Assembly (NCBI GenBank): GCA_965263035.1
Contig: OZ253580.1
Location: 2,112,001 to 2,176,000, forward strand
From: Acidobacteriota bacterium
Lineage (GTDB): Bacteria > Acidobacteriota > UBA6911 > RPQK01 > JAJDTT01
DNA length: 64,000 bases
Reading direction: 5' to 3'
Below, piece after piece: positions 1 through 64,000 of this stretch. The notes below the pieces were generated by a model, which was given only the letters and a program-made list of their open reading frames with translations, searched no databases and was not told the origin of the DNA. The position numbers and the translations under genes are program-made. Every line of letters starts with the position of its first letter. Position 1 is the stretch's first letter.

Positions 1-1074
1 TCTCCGGTCTTCGTGCGCGCCGTACATGCCGTCATAGCGCCGCAGGTAGTCACCGATCGCAGCGACTGTCTTCTCCTGCGCTTTCATTTTGCGAACCGGT
101 TTCATGAACGCGTTTGCCAACGTGCGCGGTTGGTGTTCCCCGACTTCTCCCAGCACGAACTCGGCGCAAGCATAGGGAGCCGTCGCTCCCAGCTTTGCCC
201 CCGGCGAGACGGTCGCGATCAGATGGATCAACCGGCGTAAAACCTCTGCTGCCAGCGCGCGGTCTTCCGACAGGTTGCTGACCAGCTGACGTAGATCAAC
301 GACGACATAGGAGTAGAACAGGCCGCTGGTCAGCTCACTGGTATTGATATGGCCGGAACCGAGTTCGCCCTCGGCGGTGGCCAAGTCATCCAAAGCCGAG
401 AAATAATCTGGTTCGGCCTCTTCGGCGTGTACGGTGAAGCTGTGAGCGACGTGCACGGCGGCATCGCTACGAGCCATCACGTCGGACGTCACCATTCGGC
501 CGAAGAGCGAGGCATCCAACCCGGCGCCAAGACGCAGAGCCTTCAAGTTGTCGCGTTTCTTCCTGTCCTTGAAATAGGCAGCGACTGCCTTGGCCACGTC
601 GTCAGCATCGCCTTGGGCAAGCTCCGTGGCCAAGGTAGTAAGAAAGGTGATTTCTGGTGGGCCCAGTACGATGACTTGCTCCGTATGCAAATCCGCAAGA
701 AGATCTCCTCCTGTTTTGGCGGCCTGCTTGTCCTTGCGAGCCTGTTTGGCCTTGATGCTTTCGCCGAGTACGGCAGAGCGAATCGGCGTGAGGACGTTGA
801 AGATCTGCTCTTCCGACAGGTGCTGTTTCTTTAGCCGGCCCGCAATCTCATCACTGAACACGCGCCGGGAGCGGACGGATCGGCCAGAGCCCAGATCCTG
901 CAACGACCACTCACCCGTTGCCTCACGCCAGTGTCGCTTCAGGCACTGGGACGAGACACGGATGCGATCGCAACCGCCAAACGGCAGACGCTTAGCCCGA
1001 CCGATATCATCGCGGTTCAGGAGCGTAGCGGAATACCCGGTGAGGGTGTGAATTTGTAGGAAACGAGGGTTCAT
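1..1074 (-). CDS. cas7: Type I-E Cascade backbone Cas7/Cse4 (3' end truncated by window edge; absent from ORF track)
   Basis: Manual translation from ATG at 1074: MNPRFLQIHTLTGYSATLLNRDDIGRAKRLPFGGCDRIRVSSQCLKRHWR...FGRMVTSD...AAVHVAHSFTVH...DYFSALDDL...GSGHINTSELTSGLFYSYVVVD; AGGAG RBS upstream. Confidence 0.95.
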   Translation of the reverse strand, partial: MNPRFLQIHTLTGYSATLLNRDDIGRAKRLPFGGCDRIRVSSQCLKRHWREATGEWSLQDLGSGRSVRSRRVFSDEIAGRLKKQHLSEEQIFNVLTPIRSAVLGESIKAKQARKDKQAAKTGGDLLADLHTEQVIVLGPPEITFLTTLATELAQGDADDVAKAVAAYFKDRKKRDNLKALRLGAGLDASLFGRMVTSDVMARSDAAVHVAHSFTVHAEEAEPDYFSALDDLATAEGELGSGHINTSELTSGLFYSYVVVDLRQLVSNLSEDRALAAEVLRRLIHLIATVSPGAKLGATAPYACAEFVLGEVGEHQPRTLANAFMKPVRKMKAQEKTVAAIGDYLRRYDGMYGAHEDRR

Positions 1075-1111
1075 GGTTGTTTCTGCTCCTTAGAAAATTT
1101 GAATCCGCGAA

Positions 1112-1684
1112 CTAGGATTGAGTGGCTTGAGCACGGAAATAGTCACGCGCCAGTTGGTGGATGGTGAATTCGGTTTGAATGCCCCTGTTCCGGGACTGAC
1201 CGAGCAACAGGCGAGCGGGCTGTACCCAGTTGGCCGCGCTGACGCCTTTTCGAGCGAGCCAGACTCCTGCGGTGCGTACCTCACGAGCCAGGTTCTCGCC
1301 TTCAGCGCGCAGCAATCGAACGAAACGATCTTCGGAATAGCCTGATTCAGCCAGCGCGGTCCCGAACGGCCGGTCGAACGAATGCGGGTTCGGCGCCATC
1401 TGGACCATCGCGCGGATCAGGGCCGCCCAGGCCAAGTCGACGCGTCGGTCAGGTCGGCCCACTGGTTCGCGCCACTCCGGCGGCACAACATCATTGGTCA
1501 AGTAGAGCCTCCAAAACGCCGGCGGCAACTCGCCACGCGAGATACGGCGAAGCTCGGCCAACTCTCCGGGGCCGATCCTGTCGGCATTCAAACGGTACGA
1601 AATAGTGGCGATCACTTGGCCTAAGCGCCGCGGCTCGGCCGGGTCATTTGAGATTGGCTTTCCAGCCACAACTTCCGTGCTCAC
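1112..1684 (-). CDS. cse2: Type I-E small subunit Cas11/Cse2 (CasB)
   Basis: GPGELAELRR, PAFWRL, GYSEDRFVRLLRA and LARDYF motifs; lies between cas8e and cas7. Confidence 0.88.
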   Translation of the reverse strand: MSTEVVAGKPISNDPAEPRRLGQVIATISYRLNADRIGPGELAELRRISRGELPPAFWRLYLTNDVVPPEWREPVGRPDRRVDLAWAALIRAMVQMAPNPHSFDRPFGTALAESGYSEDRFVRLLRAEGENLAREVRTAGVWLARKGVSAANWVQPARLLLGQSRNRGIQTEFTIHQLARDYFRAQATQS

Positions 1685-3249
1685 GAGGATCTCTCCTTCG
1701 AGTGTTGAGTGGGAAAGGCATCGGGCAGGTGCTTGCGCAAGCCACCGTACAGTACTGCTTCAGACTTGGCGCGAGCCTTCTCTCGCCGCGCACTGGGTGG
1801 CGACGTGCGGCTCCAAACCGCGTTCGCCAGCCTGACGGCTTCCTCCCGCAGAAATTGCTGCCAGCGACGGCTGGTTTCGTCGATGCCTTCGGTCGGCGCG
1901 GCGAACAGGGAATCGAAAAATCGCACGTCAATCGCACGATCGTATTTCGCCACGATCGGTGTGGCATCTCGTCTTTGGAAGTTGGGGTTTTCCGGGCCTT
2001 GCAGGTAGACAAGCACGGCCTGCCGCAGCACCCGTCGCGCCTCGCCGGCCAGGGAAACCATATTCTCCGAAAGTTTGGCCAACGGAAGCTTATTGTCCCA
2101 GTCATCTTCGTCGTCAGAGTCAAATAGCCTGACTGCCACCGAATACGACAGCGGGATGACACGTTCATGCAACCCTTCCGTTTTTCCCTGGCCTCGCACC
2201 AGCACCGTCATATGGATCTCAGAATCCTGTCCTCTCTCGCCAGGTAACTCCCTCAAAGACAGTGGTTTTGTCAACTCCCTGCGGTTGAACAAGATGCGTT
2301 GTGCCAAGCGGTAATCGAAGCCATTCGCGCTGACGGTAAGTGATGATTGGCCACCTTTCCCAAGATTGATCGGCACCCACGGGTCGCCCAAATTCCCTTT
2401 CAACGCCCGGGCCTGCACGCGGGTCTTGTTGGCAGGGAGCCCGAGCGCTCGAATACGCCCCTCCGGTCCGGTCGTCAGTCGCACTCGGCGACAGACTTCG
2501 ATGAAGTACGGATCTAGGTCACGCAGATTGAGTTGGACATCCGTATCCCAGTTCTGAAGCCAAGTGATCGCCAAACCCCCATCGGATCGGAAGAGGTCAT
2601 CGCTGACCCTCTCAAGCAGCTCCGAACGACGATTGAGGAGCATGCGTATGGATCGCACGATCCGCGGTCCCCATCGCGCGCTCGGCCGCCGATCGACGAG
2701 GACACGACTGGCTAGGCCTCCGTTCATTCGGGCAATGCCGGGATTTCGACGGCCGGAGTAGCCTTGGCTGGTTTGGAGTGTGACCAACGCGTAAAGCCAG
2801 GAGTGTGGTGCGGCGGCCGTTGCCTGAGCCTGTTTGCGGTCGTGGTTTTTGGCCGTCACCAGTACGTCGAGCGCGTCCGGTGTCTCTGCGACGAGCTTGA
2901 ATTGGTCGACCCTCTTCGTTGGCGGCTGAAGCAATGCTGGCTTGGACGCGTTCGCGGCCACCAGACTCCAAGCGGTGTCCGCACATTCGGGAGTCAACTC
3001 GGCCAGCGATGCCCGCCAGTCCTTCGAGGCACCGGGCAGATCTGTTCGGCCTACACGATGCAAAGCAATCGCGCCGAGCTGCGCCAGGAACTGATACCAG
3101 GCTTGCGCTTGGTGCGCGGTCAATCCGGGGAACGCGTCGACGGAATCGCTCACGAGTCGACCGAACAGCTCAGGCAACGTCACCGGGTCCGGTTCCCGCT
3201 TTCCATTGGACACAACTGGCACGAGTGCTTCGGTTAGTAAATCAAACAC
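1681..3249 (-). CDS. cse1: Type I-E large subunit Cas8e/Cse1 (CasA)
   Basis: N-terminal FDLLTEALVPV, TPDALDVLVTAKNHD, GIARMNGG, PYFIEVCRRVRL, GDPW and RGQGKTEG motifs; operon position. Confidence 0.9.
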   Translation of the reverse strand: MFDLLTEALVPVVSNGKREPDPVTLPELFGRLVSDSVDAFPGLTAHQAQAWYQFLAQLGAIALHRVGRTDLPGASKDWRASLAELTPECADTAWSLVAANASKPALLQPPTKRVDQFKLVAETPDALDVLVTAKNHDRKQAQATAAAPHSWLYALVTLQTSQGYSGRRNPGIARMNGGLASRVLVDRRPSARWGPRIVRSIRMLLNRRSELLERVSDDLFRSDGGLAITWLQNWDTDVQLNLRDLDPYFIEVCRRVRLTTGPEGRIRALGLPANKTRVQARALKGNLGDPWVPINLGKGGQSSLTVSANGFDYRLAQRILFNRRELTKPLSLRELPGERGQDSEIHMTVLVRGQGKTEGLHERVIPLSYSVAVRLFDSDDEDDWDNKLPLAKLSENMVSLAGEARRVLRQAVLVYLQGPENPNFQRRDATPIVAKYDRAIDVRFFDSLFAAPTEGIDETSRRWQQFLREEAVRLANAVWSRTSPPSARREKARAKSEAVLYGGLRKHLPDAFPTQHSKERSS

Positions 3250-3279
3250 CGCTTATGTTTTCTCCTTGTTTCCCCATCT

Positions 3280-3416
3280 GCGACGCCCCCTCCAATGGGC
3301 GGACCTTTGATGCTCGTTCGCGAAGCTCACCTGACCTCGCGACCCCCGCATCTGCGGGGATGGACCCGCTGCCTGCTACGCGGTGCAAGCTTCCCCGTAT
3401 TGACGGGGACTAGGAA
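3280..3416 (+). CRISPR. Degenerate type I-E mini-array (two clear repeats and one possible decayed repeat), antisense to the cas genes
   Basis: 3339-3367 GCGACCCCCGCATCTGCGGGGATGGACCC and 3388-3416 AGCTTCCCCGTATTGACGGGGACTAGGAA both carry the I-E CCCCGn-4nt-nCGGGG hairpin; 20-nt spacer between them; weaker copy at 3280-3305 followed by 33 nt. Confidence 0.72.
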
Positions 3417-3436
3417 CAGCGGTGCTGTACCAACTC

Positions 3437-6055
3437 CTAATCACTTACGCGAACGAGCCCGAAGCGGTCGTACCGAAAATCATGCGATCCGAAGCGAAAT
3501 CGGATCGTATGCGAGCGGACATCAACGACCTCCACCTCTCCATCCTCTGTCGTCTCGCCGACCATCCAACCCGGTATGCTCAACGTACGCACCAACTGGC
3601 CGAAGGGGCCGAGGAGGGGTTCGGGCAGTTTCACGCGGTGGTCCTTGAGACCAAGACGCGTTTCGGCACGCTGATCCGAAACCGGCTGGTTATCGATCAG
3701 CGGTTCTTCCCAGCGGATTGCGACAGTATTGGCTCCCTGTCCCTCGGCCAACCTCTGGCCTTCCACGGATTGTAGATGTGTCGGCCAGATGCTGCCGAGC
3801 CGTTCGGCGTGGGCGTACAAGGCGGCATAATGAGTGGCAGTTTCAACGACCGCCCGGTTGTCGGCCGGAATGTGGATCTTTCCTCGAGCAACCAACCAGT
3901 CGCGGACGGCCAGAACACCAACGATGTTTTCGTAAACGCTGCCCAAGCCCAGCAATGTGCGCCCGCGCGGACTGCCAGTGCGCGAGTTCAAGGTGCCGGC
4001 AAGTTGCGCGGCCGTCGGCGCCAGCACAGTAATCCTCGCGTCTTCGAAACCAATCGGTCTGGGACGCTGGTGGCGGTGCAGACGACCGATGCGCTGTAGC
4101 AATACGTCGCCTGGTGCAATGTCGGTCACCAACCAATCCGCGCATATGTCGAGCGACTGCTCGGCCGTCTGTGTGGTTACTGCCACGACGCCGGATCGCT
4201 CTCCCTTGGGGAACGCGTTTTCCAGCGCATTATCAAGCAGTCGCCGGTCCTCTGGAGCGAATCGTCCGTGGTGCGGCGCAATCGTGCCCTCACAGCGCAA
4301 CAGACGAGTATTCCTCTCCTCCAGGCGTCGCACTGTCTCCTGCGCGTCGTCAACCCGGTTGCGAATGAACAGTACCGCCGCTCCCGCGGCCGCGGCGGCT
4401 TTGAGATGATCCAGCAGGACCGGGAAGTCAGATTCCGGATCGATCAACTCCACCACAACACTCTTTTCGCGTCCATCGCGGACCACCGACCGGAGAGGTT
4501 CGTCCGTGCGCTGCAACGAGGGATAGTGCAGCGCCGAAGCGTCCGAGACTCCGGGAACCGTGTGGGCCTCGATACGGCCAGCCAATAGACGCATCCGAGC
4601 TTGCGATCCCAGCGTTGCCGACATCAACAACGCATGCCCTCCGGACTTCGTGTGCTGGTTGAGCACGTTGCGCAACAGTGTCGTCATATAAGCGTCGGAG
4701 GCATGCACCTCGTCTATGCACAGCAGGAGGCGCAACATCGGGCCGGAGCGGAACGGAGCATGTCGCACGCGCAGTCCGCCCATCAAAACTTGATCGACGG
4801 TGCCCACCATCACCGCGCCGGAAAGATAACGCTTGGCGTTCTCCACCGCCCAAGTACGATCTCGGTCGGTTTCATCTGGCCAAAGAACGTCGTACGTGTC
4901 GGGCAGGGGCTGGCCTTCGTCCTCATCTACTCGAAGGTAGCCGGGCACCGCCAAACCTACTGGCGGAGTAGCTTCCCCGAACCAGCGCCGGAGCATGGCC
5001 CGGATGCGGCCGTGAATCTGAATAGCCGCTGCCCGGGTCGGTAGTGCGAAATAGAGGCCGTCGACCTGACCGGACTGGAATAGGCGCAGGAAGTGGATGA
5101 GTGCAGCCTCGGTTTTTCCGGAACCCGTTTCAGCCTCCAGTATTGTCGTTTGTCCCGGTTCGGGTAATGGCATGCTCAGCAACGCCTCTTGCGCGGGCCT
5201 GGGCCTGGTCAGGTCCGGGAAGAGTATCTTGAACTCCGCGACGAGTCCCCTAGCCGCATTTCGCGCGCGAGTCGGATCCAGCCACCGCCGCTTGATCAGA
5301 TCTGCTGCCTGCTGGCGGGCCCAAGGAATGCGAGCCTCCCCGGAAGGAATCGTTTTGTCCGGGCACAAGAACACCGTGGGGTCCGATCCAAGCCAGTCCG
5401 CGAGCGTGATCATGCCAGCGAGCGCATGCAGGAAGCGGGGGCTGTCCGGGAGCGTTTCATCGGGCTCGTCAGCGAATGCCTCCGAGAACATGTTCGTCAT
5501 GATCTGCGCAAGTTCAGAAAGAGCAACAAGCGGGTCGTATCCGTCGCGCTGCTGCCAGAGACTCGGGTCGGGCCGGGTCGACAGGTTGGCGGGGAGGCTT
5601 CCATGGTGGGCAAGCACCGCATTCCAAATCTCGACTTCCGCCTCCCAGTCCACATTCCAACGACGCCAAAGTGAAGCAGTGAGGGATTTACGCACCCGCT
5701 TGCGGAGCAAATAATGGCTACTGTGGACAGGGGAACCGCATAAGACGGACCATACTGGCTGGATGTGTCCACAGTCCGGCTTCCGGCGTTGCAAGCGCGC
5801 CTGGAAGCCGTGATTTGCCTTGCCCACATCATGGAGTCCGATGAAGAATCCGAGACGAGCGACATCGACATCCGAGAGATCGCGCTTGGCGAGTGCGCCG
5901 AGACGCGACGCCACCGTGGGCAATCGAAACAGTGTTTCGGCGACTGCGGCGACGTCGATCGAATGATCGACAAGACTGAGCCACCCGGACCGGGATTTTG
6001 CCCAGGCCCGTCCTGCTTTCTCCAATTCTGCCACTGCGTTGATCTCTGGCGCCAT
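3437..6055 (-). CDS. cas3: CRISPR-associated helicase/nuclease Cas3 (HD + SF2)
   Basis: WAKS, HSIDVA, LHDVGKA, LAHHG, LADWLGS HD domain; AETGSGKT, DEVH, MSAT and QRIGRLHRH helicase motifs. Confidence 0.97.
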   Translation of the reverse strand: MAPEINAVAELEKAGRAWAKSRSGWLSLVDHSIDVAAVAETLFRLPTVASRLGALAKRDLSDVDVARLGFFIGLHDVGKANHGFQARLQRRKPDCGHIQPVWSVLCGSPVHSSHYLLRKRVRKSLTASLWRRWNVDWEAEVEIWNAVLAHHGSLPANLSTRPDPSLWQQRDGYDPLVALSELAQIMTNMFSEAFADEPDETLPDSPRFLHALAGMITLADWLGSDPTVFLCPDKTIPSGEARIPWARQQAADLIKRRWLDPTRARNAARGLVAEFKILFPDLTRPRPAQEALLSMPLPEPGQTTILEAETGSGKTEAALIHFLRLFQSGQVDGLYFALPTRAAAIQIHGRIRAMLRRWFGEATPPVGLAVPGYLRVDEDEGQPLPDTYDVLWPDETDRDRTWAVENAKRYLSGAVMVGTVDQVLMGGLRVRHAPFRSGPMLRLLLCIDEVHASDAYMTTLLRNVLNQHTKSGGHALLMSATLGSQARMRLLAGRIEAHTVPGVSDASALHYPSLQRTDEPLRSVVRDGREKSVVVELIDPESDFPVLLDHLKAAAAAGAAVLFIRNRVDDAQETVRRLEERNTRLLRCEGTIAPHHGRFAPEDRRLLDNALENAFPKGERSGVVAVTTQTAEQSLDICADWLVTDIAPGDVLLQRIGRLHRHQRPRPIGFEDARITVLAPTAAQLAGTLNSRTGSPRGRTLLGLGSVYENIVGVLAVRDWLVARGKIHIPADNRAVVETATHYAALYAHAERLGSIWPTHLQSVEGQRLAEGQGANTVAIRWEEPLIDNQPVSDQRAETRLGLKDHRVKLPEPLLGPFGQLVRTLSIPGWMVGETTEDGEVEVVDVRSHTIRFRFGSHDFRYDRFGLVRVSD

Positions 6056-6127
6056 CGTCGAATCTCAGCACGTTCTGTGCCGAGGTTCTATAAACTTGAG
6101 AGAGGCTTAAAGGGCACGATAAAGGAT

Positions 6128-6133
6128 ATTATA
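6128..6133 (-). promoter_or_regulatory. Candidate -10 box (TATAAT) for the cas operon
   Basis: Perfect TATAAT on the minus strand about 75 bp upstream of the cas3 start, in AT-rich DNA; no good -35. Confidence 0.35.
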
Positions 6134-6512
6134 CAACCTTATTTCTGGCCTAGATCTGGAACCGGAGGCCAGGATCCCGAGTTCAAGCTGATGGTTTGAT
6201 CCACCTAGTTGACAGCCCTGAAGGCCCTGCATCCAGCCGGGAAATCCGGGCATGGTCGACGATCGGCGGCTGGCGCTGAACACCCTGTCTTGAGTCCCTG
6301 GAGCCGTCTCGAACTCCGGATCCGCGCCGGTGAGGGACGTCCGCGGCGGTCTTGAGGCCGATGCCTTTCCCTGATGCTGCTAGCTGGAGGCCCAGTGCCG
6401 TCAAGAAGCCATGAGCCAGCATCAAGCTTCGGATGCGGTACGTGGCAGCGGCGTCCGGCGGCCTCGTAGTAACAATATCGGGAGGAATTTACGACTATTA
6501 CTAGTTTGTGGT

Positions 6513-6743
6513 TCAGAGAACTGAGCTACCTGCTTCGGCTCTGCTCCGTCCCTCGCCTGTTGCGACTGGTCTGGACTCAAGCCATTCGTCGATATCGGAC
6601 CTAAGCCAGCCAACGGCACGACTCCCGAGTTGAAAGGAAGACGGGAACTTACCCTGTTTTTGGAGTCGCCAAATTGTGGCTCGGCTGAGCCCGACTACTT
6701 GACAGACTTGATTTGCTCGGAGGATTTGCGGTTGGACGTTCAT
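6513..6743 (-). CDS. alpA: AlpA-family transcriptional regulator / excisionase
   Basis: ILRANQVCQVVGLSRATIWRLQKQGKFPSSFQLGSRAVGWLRSDIDEWL is the AlpA signature; adjacent to the integrase. Confidence 0.92.
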   Translation of the reverse strand: MNVQPQILRANQVCQVVGLSRATIWRLQKQGKFPSSFQLGSRAVGWLRSDIDEWLESRPVATGEGRSRAEAGSSVL

Positions 6744-6923
6744 TCAAGGACTCCTTTCGTCGAAGCCATCTCCTTCGCAAATGGATGGCTTGCGTCGAGT
6801 TCTAGAGTCCTATCAAATGTCCGACCCTATCTGAGATCAGACACTAGAACCTGTAAACTTATCTTGTAACCTAAGCTTCGTAACCTTGTTACCTTCCATT
6901 TTCTCATACTTCTAAATGCGGTG

Positions 6924-8075
6924 TCAAGCGATATAATTCGCCCAGTGCCCCATCAATTCGCGTCGCCGCGCGAACATATCAGATCGAAAATAGGCGCCTT
7001 CAACACCCTTGACGGTGTGCGCCAGACAAGCTTCTGCGACTTCCCGCGCTGCCCCGGTGTCGCCACACCAATCTCGGAAACTGGACCGGAAGCCATGCGG
7101 CACCGCCGGGATGCCGTTTTCTCTGATGAGCTTGGAAATCGTCGAATCGCTCAACGTCCGCCCGCTCGGACTCGGAAACACCAGCCCGGAACCGTCCGCG
7201 AATTTCAACACCTCGTTAAGCACTTCGAGAGCCCGTTTCGACAACGGCACCCGGTGCTCCCGCCGGGTCTTCATGCGCTTGCCCGGTATGGTCCAAGTCG
7301 GTTTCGAAAGGTCCACTTCCTTCCACCGAGCGCCCCGAACCTCACCGGAGCGACAAGCCGTTAGCACAATGAACTCAAACGCAAGCACCGTGGCCCGGTA
7401 GGCACCCGACTGTCGAACTTTCTTAATCGCGGCCCCGACTTCACCATGCGGGAGGGCCCTATGGTGCTGGCGGCGAACACCGTTTTTCGGGAGAGCCGCC
7501 CCGATGACTTCTCCGGCCGGATTGTCTTGACGGTAGTTCTGGGCCACCGCCCATTTCATGACGGCGCCGATGCGTTGCCGCACCCGTCGAGCCGTCTCCC
7601 GCTTCTCGTTCCAGATTGGAAGGAGCACGGCCAGCACGTCAGCCGTCGTTATCTTGTCCACGCGCTTGCGCCCCAGTATCGGCATGGCGTAGTCACGGAG
7701 ACTCGCCCGCCATTGCGCCTCAGATTTGCCGCCGGGCCGCCACGTCGCCGCATGAATTCGGATGACCTTATCGGCGGCTTTCTCAAACGTCGGAATGCCG
7801 CCGCCGCGCGGGTCGCGTCCTTGGTGGACGGCCCGGCGGTTAACCAGCGCCGCGTTGCGAGCCTCGGCCAGCGTGACCACTGGATAGATGCCAAGGCCAA
7901 TGTTGAATGGCTTGCCGTTCATTCTGAGCCGCTGCGACCATGTTTTGGAGAGTCGCCCGGATGCGGTAGGCTTGACCAAGATGCTCAAACCATGCCCACC
8001 GCGCCCGTCTCCATACCGGCCCGGTCGGTTGATGGATCTAACGAAAGATGCCGAAAGTTGCTTGGGACGTTTCAT
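6924..8075 (-). CDS. P4-like tyrosine integrase with N-terminal arm-binding domain
   Basis: PGRYGDG..GL..GLG.YP.VTLAEAR arm domain; catalytic ACRSGE, MKTRREH, HGFRSSFRDW, LAH and AY residues. Confidence 0.96.
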   Translation of the reverse strand: MKRPKQLSASFVRSINRPGRYGDGRGGHGLSILVKPTASGRLSKTWSQRLRMNGKPFNIGLGIYPVVTLAEARNAALVNRRAVHQGRDPRGGGIPTFEKAADKVIRIHAATWRPGGKSEAQWRASLRDYAMPILGRKRVDKITTADVLAVLLPIWNEKRETARRVRQRIGAVMKWAVAQNYRQDNPAGEVIGAALPKNGVRRQHHRALPHGEVGAAIKKVRQSGAYRATVLAFEFIVLTACRSGEVRGARWKEVDLSKPTWTIPGKRMKTRREHRVPLSKRALEVLNEVLKFADGSGLVFPSPSGRTLSDSTISKLIRENGIPAVPHGFRSSFRDWCGDTGAAREVAEACLAHTVKGVEGAYFRSDMFARRRELMGHWANYIA

Positions 8076-8199
8076 TTCGATATTATCTCCATTATCACTA
8101 TATTGGAGAGATTACACGAAACGGAGTGAAACGTCAATGGACATCAAAGATTTGATTATAAAAGAGTTAGGTGGACTTTCTGAGACGAATAGAAACTGA

Positions 8200-9330
8200 T
8201 CAAAACCCTATAATGGCGGACACCCGTTCCGCCACGATTTGCGCTTCCCCCGGCGCCAACGTCGCCGGGTTGAGAAGAATGCCGGCCGGCGTCTCCGCCA
8301 CGACGATGCTGGGGTCACCCTCCCACAGCTCCGCCATCACCGGCCCGGGGCTCTTGGCGATTCGTTCCGAGTCCCACTCCACAAGAGTGAACGGCAGCCC
8401 GTCGGGATGCACGGCCAATCCCGTCGATGCGGGAGGCGAGCCTCCCTTCCACGCCCGGACACCCGGCACCTGGGACAGAGTCTCGATCATGGCGTCGGAA
8501 AGCAGACGCCACCGGTCGAACATCTTCCGCTCGAAATCAGGCTCGGACCAGAGCTCCACGGCGGTCAGCAGCCCCACGATCTCTTCCTTGCCCACCTTCA
8601 TTGGGCGCCCCACCCCGTGGTTGGGGCTGCTGTTCATGGCGCAGGCCTCCACCAGATCCTTCCGGCCCAGGATCAGCCCCGAAGACTGGGGGCCCCGCAG
8701 ACCCTTGCCGCCGCTGAATATGGTGAGATCGGCTCCCAGCTTCCAGTAGTGGCTCAGGATCGAAAAGGGAGGAAACTCGGCCGCCGCATCCACGATCACC
8801 GGGACCCCGCGGGCATGCGCCAGTTCGATGACCTGATCGATGGGCAGATCGGTGGGGGGCGAATAGGCGGGAAAGTGAACGACGGCAACCGTCTGGGGAG
8901 TGAAGGCCGCCTCCAGATGCCACGGATACACACGATTGGCCAGACCGACGGGTACGATCCTGGCTCCCGCCAGCCGAATCATGAGCTCGTAGAAGTTGAT
9001 CTGCATCCTTTGGACGATGACCTCGTCCTTCATCCCGGCGGTGCCGGGCAACTGATGGACTCGCGCGTTGCTTGATCCCGCCATGCATGCGGCCACGGAT
9101 AGCGCGACGCCGGCGGCGGCACCATTGGTGACGTAACAGGCTTCGACCCCCGCCAGCTCGGCGATCCGGTTCCCCGCCTTCTCCAGCAGTTCCGGCATGC
9201 TGACGTAGGAACGGCCGGCCTCCCGCATCGCCGCCACCACCTCCGGGAGCATGATGGACCCGCCGATGGAGGTCCCGTTGGCGGCCGCGTTGATCCGTTT
9301 CCGCACACCCAAGTGGTCGTAAACGCCCAT
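8200..9330 (-). CDS. SelA-like PLP-dependent enzyme (D-glucosaminate-6-phosphate ammonia-lyase/DgaE-like)
   Basis: INAAANGTSIGGS, VTNGAAAG, VDAAAE, FSGGKGLRGPQSSG (PLP Lys) and GRPMKVGKEEI; start taken at MGVYDHLG with GGAG RBS. Confidence 0.88.
   Translation of the reverse strand: MGVYDHLGVRKRINAAANGTSIGGSIMLPEVVAAMREAGRSYVSMPELLEKAGNRIAELAGVEACYVTNGAAAGVALSVAACMAGSSNARVHQLPGTAGMKDEVIVQRMQINFYELMIRLAGARIVPVGLANRVYPWHLEAAFTPQTVAVVHFPAYSPPTDLPIDQVIELAHARGVPVIVDAAAEFPPFSILSHYWKLGADLTIFSGGKGLRGPQSSGLILGRKDLVEACAMNSSPNHGVGRPMKVGKEEIVGLLTAVELWSEPDFERKMFDRWRLLSDAMIETLSQVPGVRAWKGGSPPASTGLAVHPDGLPFTLVEWDSERIAKSPGPVMAELWEGDPSIVVAETPAGILLNPATLAPGEAQIVAERVSAIIGF
8214..8234. other. Putative att core site TGGCGGA-CACCCGT-TCCGCCA
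   Basis: Perfect 7-bp inverted repeat around a 7-bp spacer, about 140 bp upstream of the integrase start, at the GC transition. Confidence 0.75.
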
Positions 9331-9460
9331 GGCTCTTCTCCCTTCCAAATCCCTTGCGTGAGTATAAGCCTCTATGATCGCTGCTGAGAAACAGGCCGGG
9401 GCGCCCCGGAGGGCGGACTTCCGGTCCACCATGCCTGCGTTCCGCCGTGCGCCGTCGGGA

Positions 9461-9541
9461 GTTCGGCGGCTGGAAACCGCCGTTCCCGTTCGGCGGCTGG
9501 AAACCGCCGCCCCTGTTCGGCGGTTGGAAACCGCCGCTCCT
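9461..9541 (+). repeat. Three tandem 27-bp REP-like hairpins GTTCGGCGG(C/T)TGGAAACCGCCG
   Basis: Copies at 9461, 9488 and 9515; related single copies near 29655-29688 and 44186-44214. Confidence 0.85.
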
Positions 9542-9562
9542 GGCGCTAACATTGTCCATACC

Positions 9563-10762
9563 ATGAATCGTCGCTATTGGCTCCGCATGGGGGCCGCCGC
9601 GGGAGCTATCTTGGGTCTTGACTCCCTTTTCACCACCCAGCACACGAGCGCGGCCGCCGTCGGTCCCAACGACAAGATCAAAGTGACCAAGATCGAGACC
9701 TTCGTGCTGACCAACTCCTGGGTCTTCGTCAAGGTGTCCACCGACGCCGGGATCGTGGGCTGGGGCGAGATGCTCAAGGACGACGCCAAGGCCTGCGCCG
9801 CCGGGGCTCTGGAGGTCGGTGACTATCTGGTGGGCCAGGATCCCTGCCGGGTCGTGCACCACTGGCAGGCCATCCACCGCGGCGCCTTCTACCGCGGCGG
9901 TCCCATCAAGACGGCGATCCTGAGCGGCATCGACCAGGCGCTCTGGGACATCAAGGGGAAGGTCTACGGCGTCCCGGTCTACAAGTTGCTGGGAGGGCCC
10001 ACTCGGGACCGCGTCCGAGTCTATGGGAAAGTCAGCGAGGAGACCGGCGTCAATGCGATGAAGGTCGGTCCAAACGCCATGGGACGCGCGCCGACCAAGT
10101 ACATCGAAGGCCAGAGATTCGTGGATGCCGTGGTGGAGAACTTCCGGGCGCTGCGCGAGAAGTATGGAGACGGCGTCGACATCGGCCTGGACTTCCACGG
10201 CGCCGTTCAGCCGCCGACGGCCATGCTCCTGGTCAAGGCGCTGGAACCCTACAATCCCTGGTTCTACGAGGAGGTCGTGCAAGCGCTCAACGTGGACGTG
10301 ATGGCCGAGATCGCCGCCAAGACCCACATCCCGCTGGCGACGGGCGAGCGCATCTTCACCAAATGGGGATTCCGCGAGATCCTGGAAAAGCGCGCCGCCC
10401 AGATCCTGCAGCCGGACGTCTGCTACGCGGGCGGCATCACCGAGCTCAGGCTAATCGCCGGCATGGCCGAGGCGTACTACTCGCCTCTGGCGCCCCACAA
10501 TCCCAGCGGCCCAGTGTCGCAGGCCGCGAGCCTCCAGATCGCAGGGTGCATCCCCAACTTCATGATCCAGGAGCGCGGCGACGTGGAGCACGATCTGCTG
10601 GCCAAACCGCTGGCCCCGGTCAGGAACGGACACCGCCCGTTGCCGACGGATCCCGGTCTCGGCATCACCATCGACGAGGACAAGTTGATGGCGAGGGTCG
10701 GCGAACCCCGCGAGGGCCGGACCATTTACGATGCGGACGACGGGTCGGTCGTCGACTGGTAG
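9563..10762 (+). CDS. Mandelate racemase/galactonate dehydratase (DgoD-like) enolase-superfamily enzyme with Tat-like leader
   Basis: TDAGIVGWGE, SGIDQALWDIKGK, LDFHG, YEE, ATGER, QPD..YAGGITE and APHNP motifs; MNRRYWLR leader. Confidence 0.9.
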   Translation: MNRRYWLRMGAAAGAILGLDSLFTTQHTSAAAVGPNDKIKVTKIETFVLTNSWVFVKVSTDAGIVGWGEMLKDDAKACAAGALEVGDYLVGQDPCRVVHHWQAIHRGAFYRGGPIKTAILSGIDQALWDIKGKVYGVPVYKLLGGPTRDRVRVYGKVSEETGVNAMKVGPNAMGRAPTKYIEGQRFVDAVVENFRALREKYGDGVDIGLDFHGAVQPPTAMLLVKALEPYNPWFYEEVVQALNVDVMAEIAAKTHIPLATGERIFTKWGFREILEKRAAQILQPDVCYAGGITELRLIAGMAEAYYSPLAPHNPSGPVSQAASLQIAGCIPNFMIQERGDVEHDLLAKPLAPVRNGHRPLPTDPGLGITIDEDKLMARVGEPREGRTIYDADDGSVVDW

Positions 10763-10826
10763 TCCTCCCATCCCCGGGCCGCCGACCGCACAGCGGCTGG
10801 AGAGAACTCAAGACCGGAAAGAAACA

Positions 10827-12068
10827 ATGACCAAAGTGAACCTCTTGACCGCTGTTCCGTTCCTCCTTCTCATCCTTCCCGTCCAAGCCAAGGAAAAGCT
10901 CATGATCCTGAGCTGGGGGGACGTCATCTGGCAACACAAAGGGGAGGGGACGGCTCAACTCGACACTCCCGAAAAAGTGGCCGAGGCGGCCCGGATCTGG
11001 AAGGAGCGGGGAGTGGACCGGGTCCTGTTCCGGGCCGACGACTTCCGAGTCCTCCTCTTTCACCGCATCCGGCCCGGCTACAACAACGCCTACGCCCAGG
11101 AGTGGTTGGAGACGACCAAGCGAGCCTGGGAACAGGGGTTGCTGGAGGTCGCCGTCAAGGCCATCCACGAGCAGGGCATGAAGGTCGACATGTGGATCAC
11201 CATCTTCGATGAGGGGTGCCCGGAGCACGTTCTCTACAGCGATTCCGATTTTTTCTCCTGGCAATCGCATTTCACCCGGGAGAACCCGCACGTCCTCTCC
11301 GCCGACCGGTCTCTGACCGCCAATCAACGAAAAGTTCACTGGGGCGTGATGGAGTATGCCTACCCCGAGGTGAGGGGCTACATGCTGAGCGTGATCCGCG
11401 CTTTCTCCGATCCTCTGGATTTCGATGGTGTCTTCCTCAGCGTGCGCTCCCATTCGCCGCCTGCCGAACACGCCGACCAGTTCGGGTTCAACGAGCCCGT
11501 CGTCAAGGAGTTTCAGCGCAGATACGGCAGGAACATTCTCCAGACCAGCTTCGATCTGGAGAAGTGGCGGGAGCTCCGGGGCGAGTACCTGACCCAGTTT
11601 CTCGGTGAGGTGAAGGAGCACCTCCGGAAGAAGAGGCAGACCCTTTCCATCGGCGTGGCGCAGGGAGACCATATCGGTCCTCCTTTCGGCAACATGAAAC
11701 TGCAATGGCGCCGGTGGATCTCCGAGGGGATCATCGACTCCCTGGTGGTGGGTCATATCACCAACGAGAGAGCCCGTTATCCCAACCGCACCCAGAGAGC
11801 CATGGGGTACATCCAGAACCAGGAAGAGGACATGGGCCTTCCGCCCATCGAGGACGCCGTGCGTTTGAGCTACGGTCCGCTCTGCAAGCGTTTCGGAGTG
11901 GGCCTCTACCTGGCACCCGGAGGTTTCCGCATGAGCTTCCGCCATCCCGCCTACGGAAGAGGCTCGCAGACGCCCGAGGTCCGCAAGAGCCTCGACGAGG
12001 CGTTCGAGAAAGAGCCCGCCGTGACGGGAACCGTCCACAGTTATGGGTCGGTCATGGAAGAACGGTAG
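10827..12068 (+). CDS. Secreted GH10-like (DUF187-type) TIM-barrel protein
   Basis: Signal peptide; AIHEQGMKV..W, EYAYPEVR.Y and DFDGVFL motifs. Confidence 0.6.
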   Translation: MTKVNLLTAVPFLLLILPVQAKEKLMILSWGDVIWQHKGEGTAQLDTPEKVAEAARIWKERGVDRVLFRADDFRVLLFHRIRPGYNNAYAQEWLETTKRAWEQGLLEVAVKAIHEQGMKVDMWITIFDEGCPEHVLYSDSDFFSWQSHFTRENPHVLSADRSLTANQRKVHWGVMEYAYPEVRGYMLSVIRAFSDPLDFDGVFLSVRSHSPPAEHADQFGFNEPVVKEFQRRYGRNILQTSFDLEKWRELRGEYLTQFLGEVKEHLRKKRQTLSIGVAQGDHIGPPFGNMKLQWRRWISEGIIDSLVVGHITNERARYPNRTQRAMGYIQNQEEDMGLPPIEDAVRLSYGPLCKRFGVGLYLAPGGFRMSFRHPAYGRGSQTPEVRKSLDEAFEKEPAVTGTVHSYGSVMEER

Positions 12069-12107
12069 CGGATTCCTTCCGTCGGGCGCGGCGCCGGCCG
12101 AGCCCGG

Positions 12108-12833
12108 TCACCGCATGTCGGCGACCCGGGCCTCGATCCGGAGAACGTCCATGGAGAGCCGTCCCGTCACCTCTTCTCCTTCGGGAAATCCGATGAACGA
12201 GAAGCCGTAGCTCACACACTCCCGCAGCACCCGGTCCAGGCTGGCCGGGCCGGTCCAAGCCCAGGTTCGGGTCCATTTGGACTCGTCGTTCTCCAGGACG
12301 AAGGTATGGCGCTTGCCCCAGGTTCCCTGGGAAATGGGTAGGGGATGGTCCGTGAAGTGCCAGCGGTTGTTTCCGATGTGAGCCCAGAAGTAGCACTGGG
12401 CGCCCTTGAGGTCCAGGCCGTCTCCCCGGAGGTTCACGGAAATCCGCGCCCCGCGCAGATCCAGCTTGGGGCCGCCCACCCACCTGCGGTAGAAGATGAG
12501 GGCCAGAATGGAGTTGGGCTGCTCCGGCGTGTCGATTCTCCAGCGGGAGTCGTCGGTCCAGATGAATCCCGAACCGAAGGCGCCTCCCTTGGGTTCCCAG
12601 CTCACCGGGTAGAAGACGTCGGAACCGCTCTCGATGCCGCCGTCGTAGTCGTAGCTGTGCCAGCCCTCGCTCTTGCCCAGGCTGTCGAAACCGCTGTAGA
12701 GGATGAGCTTGGCTCCCGGCGGTCCCGGCTGGGAGGACATCCGCTCCGGACGGGAGGGCGGCCGGCATCCTCCCGCCAAACAGAGCAGGACCAGACAAAT
12801 CGCCCATCTGAGTCCACCCGGCTCGCGAATCAT
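12108..12833 (-). CDS. Hypothetical lipoprotein, possibly carbohydrate-binding-like
   Basis: LLCLAGGC lipobox-like leader; Trp-rich beta-strand pattern; directly follows the sulfatase. Confidence 0.6.
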   Translation of the reverse strand: MIREPGGLRWAICLVLLCLAGGCRPPSRPERMSSQPGPPGAKLILYSGFDSLGKSEGWHSYDYDGGIESGSDVFYPVSWEPKGGAFGSGFIWTDDSRWRIDTPEQPNSILALIFYRRWVGGPKLDLRGARISVNLRGDGLDLKGAQCYFWAHIGNNRWHFTDHPLPISQGTWGKRHTFVLENDESKWTRTWAWTGPASLDRVLRECVSYGFSFIGFPEGEEVTGRLSMDVLRIEARVADMR

Positions 12834-12849
12834 TTCCGCACCTCCATTC

Positions 12850-14310
12850 TCATCCCTGGAACGGCAGGACGGCCCACTTCTCGCCATGCCGCCGCAGCCA
12901 GGTGACCAGCTCTCCGCGCAACCGGTCCGTGACGCCCGCCAGAGCCGGGTCGCCGATCCGGTTGCGATGCTCGGTGGGATCGGTCTGCAGATCCCAGAGC
13001 TCGTTGGGACCGAATCCCTGGTTGCGCATCACGTACTTGTAACGAGGTTCCCGAACACAGCAGGTGTTTCCCAGATAGGCGTAGACGCGGTCTACCCACC
13101 CGGCGGGCCTTCGACCCTGCAGCAACGGCCGGCAGCTGCGGCCGCAATAGTTGCCCTCCCGCGGAAGCCGGATGTCCAGCAGATCGCAGAGGGTGGGGAG
13201 GACGTCGTAGAAGCTGACCAGTTCGCGGCGCACCGCGCCGGCCTCGATCCTTCCCGGCCAGCGCCACAACGTGGGAACCTTCAGGACCTCCTCGTACATG
13301 ACCGGCGGCCACGCCGCCTCCCCCTTGCTCCAGAGGCCGTGTCGTCCGTGCAGGTAGCCATTGTCGCCCACGAACAGCACCAGCGTGTTCTCGGCGAGCC
13401 CATTTTCATCCAGGTAGTCCAGCATCCAGCCGATCCTGTCGTCGAGGGCGGTGGTGGAGGCGGCGGCTCCCCGCATGTTGGTGACCGGATCGTCCATCAA
13501 ATCCGCCTCGCGCAGGGCGTCCCGGCGCTTGGGCTCGAAACCCACCGACTCGAAGTCCTCTTCGGCGTACATGTCGTAGTACTGCTGGGGATGACCCGCG
13601 TACGGGGTGTGCGGGTTGAAGTGCGACAGGGTGAGAAACCAGGGCTCCCGCCGGTTTCGCACCTGCTCCAGAAAACGGACCCCTTCCTGCTGGATGAGGT
13701 CGGCGATGTAGCCCTTTTCGGTCACCGGCTCCGTCCCCCGGAACATGTTGGGGTCCTGGTACCGGTTGGGCCGGTTCTGGGTGTACCAGAATCCGTATCC
13801 ATGTTGGGGCCGGCCGTTGTCTCCCAGGTGCCACTTGCCGCTGTGGCCACACTCGTACCCCGAGTCCTTCAAGAGGTCGGAGATGAAGATCTCCTCTCGC
13901 CAGCTCCGGGGAAGCCGCGCCTGTCCCTGAGGCGGATTGGCAATGGGCCGCGGCGTGAGCCAGTCGTGGATCCCGGTCTGGGGAGGAATCCGCCCCGTCA
14001 TCAGCGTGGCCCGGCTGGGAGAGCAGATGGGGGTGCAGACGAAACCATTCTCGAACCGGGTGCCACCAGCCGCCAGCCGATCGATGTGGGGAGTTCGGAT
14101 CACCCGATTGCCGTAACACCCGGTCATCCAGGCTGCCAGATCATCGGCGATGATGAGCAGGACGTTGGGACGCCGGTCCCGGCCCCGGAGCAGGGCGGGC
14201 GCCCCCAGGGCGGCCCCCGTCAAGACCCCGGCCGTCTTCAGGACGTCCCGGCGAGATCGCCTCCTAGCGTGGGCGGGCCTGTTTCGGCTGGGTCGAGGCT
14301 CTGAACTCAT
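12850..14310 (-). CDS. Formylglycine-dependent sulfatase with Tat signal
   Basis: SRRDVLK; RPNVLLIIADD; CSPSRATLMTG; GKWHLG; GDNG; ELWDLQTDP. Confidence 0.95.
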   Translation of the reverse strand: MSSEPRPSRNRPAHARRRSRRDVLKTAGVLTGAALGAPALLRGRDRRPNVLLIIADDLAAWMTGCYGNRVIRTPHIDRLAAGGTRFENGFVCTPICSPSRATLMTGRIPPQTGIHDWLTPRPIANPPQGQARLPRSWREEIFISDLLKDSGYECGHSGKWHLGDNGRPQHGYGFWYTQNRPNRYQDPNMFRGTEPVTEKGYIADLIQQEGVRFLEQVRNRREPWFLTLSHFNPHTPYAGHPQQYYDMYAEEDFESVGFEPKRRDALREADLMDDPVTNMRGAAASTTALDDRIGWMLDYLDENGLAENTLVLFVGDNGYLHGRHGLWSKGEAAWPPVMYEEVLKVPTLWRWPGRIEAGAVRRELVSFYDVLPTLCDLLDIRLPREGNYCGRSCRPLLQGRRPAGWVDRVYAYLGNTCCVREPRYKYVMRNQGFGPNELWDLQTDPTEHRNRIGDPALAGVTDRLRGELVTWLRRHGEKWAVLPFQG

Positions 14311-14389
14311 AGGCAAGATCCCGGTCCGAACGTTACACTGGACGGTGTCTCCCGCCAAGGGCCTCAAGGAGTCTGGTACAAGTGAAGTC

Positions 14390-15907
14390 ATGAGCCGGAC
14401 GAACTTCAGTCCGCTTCCATTGCTGCTCCTGTGTTTCCTGTCCGGTTACGGAAACCCTTCCCCTGACGGAACCGTCATCGACGTCGGATCGAAGAAACAG
14501 CTCTTCATCGACGACCTGTTCATCGCATCCTGGCACGGCATCCGGCTGACTGTGAACCCGCCTCAAAAGACCCGGGAGCGGAACCTCGTACCCGACCCGG
14601 ATCGTCCCTGGGAAGCGGTCCGCGTGGCCTATCCCTGTACCGTCATGGAGGACCAGGGAAAATACCGGATGTGGTATGACGCCATGCACCACCGTCAACC
14701 GGAGGATCAGCTCCCCTACCGAGTCGTCTGCTACGCCGAATCGGACGACGGGATTCACTGGCGCAAGCCCATCGTGGGCGCCTTTGAGTTTCGGGGCTCC
14801 AAACAGAACAACATCTCGATTCCGACGGCTCCGGGAAGCGTGTTCATCGATCCCGACGCCCCGCCGGAGGAGCGTTACAAGTATTTCGGAAGAAACCGGG
14901 TGGCCATGCTGGAGGACCGGGTCGCCGGAGCCGGATCCTGGATCTACGCGTCCGCCGACGGACTCAGCTTCAAGCCGCTGTACGGAAGGCCGGCCACGCG
15001 CCAGATCAGCGACACCCACGACGTGGCTTTCTGGGACCCGGTCATCGGCAAGTACGCCGCCTACACCAAGTACGTCGGCCACTTCGATTCCCGGGGCGCG
15101 CTCGTGCGGCCGGAACTCCCCACCGGCGTCCGGAAGGGCCGGAAGATCTGGCGCATGACGACCGATCGCCTGGACCGGTGGCCTGCCGCCAGGATCGTCC
15201 TGGCCATGGACGCGGAGGACCGCCGGGACGCCGACTTCTACAACTCCGCCGCCATCCGGTACGCCTACGCCGATCGGGCCTATTTCGTCTTTCCCAGCGC
15301 CTACTACCACTTTGTGGGCGAGTCGGCGCGGCGCAACGACGGCCCTATGGACATTCAATTGGCGCTGAGCCGCGACGGTGTCCACTTTTCGCGCCCCTCC
15401 CGGAGTCCCTTCGTGCGAAGAGGCCGGGAAGGGTCCTATGACGGCGGTCACATGTACATGGGCCGGGGCATGCTGCGCCGGGGGGACGAGTTGTGGATGT
15501 ACTACGTGGGATTCGACTACACCCACGGCGACAGGGACGCGCTGGACCAGGGAGGCAACGGGGTGATCAGCCGGCTCGTCCTGAGGCTGGACGGCTTCGT
15601 GTCCGCCGACGCGGACTATGGCGGCGGAGAGATCATCAGCCGGCCGATCCGCTTCCAGGGCGACCGCCTCGAGTTGAACATGGATGCCGGAGCCGGCGGA
15701 TCGGTCCGGGTCGCGCTGCTGGATCCGGAAGGGGAACCGATCCCGGGCTACACCTTGGAGGAGTCGCACGTGCTGGGCGGAAATTCGGTCAGGCGTCTCG
15801 TGACTTGGCGGTCGGGATCGGATCTTTCCGCCCTCTCGGGGCGGCCGGTGCGCCTCCATTGGAAGCTCCGGGACGTGAAACTGTACGCCTTTCAGTTCCG
15901 GAACTGA
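14390..15907 (+). CDS. Secreted glycoside-hydrolase-like beta-propeller protein (paralogue 1)
   Basis: QLFIDD, DRPWE, YRMWY, YAESDDGIHW, LRLDGFVS and C-terminal LSALSGRPVRL..LYAFQF. Confidence 0.8.
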   Translation: MSRTNFSPLPLLLLCFLSGYGNPSPDGTVIDVGSKKQLFIDDLFIASWHGIRLTVNPPQKTRERNLVPDPDRPWEAVRVAYPCTVMEDQGKYRMWYDAMHHRQPEDQLPYRVVCYAESDDGIHWRKPIVGAFEFRGSKQNNISIPTAPGSVFIDPDAPPEERYKYFGRNRVAMLEDRVAGAGSWIYASADGLSFKPLYGRPATRQISDTHDVAFWDPVIGKYAAYTKYVGHFDSRGALVRPELPTGVRKGRKIWRMTTDRLDRWPAARIVLAMDAEDRRDADFYNSAAIRYAYADRAYFVFPSAYYHFVGESARRNDGPMDIQLALSRDGVHFSRPSRSPFVRRGREGSYDGGHMYMGRGMLRRGDELWMYYVGFDYTHGDRDALDQGGNGVISRLVLRLDGFVSADADYGGGEIISRPIRFQGDRLELNMDAGAGGSVRVALLDPEGEPIPGYTLEESHVLGGNSVRRLVTWRSGSDLSALSGRPVRLHWKLRDVKLYAFQFRN

Positions 15908-15968
15908 GCCTTCTTCGGACGATCCGGCACGGGCGGGACTTCCGCGCCGCAAATCGGCCCCGCCAATG

Positions 15969-17459
15969 TCACGGCAGGAACTGGAGGGCGTAGAGATCGG
16001 CGTCCTTCAGCAAAAACCGGAGACGGACGGTTTTGCCGGACAGGGAGCTCAGATCGCTCGTCCCCTTCCAGCTCACGGCCTGTTCCACCGAGTCTCCGAA
16101 CAGCTCCCGGGAGTCCTGCAGCGAGTATCCCGGGATCGGGCGGCCCGTCTCGTCCTGGATCTCGACCCGGAGGCTCCCCGCGGCCGAGGTGGAGTAGTTC
16201 AGGACCAGGCGGGAGCCGCTGAAGCGAATGAGCCGTGTGGTCATTCCGCCGCCGGCCAGAGGCGCCCGTACCGAGACGAAGCCGTCCAGACGGTAGGTGT
16301 AACGCCGCAGGCGGCTGGCCGGCCCCGTGTAGTATCCCTCAGTGACGTAGATGGAAAGCTGATCCGGTTCGCCCGCTACGGACGAGGGAAGTGTGAGGAT
16401 TCCCCAGCCGATCATGTTGTTGCGGGTCACCCAGCGTTCCGGCTGAAGTCCGGGGCGGACGACCGCTTCTCCCCAGCGGTGGAAGTGAATGCCGTCCCGG
16501 CTGCTCATGAAGACCCCGTCCGAAACTCCTGAGAATTCCCGGTCCTGGTTTCTTTCGGGAACGAACCGTTTGGGAAACCCCAGATAGATGTGGGGAGCGC
16601 GGGCGTAGGGACGGATCTGGTTGGTGTACAGATGCTCCACCGGGGCTCCCGGATACTCCAGGAAGACCGGCTCGGTCCAGGTCAGGAAGTCGCGGGAGAC
16701 GGCGGTCTTGACGTCACGGACCCGCTGCCCCGCGGGATGGGTGCGCGCGCTCCGGAGATAACAGACGTAACGGCCCCTCAGACTGTCCCAGAAAGCCAAG
16801 TTCTGGGAGTCGAGGGTCATGTCCCCCTTGGGAATCACCGGCTCCTTGGCCAGGAGGGACCAGTGGATGCCGTCAGGCGACTTCAGGGCGTAGACGCCGT
16901 CGTCGCCCCGGGCGATCGACTTGTACCGGGCGTCAGGGGCGGCGGCCGGGTTGGTGTCCTTGAAGACCGCCATGGGATTCCGCTGTTCCGAGTCGGCCCC
17001 GGGGTCGTCCATCCAGACGATGTTGTTGGCGCGGGACCCTTCGTACTCGAACTGGCCCAGGTTGGGGCGGGTCCAGTGAATGCCGTCCCGGCTCTCGGCG
17101 TAGCAGACCAACACGTGCCGGACCTTCTGCCCCGGCTGGTAGTGCCGGCCCCCGTAGTACATGCGGTAGCGGTCGCCATCCCGGAACAGGGTGTGGTGGG
17201 CGGTGAGGTTCCCCTCCCAGGGAGCGTCGTGCACCAGGACCACCTCCCGGCGTTGGGGCTGGTGGAGCTGGAGGCGTGCGTCTCCGTTCAGCGAATGGAT
17301 CAGGAACCGGTCCACCAGAGGTTCCAGGCGGGAACCCAGGGCGATGGGCTCGGAGGGCGGCCCAGACGCCAACGCCACGGCGAAAACAGCCATGCAGACT
17401 CCGCCAGCAACCGACCGATGGCGGAATGAATTGAGGGGACCACCCCGGAATCGGACCAT
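15969..17459 (-). CDS. Secreted glycoside-hydrolase-like beta-propeller protein (paralogue 2); start uncertain
   Basis: DAPWEG, YRMYY, YAESRDGIHW, DSQN.AFWD, EHLYTN, RAPHIYLGFPKRF and RLDGFVS. Confidence 0.8.
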   Translation of the reverse strand: MVRFRGGPLNSFRHRSVAGGVCMAVFAVALASGPPSEPIALGSRLEPLVDRFLIHSLNGDARLQLHQPQRREVVLVHDAPWEGNLTAHHTLFRDGDRYRMYYGGRHYQPGQKVRHVLVCYAESRDGIHWTRPNLGQFEYEGSRANNIVWMDDPGADSEQRNPMAVFKDTNPAAAPDARYKSIARGDDGVYALKSPDGIHWSLLAKEPVIPKGDMTLDSQNLAFWDSLRGRYVCYLRSARTHPAGQRVRDVKTAVSRDFLTWTEPVFLEYPGAPVEHLYTNQIRPYARAPHIYLGFPKRFVPERNQDREFSGVSDGVFMSSRDGIHFHRWGEAVVRPGLQPERWVTRNNMIGWGILTLPSSVAGEPDQLSIYVTEGYYTGPASRLRRYTYRLDGFVSVRAPLAGGGMTTRLIRFSGSRLVLNYSTSAAGSLRVEIQDETGRPIPGYSLQDSRELFGDSVEQAVSWKGTSDLSSLSGKTVRLRFLLKDADLYALQFLP

Positions 17460-17520
17460 CTCGTTCCTAGCGGCACAGAATACGGGAAGGAAGGCGGCGT
17501 TGCATGTACAATTCCGAACC

Positions 17521-19044
17521 ATGAAGGATCTCTCGACTCGATCGCTGCTCTGGGCATTTCTGGCGGTTGCCGTTGCGTCTTACACGACCGGCGCCCCGGC
17601 GCCCCAACCGGAAGGGAGCTCCCCGGAGGTTCTGGAGATTGGAAGCCGCGTGGAGCTCTTCGTGGACCGGTATCTCATCGACGTCATGGACGATGTCGAA
17701 CTGGAGCTGGGGCAACCTCAGCCCCGGGAGAAGGTATTCCGGTTCGACCAGCCCTGGGAGGGCAACACGCCGGCTCATATCGCCATCTTCCGGGACGGCG
17801 ACGTCTACCGCATGTACTACCGGGGCAGCGCGAACAACGACTACATCATCCGGGAGGAACTGCTTCCGGGAGAAAAGATCGTTCCCCAGCATCCGAAAGT
17901 GAGTTGCTACGCCGAAAGCCGGGACGGCATCCGCTGGACCCGGCCCTCTCTGGGCCAGGTGGAGTTTCAGGGGTCCCGGGACAACAACATTCTGGACCTG
18001 GGGGGCGTTACCAAGTTCAATCCCTTCCGCGACGAGAACCCCGAAGCTCCCGAATCGGCCCGTTACAAGGGGATCGGCTTCTACCGGACCGTCCCCGGCG
18101 CCCCGCCCCACTCAAAGCAGAGAGGCTTGGTCCCCCTCCAGTCCCCCGACGGCGTTCACTGGACCTGGATGGCGCCGGAACCGGTCATCACCGACGGGTA
18201 TTTCGATTCCCACAACGTGGCCTTCTGGGACGGCGTCCGGGGCCATTACGTGGCGCTGTACCGAGACTTCGCCCACGGGGTGCGCACGCTCAAATACGCC
18301 ACCTCGAAGGACTTCGTTCAATGGACCCCGGGCCGGTGGGTCGACTACGGAGACGCCCCTCAGGAACATCTCTACACCAACGCGACGGTCCCGTATTTTC
18401 GCGCGCCCCACATCTACGTGGCCTTTCCCAAGCGGTTCGTGCCGTGGCGAGCCCCGCAGCATTACGACTACGCGAGCGCCACCGAGCGGCCGGGGCTCTC
18501 CGAGGGGGTCTTCATGAGCAGCCGCGATGGTCTGCACTGGCATCGATTCCTGGAGGCCTTCATCCGGCCCGGACGGAACCGGCGGAACTGGATCCACCGG
18601 ACCAACTTCGTGGGCCGCGGAATCATCCGGAGTGCAGACGACGAGATTTCATTGTACGTGACCCGACACTACACCTATCCCAGTGTCCACATCCGGCGGA
18701 TGAGTCTGAGGCTCGACGGGTTCGTCTCGGTCAGTGCCGGCCATCCCGGAGGCGAGTTCACGACGCGGCCCCTGATCTTCCAAGGGGAGAACCTGGTGTT
18801 GAACTACGCCACGGCGGCGGCGGGAAGCATTCAGGTGGAGATCCAGGATGCGGGCGGAAAGCCGCTGGCCGGCTTTGCCCTCCAGGACTCGATCCCCATC
18901 TGGGGAGACGAGATCGAGGGTGTGGCCCGCTGGCGCCGGGCCGACAACCGGGACCGGGATCAGCTCCGACGCGTGGCCGGGATGCCCGTGCGCCTGCGGT
19001 TCGTCATGACCGACGCCGACCTCTTTTCGTTGCGATTCCGTTGA
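17521..19044 (+). CDS. Secreted glycoside-hydrolase-like beta-propeller protein (paralogue 3)
   Basis: Same motif set: ELFVD, DQPWEG, YAESRDG, FDSHNVAFWD, EHLYTN, FPKRF and LRLDGFVS. Confidence 0.8.
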   Translation: MKDLSTRSLLWAFLAVAVASYTTGAPAPQPEGSSPEVLEIGSRVELFVDRYLIDVMDDVELELGQPQPREKVFRFDQPWEGNTPAHIAIFRDGDVYRMYYRGSANNDYIIREELLPGEKIVPQHPKVSCYAESRDGIRWTRPSLGQVEFQGSRDNNILDLGGVTKFNPFRDENPEAPESARYKGIGFYRTVPGAPPHSKQRGLVPLQSPDGVHWTWMAPEPVITDGYFDSHNVAFWDGVRGHYVALYRDFAHGVRTLKYATSKDFVQWTPGRWVDYGDAPQEHLYTNATVPYFRAPHIYVAFPKRFVPWRAPQHYDYASATERPGLSEGVFMSSRDGLHWHRFLEAFIRPGRNRRNWIHRTNFVGRGIIRSADDEISLYVTRHYTYPSVHIRRMSLRLDGFVSVSAGHPGGEFTTRPLIFQGENLVLNYATAAAGSIQVEIQDAGGKPLAGFALQDSIPIWGDEIEGVARWRRADNRDRDQLRRVAGMPVRLRFVMTDADLFSLRFR

Positions 19045-19063
19045 ACCGGAATCTCGATCGAGA

Positions 19064-20539
19064 TCACAACGTCCAACCGGACCGGAATTCCCGCCGTAGC
19101 AGCGCGTCAGCCTCCGGAGAGTTGGTGACCCGCAGGTTATCGGCGTCCCAGTCGAGCTTGGCTCCGGAGCGGTAGGCAACGGCACCCAGGTTGACCGCCT
19201 CCGAGAGGGGGCCGGAATAGCCGAAGTGGCTGCTCGTTGGGCTCCCTGTCTTGCAGGCGGCGATCCACTCGGCACGATGGCCGACTTCAGCCGTTCGACG
19301 CCACTCCGGGTGATGCTTGTAGGCCGCCATCCACTGAGCGTGGCGGCCGATTTCCGCACCGATGGACGGGGGAATGCTCGGCTTGGGCGGTTCGAAGTTC
19401 GCGAATTTTTTCTCAGGCCAGAGCATCCGCTGGGGGTAGTTCACCCACAGCATTCCCTCGGTGCCCACGAAGACGCCCCAGGCCCAGTCGGGGAAGGCGT
19501 TTTCCGCAAAAACCGGCGGCGGTTGACTGCCTTGCGTCCAGGCCAGGGTGACCGGCGGCATCTCTCCGCGGGCCGGGAACCGGTAGCGGACCTGAAGCCG
19601 CTCAGGAACCGTCTCAGGGTGCGGTGGCGGCCCCTCGGCCTCCACCGAGATCGGATAGCGGAGATTCAGGGCCCAGAAGGCCAAGTTGAAGTAGTGGGTG
19701 GCGGCGTTGCCGAGACTGCCAGTCCCGAAATCCCACCAGCGCTGCCAGTTGCCGCCGCAACCGCGAGAATAGGTGGGGTGATAGGGGCGGTAAGGCGCCG
19801 ACCCCACAAATAGATCCCAGTGAAGCCCTTTGGGGACGGGCGGCGTCTCCGTCGGGCGATCGATCGTGCTGCGTCCCGAGCGGACCCAGATATGGCATTC
19901 CTCCACCTCGCCGATGGCTCCGCCGCGGATCAGCTCGACGATGCGGCGGAAGTTGTCCGAGGCGTGGATCTGGGTTCCCAATTGGGTCGCCACCTTCTGC
20001 TCGGCGGCTACCTTGGCCAGCATGCGGGCCTCGTAGACCGAGATGGCTCCCGGCTTCTCGCAGTAAACGTGCTTGCCGCGCCGCATCGCCGCAACACTGG
20101 CCGGCGCGTGGGTGTGGTCCGGAGTGGTCACCACCACGGCGTCGATCTCGCGGTCCAACTCGTCGAGCATCTGCCGGTAATCGTGGAACTTCTTCGCTCG
20201 CCCATAGCGGGCCAAGGCGGCCCCCGGAGGATTCCGGCGCTTGGGAGCCGAAGCCGCCGCCGACCGCTCGTCAGTGTCGCAGAGAGCGACGATGTTCTCC
20301 CCGGTCATCTCCGGACGTGAAGCCGGCTTGACTCTCATGCCCGACCCGTACTCCACGTTCTCCCCGGCCATGTGGGTGAGGTTCCACGCCCCCATGCCGC
20401 CGACTCCGACCACGGCGATGTTGAGCTTTTCGTTGGCAGGGTAGCCCCAGACCGAACGGCTGTCGCGGAGAATCACCAACCCTGCCGCGGCGCGGCCCGC
20501 AGTGCTGAGAAAACGCCGGCGCTTCCACTGGTTCGTCAT
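19064..20539 (-). CDS. Gfo/Idh/MocA oxidoreductase with Tat signal
   Basis: KRRRFL; IAVVGVGGMG; TPDHTH; HVYCEKP; WWDFGTGSLG. Confidence 0.92.
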   Translation of the reverse strand: MTNQWKRRRFLSTAGRAAAGLVILRDSRSVWGYPANEKLNIAVVGVGGMGAWNLTHMAGENVEYGSGMRVKPASRPEMTGENIVALCDTDERSAAASAPKRRNPPGAALARYGRAKKFHDYRQMLDELDREIDAVVVTTPDHTHAPASVAAMRRGKHVYCEKPGAISVYEARMLAKVAAEQKVATQLGTQIHASDNFRRIVELIRGGAIGEVEECHIWVRSGRSTIDRPTETPPVPKGLHWDLFVGSAPYRPYHPTYSRGCGGNWQRWWDFGTGSLGNAATHYFNLAFWALNLRYPISVEAEGPPPHPETVPERLQVRYRFPARGEMPPVTLAWTQGSQPPPVFAENAFPDWAWGVFVGTEGMLWVNYPQRMLWPEKKFANFEPPKPSIPPSIGAEIGRHAQWMAAYKHHPEWRRTAEVGHRAEWIAACKTGSPTSSHFGYSGPLSEAVNLGAVAYRSGAKLDWDADNLRVTNSPEADALLRREFRSGWTL

Positions 20540-20842
20540 CGTTTCTTCTCCATCAGTATCCGGCCATTCCGTGAGAATCGACCTGGCCATCGGGTGAGTG
20601 TTGGAAATCCATTATGAAGGTGGCATGGAACTTGGACAACTCAGCAATATTGCTCCAACGCCCGGATCTGGGTCAATGGGCGTGCGGTTCTGGACTTTCC
20701 CCATTTGGGGGAACTCCTGACTTCCGGTTCCATAAGACTCTCCCGGCCGAGGCATACCGGGGGTCCGGAGGGCGCGTACTGCAAGATCGTATCGGTTCCA
20801 GCCGGGATTGACGCGCGGCCCCGTTTGGCCATGCCAAGCTAG

Positions 20843-21000
20843 CAGCCCGTGGCAAAAGTCGCCACGGCATCCGACCGTCCCTGCATCCCGGCGGACTGCG
20901 TTGCTATCGGCTCACATACTCCCGGTATGCTCCCTCATCGCGCCTGGTCCGGCGGGCGCAGGAACGGTCTCGGTGCTCGCGGGACTTTCACCACGGACTG
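20843..21000 (+). mobile_element. 158-bp palindromic MITE family A, copy 1
   Basis: TIRs CAGCCCGTGGCAAAAGTC / GACTTTCACCACGGACTG; CTAG on both flanks (20839-20842, 21001-21004). Confidence 0.88.
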
Positions 21001-21189
21001 CTAGGCGTTATAAAATGTCTTTCTGATGGTGATGCGTCTGCTGGGCCGGGCCAGAGGCGGGCCGACTCAGGAAACGATGCCCTCCCCTGGAGCAGCGCGG
21101 ATTCCGCTCTGGTCAGTGACTCCGGTAGGAACTCCGATGCTGCGTGGTTGATGGGAGAGAGGTTAGATTGGGCTGACGTGGAGGCCAAC

Positions 21190-21447
21190 ATGGGGACTAC
21201 CCGCAAGAATATCACCGTTACGGAGCAACAAGACAAATGGATCAAGGCGCAGATCGATGGCGGTGATTTCACCACTGACAGCGAATATATCCGCGATTTG
21301 ATCCGCCGCGACCAAGCCCGCCGGTCCGAGATGGATGCGATCCGGGGAGCGTTGATCAGGGGCGAAGAAAGCGGACAACCACAAGCGTTCAACGGCGACC
21401 TGTTCAAAGAGCAAATGGCCGCCAAACATGCCCGAAAAGTTCGCTGA
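21190..21447 (+). CDS. parD: ParD-family antitoxin (CC2985-type ribbon-helix-helix)
   Basis: RKNITVTEQQDKWIKAQIDGGDFTTDSEYIRDLIR...GEESG; overlaps parE. Confidence 0.9.
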   Translation: MGTTRKNITVTEQQDKWIKAQIDGGDFTTDSEYIRDLIRRDQARRSEMDAIRGALIRGEESGQPQAFNGDLFKEQMAAKHARKVR

Positions 21448-21730
21448 ATATCGATTAGCGCCGGAAGCCAAGCGCGACCTTGAAGCCATCTGGCTCTATA
21501 CGCTCGAAGAGTGGGGGCTGGAACAGGCTAATCGTTACACGGATGAATTGACGGACGTTTTTGCTCAACTTGCCGTTAGGCCGCAACTAGGAACAGCTTG
21601 CGATCACATCCGCACAGGGTACAGCCGCAGCAGGGTAGGGCGACACGTTGTCTATTACCGCATGACCGAATACGGAATTGCCGTGATTCGCATATTGCAT
21701 GATCGGGTGCTACCAACGCGGCACTTGTAG
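21428..21730 (+). CDS. parE: ParE/RelE-family toxin
   Basis: YRLAPEAKRDLEAIWLYTLEEWGLEQANRY...IRTGY...HVVYYR...IRILH. Confidence 0.92.
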   Translation: MPEKFAEYRLAPEAKRDLEAIWLYTLEEWGLEQANRYTDELTDVFAQLAVRPQLGTACDHIRTGYSRSRVGRHVVYYRMTEYGIAVIRILHDRVLPTRHL

Positions 21731-21789
21731 GTGCCCAAGTTCCAGATTTTTCTGCATGAATCCGGTTGGGCGGACACAAGTGGATGCGT

Positions 21790-21948
21790 GAGACGGCACA
21801 GGATGTGGCATTCATGCGCGGTCGCCATTCTTGTATTTCCTCGCTCACCGAGATCTTGAACGCTCAGAAACGAATCCTGACTCTGGACAGAGACTTTCAA
21901 ATCTATAGCCTCGCGGGTAAACGCTCCATTGAGGTCAGTCCATCGTAG
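21790..21948 (+). pseudogene. C-terminal fragment of a PIN/VapC-like toxin
   Basis: ILTLDRDFQIY resembles the PIN C-terminal TxDxDF motif; no intact N-terminus. Confidence 0.5.
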
Positions 21949-22082
21949 CCCGCGATGACAGGCATCCGGAGCACCGGTTCCGGAAATACGCGCCGGTCGA
22001 ATGACCCGACATCTTCCATCGAGGGCTCTTTGCCATCAACACTCGACTCGGTGATTCTGCCAGGGGAACCGTATACTGAATC

Positions 22083-23783
22083 ATGCTCCGCATTCTTCTC
22101 CTGCTGAGCATCCGATTCTTGGACGTCGCCCCTGAGGCCGGCCTCGATTTCCGCCACCACAGCGGGAGTCCCGAGAAGAAGTACATCCTGGAGACCATCG
22201 GCGGGGGGGTCGCCTGGATCGACTACGACCGGGACGGCTGGCCCGACCTCTATCTGGTGAACGGGGGCAAGTGGGACGAGTTGCTGGCCGGCACGAGGTC
22301 CGTCTCCAACGCCCTCTACCGCAACAACGGCGACGGCACTTTCACCGACGTCACGGCCGGGTCCGGCCTCACTAGTCCCCATTGGGGTATGGGAGCCACG
22401 GTAGGCGACATCGACAACGACGGCTGGCCCGACCTCTACCTGTGCAACTTCGGTCCCAACATCCTCTACCGCAACAACGGCGACGGCACCTTCAGCGACG
22501 TTACCGCCGCCAGCGGTGCCGGGAACCCCCGCTGGAGCTCGTCGGCCGCCTTCAGTGACTACGACGGGGACGGCTGGATCGATCTCTATGTGACCAACTA
22601 CGTCGAATTCGACCCCCATTCCCCGCGTCCTCCCGAGTGCGGCTACCGGGGAATCACGGTCCATTGCGGCCCCAAGGAGATGGCAGCCGCCCCCGATGCG
22701 CTCTATCGCAACCGCGGGGACGGGACCTTCACCCAAATGACTTCCGAGGCGGGCATTGAGGTGCCGCCCGCCTACGGCCTCGGGGCCGTCTGGGGCGACT
22801 ACGACAACGACGGGGACCCGGACCTCTACGTCGCCAACGACTCCATGGCCAACTTCCTGTTCCGGAACCGCGGCGACGGACGTTTCCTGGACGTGGCGGC
22901 GCTGGGAGGCGTCGCCTACAACCAGGACGGCCGGGAACAGGCGGGCATGGGCGTGACCTTCGGCGACTATGATCGGGACGGCTTTCTGGATCTGTACGTC
23001 ACCAACTTCTCCGACGATTACCACACCCTTTACCGCAACCGGAGAGGAAAACTGTTTCGGGACGTCACCTACGCCGCGGAGGTGGCCTTCCCCAGTTGGC
23101 AGTTCCTGGGATGGGGGGTCCACTTCGCCGATCTGGACAACGACGGCTGGCTCGACCTGTTCGTTTCCAACGGGCACATCTACCCGCAGGTGGACGGCTA
23201 CGAGACGGGCACCCGCTTCGCCCAGCGAAAGCTCCTGTTTCGGAATCAGGGGAACGGAAAGTTCCGGGAGACGGCCGGGGAATGGGGCGAAGATCTCTCG
23301 CGGCCGTGGTCCAGCCGGGGCGCGGCCTTCGCCGACTTCGACAATGACGGCGATCTGGACGTGGCCGTCAACAACCTGGACGCGCGCCCCTCGCTCTTTC
23401 GCAACGAGGGTGCCGCAAACGCCGGACACTGGCTGAACCTGGCTCTGGAGGGAGGACCATCAAATCGGAGCGCCATCGGCACCCGCGTCATTCTTCAGAC
23501 CGGCTCCTGGAGCCAGTTGCAGGAGGTCCAGGGAGGATCCAGCTACCAGGCCACCAACGACTTCCGGCTCCATTTCGGCTTGGGAGAGTTGACGGAGGTA
23601 AAGCAATTGGTCGTCCGGTGGCGAAGCGGAGCGGTACAAACCTTCGAGGGGGTCGCGTCCGATCTCCATTTTCGTCTGGAGGAAGGCGGGAAGCTTGAAC
23701 CCCTTCCCCTCAAGGGACGAAAGGTGCGCGGCAGAACGTACTCATCCCGTACTGACGGTAGCGATACGGGACCCGCTCAATAA
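22083..23783 (+). CDS. CRTAC1-family FG-GAP repeat protein with C-terminal ASPIC/UnbV domain
   Basis: Repeated DYD.DG..DLY and YRNNGDGTF.DVT; C-terminal SNRSAIGTRV...GGSSY...LHFGLG. Confidence 0.93.
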   Translation: MLRILLLLSIRFLDVAPEAGLDFRHHSGSPEKKYILETIGGGVAWIDYDRDGWPDLYLVNGGKWDELLAGTRSVSNALYRNNGDGTFTDVTAGSGLTSPHWGMGATVGDIDNDGWPDLYLCNFGPNILYRNNGDGTFSDVTAASGAGNPRWSSSAAFSDYDGDGWIDLYVTNYVEFDPHSPRPPECGYRGITVHCGPKEMAAAPDALYRNRGDGTFTQMTSEAGIEVPPAYGLGAVWGDYDNDGDPDLYVANDSMANFLFRNRGDGRFLDVAALGGVAYNQDGREQAGMGVTFGDYDRDGFLDLYVTNFSDDYHTLYRNRRGKLFRDVTYAAEVAFPSWQFLGWGVHFADLDNDGWLDLFVSNGHIYPQVDGYETGTRFAQRKLLFRNQGNGKFRETAGEWGEDLSRPWSSRGAAFADFDNDGDLDVAVNNLDARPSLFRNEGAANAGHWLNLALEGGPSNRSAIGTRVILQTGSWSQLQEVQGGSSYQATNDFRLHFGLGELTEVKQLVVRWRSGAVQTFEGVASDLHFRLEEGGKLEPLPLKGRKVRGRTYSSRTDGSDTGPAQ

Positions 23784-23896
23784 GAAGGCACTCGAACAAG
23801 CTCCGCCATTCCACCGCTTCCTGGGAGTCTCTTTCGTGCCACGAACCCTCCAATGAACCCGTATTCCGACTGATACTCGCTTCGTGTAACAGAGTC

Positions 23897-24151
23897 TCAC
23901 GTATAAGCGGGGTGCGGTTCGGCGGTGGTAATCCGAACGACATGGACGCCATCAACACATTCTACTTCTGTCACTGCTGATTGGATCGCGTCGGCCCGGG
24001 TGGCCGCTTCGCGGTCAAAGTCCAGATATTGGATACCGTCGGTCCGACCAACCGTCGCGTCGTCGCATCCCGCTTCGAACAACGCGTCGATGAACGCATC
24101 ATCCTGCAGGTCGGGGCCATCGACAATCAGTGTGAAATGGTGGATTGGCAT
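23897..24151 (-). CDS. Putative HicB-like antitoxin (N-terminal domain only)
   Basis: FTLIV...DALFEAGCDDATVG...LDFDREA...AIQSAV; directly downstream of the HicA-like gene. Confidence 0.65.
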   Translation of the reverse strand: MPIHHFTLIVDGPDLQDDAFIDALFEAGCDDATVGRTDGIQYLDFDREAATRADAIQSAVTEVECVDGVHVVRITTAEPHPAYT

Positions 24152-24172
24152 CTATGGTTCCTCTCGTACTTT

Positions 24173-24406
24173 TCACTCCCATTCGTGTGGGCAACGTCTG
24201 ATGGCACGCCGTAGTTGGTTGGCATGAGCACCAGCATTGCGGGGAGTGGACCAGATCGAGACTTGGCACCCCGAGCGACTGGTCTCTCCGCATCGCATCA
24301 CACCCCAACGATGCCCGGAGGGTGTGGGCGTCACCGTCCAGTCGGCCACCTCGGCTTCGGCAAGGGCGCTCTCAACGTCCTTCTTCGGGTGTCTCGCCCT
24401 GGCCAC
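24173..24406 (-). CDS. Putative HicA-like toxin
   Basis: HPKKDVESAL..AE...W......SGHRWG...C...C.VSIWSTP.N...HA.QLRR; small basic protein with a GxH motif. Confidence 0.65.
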   Translation of the reverse strand: MARARHPKKDVESALAEAEVADWTVTPTPSGHRWGVMRCGETSRSGCQVSIWSTPRNAGAHANQLRRAIRRCPHEWE

Positions 24407-24611
24407 GTTTCCCCTGCCAGCAACTCAGTTCCGCAATTGATGGCGGGAAAAATCGTTCGTCTTCATCTTACCCGCTGGGCCGTGCAGTTTCTTCAACTTC
24501 CAGGTTCGGTGAGGGGGATCCGGTGAAAGGCAGAACCGTTAGCGATCATCCCGGGTCCGGCCTGTTGCAACGCCGCCTCGACTGTGATTGATTGCCGGTA
24601 GAGGAGACCCC

Positions 24612-25892
24612 ATGAACGGCGTCACCGCCTTCGTCTTTACCGCCGTCTTCCTGGCGGGACCGCTCCGGGCGCAGGCGCCTCGATTCACGGAACACCTGAT
24701 CCAGGACGGCTACACCTACACCTACGGAGTCGCGGCCGGTGACCTGGATGGCGACGGCGACGTGGACCTGACCAGCGCCGACGCCTTCGGACACGACTCC
24801 CTCTACTGGTTCCAGAACGACGGGACCGGGAACTTCACGAGATTTCTCATCCAGAAGGACGATCCCGAGCGGCTGGAACGCCATTCCCTGGGGGACGTCG
24901 ACGCCGACGGGGATCTGGACCTGGTCATCGTCAAGAACCTGTACGGCGACCTTCTCTGGTTCCGGAACAACGGGACGCCCCAGGACGGGAAGCTCTGGCA
25001 GAGGGTCGTCCTCACCCAGGGCATGCCCTACGCCTACGACGTGGTGCTGGGCGACCTGGACGGCGACGGGGATCTGGATGCGGCCGCTTCCGGCTGGAAG
25101 GGGAGCCACTTCTACTGGTTCGAGAATACCGGATGGCCCGGTCGGGGAGGCTGGCCCAGGCACGGAATCGAGAGCAACATTCGCGGCCGTGACAACGGAC
25201 CCTCCAGGACCCGGACCATGCGGGCCGGAGACTTCGATGGGGATCGGGATCTGGACCTTCTGGGGACGGCACCCGACGCCGACCTCATCATCTGGTATGA
25301 GAATCGGCGCTCCACGGCGACCGAGGCGTCCTGGCCGCGCTTGAGGACGGCGCCCGTGGTCTGGACCAGGCATGTCGTGGACGATCGCACTCGCTATCCT
25401 ATCCACGGACAGCCGGTGGACATGGACGGCGACGGCGACCTGGACATCCTGATGGCCATGGGAATGCACGGGAAGCCCGGAGACGCGACCACCCATCAGA
25501 TCGCGTGGTACGAGAACAACGGGACCCCGGCGGCAGGCGCCTGGCCCAAGCATTTGGTCCGCGACGGCTTCCAGGACGCTTTCGAGGTCGTGGCGGGGGA
25601 TCTGGACGGCGACGGCGACCTGGACGCGGCGGCCACTTCGTGGCGGTCCCCAGGGCGGGTGGCGTGGTTCCGGAATCACGGGCGGAGGGGTGAACCCTGG
25701 TCCATGCACCTCCTGAAGGAAAACTGGCGGAGCGCCAATCAGATCCTGATCGCCGACCTGGACGGCAACGGCCGCCTCGACGTCGTGGCCTGCGCCGAGA
25801 AGGGCACCCAGGAACTGCGTTGGTGGCAAAACCAGGGTCCGTCGCCGAGGGACGATCCGCCGAGCCGCTCCCAGGCCAGCGGATCTCAATGA
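24612..25892 (+). CDS. Secreted FG-GAP/VCBS repeat protein
   Basis: Signal peptide; seven GDLDGDGD.D repeats, each followed by W(F/Y)xN. Confidence 0.9.
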   Translation: MNGVTAFVFTAVFLAGPLRAQAPRFTEHLIQDGYTYTYGVAAGDLDGDGDVDLTSADAFGHDSLYWFQNDGTGNFTRFLIQKDDPERLERHSLGDVDADGDLDLVIVKNLYGDLLWFRNNGTPQDGKLWQRVVLTQGMPYAYDVVLGDLDGDGDLDAAASGWKGSHFYWFENTGWPGRGGWPRHGIESNIRGRDNGPSRTRTMRAGDFDGDRDLDLLGTAPDADLIIWYENRRSTATEASWPRLRTAPVVWTRHVVDDRTRYPIHGQPVDMDGDGDLDILMAMGMHGKPGDATTHQIAWYENNGTPAAGAWPKHLVRDGFQDAFEVVAGDLDGDGDLDAAATSWRSPGRVAWFRNHGRRGEPWSMHLLKENWRSANQILIADLDGNGRLDVVACAEKGTQELRWWQNQGPSPRDDPPSRSQASGSQ

Positions 25893-28714
25893 AAAGTCCT
25901 GCTCCTGCGACCCGCCCCGCTCCGGTTCTGCTCGGCCTTGTCCTGGCCACGCTGGGTCTCGGCTCTTCCCTGCCGGGACAACCGGCCAGATTTTCCGAGC
26001 ACCTGATCCTCGACGGCTACACCTATGCCTTCGGCGTGGCTGCCGCGGACCTGGATGGCGACGGCGACGTGGACCTGACCAGCTCCGACGCCTTCGGACA
26101 CGATGCCCTCTACTGGCTGGAGAACGACGGTTCCGGAAACTTTCGGCGGCATTACATCAGTAGAGACGACCCCGAACGCCTGGAGCGCCATGTGGTGGGC
26201 GACGTCGACGGCGATGGCAACCTCGACGTCGTGGCGGTCAAGAACCTCCATGGCAACCTGCTTTGGTTACGAAACGGCGGGACCCCGCAGGACGGACGAC
26301 TGTGGCAACGTCTGGTCATCACCCGGGCCATGCCCTACGCCTACGACGTGGACCTCGCCGATCTGGACGGGGACGGAGATCTGGATGCGGCGGCTTCGGC
26401 CTGGAAGGGGAGCCACTTCTTCTGGTTCGAGAACCGGGGGTGGCCCGGAACCGGAGGCTGGCCGCGGCATCCCATCGAGGACGACCTGCGTGCACGGGAC
26501 AATGGCCCCGCCCAGACCCTGACCATTCGGGCGGCCGATTTCGACGGGGACGGGGACCCGGACCTGCTGGCCACCGTCCACGAGGCGGATCTGGTGGTCT
26601 GGTACGAGAACCTGGGAAGCCGCGGCCGCAGGAAGGTGTCCTGGAAGCGGCACACCGTGGACGCGGCGACGCCCTACCCGGCCCACGGGCAGCCGGTGGA
26701 CCTGGACGGCGACGGCGACCTGGACATTCTCATGGCCCTTGGGATGCACGCGGAGCCCGGCGACGCCAGAACCCATCAGATCGCCTGGTATGAGAACACG
26801 GGGGCACCGGCGGCGGGCGTCTGGCCCAAGCACGTGCTGGCCCAGGGTTTTCAGGACGCCTTCGAGGTTGTGGCCGGTGACCTGGACGGCGACGGCGACC
26901 CCGACGCCGCGGCCACCTCCTGGCGGTCCCCCGGCCGTGTCGCGTGGTTCGAAAACCCGGGCGTCCGAGGCCGGCTCTGGCGGACCCAAGTCCTGAAGGA
27001 GGATTGGCGCAGCGCCAATCAGGTGCTGCTGGCCGACCTGAACGGCGACGGGCGGCTCGACATCGTGGCCGGCGCCGAGCGGGGGAGCCAGGAACTGCGC
27101 TGGTGGCGAAACGAGGGTCCGGAGAATCCGGAATCGGAGGCGGCAGGCGGCGACCGGAAGAGAGAGGACCGGACCCGCCGGAGAGACGGCATCCCCGAGC
27201 CGCCGGCTTCAGGGCCGTTCCGGGATCTGGACGACGCGATCCTGGGGGACGCCGTCATCGTCCAAGGCAAAGAGCTGTTCATCGACGATCACATCATCCA
27301 GGAGCTCAGGGGCGCCCGCAAAGTCCTGAAGCGGGCCGTGAAACACCCCGACAATCCCCTGCTGGTTCCCGACCGGCCCTGGGAGACCCAGAAGCTCAAC
27401 CGCGGCGCGGTCCTCTACGACGAGCCGGAGGGGATCTTCAAGATGTGGTACCCCTACTTCATCAAGGAGGAGAAGACGGCGGACGGCTGGGAGATCGAAG
27501 GCGTGCTGGGCTACGCCACCTCCCGGGACGGGCTGGTCTGGGAAAAACCGATCATCAACACCCGTGACGGGAACAACCTCACCGACGCTCCCGTCCACGC
27601 CAATCCTCCGGCCGTCTTCAAGGATCCGGTGGACCCCGATCCCCGACGCCGCTACAAGATGATGTACGGTGACGTGGACCCCAAGGTCCGAAACGGGTGG
27701 GCCACCTTCGTCGCCTACTCGCCCGACGGCATCCGCTGGACGCCGGAGGCCTTGAATCCGGTCGTTCCCCACAGCGATACCATCTCTTCCACCCATTGGG
27801 ACGCGCGAGCGGGCAACTACGTGACCTACCTCCGCTTCGGGCCGCCCAACATCCGACTCATCGCCAGAACCCAGAGCGAGGACTTCGTCCACTGGTCGCC
27901 GAAGCTCACCGTGATCCGCCGGTCCAAGATGGACGAACCGTCGGCAACCCAACACTACGGAATGAAGATCATGCCCTACGCAGGGGTCTACATCGGATTT
28001 CTGGAGGCCTACCACGGCCAGACCAATGAACCGATCCCGGCGAACAAGTTGTGGATGGACAAGGCCGACACCCAGTTGACCTTCAGCCGCAACGGCCTCA
28101 CCTGGACCCGGGTCGGCCCCCAGGGCGCCATCCCGCATAACCAGCTGGAACAGGGAGGGCGCGACTGGGGGAGGATCGCCCGGGAAGCCACCGTCCTCCC
28201 CTACGGCGAGCATGGGCAGGACTGGGACTGGGGCAGCGTCTACGCGTTTCAACCTCCCCTCGTGATCGGCGACGAGATCTGGATCTACTACCTGGGAAGC
28301 ACCACCCGCCACGGGGGCGTCCGGCACCACGGCGACTCGGAGTCGAGCGGGGTCGGCTTGGCCAGGTTGCGGTTGGACGGTTTCGTCGCCGTCGAGGCCG
28401 CGGACAGGGGAACCCTCACCACCAGGCCCCTCGTCTTCATCGGCGACGAGCTGGAGGTGAACGCCGACGCCGAAGGCGGGACGATCCGGGTGGAAGTCCT
28501 GGGTCCCGACGGAAGGGTCATCGAGGGATTCGGCCGGATGGACTGCAAGCCCCTCACGAGCGACAGCGTCCGGCACGTCCTGGAGTGGAACGGGAATCGG
28601 GACTGCCACCTGATCCAGGGCCGGCCCATCCGATTGCGATTCCACCTCAAGAGGGCGGAACTGTACTCGTTTACGCCCAGGATCCGGCATATTCGGTACC
28701 TGCCGACGCGCTGA
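25889..28714 (+). CDS. Fusion of FG-GAP repeat propeller and glycoside-hydrolase-like beta-propeller (paralogue 4)
   Basis: N-terminal half closely resembles the upstream FG-GAP gene; C-terminal half has ELFIDD, DRPWE, YATSRDGLVW, LRLDGFV and RLRFHL..AELYSF. Confidence 0.87.
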   Translation: MKSPAPATRPAPVLLGLVLATLGLGSSLPGQPARFSEHLILDGYTYAFGVAAADLDGDGDVDLTSSDAFGHDALYWLENDGSGNFRRHYISRDDPERLERHVVGDVDGDGNLDVVAVKNLHGNLLWLRNGGTPQDGRLWQRLVITRAMPYAYDVDLADLDGDGDLDAAASAWKGSHFFWFENRGWPGTGGWPRHPIEDDLRARDNGPAQTLTIRAADFDGDGDPDLLATVHEADLVVWYENLGSRGRRKVSWKRHTVDAATPYPAHGQPVDLDGDGDLDILMALGMHAEPGDARTHQIAWYENTGAPAAGVWPKHVLAQGFQDAFEVVAGDLDGDGDPDAAATSWRSPGRVAWFENPGVRGRLWRTQVLKEDWRSANQVLLADLNGDGRLDIVAGAERGSQELRWWRNEGPENPESEAAGGDRKREDRTRRRDGIPEPPASGPFRDLDDAILGDAVIVQGKELFIDDHIIQELRGARKVLKRAVKHPDNPLLVPDRPWETQKLNRGAVLYDEPEGIFKMWYPYFIKEEKTADGWEIEGVLGYATSRDGLVWEKPIINTRDGNNLTDAPVHANPPAVFKDPVDPDPRRRYKMMYGDVDPKVRNGWATFVAYSPDGIRWTPEALNPVVPHSDTISSTHWDARAGNYVTYLRFGPPNIRLIARTQSEDFVHWSPKLTVIRRSKMDEPSATQHYGMKIMPYAGVYIGFLEAYHGQTNEPIPANKLWMDKADTQLTFSRNGLTWTRVGPQGAIPHNQLEQGGRDWGRIAREATVLPYGEHGQDWDWGSVYAFQPPLVIGDEIWIYYLGSTTRHGGVRHHGDSESSGVGLARLRLDGFVAVEAADRGTLTTRPLVFIGDELEVNADAEGGTIRVEVLGPDGRVIEGFGRMDCKPLTSDSVRHVLEWNGNRDCHLIQGRPIRLRFHLKRAELYSFTPRIRHIRYLPTR

Positions 28715-28765
28715 AATGATCCGCAACTTGAGACGACTTTCGCAAATCGGAGACGGGTAGAGATC

Positions 28766-29563
28766 ATGAATCTGGAAAAAGCGCTAATACACTTGAAGTT
28801 GGACGGATGGTGCGTTCTGCAAGGGATCATTCCTCCGTCCCAGGTCGGAGACATCCGCCGGAGCGTCCGATCGGCGGTCGAGTCCAGTGGGGGCTCGGCC
28901 AGGATTCAGGGCGTGGGCGCCCGGACGGGGCTGCTGGCGTTCGATCAGTCCTTCAGCCCCTATCTCGCCGACCGCCGAATGTTGGATATCGCCGAAGCTC
29001 TTCTGGGGAAGCCGGTTCGGATCTCCTTCACCACGGCCATCATCAACTATCCGGGGAACGAGCGGGGACGCTGGCACGCCGACTGGCCCTTCAATCAGAA
29101 CAGCGCAGGACACATCCCCGCGCCCTACCCGGACATGGTCGCCCACCTGACCACCATCTGGATGTTGTCGTCCTTTTCGTCCGCGACGGGGGGCACTCTG
29201 GTCGTGCCCGGGAGCCACCGGTCCTCCAACAACCCCACCGGTGACAACGGCGTCGATCCCTCGCGCCCGTATCCCACCGAGATACACGCCGCCGGACGGG
29301 CCGGTAGCGTGCTGATCTTCGACAGCCGGCTCTGGCACTCGACGGCTCCCAATCGGAGCGACCGGCCCAGGGTGGGAATGGCGGTCCGCTATGCCCCCTG
29401 GTGGCTCAATCTGGACATCCTGAGGCCGGGCTCGATCGAGCGCATCCAAATGGTGGACGAGCCCGGGCGGGACGAAAACGAACAGGTCCCGGTTCCGGCC
29501 TCGGTCTTCGCCTCTCTGCCGGAGCAGGTCAAGCCGCTCTACCGGCACTGGGTGAGCGACTAG
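28766..29563 (+). CDS. Phytanoyl-CoA dioxygenase (PhyH)-family 2OG-Fe(II) oxygenase
   Basis: LDGWCVL, WHAD, GGTLVVPGSH and AGSVLIFDSRLWH..NRS..PR. Confidence 0.92.
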   Translation: MNLEKALIHLKLDGWCVLQGIIPPSQVGDIRRSVRSAVESSGGSARIQGVGARTGLLAFDQSFSPYLADRRMLDIAEALLGKPVRISFTTAIINYPGNERGRWHADWPFNQNSAGHIPAPYPDMVAHLTTIWMLSSFSSATGGTLVVPGSHRSSNNPTGDNGVDPSRPYPTEIHAAGRAGSVLIFDSRLWHSTAPNRSDRPRVGMAVRYAPWWLNLDILRPGSIERIQMVDEPGRDENEQVPVPASVFASLPEQVKPLYRHWVSD

Positions 29564-29589
29564 CAGGGGCGCCCCCTTGTGGGCGGCCT
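29563..29589 (+). repeat. REP-like hairpin (AGGGGCGCCCCCTTGTGGGCGGCCT)
   Basis: Inverted relative of AGGCACCCACAAGGGGTACCCCTAC at 33174-33198. Confidence 0.55.
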
Positions 29590-29741
29590 CCTTCGTCCTC
29601 TGAGGAAGGATAACTTTCCAGCCGCCCTTCCCCTCCTGCCAAATTGCAGCCTCGGGAGTTCGAGGGCTGGAAAGCCGCCGCTTCCAGGCAGCCTGATCCT
29701 TGACGCCAAGCGTCTGTCATCGGATATGATGCCGGCACCTC

Positions 29742-31373
29742 ATGCGGCGCCTGCCCTGGTTCCTGGTAATCCTGACCGCACTCCTGGCGTGCGCTCCGCC
29801 CGCCGCCGAACGGCCCAACATCGTCTGGATCGTTTCCGAGGATCAGTCGGACCACTACGGACCCTACGGAGAGACTCTGGCCAAGACCCCGAACATCGAC
29901 CGGATGGCAGCGGAGGGAGCCGTGTTCACGCGGGCGTTCGTCACGGCTCCGGTCTGTTCGCCGTCGCGCTCGGCCCTGATCACCGGGATGTACCAGACGA
30001 CGATCGGAGCGCACAACCATCGAAGCGGCCGGGGAGTTGTGAAGATCCTACTTCCCGGCGAGGTGGCGCCCGTCCCCGCGCTTCTGCGCCAAGCGGGCTA
30101 TTTCGTGTCCAACGGCGATTTCAGGGACCCGGGCGAGCCGGTCGAGGGCAAGACCGACTACAACTTCCAGTTCGACCAGGACCTCTACCAGCCCGTGGCA
30201 AAAGTCATCACGGCATTCGACCGTCCCTGCATCCCGGCGGACGGCGTTGCGATTCGGGCACATACTCCCGGTATGCACCCGAATCGCGCCTTGTCCGGCG
30301 GGCGCAGGAACGGTCTCGGTGCTCGCGGGACTTTCACCACGGACTGCTACGACGGCGCCGACTGGGCCGGACGCGCCGGGGGACAGCCGTTCTTCGCCCA
30401 AGTCCAGCTGCGGGGCGGAAAGCGGCGAAACCAGCGGACGCCGGCCCCCCTCGAGGGGGTCCGGACCAACGGCGTCTCCCCCGAGACCGTCGAGTTGCCC
30501 CCCTACTATCCCGACCATCCGGCGCTGCGCACGGACTGGGCCCAATACCTGGAGTCCATCGAGCACGTCGACTGGGAGGTGGGCCGGATCCTGGAGCGCC
30601 TCCAGCGGGAGGACGTTGCCGGGAACACCGTGGTGTTCTTCCTGACGGACCATGGCGTGAGCCATGCCCGCGGCAAGCAGTTCCTCACCGAGGAAGGGAT
30701 CAAGATTCCACTTATCGTGCGGGCTCCGGGCCGGATCGGTCCCGGCACGGTCCGCCGGGACCTGGTCGCCCACATCGACGTGGCGGCTTCCACGCTGGCC
30801 TTCGCCGGCATCCGGATCCCGGCGTGGATGGAAGGACGCCCCCTCTTCGGACCGGACGCCGAGCCCCGCGACTACGTGGTGTCGGCCCGAGACCGCTGCG
30901 ACGAAACGGTCGACCGCATCCGTAGCGTGCGCACCGAGCGCTATAAATACATCCGCAATTTCGTGCCGGAGCGCCCGCACCTGCAGCCGAACCGCTACAA
31001 GGACGGCAAGGCCGTCATCCGGGCGTTGCGGGAGATGGAGGCCGGGGGCTCGCTGTCGCCGGAGGGGGCGGCGATGTTCTTCCAGCCCCGCCCCGAGGAA
31101 GAGCTCTATGATCTCGAGTCGGATCCCCGGGAGCTGCGAAACCTGGCCGGGGAAGAAGAGCATGGGACGACGCTCGCTTCGATGCGGACAACCCTGGCGA
31201 GCTGGATCGAAGAAACCGGGGACCGGGGACAGGTGTTCGAGACCCCCGAGGAATTCGATTCCGACATGGCCGTCTATCTTGGGGGCCGGGCCGGACCTCA
31301 GCAGGAGATCCTGAAACGCAATATCGCCGGCGTGGAGGCGTGGCGGAAAACCCGTACGGACGCCGACCCCTGA
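29742..31373 (+). CDS. Sulfatase (lipoprotein) containing an in-frame 54-aa MITE-derived insertion
   Basis: LLAC lipobox; RPNIVWIVSED; CSPSRSALITG; GKTDYNF; DHG; EELYDLESDP. Confidence 0.93.
   Translation: MRRLPWFLVILTALLACAPPAAERPNIVWIVSEDQSDHYGPYGETLAKTPNIDRMAAEGAVFTRAFVTAPVCSPSRSALITGMYQTTIGAHNHRSGRGVVKILLPGEVAPVPALLRQAGYFVSNGDFRDPGEPVEGKTDYNFQFDQDLYQPVAKVITAFDRPCIPADGVAIRAHTPGMHPNRALSGGRRNGLGARGTFTTDCYDGADWAGRAGGQPFFAQVQLRGGKRRNQRTPAPLEGVRTNGVSPETVELPPYYPDHPALRTDWAQYLESIEHVDWEVGRILERLQREDVAGNTVVFFLTDHGVSHARGKQFLTEEGIKIPLIVRAPGRIGPGTVRRDLVAHIDVAASTLAFAGIRIPAWMEGRPLFGPDAEPRDYVVSARDRCDETVDRIRSVRTERYKYIRNFVPERPHLQPNRYKDGKAVIRALREMEAGGSLSPEGAAMFFQPRPEEELYDLESDPRELRNLAGEEEHGTTLASMRTTLASWIEETGDRGQVFETPEEFDSDMAVYLGGRAGPQQEILKRNIAGVEAWRKTRTDADP
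30189..30346 (+). mobile_element. 158-bp palindromic MITE family A, copy 2 (intragenic, in-frame)
   Basis: Same TIRs as copy 1; CTAC duplicated at 30185-30188 and 30347-30350; 158+4 = 162 nt. Confidence 0.9.
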
Positions 31374-31520
31374 CCGCAGGGCAAACCGTTCGGACCCCGG
31401 CTCCGCATTCCTCACCGGGGCGCCATGCAAGCTGAAGAAAAATAGTATCCTCAGTCCCTTACGGATGATTAGCCGAAGCGCTTCAAACCTGCTCCCCGCC
31501 CAGGGAGGCGGGTCAGAGGA

Positions 31521-33164
31521 ATGAAGGGTCCGCGCCACCTTCCGCTGTGGTTGGTGCCGGCGGCGACCCTGTCCCTGGCTCAAGCCCGAGGCGGCGCCCA
31601 AGCCGCGGCCGCAACGGCGGCGTACGCCGAGAGCAGCGGACTCCACTGGATCGACGGAGTCATCATCGCCGCCTATGCCTTGGGCATGATCGCCCTGGGC
31701 TGGTACTACCGGAAACGCCAGAAGAACCTGGACGAGTACTTCGTGGGCAACCGGACCATGAACCCGGGGCTCATCGGAGTCTCCATGTTCGTGACCCTGT
31801 TCAGCACCATCTCCTTCCTGGCGACTCCCGGCGAAGTCTACGGAAAGGGGCCCGTCATCCTGACCTCGTCCCTCTCGATCCCCTTCTACTACCTCATCGT
31901 CGGCTATCTGATCGTCCCGGCCTACATGCGCTTTCGGGTGATCAGCGCTTATGAACTGCTGGAACAGAAAAGGGGCTTGAGCGTTCGCATGCTGGGAGCC
32001 GTCCTGTTCATCATGCTCCGGCTGACCTGGATGTCGCTGCTCATCCACCTGAGCGCGCAAGCCATGCTGCTGATGCTGGGTCTGGAGCAGGACCAGCTTC
32101 CCTATGTCGCGCTGGTGATCGGGGCCGTGGCCATCACCTATGCGTCCTTCGGCGGTCTGAGGGCCGTCGTCATCACCGATTTCGTGCAGTTCTGCCTGTT
32201 GTGCGGCGGAGCGCTGCTGGTCGTGATCACGGTGACGATTCGACTCGGCGGATTCGGTTGGTTTCCGACCGAGTGGAGCCCCACCTGGGAAACTCAACCC
32301 CTCTTCAGCCTGGATCCCAACGTCCGGGTCACGGCGTTCTGGTCGATTGTGTCAGGAACCCTCTGGTGGGTCTGCACCGCCGGGGGCGATCAGACGGCGG
32401 TACAGCGCTTCATGGCCACTCGGGACGTGAGGGCGGCACGGCGTTCCTTTCTGCTGAACTCGGCGGCCGGTCTCCTGGTGAGCCTGATTCTGGCCCTGGT
32501 AGCTTTCTCCCTGATGGGTTTCTTCGAGGCGCGTCCGGAGCTTCTCCCCCCGGGCATCGGGGCCGATCGCGTCTTCCCTCACTACATCGTTCACCACCTC
32601 CCCATTGGCATTTCGGGGCTGGTCGTCTCCGGCTTGTTCGCCGCGGCCATGTCCAGCGTCGACTCCGGTGTCAACTCTCTCAGCGCGGTGATCGTGACCG
32701 ACTTCGTCGGGCGGTTTCGGCGGCGTGCCCTGAGCGAAATCGGCCGAGTCCGCCTCTCGCAGGCACTGGCTCTCGCCATCGGATTGATCGTGGTCTTAGG
32801 CTCCTCTTTTCTGGTCGGGAACGTGCCGGGGAACTTCTTGGAAATAGCGCAACGAACCCTTCATCTGTACGTCGGTGCCATCTTTCTGCTCTTCTTCCTT
32901 TCGTTGTTCGTTCCCTTTTCGACCTCGCTGGGAGTCATTGCCGGGTCGCTGTCGGCCCTTTTGAGTGCTGCCTCGGTGGCTTACTGGGGGCCGCTCAACC
33001 AGATGTTCCTGGACCTGGGCTGGGTTCCGCTGTCGGAACGGACGGGAATCGTGGATTTCAGCTTCCAGTGGATCCTGCCGGTATCGCTCTCCATAGGATT
33101 GGCTGCCGGCTGCCTGGTCAGCTTGATCCACCGCCGCTTCCGATCCTGCAACCGAACGAATTAG
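31521..33164 (+). CDS. Sodium:solute symporter (SSS family)
   Basis: DEYFVGNR, STISFLATPG, SAYELLE, GGLRAVVITD..Q, DQTAVQRF and FAAAMSSVDS; multiple TM helices. Confidence 0.95.
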   Translation: MKGPRHLPLWLVPAATLSLAQARGGAQAAAATAAYAESSGLHWIDGVIIAAYALGMIALGWYYRKRQKNLDEYFVGNRTMNPGLIGVSMFVTLFSTISFLATPGEVYGKGPVILTSSLSIPFYYLIVGYLIVPAYMRFRVISAYELLEQKRGLSVRMLGAVLFIMLRLTWMSLLIHLSAQAMLLMLGLEQDQLPYVALVIGAVAITYASFGGLRAVVITDFVQFCLLCGGALLVVITVTIRLGGFGWFPTEWSPTWETQPLFSLDPNVRVTAFWSIVSGTLWWVCTAGGDQTAVQRFMATRDVRAARRSFLLNSAAGLLVSLILALVAFSLMGFFEARPELLPPGIGADRVFPHYIVHHLPIGISGLVVSGLFAAAMSSVDSGVNSLSAVIVTDFVGRFRRRALSEIGRVRLSQALALAIGLIVVLGSSFLVGNVPGNFLEIAQRTLHLYVGAIFLLFFLSLFVPFSTSLGVIAGSLSALLSAASVAYWGPLNQMFLDLGWVPLSERTGIVDFSFQWILPVSLSIGLAAGCLVSLIHRRFRSCNRTN

Positions 33165-33173
33165 GAGTCAAAG

Positions 33174-33198
33174 AGGCACCCACAAGGGGTACCCCTAC
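33174..33198 (-). repeat. REP-like hairpin (GTAGGGGTACCCCTTGTGGGTGCCT), possible terminator role
   Basis: AGGGGTACCCCT palindrome just after the symporter stop. Confidence 0.55.
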
Positions 33199-33259
33199 AC
33201 CGCACTCCTATTTCTGCCTGTGCTAACCTCTGGGTTGTTCAAGCGCAGAAAGGGGAACG

Positions 33260-33973
33260 GTGGTTCGAAAAAGAGTCGTTCTGACGCTGTCGGGCGGGAT
33301 GGACTCCACCACCCTTCTGTATCAGCTTCTCTCCCAGGGACACCACGTCCAGGCACTGGGCATCGACTACGGACAACGTCACCTCAAGGAACTGGACGCC
33401 GCCGCCAGGATCTGCGCTCAGGCGGAGGTCCCCTTCAAGAGCGCCGACCTTTCCGCGGTCGTGGGATTCCTGGCGGGGAGCGCCCTCACCAGCCCGGACG
33501 TCGAGATCCCATCGGGCGAGTACGACCCGGAGAGCATGAAGGTCACCGTGGTCCCCAACCGCAACATGCTGATATTGGCCGTGGCCCTGGCCTGGGCCAT
33601 CTCTTCCGAATGCGACACGGTCGCCTACGCCGCCCATGCGGGGGATCACGAGGTCTATCCGGACTGCCGGCCCGAATTCGTCCAGGCTCTGGCCAAGACT
33701 GCCGGCCTTTGCCACTACGAGCCCATCCAACTGCTGGCGCCGTTTCTGCACCTGGGCAAGACCGACATCGTCCGTTTGGGCAGCCGCCTGGGGGTACCCT
33801 ACGATCTGACTTGGAGCTGCTACCGGGGAGAAGAGCTCCACTGCGGCAGTTGTGGGACCTGCAGGGAACGGGCCAACGCCTTCGCCCGGGCCGGGGTTTC
33901 GGACCCCACTGTCTACCAGAGACTGCCGGCCTCATTTCCGGCCGGCGCCCCGGGATCGGTCCAGGCCCGGTGA
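33260..33973 (+). CDS. queC: 7-cyano-7-deazaguanine synthase
   Basis: [28 protein letters not shown] and TWSCY...CGSCGTC. Confidence 0.96.
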
Positions 33974-34016
33974 ACGGATCCGAACCGCAGGACGCAACCT
34001 TCCAGGGAGTTCCAAC

Positions 34017-36089
<2,073 letters not shown>

Positions 36090-36121
36090 CTCCGCCCAGA
36101 CCCGCGAACCGAGACTTGTCC

Positions 36122-36751
36122 TCAAATGCCTCCGAGCCGGGCTCGAAGCTTCTGCAACGCCCGGGCGCGATGGGAGATCCGGCTCTTCTGCTCGATGGTG
36201 AGCTGGGCGAAGGTCTGGTTCAAGGGCGGATAAAAGAAGACGGGGTCGTAGCCGAAGCCGTTGGTGCCCCGGGCCTCGGAAACGATCCGTCCCCAGACTT
36301 CACCCTGGACCTCGATTCGCTCCTCCGGCAGGGACAGGCACAACGCCGAGACGAAGCGAGCTCGCGGGCGAGAGTCGGGCCAGTCCGGATCGGCCTTCGC
36401 GATCAGCTTCAGCAGGGTCCGGATGCGCTCCCCGTCGGTGGGGGCCAGACGGGCGGAATGGACTCCGGGACGTCCGTCCAGCACCTCCACGGCCAGCCCG
36501 GAATCCTCCGAAAGAGTGGGAACTCCCGTGAGACGGGAGTAGTAGCGCGACTTCAGCAGTGCGTTCTCACGGAAGGTCCGGCCAGTCTCTTCCGGTTCCG
36601 GGATCCGGGGACGGTCCGGGAGCAGATCCACTTGCACCGGGAGTCCTCTCAAGGCGTGGAGGACCTCCGCCGCTTTTCCCTTATTTCGTGTTGCCAACAG
36701 GAATCGCAAAACGATTCGACGCAGGATCCGGTCGAAAGAGTCGGGAGGCAT
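36122..36751 (-). CDS. rdgB: Non-canonical purine NTP pyrophosphatase (RdgB/HAM1); start may be slightly downstream
   Basis: [40 protein letters not shown] and SHRARA. Confidence 0.95.
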
Positions 36752-37481
36752 CGTCCGTGGTCTGTTCCAACACGGTTCGCTGCCTGGAGATCAGCTGGCG
36801 GATTCCGCCGCGAGCCAATTCCAGGAGCCGATCCAACTGGTCCTGGCTGAACGGGTCTCCTTCGGCAGTCCCCTGGATCTCGACGTACTCGTCCTGGCCG
36901 GTCATGACGACGTTCATGTCCACTTCGGCGGCGAAATCTTCCCGATAGTTCAGGTCCAACACCGGTTCGTCTCCCACGATGCCCACGCTGACCGCAGCCA
37001 CGGGAGACAGGAGCACCGGCACTTGCAGAGTTCGCTCCACGCGCATTCGATTCAGCGCCAGAGCCAGGGCCAGGAAGGCGCCGGTGATGGAGGTGGTGCG
37101 GGTTCCACCGTCCGCTTGAAGAACGTCACAGTCCAACCAGATCGTCCGCTCACCCAGGAGCTGCAAGTCCACGACTGCCCGTAGCGACCGGCCGATCAGG
37201 CGCTGAATCTCCTGGCTCCTCCCCGAGATCTTGCCCTTGGAGACTTCGCGAATCATGCGAGTATTGGTGGACCTGGGGAGCATCCCGTACTCGGCGGTCA
37301 CCCAGCCCTGACCGGCTCCCCTCAGGAAGGGAGGGACTTTCTTCTCGACGCTTGCCGTGCAGATGACCCGAGTGTCTCCGCACTCCATCAGGACCGAGCC
37401 TTCCGCGTGCTTCGTGAAGCCGGTGGTGACCTTCACCGGCCTCAACTCGTCGGGGAGCCGCCCGTCATTCCTACGATTCAT
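36681..37481 (-). CDS. rph: Ribonuclease PH
   Basis: [44 protein letters not shown] and EIQGTAE. Confidence 0.97.
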
Positions 37482-37521
37482 CGCTATTGTCCGCCTCTCC
37501 GTTCGGAAGGAGCAATACTAA

Positions 37522-37679
37522 CAGCCTGTGGCAAGAGTCGTCACGGCATTCGACCGTCCCCGCATCCCGGCGGACTGCGTTGCTATCGGCTCACATACTC
37601 CCGGTATGCTCCCTCATCGCGCCTGGTCCGGCGGGCGCAGGAACGGTTTCGGTGCTCGCGGGACTTTCGCCACGGACTG
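37522..37679 (+). mobile_element. 158-bp palindromic MITE family A, copy 3
   Basis: Highly similar to copies 1 and 2; flanks CTAA/TTAC; abuts the GerMN gene stop codon. Confidence 0.88.
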
Positions 37680-38264
37680 TTACAGGAAGGGTTTCCCTAT
37701 GGATACGTGACCGGAAAGTGTGAGCTCCTGTTTGCCGCCCACCAGGAACCGCACCTGATCGATCTCCTCCAGGTTCTCGACCAGTGATCGGGTGATGGAG
37801 TGGATGGCGCACAGTTCCATTCGGATGCCACCGGCCAAGCTTTCGGCCGTCTTCCGGCTGATGTCCACTACCGCCGTCTTGTCTTCCAGAACGAAGATCT
37901 GCCTGATCGTGGCGTCTTGCCGAAAAATCGCGGCGCCCTCTTCCTCAGGACCCTGGATCACTTCGTCCACGATCTGCCGAGCGTTGAACACCGGCTCTCC
38001 CGTCTGCAGGACGGTGCGCTCCTCGGACACGAGAAACCCTTCGCCGGGAGCCGTGGCGCCCGGCGCGCAGAAGAAGACCCGAACCTGCATTTCACCCGAG
38101 GAACTTCCGGAGGGGGAAGGCATGCGATCCGGCTCCGAGACCTGCGGGTCCTCCGATCCGACTCGCCGCTGCCGCTTCAACTCCTCCTCGGTGAGGTAGT
38201 ACCCGACTCCCAGAGCGATGATGATCAACAGGAACAGGGAGAGCGCGATCCGCAGCTCGTTCAT
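37680..38264 (-). CDS. GerMN-domain membrane-anchored protein
   Basis: N-terminal TM; LIQGP-like VIQGP, AVVD.S, SITRSL and V.FLVGG...TLSGHV. Confidence 0.85.
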   Translation of the reverse strand: MNELRIALSLFLLIIIALGVGYYLTEEELKRQRRVGSEDPQVSEPDRMPSPSGSSSGEMQVRVFFCAPGATAPGEGFLVSEERTVLQTGEPVFNARQIVDEVIQGPEEEGAAIFRQDATIRQIFVLEDKTAVVDISRKTAESLAGGIRMELCAIHSITRSLVENLEEIDQVRFLVGGKQELTLSGHVSIGKPFL

Positions 38265-39961
38265 TCCGAATCACCTCCGGCGGGAGGCCCTTCCAGGAAA
38301 GCGGCGACCGCCGCCGACAAGGCCGAAACCAGACGCTGGTTGAAGGTTTCCAGAGTCAGGTTCCACCGGTCTTCCGAGTTGGTCAGGTGCCCGAACTCAA
38401 CCACGATTCCCGGCGCCGCCACCGACTGCAGGACCGTCAATGGCGCCTCGATGACCTGATGCTCAACTTCGTAAACTTGGTTCAGGCTTTCCTGAACCAC
38501 CACGGCCAACTCCCGGCTGCGCGCCTGGTATCGCTCCTGGCCCGATTCCCAGAGAACGAACTCCCCTTCCTCTTCGGGCTCGGGTTCGGGTTGGGTCACC
38601 ACCACTTCGACGGCCTCCGTCTCCTCGTCCTCCTCAGTCTCCGACTCCGGTTGCGGGAGGTCCGGAGTCCGGCCGTCCTGAAGAACCATCGACTCCCCGT
38701 CGAGTTCTTCCGGCTCCGGCGGAGGCATGACCGGGGATTTCCCATGAAAATAGACCACGCCACCCTGAATCTCCCCATCCGGAGCCCTGCCCAAATGGAG
38801 GCTCAGGTAGGCCCGGGTTCGATTGGAGTTGCCCACGGCGCTGCGCTGCGCTGCAGATAGATTCACGTCCCGATCCCGGGTCAGGACCATCTCCAGACCG
38901 TGATTCCGAAACTCGTCACGCAACTGCAGAGCAAACTGGAGGGCCAGGTCCTTCTCGACAAACCCCTGCTCCCCCAGATCTCCCTCCCAGATTCCTCCAG
39001 GATCGCTTCCGCCATGGCCCGGGTCGACGACGATCACGGGACTCTCCCGCCGGCTCCGAGACGTGCTGAGCCGGGACCGCTGCGCGGGAGCCGGATCGGG
39101 AGTTCCGGCAGTGGCCGGGACCGCTCTCGAGGCCCTGTCCGGAGCCCGCCGGATACGGCCGTGGACCTCCAGGACCTTGGTCGAATCGCCGGCGTCTTCG
39201 ACCTCGCGGTAACGGCGATAGTCCTGCCCCTTGTGGATGCGGAACGTCCCGAACGGATCTCGCGAGTTGAACTTCAGCGCAGACACCAGACGGGACGAAG
39301 CGTTTCCCCGGGTGGCGCCGGGACGAACCCGATAAGGCCCGAACTCCACTTCAAGGTAGTCCCGCCTGTCGTGGACCCGGACCGGACCCGGCCGGCTGGC
39401 GGAGAACTCGATCCGGACATGGCTGGAATGATTCGTCACCTGCACCTTCACTTGATTCAGATCCCGGGGTTCGAACCGATACCTGGCGGCGCCGGTTTTG
39501 GAGAAGCGCCCCGGAAGGACTGGAGCCAGCGCCCGAACCAGGAAGTCCTCGGGGATATACCAGTCCGAAGGTCCCTTCTTCCAGGCCGGTGAGGACATGA
39601 GAAGGTAGTCGACTCCCGCCCGAACCAGCGGTCTTCGATCCAGAAACAGGAGTTCTCCGCCGGGACCGGACAGATTGAACCGGTCCTTCAATTCCCGGCC
39701 TTCGAGCCGGAGGGCGGAAATCATGTCCTTGAGGCTGACGTAGGGCTTGCCGGACCGCTGCTCCATCGCCACCGCCGACCTTCGACTCCCCAGGTCCAGC
39801 AGCAGCTCCCCTTGATTCTGGGCCGGCAGTTCGGGGCTGAGGCAAACCAGCATCCAACCGGTGACCGCGGCCGAGCGGAACACGCGCTTGAGGCAGAGAT
39901 ACGGAAACAGCCTCTCAGACTCACCTCGAATCCCGGAAGAGAACAGCGGAAGCCACGGCAT
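38261..39961 (-). CDS. N-acetylmuramoyl-L-alanine amidase (Amidase_3); start uncertain
   Basis: IVVDPGHGGSDPG, EKDLAL, LTRDRD, LSLH and VVEFGHLTN. Confidence 0.88.
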   Translation of the reverse strand: MPWLPLFSSGIRGESERLFPYLCLKRVFRSAAVTGWMLVCLSPELPAQNQGELLLDLGSRRSAVAMEQRSGKPYVSLKDMISALRLEGRELKDRFNLSGPGGELLFLDRRPLVRAGVDYLLMSSPAWKKGPSDWYIPEDFLVRALAPVLPGRFSKTGAARYRFEPRDLNQVKVQVTNHSSHVRIEFSASRPGPVRVHDRRDYLEVEFGPYRVRPGATRGNASSRLVSALKFNSRDPFGTFRIHKGQDYRRYREVEDAGDSTKVLEVHGRIRRAPDRASRAVPATAGTPDPAPAQRSRLSTSRSRRESPVIVVDPGHGGSDPGGIWEGDLGEQGFVEKDLALQFALQLRDEFRNHGLEMVLTRDRDVNLSAAQRSAVGNSNRTRAYLSLHLGRAPDGEIQGGVVYFHGKSPVMPPPEPEELDGESMVLQDGRTPDLPQPESETEEDEETEAVEVVVTQPEPEPEEEGEFVLWESGQERYQARSRELAVVVQESLNQVYEVEHQVIEAPLTVLQSVAAPGIVVEFGHLTNSEDRWNLTLETFNQRLVSALSAAVAAFLEGPPAGGDSE

Positions 39962-40002
39962 CAGGCGTAATTATAGTGGAAGGGGTACGGCGACTTTTCG
40001 GC

Positions 40003-40878
40003 TCAGCCGGCGACACTCGCCTCCGCCGCCTCCAGCTCCGATTCGGAAACCCGCCAGCGGGACGCGTTTCGAAACAACGCCGTCGCCAGACCCGTATGCA
40101 GGGCGTGTCCGGCCTTGTAGGCGCGAATATGCCCGATCACCGGGCTGCCGCAGAGGGAGACGTCGCCGATCAGATCCAGGACCTTGTGGCGAACGAACTC
40201 GTCGGGCGCCCGGAGCTTTCCGCTCATGACGCCGTCGTCACTCAACACCACTGCGTTCTCGAAGGAGCCGCCGCGTATCAGATTGTTGGCCAGAAGCTGG
40301 CGGACTTCACGATAGAATCCGAAGGTTCGGGAAAAAGCGATCTCCCGTGCGTAGACTTCGGGCGTCACCTTCAAGTCCAACCGCTGGCGGCCGATGACGG
40401 GATGGGTGAAATCGATCTCGTAGGTCACGCGAAAGACAGGCGAAGGCTCGATCGACACGAACTTCTCCCCATCCGTCAGCCGGATCGGCTTGTCTACCCT
40501 GATGAAGATCCGGGGAGCGTCCTGCTCCTGGATCCCAACACCCTGAATGCCCTCCACGAAGGGCCGGGAGGAACCGTCCAGGATAGGGACCTCCAGAGAA
40601 TCGATGTCGATGTAGAGGTTGTCCAGGCCCAGGCCGTAGGCGGCCGACAACAGATGCTCCACCGTCGAGAGCATCACCCCCCGTTTCATGAGGGTCGTGG
40701 CCAGGACCACGCGGGAGACGTACCGGCGTGAGGCCTCGATCTCGAAACCCTGCAAATCGATGCGGCGGAAGAGGACGCCGGTCCCTGCCGGAGCGGGCTT
40801 CAACTCGACCGTTACCCGGCATCCGGTGTGGAGCCCGACTCCACTGAGTTTGTACGGGCGGCGGATGGTCCTCTGCAT
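40003..40878 (-). CDS. lpxC: UDP-3-O-acyl-N-acetylglucosamine deacetylase
   Basis: QRTI..GVGLHTG, STVEHLLSA, EVPILDGSS, SRTFGF, EFVRHKVLDLIGD and AGHALH. Confidence 0.97.
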   Translation of the reverse strand: MQRTIRRPYKLSGVGLHTGCRVTVELKPAPAGTGVLFRRIDLQGFEIEASRRYVSRVVLATTLMKRGVMLSTVEHLLSAAYGLGLDNLYIDIDSLEVPILDGSSRPFVEGIQGVGIQEQDAPRIFIRVDKPIRLTDGEKFVSIEPSPVFRVTYEIDFTHPVIGRQRLDLKVTPEVYAREIAFSRTFGFYREVRQLLANNLIRGGSFENAVVLSDDGVMSGKLRAPDEFVRHKVLDLIGDVSLCGSPVIGHIRAYKAGHALHTGLATALFRNASRWRVSESELEAAEASVAG

Positions 40879-41056
40879 CTGGCCTGGACTGTGATGCAAG
40901 ATACAGGCCAAAAATGGAGAAAGCCTTTATTTTCAGTGGGTTTCGTAATTCGAACGTCCCTGCGAGGAGCGCATGGTGTGACCTGGAGGACACAGCGGTG
41001 TGGACCGGAGGACACATCCGGAAGCGCCGGACGCGATTCGGCAACTCCGGCCAGGA

Positions 41057-42091
41057 TCAGTCGTTCCGCCGACCCTTCCTTCTTTTCTCCCGCTCCTTCT
41101 CCGTTTCCCCCGCCGCTTTGGCGTCCCGCTCCTCCTGCTTCTTCAACCGCTTGCGCATCTTCTCTTCCCACTTGGCCTTCTTCTTCTGGTCGATGGCCGG
41201 CTCCAGGAATTGGGATTCGGGAATCTGCAGATTGTAGGCCAGATCCTCTACGAAGAGCTGCTGGGAGATCTTTCCGTCCAGATAGATGTCCGTCCGCAAG
41301 GGTGTGTGGACTCCCTGGATGGCATGCCAGTTGTAGAACTCCCACTCCATCTTGTGGCGCAACCCGGTGTCGTCCGTGAATTCGTTCTCCACCTTTTCGG
41401 GGAGGTGGCTGTTCACGTTGAAGAAGGCCACCACCGAGTTGTTGGAGGCGTCCAGAAACTCCACGGCCTTGAACTTTCCCTGACCCGCGATGTCGTCGGG
41501 TCCGTAGTAGTAAAGGCTCATTCCGTCCTCGTCGAGGCGCTGCTTGATGAGGAAGTTGAGGTCCTTCCGAACCGACTTGATCCACGAGTCCAACTCCTTA
41601 CCGGGGATCTCCTCGACTTCGAACTCGCCCTCCAGCTTCCAGCCCTTGTTCAACTCCAGGTTGTGGACCGAGACTTCCTGCTCCTTCTCGTTCTTTCCCA
41701 ATTCGAAGCGGGACTTGACGGGATCGTAGACGGTCCAGTCTCGAAAACGGGTGAATCCTTTGCGACCCTTCTTGAAGATGAAGTACCGGCCGGAGGAATG
41801 GGAGTTCCGGATCTTCAGGTAGGCATCGCCGCCCATGGCCGTCACCGCCGCGTCGATCACCTTTCTGGCTTTCTCGTCACCCGTACCCTGGGCCAGTGAC
41901 GGCAAGAGGAGGAAAGAGCAAAGAGGAAAGAGAAAAGAGAGAAGAAGGATGCGCTTAGAGCAGATTCGAGTTTGGGTCGGCTCCGATACGATATTTTTTG
42001 CCGAGTTGTGTAGAGAAGAAAGGCGGGGCACCCTACCGTCCCGGTGACACTCCGAATCCCTATCTCTGACTCGTCTCTCCTGTTCCCTCAT
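41057..42091 (-). CDS. Secreted hypothetical protein, LolA-like fold plausible; start uncertain
   Basis: Hydrophobic leader then ARKVIDAAVTAMGGDAY; beta-rich body; charged C-terminal tail. Confidence 0.65.
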   Translation of the reverse strand: MREQERRVRDRDSECHRDGRVPRLSSLHNSAKNIVSEPTQTRICSKRILLLSFLFPLCSFLLLPSLAQGTGDEKARKVIDAAVTAMGGDAYLKIRNSHSSGRYFIFKKGRKGFTRFRDWTVYDPVKSRFELGKNEKEQEVSVHNLELNKGWKLEGEFEVEEIPGKELDSWIKSVRKDLNFLIKQRLDEDGMSLYYYGPDDIAGQGKFKAVEFLDASNNSVVAFFNVNSHLPEKVENEFTDDTGLRHKMEWEFYNWHAIQGVHTPLRTDIYLDGKISQQLFVEDLAYNLQIPESQFLEPAIDQKKKAKWEEKMRKRLKKQEERDAKAAGETEKEREKRRKGRRND

Positions 42092-42127
42092 TCCTGCTCT
42101 CCTTTTCGACGCAGGGTCCTGAACTAG

Positions 42128-42286
42128 GAGCCTGCGCGGCAGAAATTGATCTACTGCGAAAGCGGTAGAATCGGTCCATATTCCCCCGATTTCTCGGCGA
42201 ATAGAACAACTATGCACCTCCAAATCGAGAAAATCTGGCCTCGATTCCCCACTTTCTCGCTACGATCATTCCTACCGCGCAGACTC
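42128..42286. mobile_element. 159-bp palindromic MITE family B
   Basis: Imperfect TIRs GAGCCTGCGCGGCAGAAATTGATC / GATCATTCCTACCGCGCAGACTC; CTAG at 42124-42127 and 42287-42290. Confidence 0.8.
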
Positions 42287-43303
42287 CTAGCAGCCGATGT
42301 ATCGAGCGTAAATGGCCCGGGCCTCCGTCTCGTCCTCCGTTCCCCGGATGATGGCCCTTCCGTCGCGGAACAGAGCCAGCTCGTAACCGTTGACCTGTAA
42401 CTTCATCATATAGTCGTTCAAGCTCACCTTGCCACTGGGCCGGAGCCGCCGCGCCACTTGAGGCAAATCCATCCGGGAGTCTTCGCCCGGCTGGACCTGG
42501 ACCGCGTTCCGGCCACAGAGTCGAACCGAGTAGCGCCGATCCCTTCCTTCCAGAAAACGCAGTTGGAGCGCCCCGCAGCAGAGACAATCGGGATCGCGGG
42601 CGCCTTGGAGGGAAACGAGCTTCACACGATTCTCCCAGACGTCGAACTTCAGCATGGTGGAGGAGGGTTCGGAGCCCACCAGGATCTTCAGAACCTGAGT
42701 CACCTGGTAAGAGGCCACGACATGGACCACTGGGGCCAGGATGCCGCTGGTGTCACAGGTCTCGGCGCTTCCGGGGGCCGGCGGCTGGGGGAAAAGGCAC
42801 TGCAGGCAGGGCGTGATCCGGGGGCGGAACGCGAACGCGGTCCCGTAACTGCCGACACAGGCTCCATAGATCCAGGTCCGGCCGGTTCGGAGAGAATAGT
42901 CGTTCAGCAGGTACCGGGTCTCGAAATTGTCGGTGCCGTCCAGGATAAGATCGCTCCCGCCACAGAGCGCCTCGACGTTTCGACGGGTCAGGTCCTCGAC
43001 CACGCCGTTGACCCGAACCTTGGAATTCATGGTGCCGAGAACCGACTCGGCCGCCACCGCCTTGGGCAGGGCCAGGCGGGCATGTTCTTCCGTGAAGAGG
43101 CTCTGCCGCTGTAGATTGCTCTCTTCCACGAAGTCACGGTCGACAATGCGCAAGGAGCCGATCCCGGCCCGGACCAACTGCTCCGCGGCCACGCTGCCCA
43201 GGGCTCCGCAGCCGACGATCACCACGCTGGCCCGGCCCAGTCGTTCCTGTCCGTCCGCGCCGATAGCAGGGAAAAGGATCTGCCGCGAGTAGCGCTGGTT
43301 CAC
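42287..43303 (-). CDS. ThiF/MoeB-family adenylyltransferase
   Basis: RYSRQI, IVGCGALG, DRDFVEESNLQRQ, DGTDNF.TR, PCLQC and LCGRNAVQ. Confidence 0.95.
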   Translation of the reverse strand: MNQRYSRQILFPAIGADGQERLGRASVVIVGCGALGSVAAEQLVRAGIGSLRIVDRDFVEESNLQRQSLFTEEHARLALPKAVAAESVLGTMNSKVRVNGVVEDLTRRNVEALCGGSDLILDGTDNFETRYLLNDYSLRTGRTWIYGACVGSYGTAFAFRPRITPCLQCLFPQPPAPGSAETCDTSGILAPVVHVVASYQVTQVLKILVGSEPSSTMLKFDVWENRVKLVSLQGARDPDCLCCGALQLRFLEGRDRRYSVRLCGRNAVQVQPGEDSRMDLPQVARRLRPSGKVSLNDYMMKLQVNGYELALFRDGRAIIRGTEDETEARAIYARYIGC

Positions 43304-43326
43304 GATTCAGTCCCGGAATCGCCGGA

Positions 43327-44067
43327 TCAATGTTCCACGGGAATGCCTTCCAGCAACCCCGCGTGATGCATGGAGTTCCACTCATCCAGAAAGGTCTGGT
43401 TCCAGGTCTCCGTCAGCGGATGCTTCATCATTTCCTGAAAAATGTTCCAGAAGATGATGATGCCGTCGGCGCCGTCCCGGAGCGCCCGGTAGGCCGTGTC
43501 GGCGGAGCGGACCAGGGCGGCGGTCACGAAGGGTCGGTGCTCCCATCCCCGGAACATGGCCACGCACTCCCGGATCAGCTGGGTGGGGTCGCCTCCGACC
43601 TCCTTGACCGGCTCACAGAAGGGGAGGATATGGGTGGCTCCGGCCTGGGCCACGGCCGCCGCCTGGGTCAGGGAGAAGACGGTGGTGCAGAAGGTCTGAA
43701 CGCCCTGGCGCTTCAACTCCCGGAAGGCGCCCAGACCGTGGACGGTGCAAGGGATCTTGAGGATGATCCGATCCGACAGACGTGTGAAGACCTCCCCCAC
43801 CCGAAGCAGTTCAGCGGTGGAATGGCCGTCGACCTCTATCACTACCGGCTTGTCGGTAATGTCCAGATAGCGCTGGGCGACATCGAGGATCTGGCCGTAT
43901 TTCTGGACCATCTGGTTCAGGACCACCGTGTTGGTGACGATGCCCGCCGCTCCCAGGGGCAACCACTTTTCCAGGTCCGCCGGATCGCCGGCCAGCCAGA
44001 TGGCTGGGCCGGTTCCCGCGGATCTCGCTTCGGTACATGGTCCTCGAGTGTTGTTCTCTTGTGTCAC
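43327..44067 (-). CDS. Transaldolase/fructose-6-phosphate aldolase family protein
   Basis: GIVTN, IILKIPCT (Schiff-base Lys), TTVFSLTQA..A.AGA and HPLTE. Confidence 0.85.
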   Translation of the reverse strand: MTQENNTRGPCTEARSAGTGPAIWLAGDPADLEKWLPLGAAGIVTNTVVLNQMVQKYGQILDVAQRYLDITDKPVVIEVDGHSTAELLRVGEVFTRLSDRIILKIPCTVHGLGAFRELKRQGVQTFCTTVFSLTQAAAVAQAGATHILPFCEPVKEVGGDPTQLIRECVAMFRGWEHRPFVTAALVRSADTAYRALRDGADGIIIFWNIFQEMMKHPLTETWNQTFLDEWNSMHHAGLLEGIPVEH

Positions 44068-44194
44068 GTCATGCTCCTGAGAAATTCAAAGTCTTAACTG
44101 CGGGCGGCCGTCTCACCCCGGAGGGCGCGATGGGGGGCGGCTTTCCAGTCACCCGTTGCTTCTGTACGCCATTTGTTTCTCCGGAGTCCGGCGG

Positions 44195-45505
44195 TTAGGA
44201 AACCGCCGCTCCCCAGGGTCCCCGGTACTCCTTGGTCAGGAGCCGGTTGGCCTCCGGGTGATTGGTGATGGTCTCGCTCTCCGGATCGAACTCCAGCACC
44301 TTGCCCGTCCGGTAGGCGACCTCGCCCAAGTGGACCAGGGCACAGGACCGGTGGACCTGAAGGGCCGGAGCCAAAGGCTGCTGCCGGGTCCGGACGCAGT
44401 CCAGAAAATTGGACAGGTGCTGACCCTTTCCCCTGTCCCGGACGGCCTCCCCTACTCCCATCGAAGGGCCCTTCTCCTCTTTCCGGCCCAGATAGACCTG
44501 AAAGAAGCCGCGGCGGGAGAAGACCATGAAGCCCTCGGTCCCGTAGAAGGCGTTGCCACTGTCCACTCCGTAACGCCCGTAGGGAGTCCAGCCCCGGTCC
44601 TCGTAGATGAGCACCTTTCCCTCGGCAAAGTGGTAGGCCACCATCATGTTGTCGGGAAACTCGCGTTCCAGGCTTTCCATATCAACCCGGCTTCCGTGCG
44701 CCGTGATCCGGACGGGGTGGGTCTTGGGAGCGAGACCGAAATGGGCCATGTCCAGGTCATGAATGCCGTCTCCCCCGATATCCCCGTTGCCATAGTCACG
44801 GTACCAGTTCCAGTTGCCGTGAAAGCGGTTGGGATTGAAGGGCCGTTTGGGAGCCGGACCCAGCCACATGTCGTAATCGACTCCCGGAGGGACCGGAGCG
44901 TCCGGCGCCGGTTTCCGGGGGTTGTGCCGCTGCAGGTTCCAGGCCTTGGACATCCTGACCTCGCCGATGACCCCCGAATCCAGGAGTTCCCGGGCCTTGG
45001 CCGTGACCCGGCTGGAGCGCATCTGGGTGCCATGCTGCACGATGCGCCCCGTCTCTTCGACCGTATCGACCAGGACGCGTCCTTCCCGAAAGACGTGGGA
45101 GCCCGGTTTTTCCAGGTAGACGTCCTTACCGGCGCGAAGTGCCCGCACCGCCATGGGAACGTGCCAATGATGGGGCGTGGCCACCACCACGGCGTCGATG
45201 GAGGTGTCCTCCAGCACGTGCCGGAAGTCCTTGACCATCTTGGGCCACTGCCCGGTGGCGTCGTGAACCTTCTTGGACTCCCGCTCCAGCATGCTCTGGT
45301 CCACGTCGCAAAGGCAGGCGCAGACGGCATCCGGAACCTCCAGGAGGCGGCTCACGTGGACGCGGCCCATGCCCCGAAGCCCGATGACGGCCACCACGAC
45401 CCGGTCGTTGGCCGAGACTCGGCGGGACCTTGCCGCCAGAGAGGAGACGGCGGCCGCGCCTGCCGCCGACACGTTCATGAATTCCCGGCGAGTGACGCTT
45501 TTCAT
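44195..45505 (-). CDS. Gfo/Idh/MocA oxidoreductase with Tat signal
   Basis: TRREF; ANDRVVVAVIGLRGMG; ATPHHWH; DVYLEKP; DYDMWLGPAP; GIHDLD. Confidence 0.93.
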   Translation of the reverse strand: MKSVTRREFMNVSAAGAAAVSSLAARSRRVSANDRVVVAVIGLRGMGRVHVSRLLEVPDAVCACLCDVDQSMLERESKKVHDATGQWPKMVKDFRHVLEDTSIDAVVVATPHHWHVPMAVRALRAGKDVYLEKPGSHVFREGRVLVDTVEETGRIVQHGTQMRSSRVTAKARELLDSGVIGEVRMSKAWNLQRHNPRKPAPDAPVPPGVDYDMWLGPAPKRPFNPNRFHGNWNWYRDYGNGDIGGDGIHDLDMAHFGLAPKTHPVRITAHGSRVDMESLEREFPDNMMVAYHFAEGKVLIYEDRGWTPYGRYGVDSGNAFYGTEGFMVFSRRGFFQVYLGRKEEKGPSMGVGEAVRDRGKGQHLSNFLDCVRTRQQPLAPALQVHRSCALVHLGEVAYRTGKVLEFDPESETITNHPEANRLLTKEYRGPWGAAVS

Positions 45506-46575
45506 GCCTTCGCTCCCTCCCGGCTCGTCTTGGCTCCAGCTTGGACTTTCCGGATCATCTCACTGAGCCTCTGGTAGTTGATCCGCATGGCGTCGATCCG
45601 CGTGCCTCCCGGTGGAATGAAGTGGGTCGCCAGGGAAAGGACCGCATCCGAGCCATGGTCCTGCAGGCGGCGCAGAACCTCCGGGTAGTCGACGTCGCCG
45701 TCTCCCAAGGCCCGATACTCGAACTTCAGGTTCAGACCGTCCATGACATGGAGGTCCTTCAAGTGCAGACCGTGCAGGTAGGGGCGAATGTTGTTGAATC
45801 CGGCCGTGGCCACGTCCCATTCGCCCGAGTTGTAGTTGTCGGCGGGACCCCACATCACCTTCAGGCGGGAGGAACCCACGGCCTCCGCCACCCGGCGGAA
45901 GTTGCCGGTGGTATTGGTGTAGTTCCAAGGCATCATGGAGAGCGCCACGTCCACGCCGTGCTTCTCGGCCGCTTCCGCCACCAACGTGAAGGCGGCCACC
46001 AGCTTCTCCATGTCGACCTTGGCGATGTATCCTCCCCGGGTCAGCCAGCGCATGGGCCAGGTCGGCTTGCCCGCCTTGTATTCTCCGGGCCAGGCGAAGG
46101 TGAAGGATCCCACGGCGCCGACGCCGATCCGGGAGGCAATCTCCATGCAGCGCACCAAGTCGGCCAAGTCGGTTCGAAAGCCTTCGTGTTCGGTGAGCTT
46201 GTCCTTCTTCAAATCGGTCAGGTGGATGTGCTTGAAGGTGGAGCCGGCGCTCAGCAGGAAGATCTCCAGTCCGTGCCGCTGCACCCTCTGCGCCATACGG
46301 TCCGCCTCGGCGTCGCTCAACCGGGCGATCTCGGCCTCCTTGTGGAGATTGTGGAACCAGACCGACTCGACTCCAATCTCCTTGGCCGTGGCCAGCGCCT
46401 GGTCGAAGGGGAGTTGGAGCTCCGGCAGGAACATCCCCAACTTGAACCGGTACCGGTCCATTTCCGCCGGCGGACCCGGCGCCGGCCGGGCTTCCCCTGT
46501 GGACGAGCTCAACCCATAGGCCGCGACACCTCCCAGAGCGCTGCCGGCATTTCGAAAAAACTTCCTTCTCTTCAT
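45502..46575 (-). CDS. Sugar phosphate isomerase/epimerase (xylose-isomerase-like TIM barrel) with Tat signal
   Basis: MKRRKFF leader; LHLKD and GDGDVDY; ATGA overlap with the oxidoreductase. Confidence 0.8.
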   Translation of the reverse strand: MKRRKFFRNAGSALGGVAAYGLSSSTGEARPAPGPPAEMDRYRFKLGMFLPELQLPFDQALATAKEIGVESVWFHNLHKEAEIARLSDAEADRMAQRVQRHGLEIFLLSAGSTFKHIHLTDLKKDKLTEHEGFRTDLADLVRCMEIASRIGVGAVGSFTFAWPGEYKAGKPTWPMRWLTRGGYIAKVDMEKLVAAFTLVAEAAEKHGVDVALSMMPWNYTNTTGNFRRVAEAVGSSRLKVMWGPADNYNSGEWDVATAGFNNIRPYLHGLHLKDLHVMDGLNLKFEYRALGDGDVDYPEVLRRLQDHGSDAVLSLATHFIPPGGTRIDAMRINYQRLSEMIRKVQAGAKTSREGAKA

Positions 46576-46680
46576 CCGATGCCTCCTTGAATCCGCGCAT
46601 CCGGCGTCCAGCCCGCTCCGGCGTCCGAAACCGCACTGGATATCTGCAGCGGAAGTCGCCATCGACCTCCAATCGTCATT

Positions 46681-47637
46681 TCAGGAGATGTTCGCCGCCC
46701 GGCCGGGATTCCGGATCAGGATGGCGTCCACGGCGTCCTGTTCGACCCCCTCTCGCCGCAGCCGCGGAAGAAAATCGCTCCAGAAATAATCATATCCCCT
46801 TCCGCCGTTGGCCCGCAGGTGGGAAAGACGACACGTATCAGTGGCTACGAGCAGTTGGTCCTGGTACCCCAGACGGACCATCGAGGCCAGACGGCGGGCC
46901 CGGATCTCATCGGTCGGACAACCGGGCCACTCATCGATCCAGCCGATGAGATCGAACTCCACGTAGGCGCCCCGCTCCAGGATGGGCAGGTAGTACTCCA
47001 GGTCTTTTTCCTCATTGTCGTGGTAGTGGGCGTCGCAGTGTCCGATGACCACCCTGGAGAGATCGGCTCCCGCGGCCTCCAGCAGGTTCAGTTGGGCGTG
47101 GCCTGCCCGGCCCAGGCAGGCATGGGTGGAGATGAGGGCCCCCGTCCGCTTCTGGGCCCTGGCGGCCGCTTGAAACACCCGGGTCTCGCCTTCCGTCAGA
47201 CGGTATCCGGCGAAATCGGGCTCAGGCCGGTTGTGGCTCCCGATCTCGCCGATGAAGCCGGCGGGGATACCCTCCTCGCCCTCCTCGATCTCACGAACGA
47301 AGAAGTCCTCGATCTGGCCGACGGTGGCCGTGGTCAACCACTGCGGATAACTGTCCTCCTGGTAGAAGGCGATACCCCGAACGATGTGGACGCCGGACTC
47401 CGCGCTGATCCGGCGCAAGGCCGCAGCGTCTCCCTCCAGGTCCACCGGGGTCACCTCCAAAATGCCCCGGCCGCCGGCCGCCGTGAACGATCCCAGTTCG
47501 CGGACGATCAACTCCCAGTCCACCATGGCATTGTCGAGATTGCCGGAGTGGCGGGCGATGTTGCAGTACAGATGCTCGTGGGCCAGGGCGGGTCCGAACT
47601 GATCTTCCTGGATTTCGCCAAGCACGGTACGGATCAT
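46681..47637 (-). CDS. Phosphotriesterase-related amidohydrolase
   Basis: IRTVLG, LAHEH, GFIGEIG, ISTHA, VIGHCD, VEFD, ATD and NP. Confidence 0.92.
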   Translation of the reverse strand: MIRTVLGEIQEDQFGPALAHEHLYCNIARHSGNLDNAMVDWELIVRELGSFTAAGGRGILEVTPVDLEGDAAALRRISAESGVHIVRGIAFYQEDSYPQWLTTATVGQIEDFFVREIEEGEEGIPAGFIGEIGSHNRPEPDFAGYRLTEGETRVFQAAARAQKRTGALISTHACLGRAGHAQLNLLEAAGADLSRVVIGHCDAHYHDNEEKDLEYYLPILERGAYVEFDLIGWIDEWPGCPTDEIRARRLASMVRLGYQDQLLVATDTCRLSHLRANGGRGYDYFWSDFLPRLRREGVEQDAVDAILIRNPGRAANIS

Positions 47638-47671
47638 CGTTCAATCGAACTCAGGTGGAGGCCAGCCGCGG

Positions 47672-48775
47672 TCAGATTCGCTCCAGATGGGGGTCGACCT
47701 CAATCGCGGGTTTGGAGAGGATTCGAGAAAAGATCAGGGCCATAACCAGCACCAGCGCGACTCCGAACACCGCAAAATAAATGAACCGGCTGTTCAGATT
47801 CCGGAAGGGGGAGAACACCTCGTCGTACGGCTGTTGGACGACAAGGATCCAGTTCAATTCCGGCATTTGGTCCTTGAGGCGCGACCGCGGCAGTCCCAGA
47901 AAGACACGGCGCTCCTCCGCCGGCAGAGCCAGGACCTCGGTCGCGTCGGCGTAGCGCGGGCCCGGCTCGTCCAGGGAGACCGTTTCAGAGAACCGGTAGC
48001 GCACCGTCCTCTCCGGACCCAAAATCCCCTTGCCGTCCGAGGTGATGAGGACGGCCTCGGAGGTCGGTCCCAACCGGGTCGCCGCCACCAGAGCGGAGAT
48101 CGCATGGCTGTCCACGATGGCCTTGATCACCCCGATGACCTGGTTCGAGGAGGGATCTCGAACCGGATGGGCGATCTCCATGCCGTAGACGTTGGCGCTC
48201 TCATCGAACTGGATGTCTCCGTGGTATCGGTTCCCCTGGCCCTCCTGATAGGCATACTGCCACCACCGTTCGTCCGCCTGGTAGTAGTCGCTGGTCTTGT
48301 TGCTGGCGGCGACCAGACGTCCCATCCCGTCCGTGACCAGGATCTCCCGGAAATTGGCGGTGATAGTGTTGAACTGACGTACGAACTGGGAAGCCTCGTT
48401 GTTCAGGATCCGGGACTGCAAGCGGGAGTTCTCCGGGTCTCGCGTCACCCAATCCCCTTCCACCTCCTCCACTTGGCTGTCGAGATCCTTTCCTTCCAGC
48501 CGGTTCCGGTTGGAGTCGGCCGCGGCATCCACGATCTGGGACACGCGGGCCAGGTTGCTCACCTCGTTGCTGATCCGTTCCAGGTAGTTCAAGAGCTGGG
48601 TCTGAGCACTGTCGGCCGCTGAGCTGAAGTGGTCGGCGGCCACCTCCGTATAGGTCGTGCGAGCCCCGTTGATGAGGACCAAGTGTCCTATCAACAGAGG
48701 AGGAATCCCCAAGAGCAGGAAGAGAATCAGAATTCTAGGCCGGATACGTACTTCGGGTTTCGACTGCGCCACCAT
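47672..48775 (-). CDS. Two-TM membrane protein with periplasmic dCache-like sensor and no cytoplasmic output domain
   Basis: TM1 (LFLLLGIPPLL); EILVTD..G.LVA...TSDYYQADE.WW; IAHPVRD...VIGVIKA; TM2 then a 14-aa tail. Confidence 0.75.
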   Translation of the reverse strand: MVAQSKPEVRIRPRILILFLLLGIPPLLIGHLVLINGARTTYTEVAADHFSSAADSAQTQLLNYLERISNEVSNLARVSQIVDAAADSNRNRLEGKDLDSQVEEVEGDWVTRDPENSRLQSRILNNEASQFVRQFNTITANFREILVTDGMGRLVAASNKTSDYYQADERWWQYAYQEGQGNRYHGDIQFDESANVYGMEIAHPVRDPSSNQVIGVIKAIVDSHAISALVAATRLGPTSEAVLITSDGKGILGPERTVRYRFSETVSLDEPGPRYADATEVLALPAEERRVFLGLPRSRLKDQMPELNWILVVQQPYDEVFSPFRNLNSRFIYFAVFGVALVLVMALIFSRILSKPAIEVDPHLERI

Positions 48776-49014
48776 AGGGACCCCCTCCGGTTTCGGTACG
48801 ACGCGGCGGGTTTTTCACCGCAGACTGTTGGGGTGCATGTTACTCGTCGGAGTGGACCGGATCAAACTCGCGCAGCCGTCTGACCCTTTGATTCTACCAT
48901 TACCTGTAGAGTCCGACGACGCCAAACGGCGCGCCCGATCTCCCACCGGCTCTCCGTCGCCGGGACCCCCCCGGCGACAAACCGAATAACGGCACGGTTA
49001 TGAAGGAGAGCACC

Positions 49015-49817
49015 ATGAGCAACACGGCTCGATTCGTGATCGGAATCATCTTGCTGATCTTGTCCGCTCCGGACCCACGCGCGGCCCCGGACGGCAAGGC
49101 TGCCGTGGCAGGAACGGTAATCGACTCCTCCGGCCGGGCTCACCACTACTCCAACACCAGGCAATCCAACCAGCTCAGCCGCCTGAATCTGAGCAAGCCC
49201 GGAAGCTGGGAAACCATCGCCCAAGGTCCCCGGCTGCAAGGACTGGCCATGGTGGCCCACGGCGGCAAGCTGTACCGCGCCGGCGGATTCACGGCCCACA
49301 ACGAAGAGGGTGATGGGCATGACTTGCGCTCCATCGCAGAATTCGTCCGCTTCGACCCGGATACGGGACAATGGGAATCCCTACCCGATCTACCGGAGCC
49401 CCGCTCGTCCCACGACGCCGTCGTGATCCACGGCAAGCTCTACGTCATGGGGGAATGCAGCCCAGGGGCGGCCCGACGACACGAGTCGATGTCTTTGATC
49501 CGGCCTGCGGCCAGTGGTCGCAGGGGCCCAGCAAAATCGAGACCCGCGCCGACGCCGACCGGGGCAAGGGGATGGAGGGATTCGGTTCCTCTGCCTATAC
49601 CTTGGGAGGATGTCTCATCGTCAGCACCTACGACGGCGACGTCCGGGTTCTGGAGCCCGGCGCCGGCGAGTGGAAGATCGCGGCCCGGCTCAAGGCCGAC
49701 AGGTTCTTTCACCGCATGCTGCCGTTCGAAAGCCGGCTACTGCTCGATGGTGGCACGAGTATGCGGAGTGGCAAACGCCTTCACTTCGAGACGGTCGAAT
49801 TATCCAGACTCAGATAA
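49015..49817 (+). pseudogene. Frameshifted, probably chimeric Kelch-repeat gene
   Basis: Kelch repeats (GKLYRAGG, FDP.TG.W, PRSSH..V..GKLYV.G) continue in another frame (GGMQ..GGPT..VDVFDP) after the G5 run at 49449-49453. Confidence 0.75.
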
Positions 49818-49871
49818 CCCACTACCGTCGGGTGAGAAGTGCCCCCTCCCAGCAAGAACGACCGATCCCGT

Positions 49872-51404
49872 TTACCGGAAGCGAAGGGAGTAGAGGTCAG
49901 CGTCTCTCATGGAGATCCTGAGGCGAACGGTGCGGCCCGCAAGTCCCTCGACGCTGGAGCCGGCCCGCCACGTCACCTCCCGCTGGATTTCGTCTCCGTA
50001 GATCTCCGGGCAATCCTCAAGGGCATAGCCTGCGATCGGAGTGCCCGACTTATTCTGGATCTCCACGCGGATGCTTCCCGCTGCCGAGGTCGAGTAGTTG
50101 AGAACCAGCCTCGACCCGGAGAACTTCAAGAGCCGGGTCCGGACGACGCCTCCCCGGTAGGGGGCGCGAAGGGAGACGAAGCCATCCTCGCGCAACACCG
50201 CCCGGCGGATCCGAACCTGGTCCGTCTTGGCCTGCTCGGCGTAGTACAGGGACATCTCGCCGGCAGCCGTGGGCACCAGCGCCGGCCCTGCCTGGATGGC
50301 CCGTTCATGCCAGTTCAAAGGGTTCGGCCCGGGGCGGAGGAACGCCTCCATGAAGCGCCGGTCGAAGTTCAGGCCGTCCCGGCTGAACATGAAGACCACG
50401 TCCGACTGACCGGGTAACGGCCAGTCGGCGTGAAACTTCCGGGTGGGGAGAAAACGTTTCGGGAACATGAGGATCAGGTCGGGTCGCCGATAGTAGGGCA
50501 GGGCCGAGTTCTTGTAGAGGTGCTCCAAGGGCGTCTCGCCGAGACCGATGTATTCGGGCTCGGACCAGTTCCGGAAGTCCTTGGAGGTGAAGCGGCGGAT
50601 GTCCCGGATCCGGCTGACCTTCTCGACCACTCCCGAAGGACGCCTCATCAGGAGATGGTGGGGTCCCTTGCCCACCGTCTTTCCGTCCAGGGGCTTGCTG
50701 CCCCGGCGGTACCAACCCCGGGCGTAGATGGCGTAGTGCCCCCGCGCTCCGTCCCAGAGGATGATGTTGTGCGAGTCGAAGGCTCCGTCTCCCAGTGGCG
50801 GAACGACAATGGGTTCCTTCTGGACCATGCGCCAGCGCAGGCCGTCGGGGGAGACCAGACCGTACAGCAGGGCGATGTCCCGGCCCGAGGGCAGGGTGGT
50901 TCCCTGGTTGGTGATGGCCTTGTAGCGTTCCTGCGGGTCTGCTTCGGGATTCCCGTCCTTGACCACGGAGACGGACCGGCCCTTGCCCCCAGGCACCGGC
51001 CAAACCAGGTTGTTCTCCTTCGACCCGTCGTGCTGGATGAGGCCCAATTTCGGCTTCACCCAATGGACCCCGTCCAGGCTCTCGGCGTAGGCGGTGTAGA
51101 TGGGTTTCTCCACGGCCCGGGCCCGATACCACATCCGGTATCGGTATCCGTCCTGGATGACCACCGGGTTGTAGATGGCGTGGTCCTCCCAGGGACGGTC
51201 CCGCCGCAGGACGATCTCCCGCGGCTCCGGACGGTGCAGGACGTGACGCACGTTGTCCAGGCTCTCGATCAGCCAGTCGTCCCAGAGCGGCTGGAGTTGG
51301 CTTCCTACGTCCCGCACCTCGGAGGGAGCCGAGATGCCCATCGAAAACAGCCCGCAGAAGAGCAGACCGGCCGCCACCCAGCCTCTGCCTGGAGGTGAGG
51401 TCAT
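49872..51404 (-). CDS. Secreted glycoside-hydrolase-like beta-propeller protein (paralogue 5)
   Basis: DDWLIE, DRPWE, YRMWY, YAESLDGVHW, FDSHN, EHLY.N, FPKRF and LREDGFVS. Confidence 0.8.
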   Translation of the reverse strand: MTSPPGRGWVAAGLLFCGLFSMGISAPSEVRDVGSQLQPLWDDWLIESLDNVRHVLHRPEPREIVLRRDRPWEDHAIYNPVVIQDGYRYRMWYRARAVEKPIYTAYAESLDGVHWVKPKLGLIQHDGSKENNLVWPVPGGKGRSVSVVKDGNPEADPQERYKAITNQGTTLPSGRDIALLYGLVSPDGLRWRMVQKEPIVVPPLGDGAFDSHNIILWDGARGHYAIYARGWYRRGSKPLDGKTVGKGPHHLLMRRPSGVVEKVSRIRDIRRFTSKDFRNWSEPEYIGLGETPLEHLYKNSALPYYRRPDLILMFPKRFLPTRKFHADWPLPGQSDVVFMFSRDGLNFDRRFMEAFLRPGPNPLNWHERAIQAGPALVPTAAGEMSLYYAEQAKTDQVRIRRAVLREDGFVSLRAPYRGGVVRTRLLKFSGSRLVLNYSTSAAGSIRVEIQNKSGTPIAGYALEDCPEIYGDEIQREVTWRAGSSVEGLAGRTVRLRISMRDADLYSLRFR

Positions 51405-53125
51405 GTCCGGAAGTCCTCGGGTGAGAAGTAGACTCCGTAGAGATGGGACTTTGTTCGGGGATCGCCCCGATTGCTGTAATCCACCATGAACACGCGTCCG
51501 TCCTCCAGTTCCACCCAGGAGGAGTAGCCGTTGTCGGGCCGGTGGGTGGCGGACGGTGTATTGGCATGGAGTTCCAGCATGTGGTCCAGTTGGTACTGGT
51601 CGGGATACTCGCCGCTACGGGCATCCCACTCCCATTGGTGATGCGGCTCGGTCTCGTTGCTGACCTGGTAGGCGGCACGGCTCCACCAGCTCTTTCCCTT
51701 TCCGTTCTCCGCCCGCCCGAACCAGGTCTCCAGCAGCGGAAAGTCGTTGTACAGAGCCCGGCTCATGACCACCTTGCCGTCGACCTGGACAGTGAACAGT
51801 CCCTTCCAGGCGTTGAGCCGGATGAGTCTGGGCTTCGTCATGTCCACCTTGTGGATCAGGTCGATGCGGCCGCCGCTGGCCCGGTTGGGACCCAGGTCCC
51901 GTTTGGGTGCGTAGAGCCGAAGGGCGTTGCTGCAGACGTCCAATCGCCGTTCCAGGCGGCCGATCTCCAATGAGGCGATGGGCTGGTCGGGAGGACCCTC
52001 GACTCGAAGCCCCGACTCAAGGAAGAGGTCGCTACGGAAGTTCTCGGGGGGCAGGAGAACATACTGGGTCACGGCGCCGGGGATGTCCTCGATGCACAGC
52101 TCTCCGGACTCGAGCTTCACCCGGTCGTGGTAGTGGACCCCTCCCGGCTTGAAACCGGGGTTGCGCCGCAGGTCTCCGATCCAGGCGTGGGTGCCCCGAT
52201 TCCCCGACCGGTTCCGATAGGTGACCAGGACCCGCCCGTCGGGAAGTTCCTTGGCGTAGGGACGGTCTCCCGCGAAGGGCATGGGTTCGGGCCGGCTCCA
52301 GTTCCGGCCCCCGTCGTGGGAGAAGCAGAGGTACGAGGGGTATCCGTGATGGTTGCTCTCCCGCAGCACGCAGGCGAGGGAGCCGTCCGCAAGGACCACG
52401 ATGGCGGCTTCCGAATGATGGTGGACCGCGTCGGCGGCTACCATGCTCCGGTCCTTCCAGGTCATCCCACCGTCGGTGGAGCGCATGACGAACACGCCGA
52501 TCTTGCGCGTGGCCTTGAAGAAGATCTGGGAGGCCATCAGCAGGGTCCCGTCATTCAGCTCCACGATCCGGTCCGGCTCGAAACCCGGGACCCCAGTCAG
52601 GTGGGGTTCGCTCCAGCTCCGGCCCTCGTCCGAGCTGAACCAGCTCCAGATCCCGGGAGGCTGATCCTCATGGATGTGGCTGAAGTCGTTCTGGTCGCAG
52701 ATGATGACCAGCCGCCCGTCGCTGAAGCGGCTGATCCGGGGGGTCACCCAGCGCTCCTCCCCTTGTCGCGGGTCCGCCTCCGAGACCACCCGCGGGTTTC
52801 CCCAGGTCTTCCCGCCGTCATGGCTCTCCAGGGTCGTGAGCCGGGTCGTCTCCTGCGGCCAGTGGGCGTCGCAGTCGTTGTAGACCAGCATCAACTTCCC
52901 GCCGGGGAACCGGATCAGGTCGGGGTTCTTGGTGAAGCGCCCTTCGGGCCTCCAGACCATGACCTGGCGGTCGGCCACGGCGTCCAGTGAGCGCATTCGG
53001 CTGCGCCGGCCGGCGGACGCGGCGGACAACGTGGTGCCGGGAAATACCGGGGAAACGGAGGCGAAGGCTCCGGCTCCCAGAGACCGGTTCAGAAAACGGC
53101 GTCGATTCAAGACCATTCTTTTCAT
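51401..53125 (-). CDS. BNR/Asp-box sialidase-like protein with Tat signal
   Basis: NRRRFL; Asp boxes SHDGGKTW, SSDEGRSW, STDGGMTW and SHDGGRNW; C-terminal DNGYSS. Confidence 0.82.
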   Translation of the reverse strand: MKRMVLNRRRFLNRSLGAGAFASVSPVFPGTTLSAASAGRRSRMRSLDAVADRQVMVWRPEGRFTKNPDLIRFPGGKLMLVYNDCDAHWPQETTRLTTLESHDGGKTWGNPRVVSEADPRQGEERWVTPRISRFSDGRLVIICDQNDFSHIHEDQPPGIWSWFSSDEGRSWSEPHLTGVPGFEPDRIVELNDGTLLMASQIFFKATRKIGVFVMRSTDGGMTWKDRSMVAADAVHHHSEAAIVVLADGSLACVLRESNHHGYPSYLCFSHDGGRNWSRPEPMPFAGDRPYAKELPDGRVLVTYRNRSGNRGTHAWIGDLRRNPGFKPGGVHYHDRVKLESGELCIEDIPGAVTQYVLLPPENFRSDLFLESGLRVEGPPDQPIASLEIGRLERRLDVCSNALRLYAPKRDLGPNRASGGRIDLIHKVDMTKPRLIRLNAWKGLFTVQVDGKVVMSRALYNDFPLLETWFGRAENGKGKSWWSRAAYQVSNETEPHHQWEWDARSGEYPDQYQLDHMLELHANTPSATHRPDNGYSSWVELEDGRVFMVDYSNRGDPRTKSHLYGVYFSPEDFRT

Positions 53126-53153
53126 TTCGAACCTCCAACGGGCAATGAGGAAT

Positions 53154-53178
53154 GGGGGACAAGACTGTCCACCCTCCC
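53154..53178 (+). repeat. REP-like hairpin GGGGGACAAGACTGTCCACCCTCCC
   Basis: Same family as the two copies at 58306-58364. Confidence 0.6.
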
Positions 53179-53187
53179 GGGTCGTTG

Positions 53188-54813
53188 CTACTCGAACCAG
53201 AACGAATAGAGGTGCGCCTTACGCAATTGAAACTGGAGGCGGATACTCTTCCCCTTGAGCGGTTCCAGATCCTTCATCTCACTCCAATCCATGACCTGGC
53301 CCGTGGAATCGCCGGTGAAGCTCCGGGACCGGTCGTAGTCCCACTCCGGCATCCATTCGCCGTCCAGCTCACCGTCTCCGCGCCGGACGGCGATCCGGAT
53401 GGAGCCTTCGGCGGACGTCTTGCCGTTGATGTGCAACCGTCCGCCCGGGTAATTGAGAGGACGGGTCAGGAGAAACCCCTCCTGGGGCGCCTCGATGGAG
53501 ACGAAGCCGTCCTTGCGCAGGGTGGCCAGGCAGATGTGCGAGTTTCCCGGCATGCGAACGTGGAGCTGCTCGCGCCCCACGTAGTAGAAATCGATTCGAT
53601 CGTCCCGCTCGATCAGGCCCACCGGCGGAAAGACCATCCCCCAGTCATAGGTGCCGGCGGGTCCCGTCTCCAGGAAGAGAGGACGGGCCGGATGCCGGTC
53701 CCAGTGGATGCCGTCCCGGCTCCAGGCCAACTGGATGTCGATCTGCATGTGCTTCGCCGGCTTGGACTCCAGATCGAACGGCTGCTTGTAGTAGAAATTC
53801 TCCAGAAATCCCAGGTAGATCCCTTCGTAGCGGGCCACCGTCATTCCATAGAACGAGAATGGGTCCAGCTCGTCGGGCCGGACGATCACGGTGGGTTGGG
53901 TCCAGTGGACCAGATCGGAACTCTCCGAATAGGCGATCCTCCGGATCCGGCTGGCGTTGATGGGCGGCCTCCGGTAGAGCATGAAGACCTTCCGCTCCGG
54001 GTTGTAGAGAATCTGGTTCTCGCAGTCGCTCTGGCCCCGGAAAATGGGATTCTCCTCCTGATCTTGGAAGTGAATGCCATCTTCGCTCAGGGCGATCCGG
54101 ACCTCCATGCCTCCCCCGGGCATCTCGAGCGTTGCCGGATCCCGGCCCAGTTCCCCGCTGTGGTAGGCCAGCAGGTAGCGACCCTTGTGGCGCCAGTGTC
54201 CGGGCAACTCGGTCACCGCTATTGAGGCGCTCCGTCCCGGCTTGGCGAGGAAGACGTTGGGTGCCGAGAGACCTTCGATCCGGTGCAGCTTCAGGTCGGG
54301 CGCCGTCCAGTTCAGTCCGTCCCGCGATTCGAAGTAGAGCCCGAAGTGTTGGCCGGCGGTCCGGTAAATCCGATAGCCGTTGGCCCACATGCGGTACAGA
54401 CCCCGCTCCCGGTCGTGGACGACGCTGGGGGTGCTCACCACGTGGGTCTCCGCGTGGTCCGGAGAGGCGCCGCCGGTGATGAGCGGATTCTTCGGGTGTC
54501 GCCGGGGCCGATGAACCACTCTCCGGCAGCCGGCCAGGTCCTCCACCACGTAATCGTCCATAAGCAACTGGCGCCGGTTCCCGATCTCGAGAGGCGGAGT
54601 CGGCAACACCGCCCATGATCCCTCGATGGAGGTCCCCTTCACGTACTTGGAACCGGACAGCTTGTCGCCCGTGACGATGTGCCCCGTCCCGTCGAAGCGT
54701 CCCGGCGGTTCCTTGATGCGAGTCTCGGCCTGACCGAGGGCCGATCCAACGCCGGCGCCGAGCCAGAACAGCGTCCCCACCAGCAGGAGCGGATTTCGTC
54801 GAAGCGATCGCAT
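53188..54813 (-). CDS. Secreted glycoside-hydrolase-like beta-propeller protein (paralogue 6)
   Basis: QLLMDD, HPKNP, YRMW, ESRDGLNW, SRDGIHW, LRKDGFVS and IRLQFQL..AHLYSF. Confidence 0.8.
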   Translation of the reverse strand: MRSLRRNPLLLVGTLFWLGAGVGSALGQAETRIKEPPGRFDGTGHIVTGDKLSGSKYVKGTSIEGSWAVLPTPPLEIGNRRQLLMDDYVVEDLAGCRRVVHRPRRHPKNPLITGGASPDHAETHVVSTPSVVHDRERGLYRMWANGYRIYRTAGQHFGLYFESRDGLNWTAPDLKLHRIEGLSAPNVFLAKPGRSASIAVTELPGHWRHKGRYLLAYHSGELGRDPATLEMPGGGMEVRIALSEDGIHFQDQEENPIFRGQSDCENQILYNPERKVFMLYRRPPINASRIRRIAYSESSDLVHWTQPTVIVRPDELDPFSFYGMTVARYEGIYLGFLENFYYKQPFDLESKPAKHMQIDIQLAWSRDGIHWDRHPARPLFLETGPAGTYDWGMVFPPVGLIERDDRIDFYYVGREQLHVRMPGNSHICLATLRKDGFVSIEAPQEGFLLTRPLNYPGGRLHINGKTSAEGSIRIAVRRGDGELDGEWMPEWDYDRSRSFTGDSTGQVMDWSEMKDLEPLKGKSIRLQFQLRKAHLYSFWFE

Positions 54814-54823
54814 GATTCCCTCC

Positions 54824-56563
54824 TTACCGATCCGGGTACTCCACGGTCACGAAGATCTGGTGCACGATTACGGGGCGCCTTTCCTCCGGTCCCTCTTTCC
54901 CTTCCGAACCCGTTTCCCGCACCAGCCGGCCCTCGGCGAACTCGTCCACCAGGGTCCCCTCATTCCGTTTCCAACCCAGCCAGTCCTTCCTCTTGACGCC
55001 GGGAGGAGCGACGATTCCGGGGAACGGACCTCCCGCCGGGACGTTCGACAGGATGCCCAGCTCGTTGGCGCCGCTACGCATGATCCCGGCGGGCACGTCC
55101 ACGTGATACCAGGGCTCCTCCCGGACCGGTGTGGGAAGCAAGGTGTGGTTCAACCGCACCCAGAGATGGGTGTCTTCCCGGCTTTCGGCGGTCCAGAGGC
55201 TGAAGCGAAAGCGAGCGTTCTCATCATCCGCGTCCGGCCCCATCTGCAGCGGCAGCTTGGTCTCCACCCGATCCAGGACCACGGGCAGCAGGGCCGACTC
55301 GGATCCCTGGATGATGGGTCCTCCGGTGTGTGCCGTGGAGTGAATGCCGTAGACCTTGTTCTTGCCCGCCAGGGTCTCCCCCTCCCCCAGTTCGCTGAGG
55401 GCCGAGATGAACTCCTCCCGGCTCAACTCCTGGGTCGGCTCGTTGGCGTAGTTGAACAAGTAGATCCCGGCCGCGCCCTCCTGGTGATAGTAGGCGGCGC
55501 TGGCCCGCATGCCTTCCCGAAACACGGGCCGTCCGTAGAGCCCCTCCCAGGCCCCGGCCCGATAGGAGTTGCCGTTGAGGGTGGCGTAGACGGGAACTCC
55601 GTGGGCCCGCCCCAGGCTCACGAACTGGTCCAGGCGTAGCCGGCTGGGGAGATGGCCCATGCCCACGAGCAGCACGTCCACCAGCCCCTCCCGGACCCAC
55701 CGCTCGACCTCCATGCCCAACTCCAGCGACCGTTCCAGGGAGTCCACGACATGGACGGCGAGGGTATAGGGCCGGCCCCGCCGCTGACCCACGGCATCCA
55801 GACGCTGCCGGGCCTCGCGAACCAGCTCGGTCAACAGGTGCGCGTTCTGCCGCTCCTGCCCCAGGGGGAAGCTGATGCCCATGCGGTTGAAGTCCAGCTC
55901 GTAGCCGTCGAAGTCGTGGGCGGCGGCGGTCCGCTCGATGAAGTCCAGGCGGTGCTGCCGCACCTCCGGATGGACGAAGTTCAGTCCCGTCCACAGCATA
56001 TGCTCGGTCAGTTCGGCGGGCAGGTCCCGACTGCTCTCGGGGGCCAGCAGGAACTCAGGATGTTGGATCTTGAAGGGATCGTCCAAGTCGTGCATGGACA
56101 CGGACCGCCAAGCAGCGTGGAGATCGTTCATCCGCAACGAGGCCCACACTTCCATTCCCCGGGCGTGGCAGGCCTCGATGACCAGGTCCCGCACCTCCTC
56201 GTAGGAACTGAAGCAGGGCCAGAGCATCTCCGTCGAGATGTTGTAGGGAGGGTCCGCGCCGTTGCCGATGTGGAACACGTAGGTGTCCACCTGGGTGTCG
56301 AAGGTCATGTTGGTGCGGGCGTCGAGGAAGGCCTGGTGGTCGGTGATGTCGGCGATCAGCTTCATGTAGGGGATCTTCCGGCCCTGGTCGATGTAGCCCC
56401 ACGACTGCTGCGAGACGGCATCGTAGTAGAGGATGCGCCGTTGCCGGTCTTTGGGAAAGACGGTCTTCCGGACGCCGTTCTCATCTCCTCCTCCCTCAGG
56501 AGAGCAGGCAACGGCCAGCAGTAGCACACTCCCTATGACCAGGGACCAGCGGTACGGTCTCAT
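54824..56563 (-). CDS. GH10-like (DUF187-type) lipoprotein
   Basis: LAVAC lipobox; ACHARGMEVWASLRMND; LNFVHPEVR; DFDGYELDF; GIYLFN. Confidence 0.7.
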   Translation of the reverse strand: MRPYRWSLVIGSVLLLAVACSPEGGGDENGVRKTVFPKDRQRRILYYDAVSQQSWGYIDQGRKIPYMKLIADITDHQAFLDARTNMTFDTQVDTYVFHIGNGADPPYNISTEMLWPCFSSYEEVRDLVIEACHARGMEVWASLRMNDLHAAWRSVSMHDLDDPFKIQHPEFLLAPESSRDLPAELTEHMLWTGLNFVHPEVRQHRLDFIERTAAAHDFDGYELDFNRMGISFPLGQERQNAHLLTELVREARQRLDAVGQRRGRPYTLAVHVVDSLERSLELGMEVERWVREGLVDVLLVGMGHLPSRLRLDQFVSLGRAHGVPVYATLNGNSYRAGAWEGLYGRPVFREGMRASAAYYHQEGAAGIYLFNYANEPTQELSREEFISALSELGEGETLAGKNKVYGIHSTAHTGGPIIQGSESALLPVVLDRVETKLPLQMGPDADDENARFRFSLWTAESREDTHLWVRLNHTLLPTPVREEPWYHVDVPAGIMRSGANELGILSNVPAGGPFPGIVAPPGVKRKDWLGWKRNEGTLVDEFAEGRLVRETGSEGKEGPEERRPVIVHQIFVTVEYPDR

Positions 56564-56588
56564 CTTTCCCTCCCAGCCCGTGCCGGCA

Positions 56589-58160
56589 CTACATCCGGAA
56601 CCGAATGGAATACAGGTCCGCGTCCTTCACGGCGAACCGCAGCCGAACGGGTTTTCCCGACAGCGAACCCAGGTCGCTTCCAGCCCGCCAAGTGACGACC
56701 CGTTCGATTTCGTCTCCGACGATCTCCACACAGTCGGCCAGCCCAAAGCCTTCCGTGGGCCTTCCCTGAACGTCTTGAACCTCCACCCGGAGGCTTCCTG
56801 GCGCCGAAGTGGCGCAGTTGAGCACCAGTTCCCGCCCCTCGAAGATGAGGGGCCGCGTCAGCAGCTCCCCGCCGGAATAGGGCCCGTTCACCGACGCGAA
56901 TCCGTCAATGCGGAGAGCGCCCCTTCGCAGCCGAACCGACGGGTGCCGGTAGTGCTCGATGTAGTAGATGGACATCTCCGCCGGTCCCGTGGGCACGACC
57001 CCGACCCCCTTGTACATGTTCCGGTCGGTCCAGTTGTCCGGGTCGGGTCCCGGCCGCAGGAACGCCTCCATGAAGCGCCGGTCCCAGTGGATCCCGTCGC
57101 GGCTGGTCATGAACACGCTCTCGGAAATCCCGCTCGCGGTCCAGTCCTCACGGACCTTGCGCTCCGGAAAGAAGCGCTTGGGGAACATGAGGTAGAGGTG
57201 GGGCGCCCGGTAGTACAGGCTGCAGGCGTTCATGTAGAGGTGCTCGACGGGTGAATCGCCCAACTCGATGAATTGTGGCTTGGACCAGTTTCTGAAGTCC
57301 GACGAGACGCTACGCCGGATGGAGCGGATTCCGGGCGGGTAGGTCTCGAAGACTCCGAACCGCGGGTCCATGCCCCGCATGTAGGCCACGTACTGCCCGA
57401 GATTCGAGTCCCACAGGGCCGTGTTGTGGGAGTCGAAATGGGGCCAGTGGTCGTCGCCGGGGGCGGTGAGGATGGGGTCCTTGTCCAACACCGTCCAGTG
57501 AAGTCCGTCCGGCGAGACCAGGCCGCGGAGCGTCCCGGGCGGGTCGAACCCGGACGAGAGGCCGATGGCCTTGTAGCGCTCCGACTCGGGCGCCGCCGGG
57601 TTGCCGTCCTTGAAGACACACACGTGCTTGGCCGTACTTCCGTGGATCACGATGTTGTTGTCTCTGGACGGTTCGAACCCGCGGATGCCCCGGGCTTCAT
57701 GGATCCCCAAGACCGGCCTTTCCCAATGGATGCCGTCGCGGCTCTCGGCGTAACAGGTGCACGGCTCCGGCCGCCGATCGGCCCGGATTCCGTCCCATAC
57801 GCCGCCTCCCCGGTACCAGAGCCGGTAGCGGTCTCCCTCCGTCATGTAGACCGGGGCGTAACTCAAGGGGCCCTCCCAGGGGCGGTCGAACTCGAGGACC
57901 ACCTCCCGGGGTACGGGGCGGTGCAGCTTCAGCTCCACCCCCTTCATGGTCTCGATCAGCCAGTCGTCCACGAACAGCTCGAGCTTGGACCCGATCTCAC
58001 GCACTTGCGGGGATGACCCACGGGCGCCGGACGCCGACAGCCGTATCGGTTGAATCAACGCCAACGACCCGAAACCGAGCGAGGACGCCCTCAAGAAGTC
58101 TCTGCGGGACCTGGTCCGACGCCGTCGCCGGTCGAGTGCCTCTTGCATCCCTGGAACCAT
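56589..58160 (-). CDS. Tat-exported glycoside-hydrolase-like beta-propeller protein (paralogue 7)
   Basis: SRRDFL; IGSKLELFVDDWLI; DRPWEG; YAESRDGIHW; FDSHN; FPKRF; LRIDGF. Confidence 0.82.
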   Translation of the reverse strand: MVPGMQEALDRRRRRTRSRRDFLRASSLGFGSLALIQPIRLSASGARGSSPQVREIGSKLELFVDDWLIETMKGVELKLHRPVPREVVLEFDRPWEGPLSYAPVYMTEGDRYRLWYRGGGVWDGIRADRRPEPCTCYAESRDGIHWERPVLGIHEARGIRGFEPSRDNNIVIHGSTAKHVCVFKDGNPAAPESERYKAIGLSSGFDPPGTLRGLVSPDGLHWTVLDKDPILTAPGDDHWPHFDSHNTALWDSNLGQYVAYMRGMDPRFGVFETYPPGIRSIRRSVSSDFRNWSKPQFIELGDSPVEHLYMNACSLYYRAPHLYLMFPKRFFPERKVREDWTASGISESVFMTSRDGIHWDRRFMEAFLRPGPDPDNWTDRNMYKGVGVVPTGPAEMSIYYIEHYRHPSVRLRRGALRIDGFASVNGPYSGGELLTRPLIFEGRELVLNCATSAPGSLRVEVQDVQGRPTEGFGLADCVEIVGDEIERVVTWRAGSDLGSLSGKPVRLRFAVKDADLYSIRFRM

Positions 58161-58305
58161 TGTTGACCCGGAAGAACTGGGCCGGGTTTCCCTACCCCGA
58201 CTCGTTATCGTCGTAAGTATAGAACGTGAAACGTCCGATCAGAACCAAGGATTTACGAGGATATCCGACAATGGCGAAGAGTCGGCGCTTCAGGGTCGGG
58301 GTTGA

Positions 58306-58364
58306 GGAGGGGGACAGGAATGTCCCCCTCCCATGAAGAGGGGGACAAGGATGTCCCCCCTCCC
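58306..58364 (+). repeat. Two tandem REP-like hairpins GGGGGACA-N4-TGTCCCC; may act as terminator of the TonB receptor gene
   Basis: Copies at 58306-58331 and 58338-58364, immediately after the receptor stop. Confidence 0.7.
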
Positions 58365-58366
58365 AT

Positions 58367-61300
58367 TCAGAACGAGAAGCGGAAGCCCAACTGGATCTGG
58401 CGCGCCGTCGCCGCACTGCTCACGCGGGCCGCGCTCGAGCGGTCTATCCTGCCTTCCGGCGCGTTGAAGATAGCGGTGTTCAATGCGTTGAAGAACTCCA
58501 CTCGGAAGTCCACGGACTTATGCTCCCCGATGGCGAACCCCTTGTGTAGAGAGAAATCCACTATGGGCACACCGTCGTACCTTAACGGCCACGGCGACGC
58601 ATTGCCCAGAGCCAGAGAGGCGGCCTGGTGGCAGTATTGGGCCCCTCCGCACAGACTGCTGTCGTATTTAGGCAACACAAAGGCACTGACGTCGAACCAC
58701 CGTTCCACGGTCGCACCACCACCCAGACTTCCGTCGCGAATTCGGTCCGGCCGGGTGCCGGAGCGCCGGCCCTGGTTCCACAGATCCCGGTTCACGCGGA
58801 CTTCAAACAATGCACCCGTGGTCAGGGTGACGATCCCCGTCGCTTCCCAGCCACCCAGAAGCGTTTTCTTCAGTCCGTCCGCGTTGCGGAAGAACGGAAG
58901 CTCCCAGATGGTCGAGTTGTAGAAAGTGTGGGTCCGATCCCAGCGCATGGGCGACTTCAGGCGGCCGCGCTCGAATTCCAGGGAATTGCGCCCGTCGAGC
59001 CAGACCCCGTTGATGTTGAGGGCCATGCCCTTGCCCCAGGTGTAGCCCATCGACATGGCCAGCCCGTCCTGGAAGCGCCGTTCCAGCTTGGCCTGCAGGG
59101 AGTCGTAGTGCATGTTCCCATCAGGCCGCATCAGGATGTTGGGTCTCAGTTGGGGGTAGGGCCGGCGAGCCCGCTGCCCACTCCAGGACCGGGGCGCCGT
59201 GTCGCCGGGAATCCAAGCGCGCGGTCCGGCCGTGACCGTGGCGGAGCTGGCGTGCAGTGTGCCGCCGCCCACCAGGGTCTGCATATAGCCTTCCGGTTGG
59301 GCCACGTTGTGGGGGAGGGAATTTCGAATGTGTCGCGCCTGGTTCCCCACGTAGGCCACTTCCAGCTTGGTGCCCTGAAAGATCTCGTGCTGGAGGGACA
59401 GGTTGTAGGAGTAAACCTGTCCTTCTTCCCAATCCAACTCCGGCAGGTAGCAGGTCCGGTACTCACCCACCGCCGTCTGCGTCGGCAGCTCCAGCCGCTT
59501 TCCGAGGAACAGGTTCGGTACTTCCGTTCCCCTCCGCAGGATGCTGCTGATCGTGCCTGTGGCGGGAAGAAGCGTCCTGCCTCTGAGAACCCCGATCTCC
59601 TGGTCGTAGGTCAGGCCCGCTCCCAAGCGCAGGACCGTCCGGTTGGTTCCGAACATCCTCCACGCCAATCCGAAGCGCGGCGCGAAGTAGCGCCACTTGG
59701 CCTTGAAGCAACCCCGTGTGTCCAGATTCCCGAAGGGCATGGCCAGACCGGTCGGGCCTTGGAACCGCTCGATGTCGAAACCCTTCGGCATCATCCGCAC
59801 CGGGTCGATGCGGCCGTTGGCCTGCGTGTAGTCGAAAGCGCAGTAGTAATAGTCGGTGGGATAGCCGCCGTCGGGGGTGCCTCCGTAGTAGGGCGGCCGC
59901 GGCTGCTCCCACCTGACGCCCAGGTTCAGGGTCAGGTCCGGCCCCAGCTTCCAGTCGTCGTTGACGAACCAGTTGTAGTGGCTCATGTCGAAGTGGGTGT
60001 AATAGAAGGAGTTGCCTTGGTTGTTGCCGGTCACCGAGGAGGGCAGCCCCAGCGCGAAGTCGGCCCAGGGCTCTCCGAAGGTGGCGCCGGTAACGCCGCC
60101 GGCCTCGTTCCGTCTGATCTGGCCGGTGGCGTACCCGTCGAACTGGTCTCTGCCGCCGCTGTAGGCGATCGCGCGGTTGCCCTCCACGTCCAGGTTGCGG
60201 CTGTGCTCGATGCCGAATTTCAGGTAGTGGTTCCCCTTGCGCCAGGAGGCGGAGTACTTCGCCGACCATCCCCAGTCCGTCCGAGGCGACACCGTCGTTC
60301 CCCGCCAGCCCGTGTAATTGGAGGGTTCGATGCGCGGCAATCCACCCGGTCCCCGGCTTCCATCCGGGTAGTAGGACACATGCAGGTGCCCGTCGTCGTA
60401 GCCCAGGTCCTCGGCCCAGTTCCGGTCCTCCAGCGGAACCGAGATCAGCCAGGAGAAACTCCAAATAGAGGCGCTGAGTTCCGTCACCAGGCTCGACCCC
60501 ATGGGATTGACCCAGCTCATGGCCGTCTGCCAGCCATGGGACCGGTCTTGAAACTGCCGGCTGACCCCATGGAGTTCGGCGCCCGGGACTCCGTACCTTC
60601 CCGTGTGCACCGTCTCCGGAGAATTCTGCCAACTGAAGCGGGCAAAGATCGTGTCGTCGGTGGCGAAGTGGTGATCTCCCCGGATGGAGTACTTGTTGAC
60701 CCGGCTGTTGCGAGTGTTGGGGTAGCTGTAGTTCTGGTCGGTGGCTCCGGCCACGTTGGGCGCCGGCGGTGGAATCAGCTCCATCGCCTTCAGGTAGACC
60801 GGGCTCATCATGCTCTGGGGAATCCGGTTGTTGGGGAAGGGTTGCCGCTCTCCACCCGCCACATCAAAGGGGTTGTAGAGCTGAGGAATCGTTCCGCCGG
60901 CTCCGGCGCCCGAGAAGTCTCCCCCGGTCATGGCCGCCGAAGGGACCGTCAGGAAACCGACGGTCTCGAAGTCGTCGATGAAGCGCTCGTAGTGGGCGTG
61001 GAAGAAGGTCCGGTCCTTGATGATGGGGCCGCCCATGGATCCGCCGAAGATCTGATAGTTCACCGGCAGCTTGCCGGACCCGGTCCGGTTGGTGAAGAAA
61101 TTGGCCGCATCCAGGCGCTCATCCCGGAAGTAGTACCAAGTGTGACCGTGGAACTCGTTGGTCCCGCTCTTGGAGAGCATGCTGATCACGGCCCCACCTA
61201 CGCGACCGTACTCGGCCGAGTAGTTGTTGGTGATGATCTTGAACTCCTGCACCGTCTCCGGTGTGGGCTGGACCACGGGCCTCTGGGTGACATAGCCCTG

Positions 61301-61933
61301 GTTATTGGCCCCGTCCAGTGTGATCTGGTTGGAGTGGGCGTAGAGCCCGTTGAAGGAGGGATAGCCGCCGCCGTAGGCGTACATTTGTTGAGCGTACCCG
61401 ATCTCGGACCGCTCCTGGACGCCACCCGTGGTCAGATAGGCCAGCTTCACAAGATCCCGTCCTCGAATGGGCAGGTCCAGGATTTTCCTCTCCTCGATCA
61501 CCGCCCCGACCTCGGCCGTGGCCGTATCTATGATTGTCGTCTGACCCGTGACCGTCACCTGCTCGGCAATCTCACCCGGCGTCAAAGTGAAGTCGACCCG
61601 GGCCACCTGGGTCACCTCCAGACGCACACCCAGGGAGACCTGGGTCTTGAAGCCCGGGAGCTCCACCTTCAGGTCGTACCGGCCCGGAATGAGCTTGTCG
61701 ATGAGGTAGTTTCCCCGGTCGTCGGTAACCGCCAGACGCGGCACATTCGTGGCCGTGGCCGTGGCCTCGACTTCGACTCCGGGCACCACGGCGCCGGTCT
61801 GGTCCGTGACCGTCCCCAGCAGCCGTGCATAGGTGGTGGCTTGTCCGTATACCGGTGCGGACGCCAACGCGGCGGCCAGCGCCAGGAATGCCATCGCCGG
61901 ACACCATTGCCTCTTCGATACCTGAGCCATCAT
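58367..61933 (-). CDS. TonB-dependent receptor, Oar-type, with carboxypeptidase-regulatory-like N-domain
   Basis: GTVTDQTGAVVPG; VQEFKIITNNYSAEYGR; KSGTNEFHG; DDWK..LTLNLGVRWE; terminal RQIQLGFRFSF. Confidence 0.95.
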   Translation of the reverse strand: MMAQVSKRQWCPAMAFLALAAALASAPVYGQATTYARLLGTVTDQTGAVVPGVEVEATATATNVPRLAVTDDRGNYLIDKLIPGRYDLKVELPGFKTQVSLGVRLEVTQVARVDFTLTPGEIAEQVTVTGQTTIIDTATAEVGAVIEERKILDLPIRGRDLVKLAYLTTGGVQERSEIGYAQQMYAYGGGYPSFNGLYAHSNQITLDGANNQGYVTQRPVVQPTPETVQEFKIITNNYSAEYGRVGGAVISMLSKSGTNEFHGHTWYYFRDERLDAANFFTNRTGSGKLPVNYQIFGGSMGGPIIKDRTFFHAHYERFIDDFETVGFLTVPSAAMTGGDFSGAGAGGTIPQLYNPFDVAGGERQPFPNNRIPQSMMSPVYLKAMELIPPPAPNVAGATDQNYSYPNTRNSRVNKYSIRGDHHFATDDTIFARFSWQNSPETVHTGRYGVPGAELHGVSRQFQDRSHGWQTAMSWVNPMGSSLVTELSASIWSFSWLISVPLEDRNWAEDLGYDDGHLHVSYYPDGSRGPGGLPRIEPSNYTGWRGTTVSPRTDWGWSAKYSASWRKGNHYLKFGIEHSRNLDVEGNRAIAYSGGRDQFDGYATGQIRRNEAGGVTGATFGEPWADFALGLPSSVTGNNQGNSFYYTHFDMSHYNWFVNDDWKLGPDLTLNLGVRWEQPRPPYYGGTPDGGYPTDYYYCAFDYTQANGRIDPVRMMPKGFDIERFQGPTGLAMPFGNLDTRGCFKAKWRYFAPRFGLAWRMFGTNRTVLRLGAGLTYDQEIGVLRGRTLLPATGTISSILRRGTEVPNLFLGKRLELPTQTAVGEYRTCYLPELDWEEGQVYSYNLSLQHEIFQGTKLEVAYVGNQARHIRNSLPHNVAQPEGYMQTLVGGGTLHASSATVTAGPRAWIPGDTAPRSWSGQRARRPYPQLRPNILMRPDGNMHYDSLQAKLERRFQDGLAMSMGYTWGKGMALNINGVWLDGRNSLEFERGRLKSPMRWDRTHTFYNSTIWELPFFRNADGLKKTLLGGWEATGIVTLTTGALFEVRVNRDLWNQGRRSGTRPDRIRDGSLGGGATVERWFDVSAFVLPKYDSSLCGGAQYCHQAASLALGNASPWPLRYDGVPIVDFSLHKGFAIGEHKSVDFRVEFFNALNTAIFNAPEGRIDRSSAARVSSAATARQIQLGFRFSF

Positions 61934-62267
61934 TTTTCCCTCCTCACGGCGGACGCCAACTATTTCGGGCTGGTGCGAGGTATCGAAGCCGTCTTGCGGT
62001 GGGTTGGGACGGATTCTCTACCCCGGATTTGTTGTTGATGGTAAAGGATGATTTATTTAATCGCAATAACCAATTAGAGCGATGCAGGTTCGGGACTCCG
62101 TAACCATTTGAAACAAAACAGCTAATAAATACTCAGCCAGAGATCGGATGGCCAACATTCAACCTGAAAAATTGGATGACTCCGGCTGGGCGCTCACTTT
62201 ATTGCGTTGACCCCGGTGGAACCGAGGGGTAGACTTGCCAAAATAAAATCCACTGCGGGGTAACCAG

Positions 62268-63818
62268 ATGCCCACCCTTTCCACCACTTTCTTTCTCCGC
62301 CTGGGAGCGATCGTGGCCTTGGCTGCGACCGGGATCCTGCTGCGGGACGCCCCGGACATGAACGCTTCCATCGGTGCGGGCTTCGACCCGGACGAGCGGT
62401 TCGTCCTGGAGTCCAATCTGCCCACCGGCCAGTTCTCCTTCGAAGTCCTGGAGCAGGGGAGCCGGGTTCACCTGCCCTCCCGTCTCTACTTCGCCCACGC
62501 CGACGGGCGCCCGGAAGTGCCCGTCGTGGGCCGCTTCCAGAACTTCCTGGTGACCGCCACCGGCCGTGAACTCAAGACCCTTCCCGCGGGTGAGTACGAC
62601 GTTTACGTCACCCGGGGCACCGAATACACCCTGGACCACCGGAAGGTCTCGATCTCCGCGGGACAGAGAACCCACCAGAACTTCACGCTCTCCCGAGTCG
62701 TGGACACCTCGGGTTTCATCTCCTCGGACTTTCACATGCATTTGACGTTTGCCATGCGGGACGGAGCGATCGTGTCCGCGGCTGAGGGGCTGGATCTGCT
62801 GACCGCCACCGATCACAACGTTCTCAAGGACTACGCTCCTCATATTCGGGAGTTGAATCTGGAGCCGTTCCTAAGTTCGGTCGTGGGCGCCGAGATCGAC
62901 ACGGTCTTCGGCCACTTCAACAGCTTTCCCTTGTCGGTGAACATTTGGGCGGAGAGGACTTTCCGGCATGCCATCCGTACGCCGGGGGAGTTTCTACGTC
63001 TCGTGCTTACGGACCCGGGAGATGAAATCGTCCAGATCAACCATCCACGAGGGAATCCGCCCAAACCGAGGAGTCGATACTTCGACGCCCGGTTGAATCC
63101 CGAGACCTCAGAAATCGAGTACCCCTACTTCGAGTACGGGTTCGACCAGGTGGAGATCTTCAACGCCAAGACCGACAGGGACAGAGAGAAAAACCATTAC
63201 GGCCGCACGCCCCTGGTGGATCAGAAGCTCAAGGACTGGTACAGCCTCATGAACCGGGGCATCTTCATGACGGGCGTCGCCAACACCGATGCCCACGGGT
63301 ATCCTCGCGAGCTTCCCGGCTATCCTCGAAACTACGTCCTCTCGGAGACGGACAACCCCTGGGAGATCGACCCTGCGCGGGTGGTCGACGCTCTCAAGAG
63401 CAGGGCCTCCACGGCCTCCTTCGGGCCCGTGATCCGCTTTTCCGCCGGAGACGGGAGCCCCGTGGGTTCCCAGCTCGCCGCCAGGCAGGAAGGCACGATG
63501 CTCCACATTCAGGTTCAGGCAGTCCCCTGGGTCCCGGTGGAGCGGGTCGAGTTGATCGCCAACGGCAAGCTGATTCGAACCTTCCCGGTGGAGAACCGCT
63601 CGGAGGTCGTGCGCTTTGACCAGGACGTGACTGTCCGACCCGAGAAGGACACCTGGTACGTGGTGCTGGCGACCTCGGATGGGAGGTGGGATGCCCCCTT
63701 TTCCCACTTCAGTTCCTTCTCCTTCACCAACCCCATCCTCCTGGATGTGGACGGCAACGGCTACTTCGATCCTCCCAATCCGGGCGATCCCGGCACCCCT
63801 CCAGAGCCGAAAAAGTAA
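62268..63818 (+). CDS. CehA/McbA-family PHP-like metallohydrolase
   Basis: RGTEY, SSDFHMH, TDHN, GAE...GHFN, INHP, EIFN and NTDAH. Confidence 0.88.
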   Translation: MPTLSTTFFLRLGAIVALAATGILLRDAPDMNASIGAGFDPDERFVLESNLPTGQFSFEVLEQGSRVHLPSRLYFAHADGRPEVPVVGRFQNFLVTATGRELKTLPAGEYDVYVTRGTEYTLDHRKVSISAGQRTHQNFTLSRVVDTSGFISSDFHMHLTFAMRDGAIVSAAEGLDLLTATDHNVLKDYAPHIRELNLEPFLSSVVGAEIDTVFGHFNSFPLSVNIWAERTFRHAIRTPGEFLRLVLTDPGDEIVQINHPRGNPPKPRSRYFDARLNPETSEIEYPYFEYGFDQVEIFNAKTDRDREKNHYGRTPLVDQKLKDWYSLMNRGIFMTGVANTDAHGYPRELPGYPRNYVLSETDNPWEIDPARVVDALKSRASTASFGPVIRFSAGDGSPVGSQLAARQEGTMLHIQVQAVPWVPVERVELIANGKLIRTFPVENRSEVVRFDQDVTVRPEKDTWYVVLATSDGRWDAPFSHFSSFSFTNPILLDVDGNGYFDPPNPGDPGTPPEPKK

Positions 63819-64000
63819 TCGAAGCGTCGGGCAAGAGTCTGCGGCGAGATGCCAGTGAAAGACCATATCCGACCGAACAGGCTGAAGTTGCAGGGAATCT
63901 GGCGGAAAAGCGAAAGCAGATCCGGAAATTATTTCAGTCGGCTTGTGACTCGGCGACCGCATGCCGTCTGGAACTTGGTGATTGGTGCTTTTTTGCCATT

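Follow-up and report, generated by a model that had tools for sequence, protein, structure and literature searches.

In Salmonella enterica, creR, a degenerate mini-CRISPR located upstream of casA, represses the casA promoter through Cascade by means of a 15-nt match that adjoins AAG, and for this S. enterica creR the Cascade-dependent repression of the cas promoter without cleavage has been published in E. coli (Liu et al., bioRxiv 10.1101/2023.03.10.532045). At a larger scale, mini-arrays have been reported between cas3 and cas8 in about 19% of the bacterial I-E loci, where they are transcribed against the direction of cas3 and the cas8 promoter contains partial targets for them (Shmakov et al., PMC10120712). 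A comparable arrangement is that of CreTA in type I-B (as cited in bioRxiv 10.1101/2023.03.10.532045), in which Cascade is brought to a promoter by a crRNA-like RNA that has two degenerate repeats and pairs with its target in part. With respect to the length of the guide, an engineered spacer that is 12 nt shorter than normal yields a defined Cascade with two fewer Cas7 and one fewer Cse2 subunit, and odd multiples of 6 nt assemble poorly in such engineered complexes (Songailiene et al. 2019, PMC6859484); in E. coli, shortened crRNAs have been found to undergo both processing and loading (Kuznedelov et al. 2016, PMC5159557).

The window that is the subject of this analysis is the whole stretch of 64,000 nucleotides of Acidobacteriota DNA shown above, and the element under study lies in the gap between the cas3 and cas8e genes of a type I-E operon. 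A sequence-only reading of the window had described this element as a degenerate mini-array, antisense to the cas genes, and had suggested that its RNA guides Cascade either to regulate cas expression or to act as an antitoxin. We consider it likely that the element is a CreR-type mini-CRISPR homologue that has been stranded in this genome by loss of the segment with its target and promoter. On the evidence of the sequence, it is a CreR-type mini-array by descent and anatomy that lacks the functional feature by which such elements are defined: two degenerate units and one spacer-like stretch are present in the cas3-cas8e gap, and the complementary decay of the two units is seen in the window and across the loci (8/8), but the window is without a partial target that adjoins a PAM and lies at the effector promoter, whereas all related carriers have a flanked target (7/7), which overlaps a promoter-like site in three of the six scanned.

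The likeness to CreR thus concerns the presence of a degenerate mini-CRISPR in the cas3-cas8e (casA) region, in which the first unit (psiR1) keeps the eight letters of the handle and the second unit (psiR2) the hairpin of the 3' handle and, in the relatives, a spacer with partial complementarity to a site that adjoins a PAM at the Cascade operon promoter, with no toxin gene evident. The differences are that the flank in the relatives reads AA-T or AA-C and not AAG, that the match in the relatives comprises 14-15 of 17 scored positions with interspersed mismatches whereas that of creR comprises 15 consecutive letters, that three of the eight copies have a spacer that is exactly 12 nt shorter, and that the window copy has neither target nor promoter, the defining regulatory pairing being absent from it. 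With the regulatory mini-arrays of types I-E and I-F1 described by Shmakov et al., the elements share the location, the orientation opposite to cas3, the better-kept repeat adjoining the seed, the partial target in the cas8 promoter, the mismatches that recur every six positions and spacers that may fall short of the normal length. The clade described here occurs in metagenome-assembled genomes labelled Acidobacteriota, Alphaproteobacteria and Gammaproteobacteria, and the passages of PMC10120712 on these mini-arrays make no mention of a stranded copy without a target. CreTA differs in subtype (I-B versus I-E), in its toxin gene, of which none was found here, and in its target, which in the relatives is the cas8e promoter itself.

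The type I-E operon and its main array

The type I-E operon within which the window begins is intact and is encoded on the minus strand; it comprises, from left to right, cas7 (1-1074, running past the window edge), cse2 (1112-1684), cas8e, i.e. cse1 (1681-3249; 522 aa, GTG start; TIGR02547, E 3e-29), and cas3 (3437-6055; 872 aa, with the Cas3 HD and helicase domains), the latter two being separated by a gap of 187 bp (3250-3436). In the genome, left of the window, follow cas5, cas6e, cas1 and cas2 (intact) and then the main array, which is found where the sequence-only reading expected it, about 3 kb left of the window (genome 2108054-2109000). It has 16 repeats with a period of 61, lies on the cas strand, and its repeat reads, in the crRNA sense, GTTTC CCCCGC ACAG GCGGGG ATGGACC plus one variable letter N. 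The adjacent spacers 8 and 9 are identical, which implies that a repeat-spacer unit was duplicated. At the variable last position of the repeat, with which the 33-nt units begin, C, G and T occur, and A is seen in none of the 15 spacers. In E. coli, the last repeat letter derives from the PAM; if that applies here, the absence of A is compatible with the AA-T or AA-C flanks of the targets described below. The 15 array spacers have no self-matches in the genome with up to seven mismatches, and viral scans returned 0 matches for each of three main-array spacers, which were searched in order to learn the PAM, and 0 matches for the mini-array itself.

Lone repeats occur elsewhere in the genome, outside the window. 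Two of these are copies of the main-array repeat that are remote from the cas locus (positions 140360 and 155568 of G000:C1); the same sequence of at least about 150 nt follows both, and the main array's trailer recurs in a copy ahead of the one at 155568. They look like parts of the array that a mobile element has displaced or broken up. A further lone repeat, I-E-like but of another type (…GTTCCCCGCACACGCGGGGATGAAC…), is located without an array 14.5 kb left of the window (G000:C1 2097515, plus strand; L020:1504-1561), and the covariance model of the mini-array (see below) gives it 21.8 bits.

About 870 nt upstream of cas3 there is a tyrosine integrase gene (6924-8075, minus strand). This integrase, the distribution of the locus, which is patchy among phyla, and its occurrence in one of eight other genomes of the genus fit a mobile island. 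The tRNA scan of window positions 1-12000 detected no tRNA genes. A promoter-like site is found far upstream of cas3 (6927-6898, minus strand), and the 3' end of the cas3 coding sequence includes a terminator-like hairpin with a T-rich tail (3485-3507, minus strand). Tandem repeats occur at 9461-9542 (27 nt, three copies, 90% matches) and at 58303-58366 (31 nt, two copies).

Anatomy of the mini-array

On the plus strand, the element consists of psiR1 (3339-3367; GCGAC CCCCGC ATCT GCGGGG ATGGACCC, with a 6-bp hairpin), a psi-spacer of 20 nt (3368-3387; 21 nt when position 3367, the variable last repeat letter, is counted) and psiR2 (3388-3416; AGCTT CCCCGT ATTG ACGGGG ACTAGGAA). The two 29-nt units with their hairpins, the size of the gap and the short spacer are as the sequence-only reading gave them, and so is the compensatory change of a C-G to a T-A pair between the stems of the two units; the closest relative, locus L001, has a wobble T.G at that pair in both units. 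The reported orientation, opposite to the cas genes, is borne out by the covariance model, which scores the window element at 82 bits on the plus strand versus 29 bits on the minus strand; the mini-array points into the 3' end of cas3.

An alignment of the units to the main repeat, which the sequence-only reading had called for, shows that psiR1 is identical to it in the stem (12/12) and in the handle (8/8), but on the opposite strand. The hairpin of psiR1 is followed by ATGGACC(C), the 5' handle of a would-be crRNA-like RNA, and its first five letters are decayed (GCGAC versus GTTTC in the main repeat). In psiR2 the hairpin alone is kept, and the eight letters at its 3' side are unrelated to the handle (1/8). 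Counted by hand, the identity to the main repeat is 23/29 for unit 1 and 14/29 for unit 2. In local alignments to the main repeat, the score of unit 1 was reached by 3 of 25,584 sequence windows, presumably overlapping windows on unit 1 itself, and that of unit 2 alone by 921 of 25,584, which is weak; we accept unit 2 as real because of its position and its conservation in the relatives. The pattern CCCCGC-N4-GCGGGG with one mismatch has 2 matches in the window versus 1.6 expected. Since a hairpin of this kind is not rare, the case for the element rests on the handle and on conservation. An ordinary type I-E array was rejected as a description, given that the units are divergent, lie on the opposite strand and are spaced at 49 nt instead of 61. 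A search of window positions 2500-7000 against Rfam at E <= 1 gave 0 matches.

The third, weaker unit that had been proposed upstream of these two (3280-3305, plus strand) did not survive: its score versus the main repeat was reached by 14,191 of 25,584 sequence windows, which is the chance level, and it sits in a segment that is absent from L001. For a nearby patch (3268-3282; GTTTCCCC..ATCTGCG), the score versus unit 1 was reached by 2,141 of 42,638 sequence windows and that versus the main repeat by 4,923 of 42,638; this patch is likewise within chance.

The mini-array is bracketed by a perfect 11-nt inverted repeat (3312-3322 and 3448-3458; GCTCGTTCGCG and CGCGAACGAGC). Of its two arms, the right one falls within the final codons of cas3 and the left one within the segment that is specific to the window (see below); the repeat may be the trace of a rearrangement.

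Conservation among related loci

A search with Cas8e yielded 16 related loci in metagenome-assembled genomes, with a Cas8e identity of 56-96% and with record titles that name Acidobacteriota, Vicinamibacterales, Bryobacterales, Alphaproteobacteria, Gammaproteobacteria and Rhodothermales. The conservation check that the sequence-only reading had suggested for related cas3-cas8e gaps came out in favor of the element: two units are found in 7 of the 16 loci (L001, L003, L009, L010, L011, L013 and L015), in the same gap and antisense to the cas genes. Among these, L001 is the closest relative of the window (96% identical), whereas L011 and L015, with Cas8e identities of 60% and 56%, respectively, are distant relatives. 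A covariance model made from the eight copies, i.e. that of the window and those of the seven carriers, gives the mini-arrays 69-90 bits and true arrays 38-50 bits, and it detected none in the gaps of the other nine loci at E <= 1.

Within the alignment, which was fitted to the model and thereby leans toward the structure, and whose eight sequences are related, 95.8% of the stem cells are paired and the covariation score was reached by 1 of 500 shuffles. The closing pair of helix 1 occurs as C-G, G-C, A-U, U-A, G-U and U-G. Helix 2 is paired in 48/48 cells over the eight loci, with a closing pair that is C-G in six, U-A in one and U-G in one. The decay of the two units is complementary in all eight copies: psiR1 has kept [A/T]TG[G/A]ACC and lost the 5' flank, and psiR2 has kept the hairpin and part of the 5' flank and lost the handle. 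The parts that were kept are those that a single crRNA-like RNA would need.

The gap sequence was found in one of 100 other genomes searched, which appears to be the carrier of L001. A metagenome pattern scan for further copies returned five matches, all of which were rejected as chance matches to unrelated sequence without the hairpins.

Targets and promoters in the relatives

To locate potential targets, the 21-nt spacer of each carrier was scored at every position on both strands of its own locus (about 9.5 kb). Spacer positions 6, 12 and 18 were left out of account, and the matches are given out of 17 scored positions. In all seven carriers, the best non-self match reaches 14-15/17, the second-best being 12-13. 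The target is on the strand of the mini-array, 91-102 nt upstream of the end of the handle (175 nt in L009), and it is preceded by AA and then T in six loci and by AA and then C in L013. With the same scoring, five unrelated control loci, taken from the metagenome pattern scan, gave best matches of 11-13 and an AA flank in none.

In three of the six loci that were scanned for promoters, the target overlaps a promoter-like site in the sense of cas8e, of which it covers the -35 element and the promoter spacer: TTGAAA-17-TAATAT in L001, TTTACA-17-CATATT in L003 and TTGACA-17-TACACT in L011. These calls are consensus matches, and the scan sees sigma-70-like sites only; by its criteria no promoter-like site overlaps the target in L009, L013 and L015. 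In L010, the seventh carrier, the target lies about 20 nt before the start of cas8e. The gene that is targeted in the relatives, cas8e, is the first of the operon. The notion of a crRNA-like regulator that guides Cascade to a promoter therefore receives support at the level of the family, through the targets in 7/7 carriers and the promoter overlap in 3/6 scanned loci, but not for the copy in the window, in which the target segment is replaced.

Between the targeted promoter and cas8e, L001 has a leader of about 290 nt (L001:3715-4000, plus strand), in which a long hairpin followed by a strong ribosome-binding site and a frame of 14 codons can be recognized by eye ahead of cas8e.

The corresponding segment in the window

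The alignment of the window with L001 runs through cas8e to its start, ends at 3250, resumes at 3334 and continues through the mini-array into cas3. In between, the window has 83 nt (3251-3333) that are unrelated to the 355 nt present in L001, which include the promoter and the target. A homology to L001 left of 3334 that was proposed by eye was rejected, as its score was reached by 286 of 500 shuffles. The alignment argues that the segment carrying promoter and target was replaced in the window, and the state of the window can be inferred to be derived, as all seven other carriers have the target. The 83-nt segment includes the ribosome-binding site of cas8e (AAGGAG, 3262-3267, minus strand), and there are no promoter-like sites on either strand of window positions 3000-3700. 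In the locus (14 kb), the best non-self match of the window spacer is 13/17, located inside cas3 with TC-T in front.

In a DNA run, a contig with 8 differences from the window in 1001 letters has the short gap as well, without insertions or deletions, which indicates that the short gap is not peculiar to the assembly. The allele of the L001 type is found in three metatranscriptome libraries (X17-X19), in contigs of 7.1-9.8 kb with a word depth of 71-78, in which 401 letters replace window positions 3214-3342; this material consists of contigs, represents the L001-type allele and may include DNA carry-over, and is therefore no evidence of expression.

The sequence-only reading had stated that a target was not evident in the window. 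That is correct for the locus and at the same time an understatement, as the segment in question has been exchanged and the entire genome (6.2 Mb) offers no substitute. Autoregulation of the cas genes in this genome, which it had put forward as well, is not supported for the same two reasons. The self-repression loop has most likely been lost here, as judged from the missing operator, and cas8e probably depends on read-through from cas3.

The divergence of the element from L001 is about 10%, like that of the flanking genes, and both hairpins are perfectly Watson-Crick paired in the window, whereas L001 has wobble pairs. The fact that no decay is visible points either to a recent loss of the target or to continued use of, or selection for, the hairpins.

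Spacer length

The distance between ATGGACC and the stem of psiR2 is 38 nt in the main array, L001, L009 and L013, 37 nt in L003, 39 nt in L010, and 26 nt in the window, L011 and L015. The letters missing from the window in comparison with L001, whose spacer measures 32-33 nt, number exactly 12 and belong to the far part of the spacer. This far part does not match the target in the long-form spacers, and the 5' part of the spacer is semi-conserved across the loci. Judging from these alignments, the 20-nt spacer arose from a full-length form of 32-33 nt by a deletion of 12 nt and is not the original state. The shortening probably arose more than once, in view of the fact that the nearest relative of the window has the long form and that L011 and L015 are distant.

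The step of 12 nt fits the 12-nt periodicity of Cascade. In analogy with the engineered complexes, of which the natural copies are reminiscent in that they are either full length (37-39) or 12 nt shorter (26), we infer that the RNA of the window copy would assemble into a Cascade of the -12 type; the engineered cases concern laboratory constructs in E. coli and S. thermophilus (PMC6859484, PMC5159557), whereas here the RNA would be a natural one.

Proposed mode of action and alternative explanations

In the relatives, transcription would produce an RNA antisense to cas3, Cas6e would cut it after each of the hairpins, and Cascade would take up the product, whose 5' handle would be ATGGACC(N). 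Some 20 matching letters could then hold Cascade at the AA-flanked site over the -35 element and promoter spacer of the cas8e promoter, and binding without full pairing would lead to repression of the Cascade operon and not to cutting. In the window, a segment of about 355 nt with the cas8e promoter, the target and the mini-array's own promoter would have given way to 83 unrelated nt, leaving a copy with intact hairpins and handle that could be processed if transcribed, and that has no partner site.

Alternatively, the mini-array might still work in trans, either at the promoter of some other gene or, when a related I-E island enters the cell, at the cas8e promoter of that island; we regard this as unlikely. 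Such a role would agree with the intact handle and hairpins, both stems of which are perfect, and with the window spacer, which still matches the L001-type target at 14/17; moreover, Shmakov et al. (PMC10120712) consider other genomic targets possible and short matches sufficient, and a short seed match with another PAM is conceivable. Nevertheless, the genome contains no match above chance: there are none of at least 15/17, and the nine matches of 14/17 all lack AA in front, eight being located in long reading frames and the ninth in tRNA-like sequence. The search for PAM-adjacent seeds that the sequence-only reading had recommended was likewise unproductive at the scale of the genome, since seed and partial matches stayed at the chance level; the best seed match (AGG plus 11 nt, genome 2860229) lies in sequence that by eye resembles a tRNA-Ser gene. 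A promoter-like site that could drive the mini-array is also lacking from the gap region scanned. A specific form of action in trans, which we put forward as speculation and hold to be quite improbable, is that the stranded mini-array persists because it silences the Cascade operon of an incoming related I-E island (inter-island exclusion) or serves as a decoy that buffers Cascade, its RNA being loaded in a shortened Cascade with four Cas7 and one Cse2, and its 21-nt guide fitting the ancestral AA-T operator at 14/17. If true, the exact 12-nt shortening in three lineages would be a natural sign of a smaller Cascade for regulatory guides.

The hairpins might also act on the sense (cas) strand, within an RNA that reads through from cas3 into cas8e, where they could attenuate or stabilize the transcript or bind Cas6e, such that cas8e would be coupled to the levels of Cas6e. 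The stems read the same on both strands, folding of the minus strand gives z = -2.19, which is matched by 4 of 200 shuffles, the covariance model still gives 29 bits on that strand, and cas8e, having no visible promoter of its own, needs read-through across the element. We nonetheless judge this role to be very improbable: on the minus strand neither hairpin is followed by a T-run, no terminator-like site was called in the gap, and the conserved handle and the targets of the relatives make sense on the plus strand only.

Less credible still is a CreA-type antitoxin, which would repress a small toxin gene (CreT) and so make the cell dependent on Cascade. The architecture is that of CreA, and in L001 the 14-codon frame with its strong ribosome-binding site, seen by eye, is located between the targeted promoter and cas8e. 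The antitoxin proposal of the sequence-only reading finds no support, however, in the contents of the gap: the 83 nt between cas8e and psiR1 contain no toxin candidate, target, promoter or small frame, and, had the element controlled a toxin, the loss of the operator would have been lethal unless the toxin was lost together with it.

That the element is the never functional remnant of a decayed ordinary CRISPR array, or a chance pair of GC-rich hairpins, can hardly be maintained, because, in spite of the common hairpin pattern, the weak similarity of unit 2 to the repeat and the lone repeats elsewhere in the genome, the same element occurs in the same place and orientation in seven loci with Cas8e proteins that are only 56-96% identical, with complementary decay, compensatory stem changes and a target in cis in every one of these carriers.

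Implications

That Cascade can repress its own genes by means of a degenerate mini-CRISPR has been found recently and has been tested in few organisms. To this, the clade described here adds eight natural examples, from uncultured lineages of soil and water, with a flank other than AAG. The known picture is thereby extended and not changed. The natural spacers are only of full length or exactly 12 nt shorter, which matches the 12-nt assembly rule of the engineered complexes. With the CreR-type mini-array kept and its operator gone, the copy in the window amounts to a natural experiment, and a comparison with the relative that is 96% identical could show what the loop costs or benefits its carrier.
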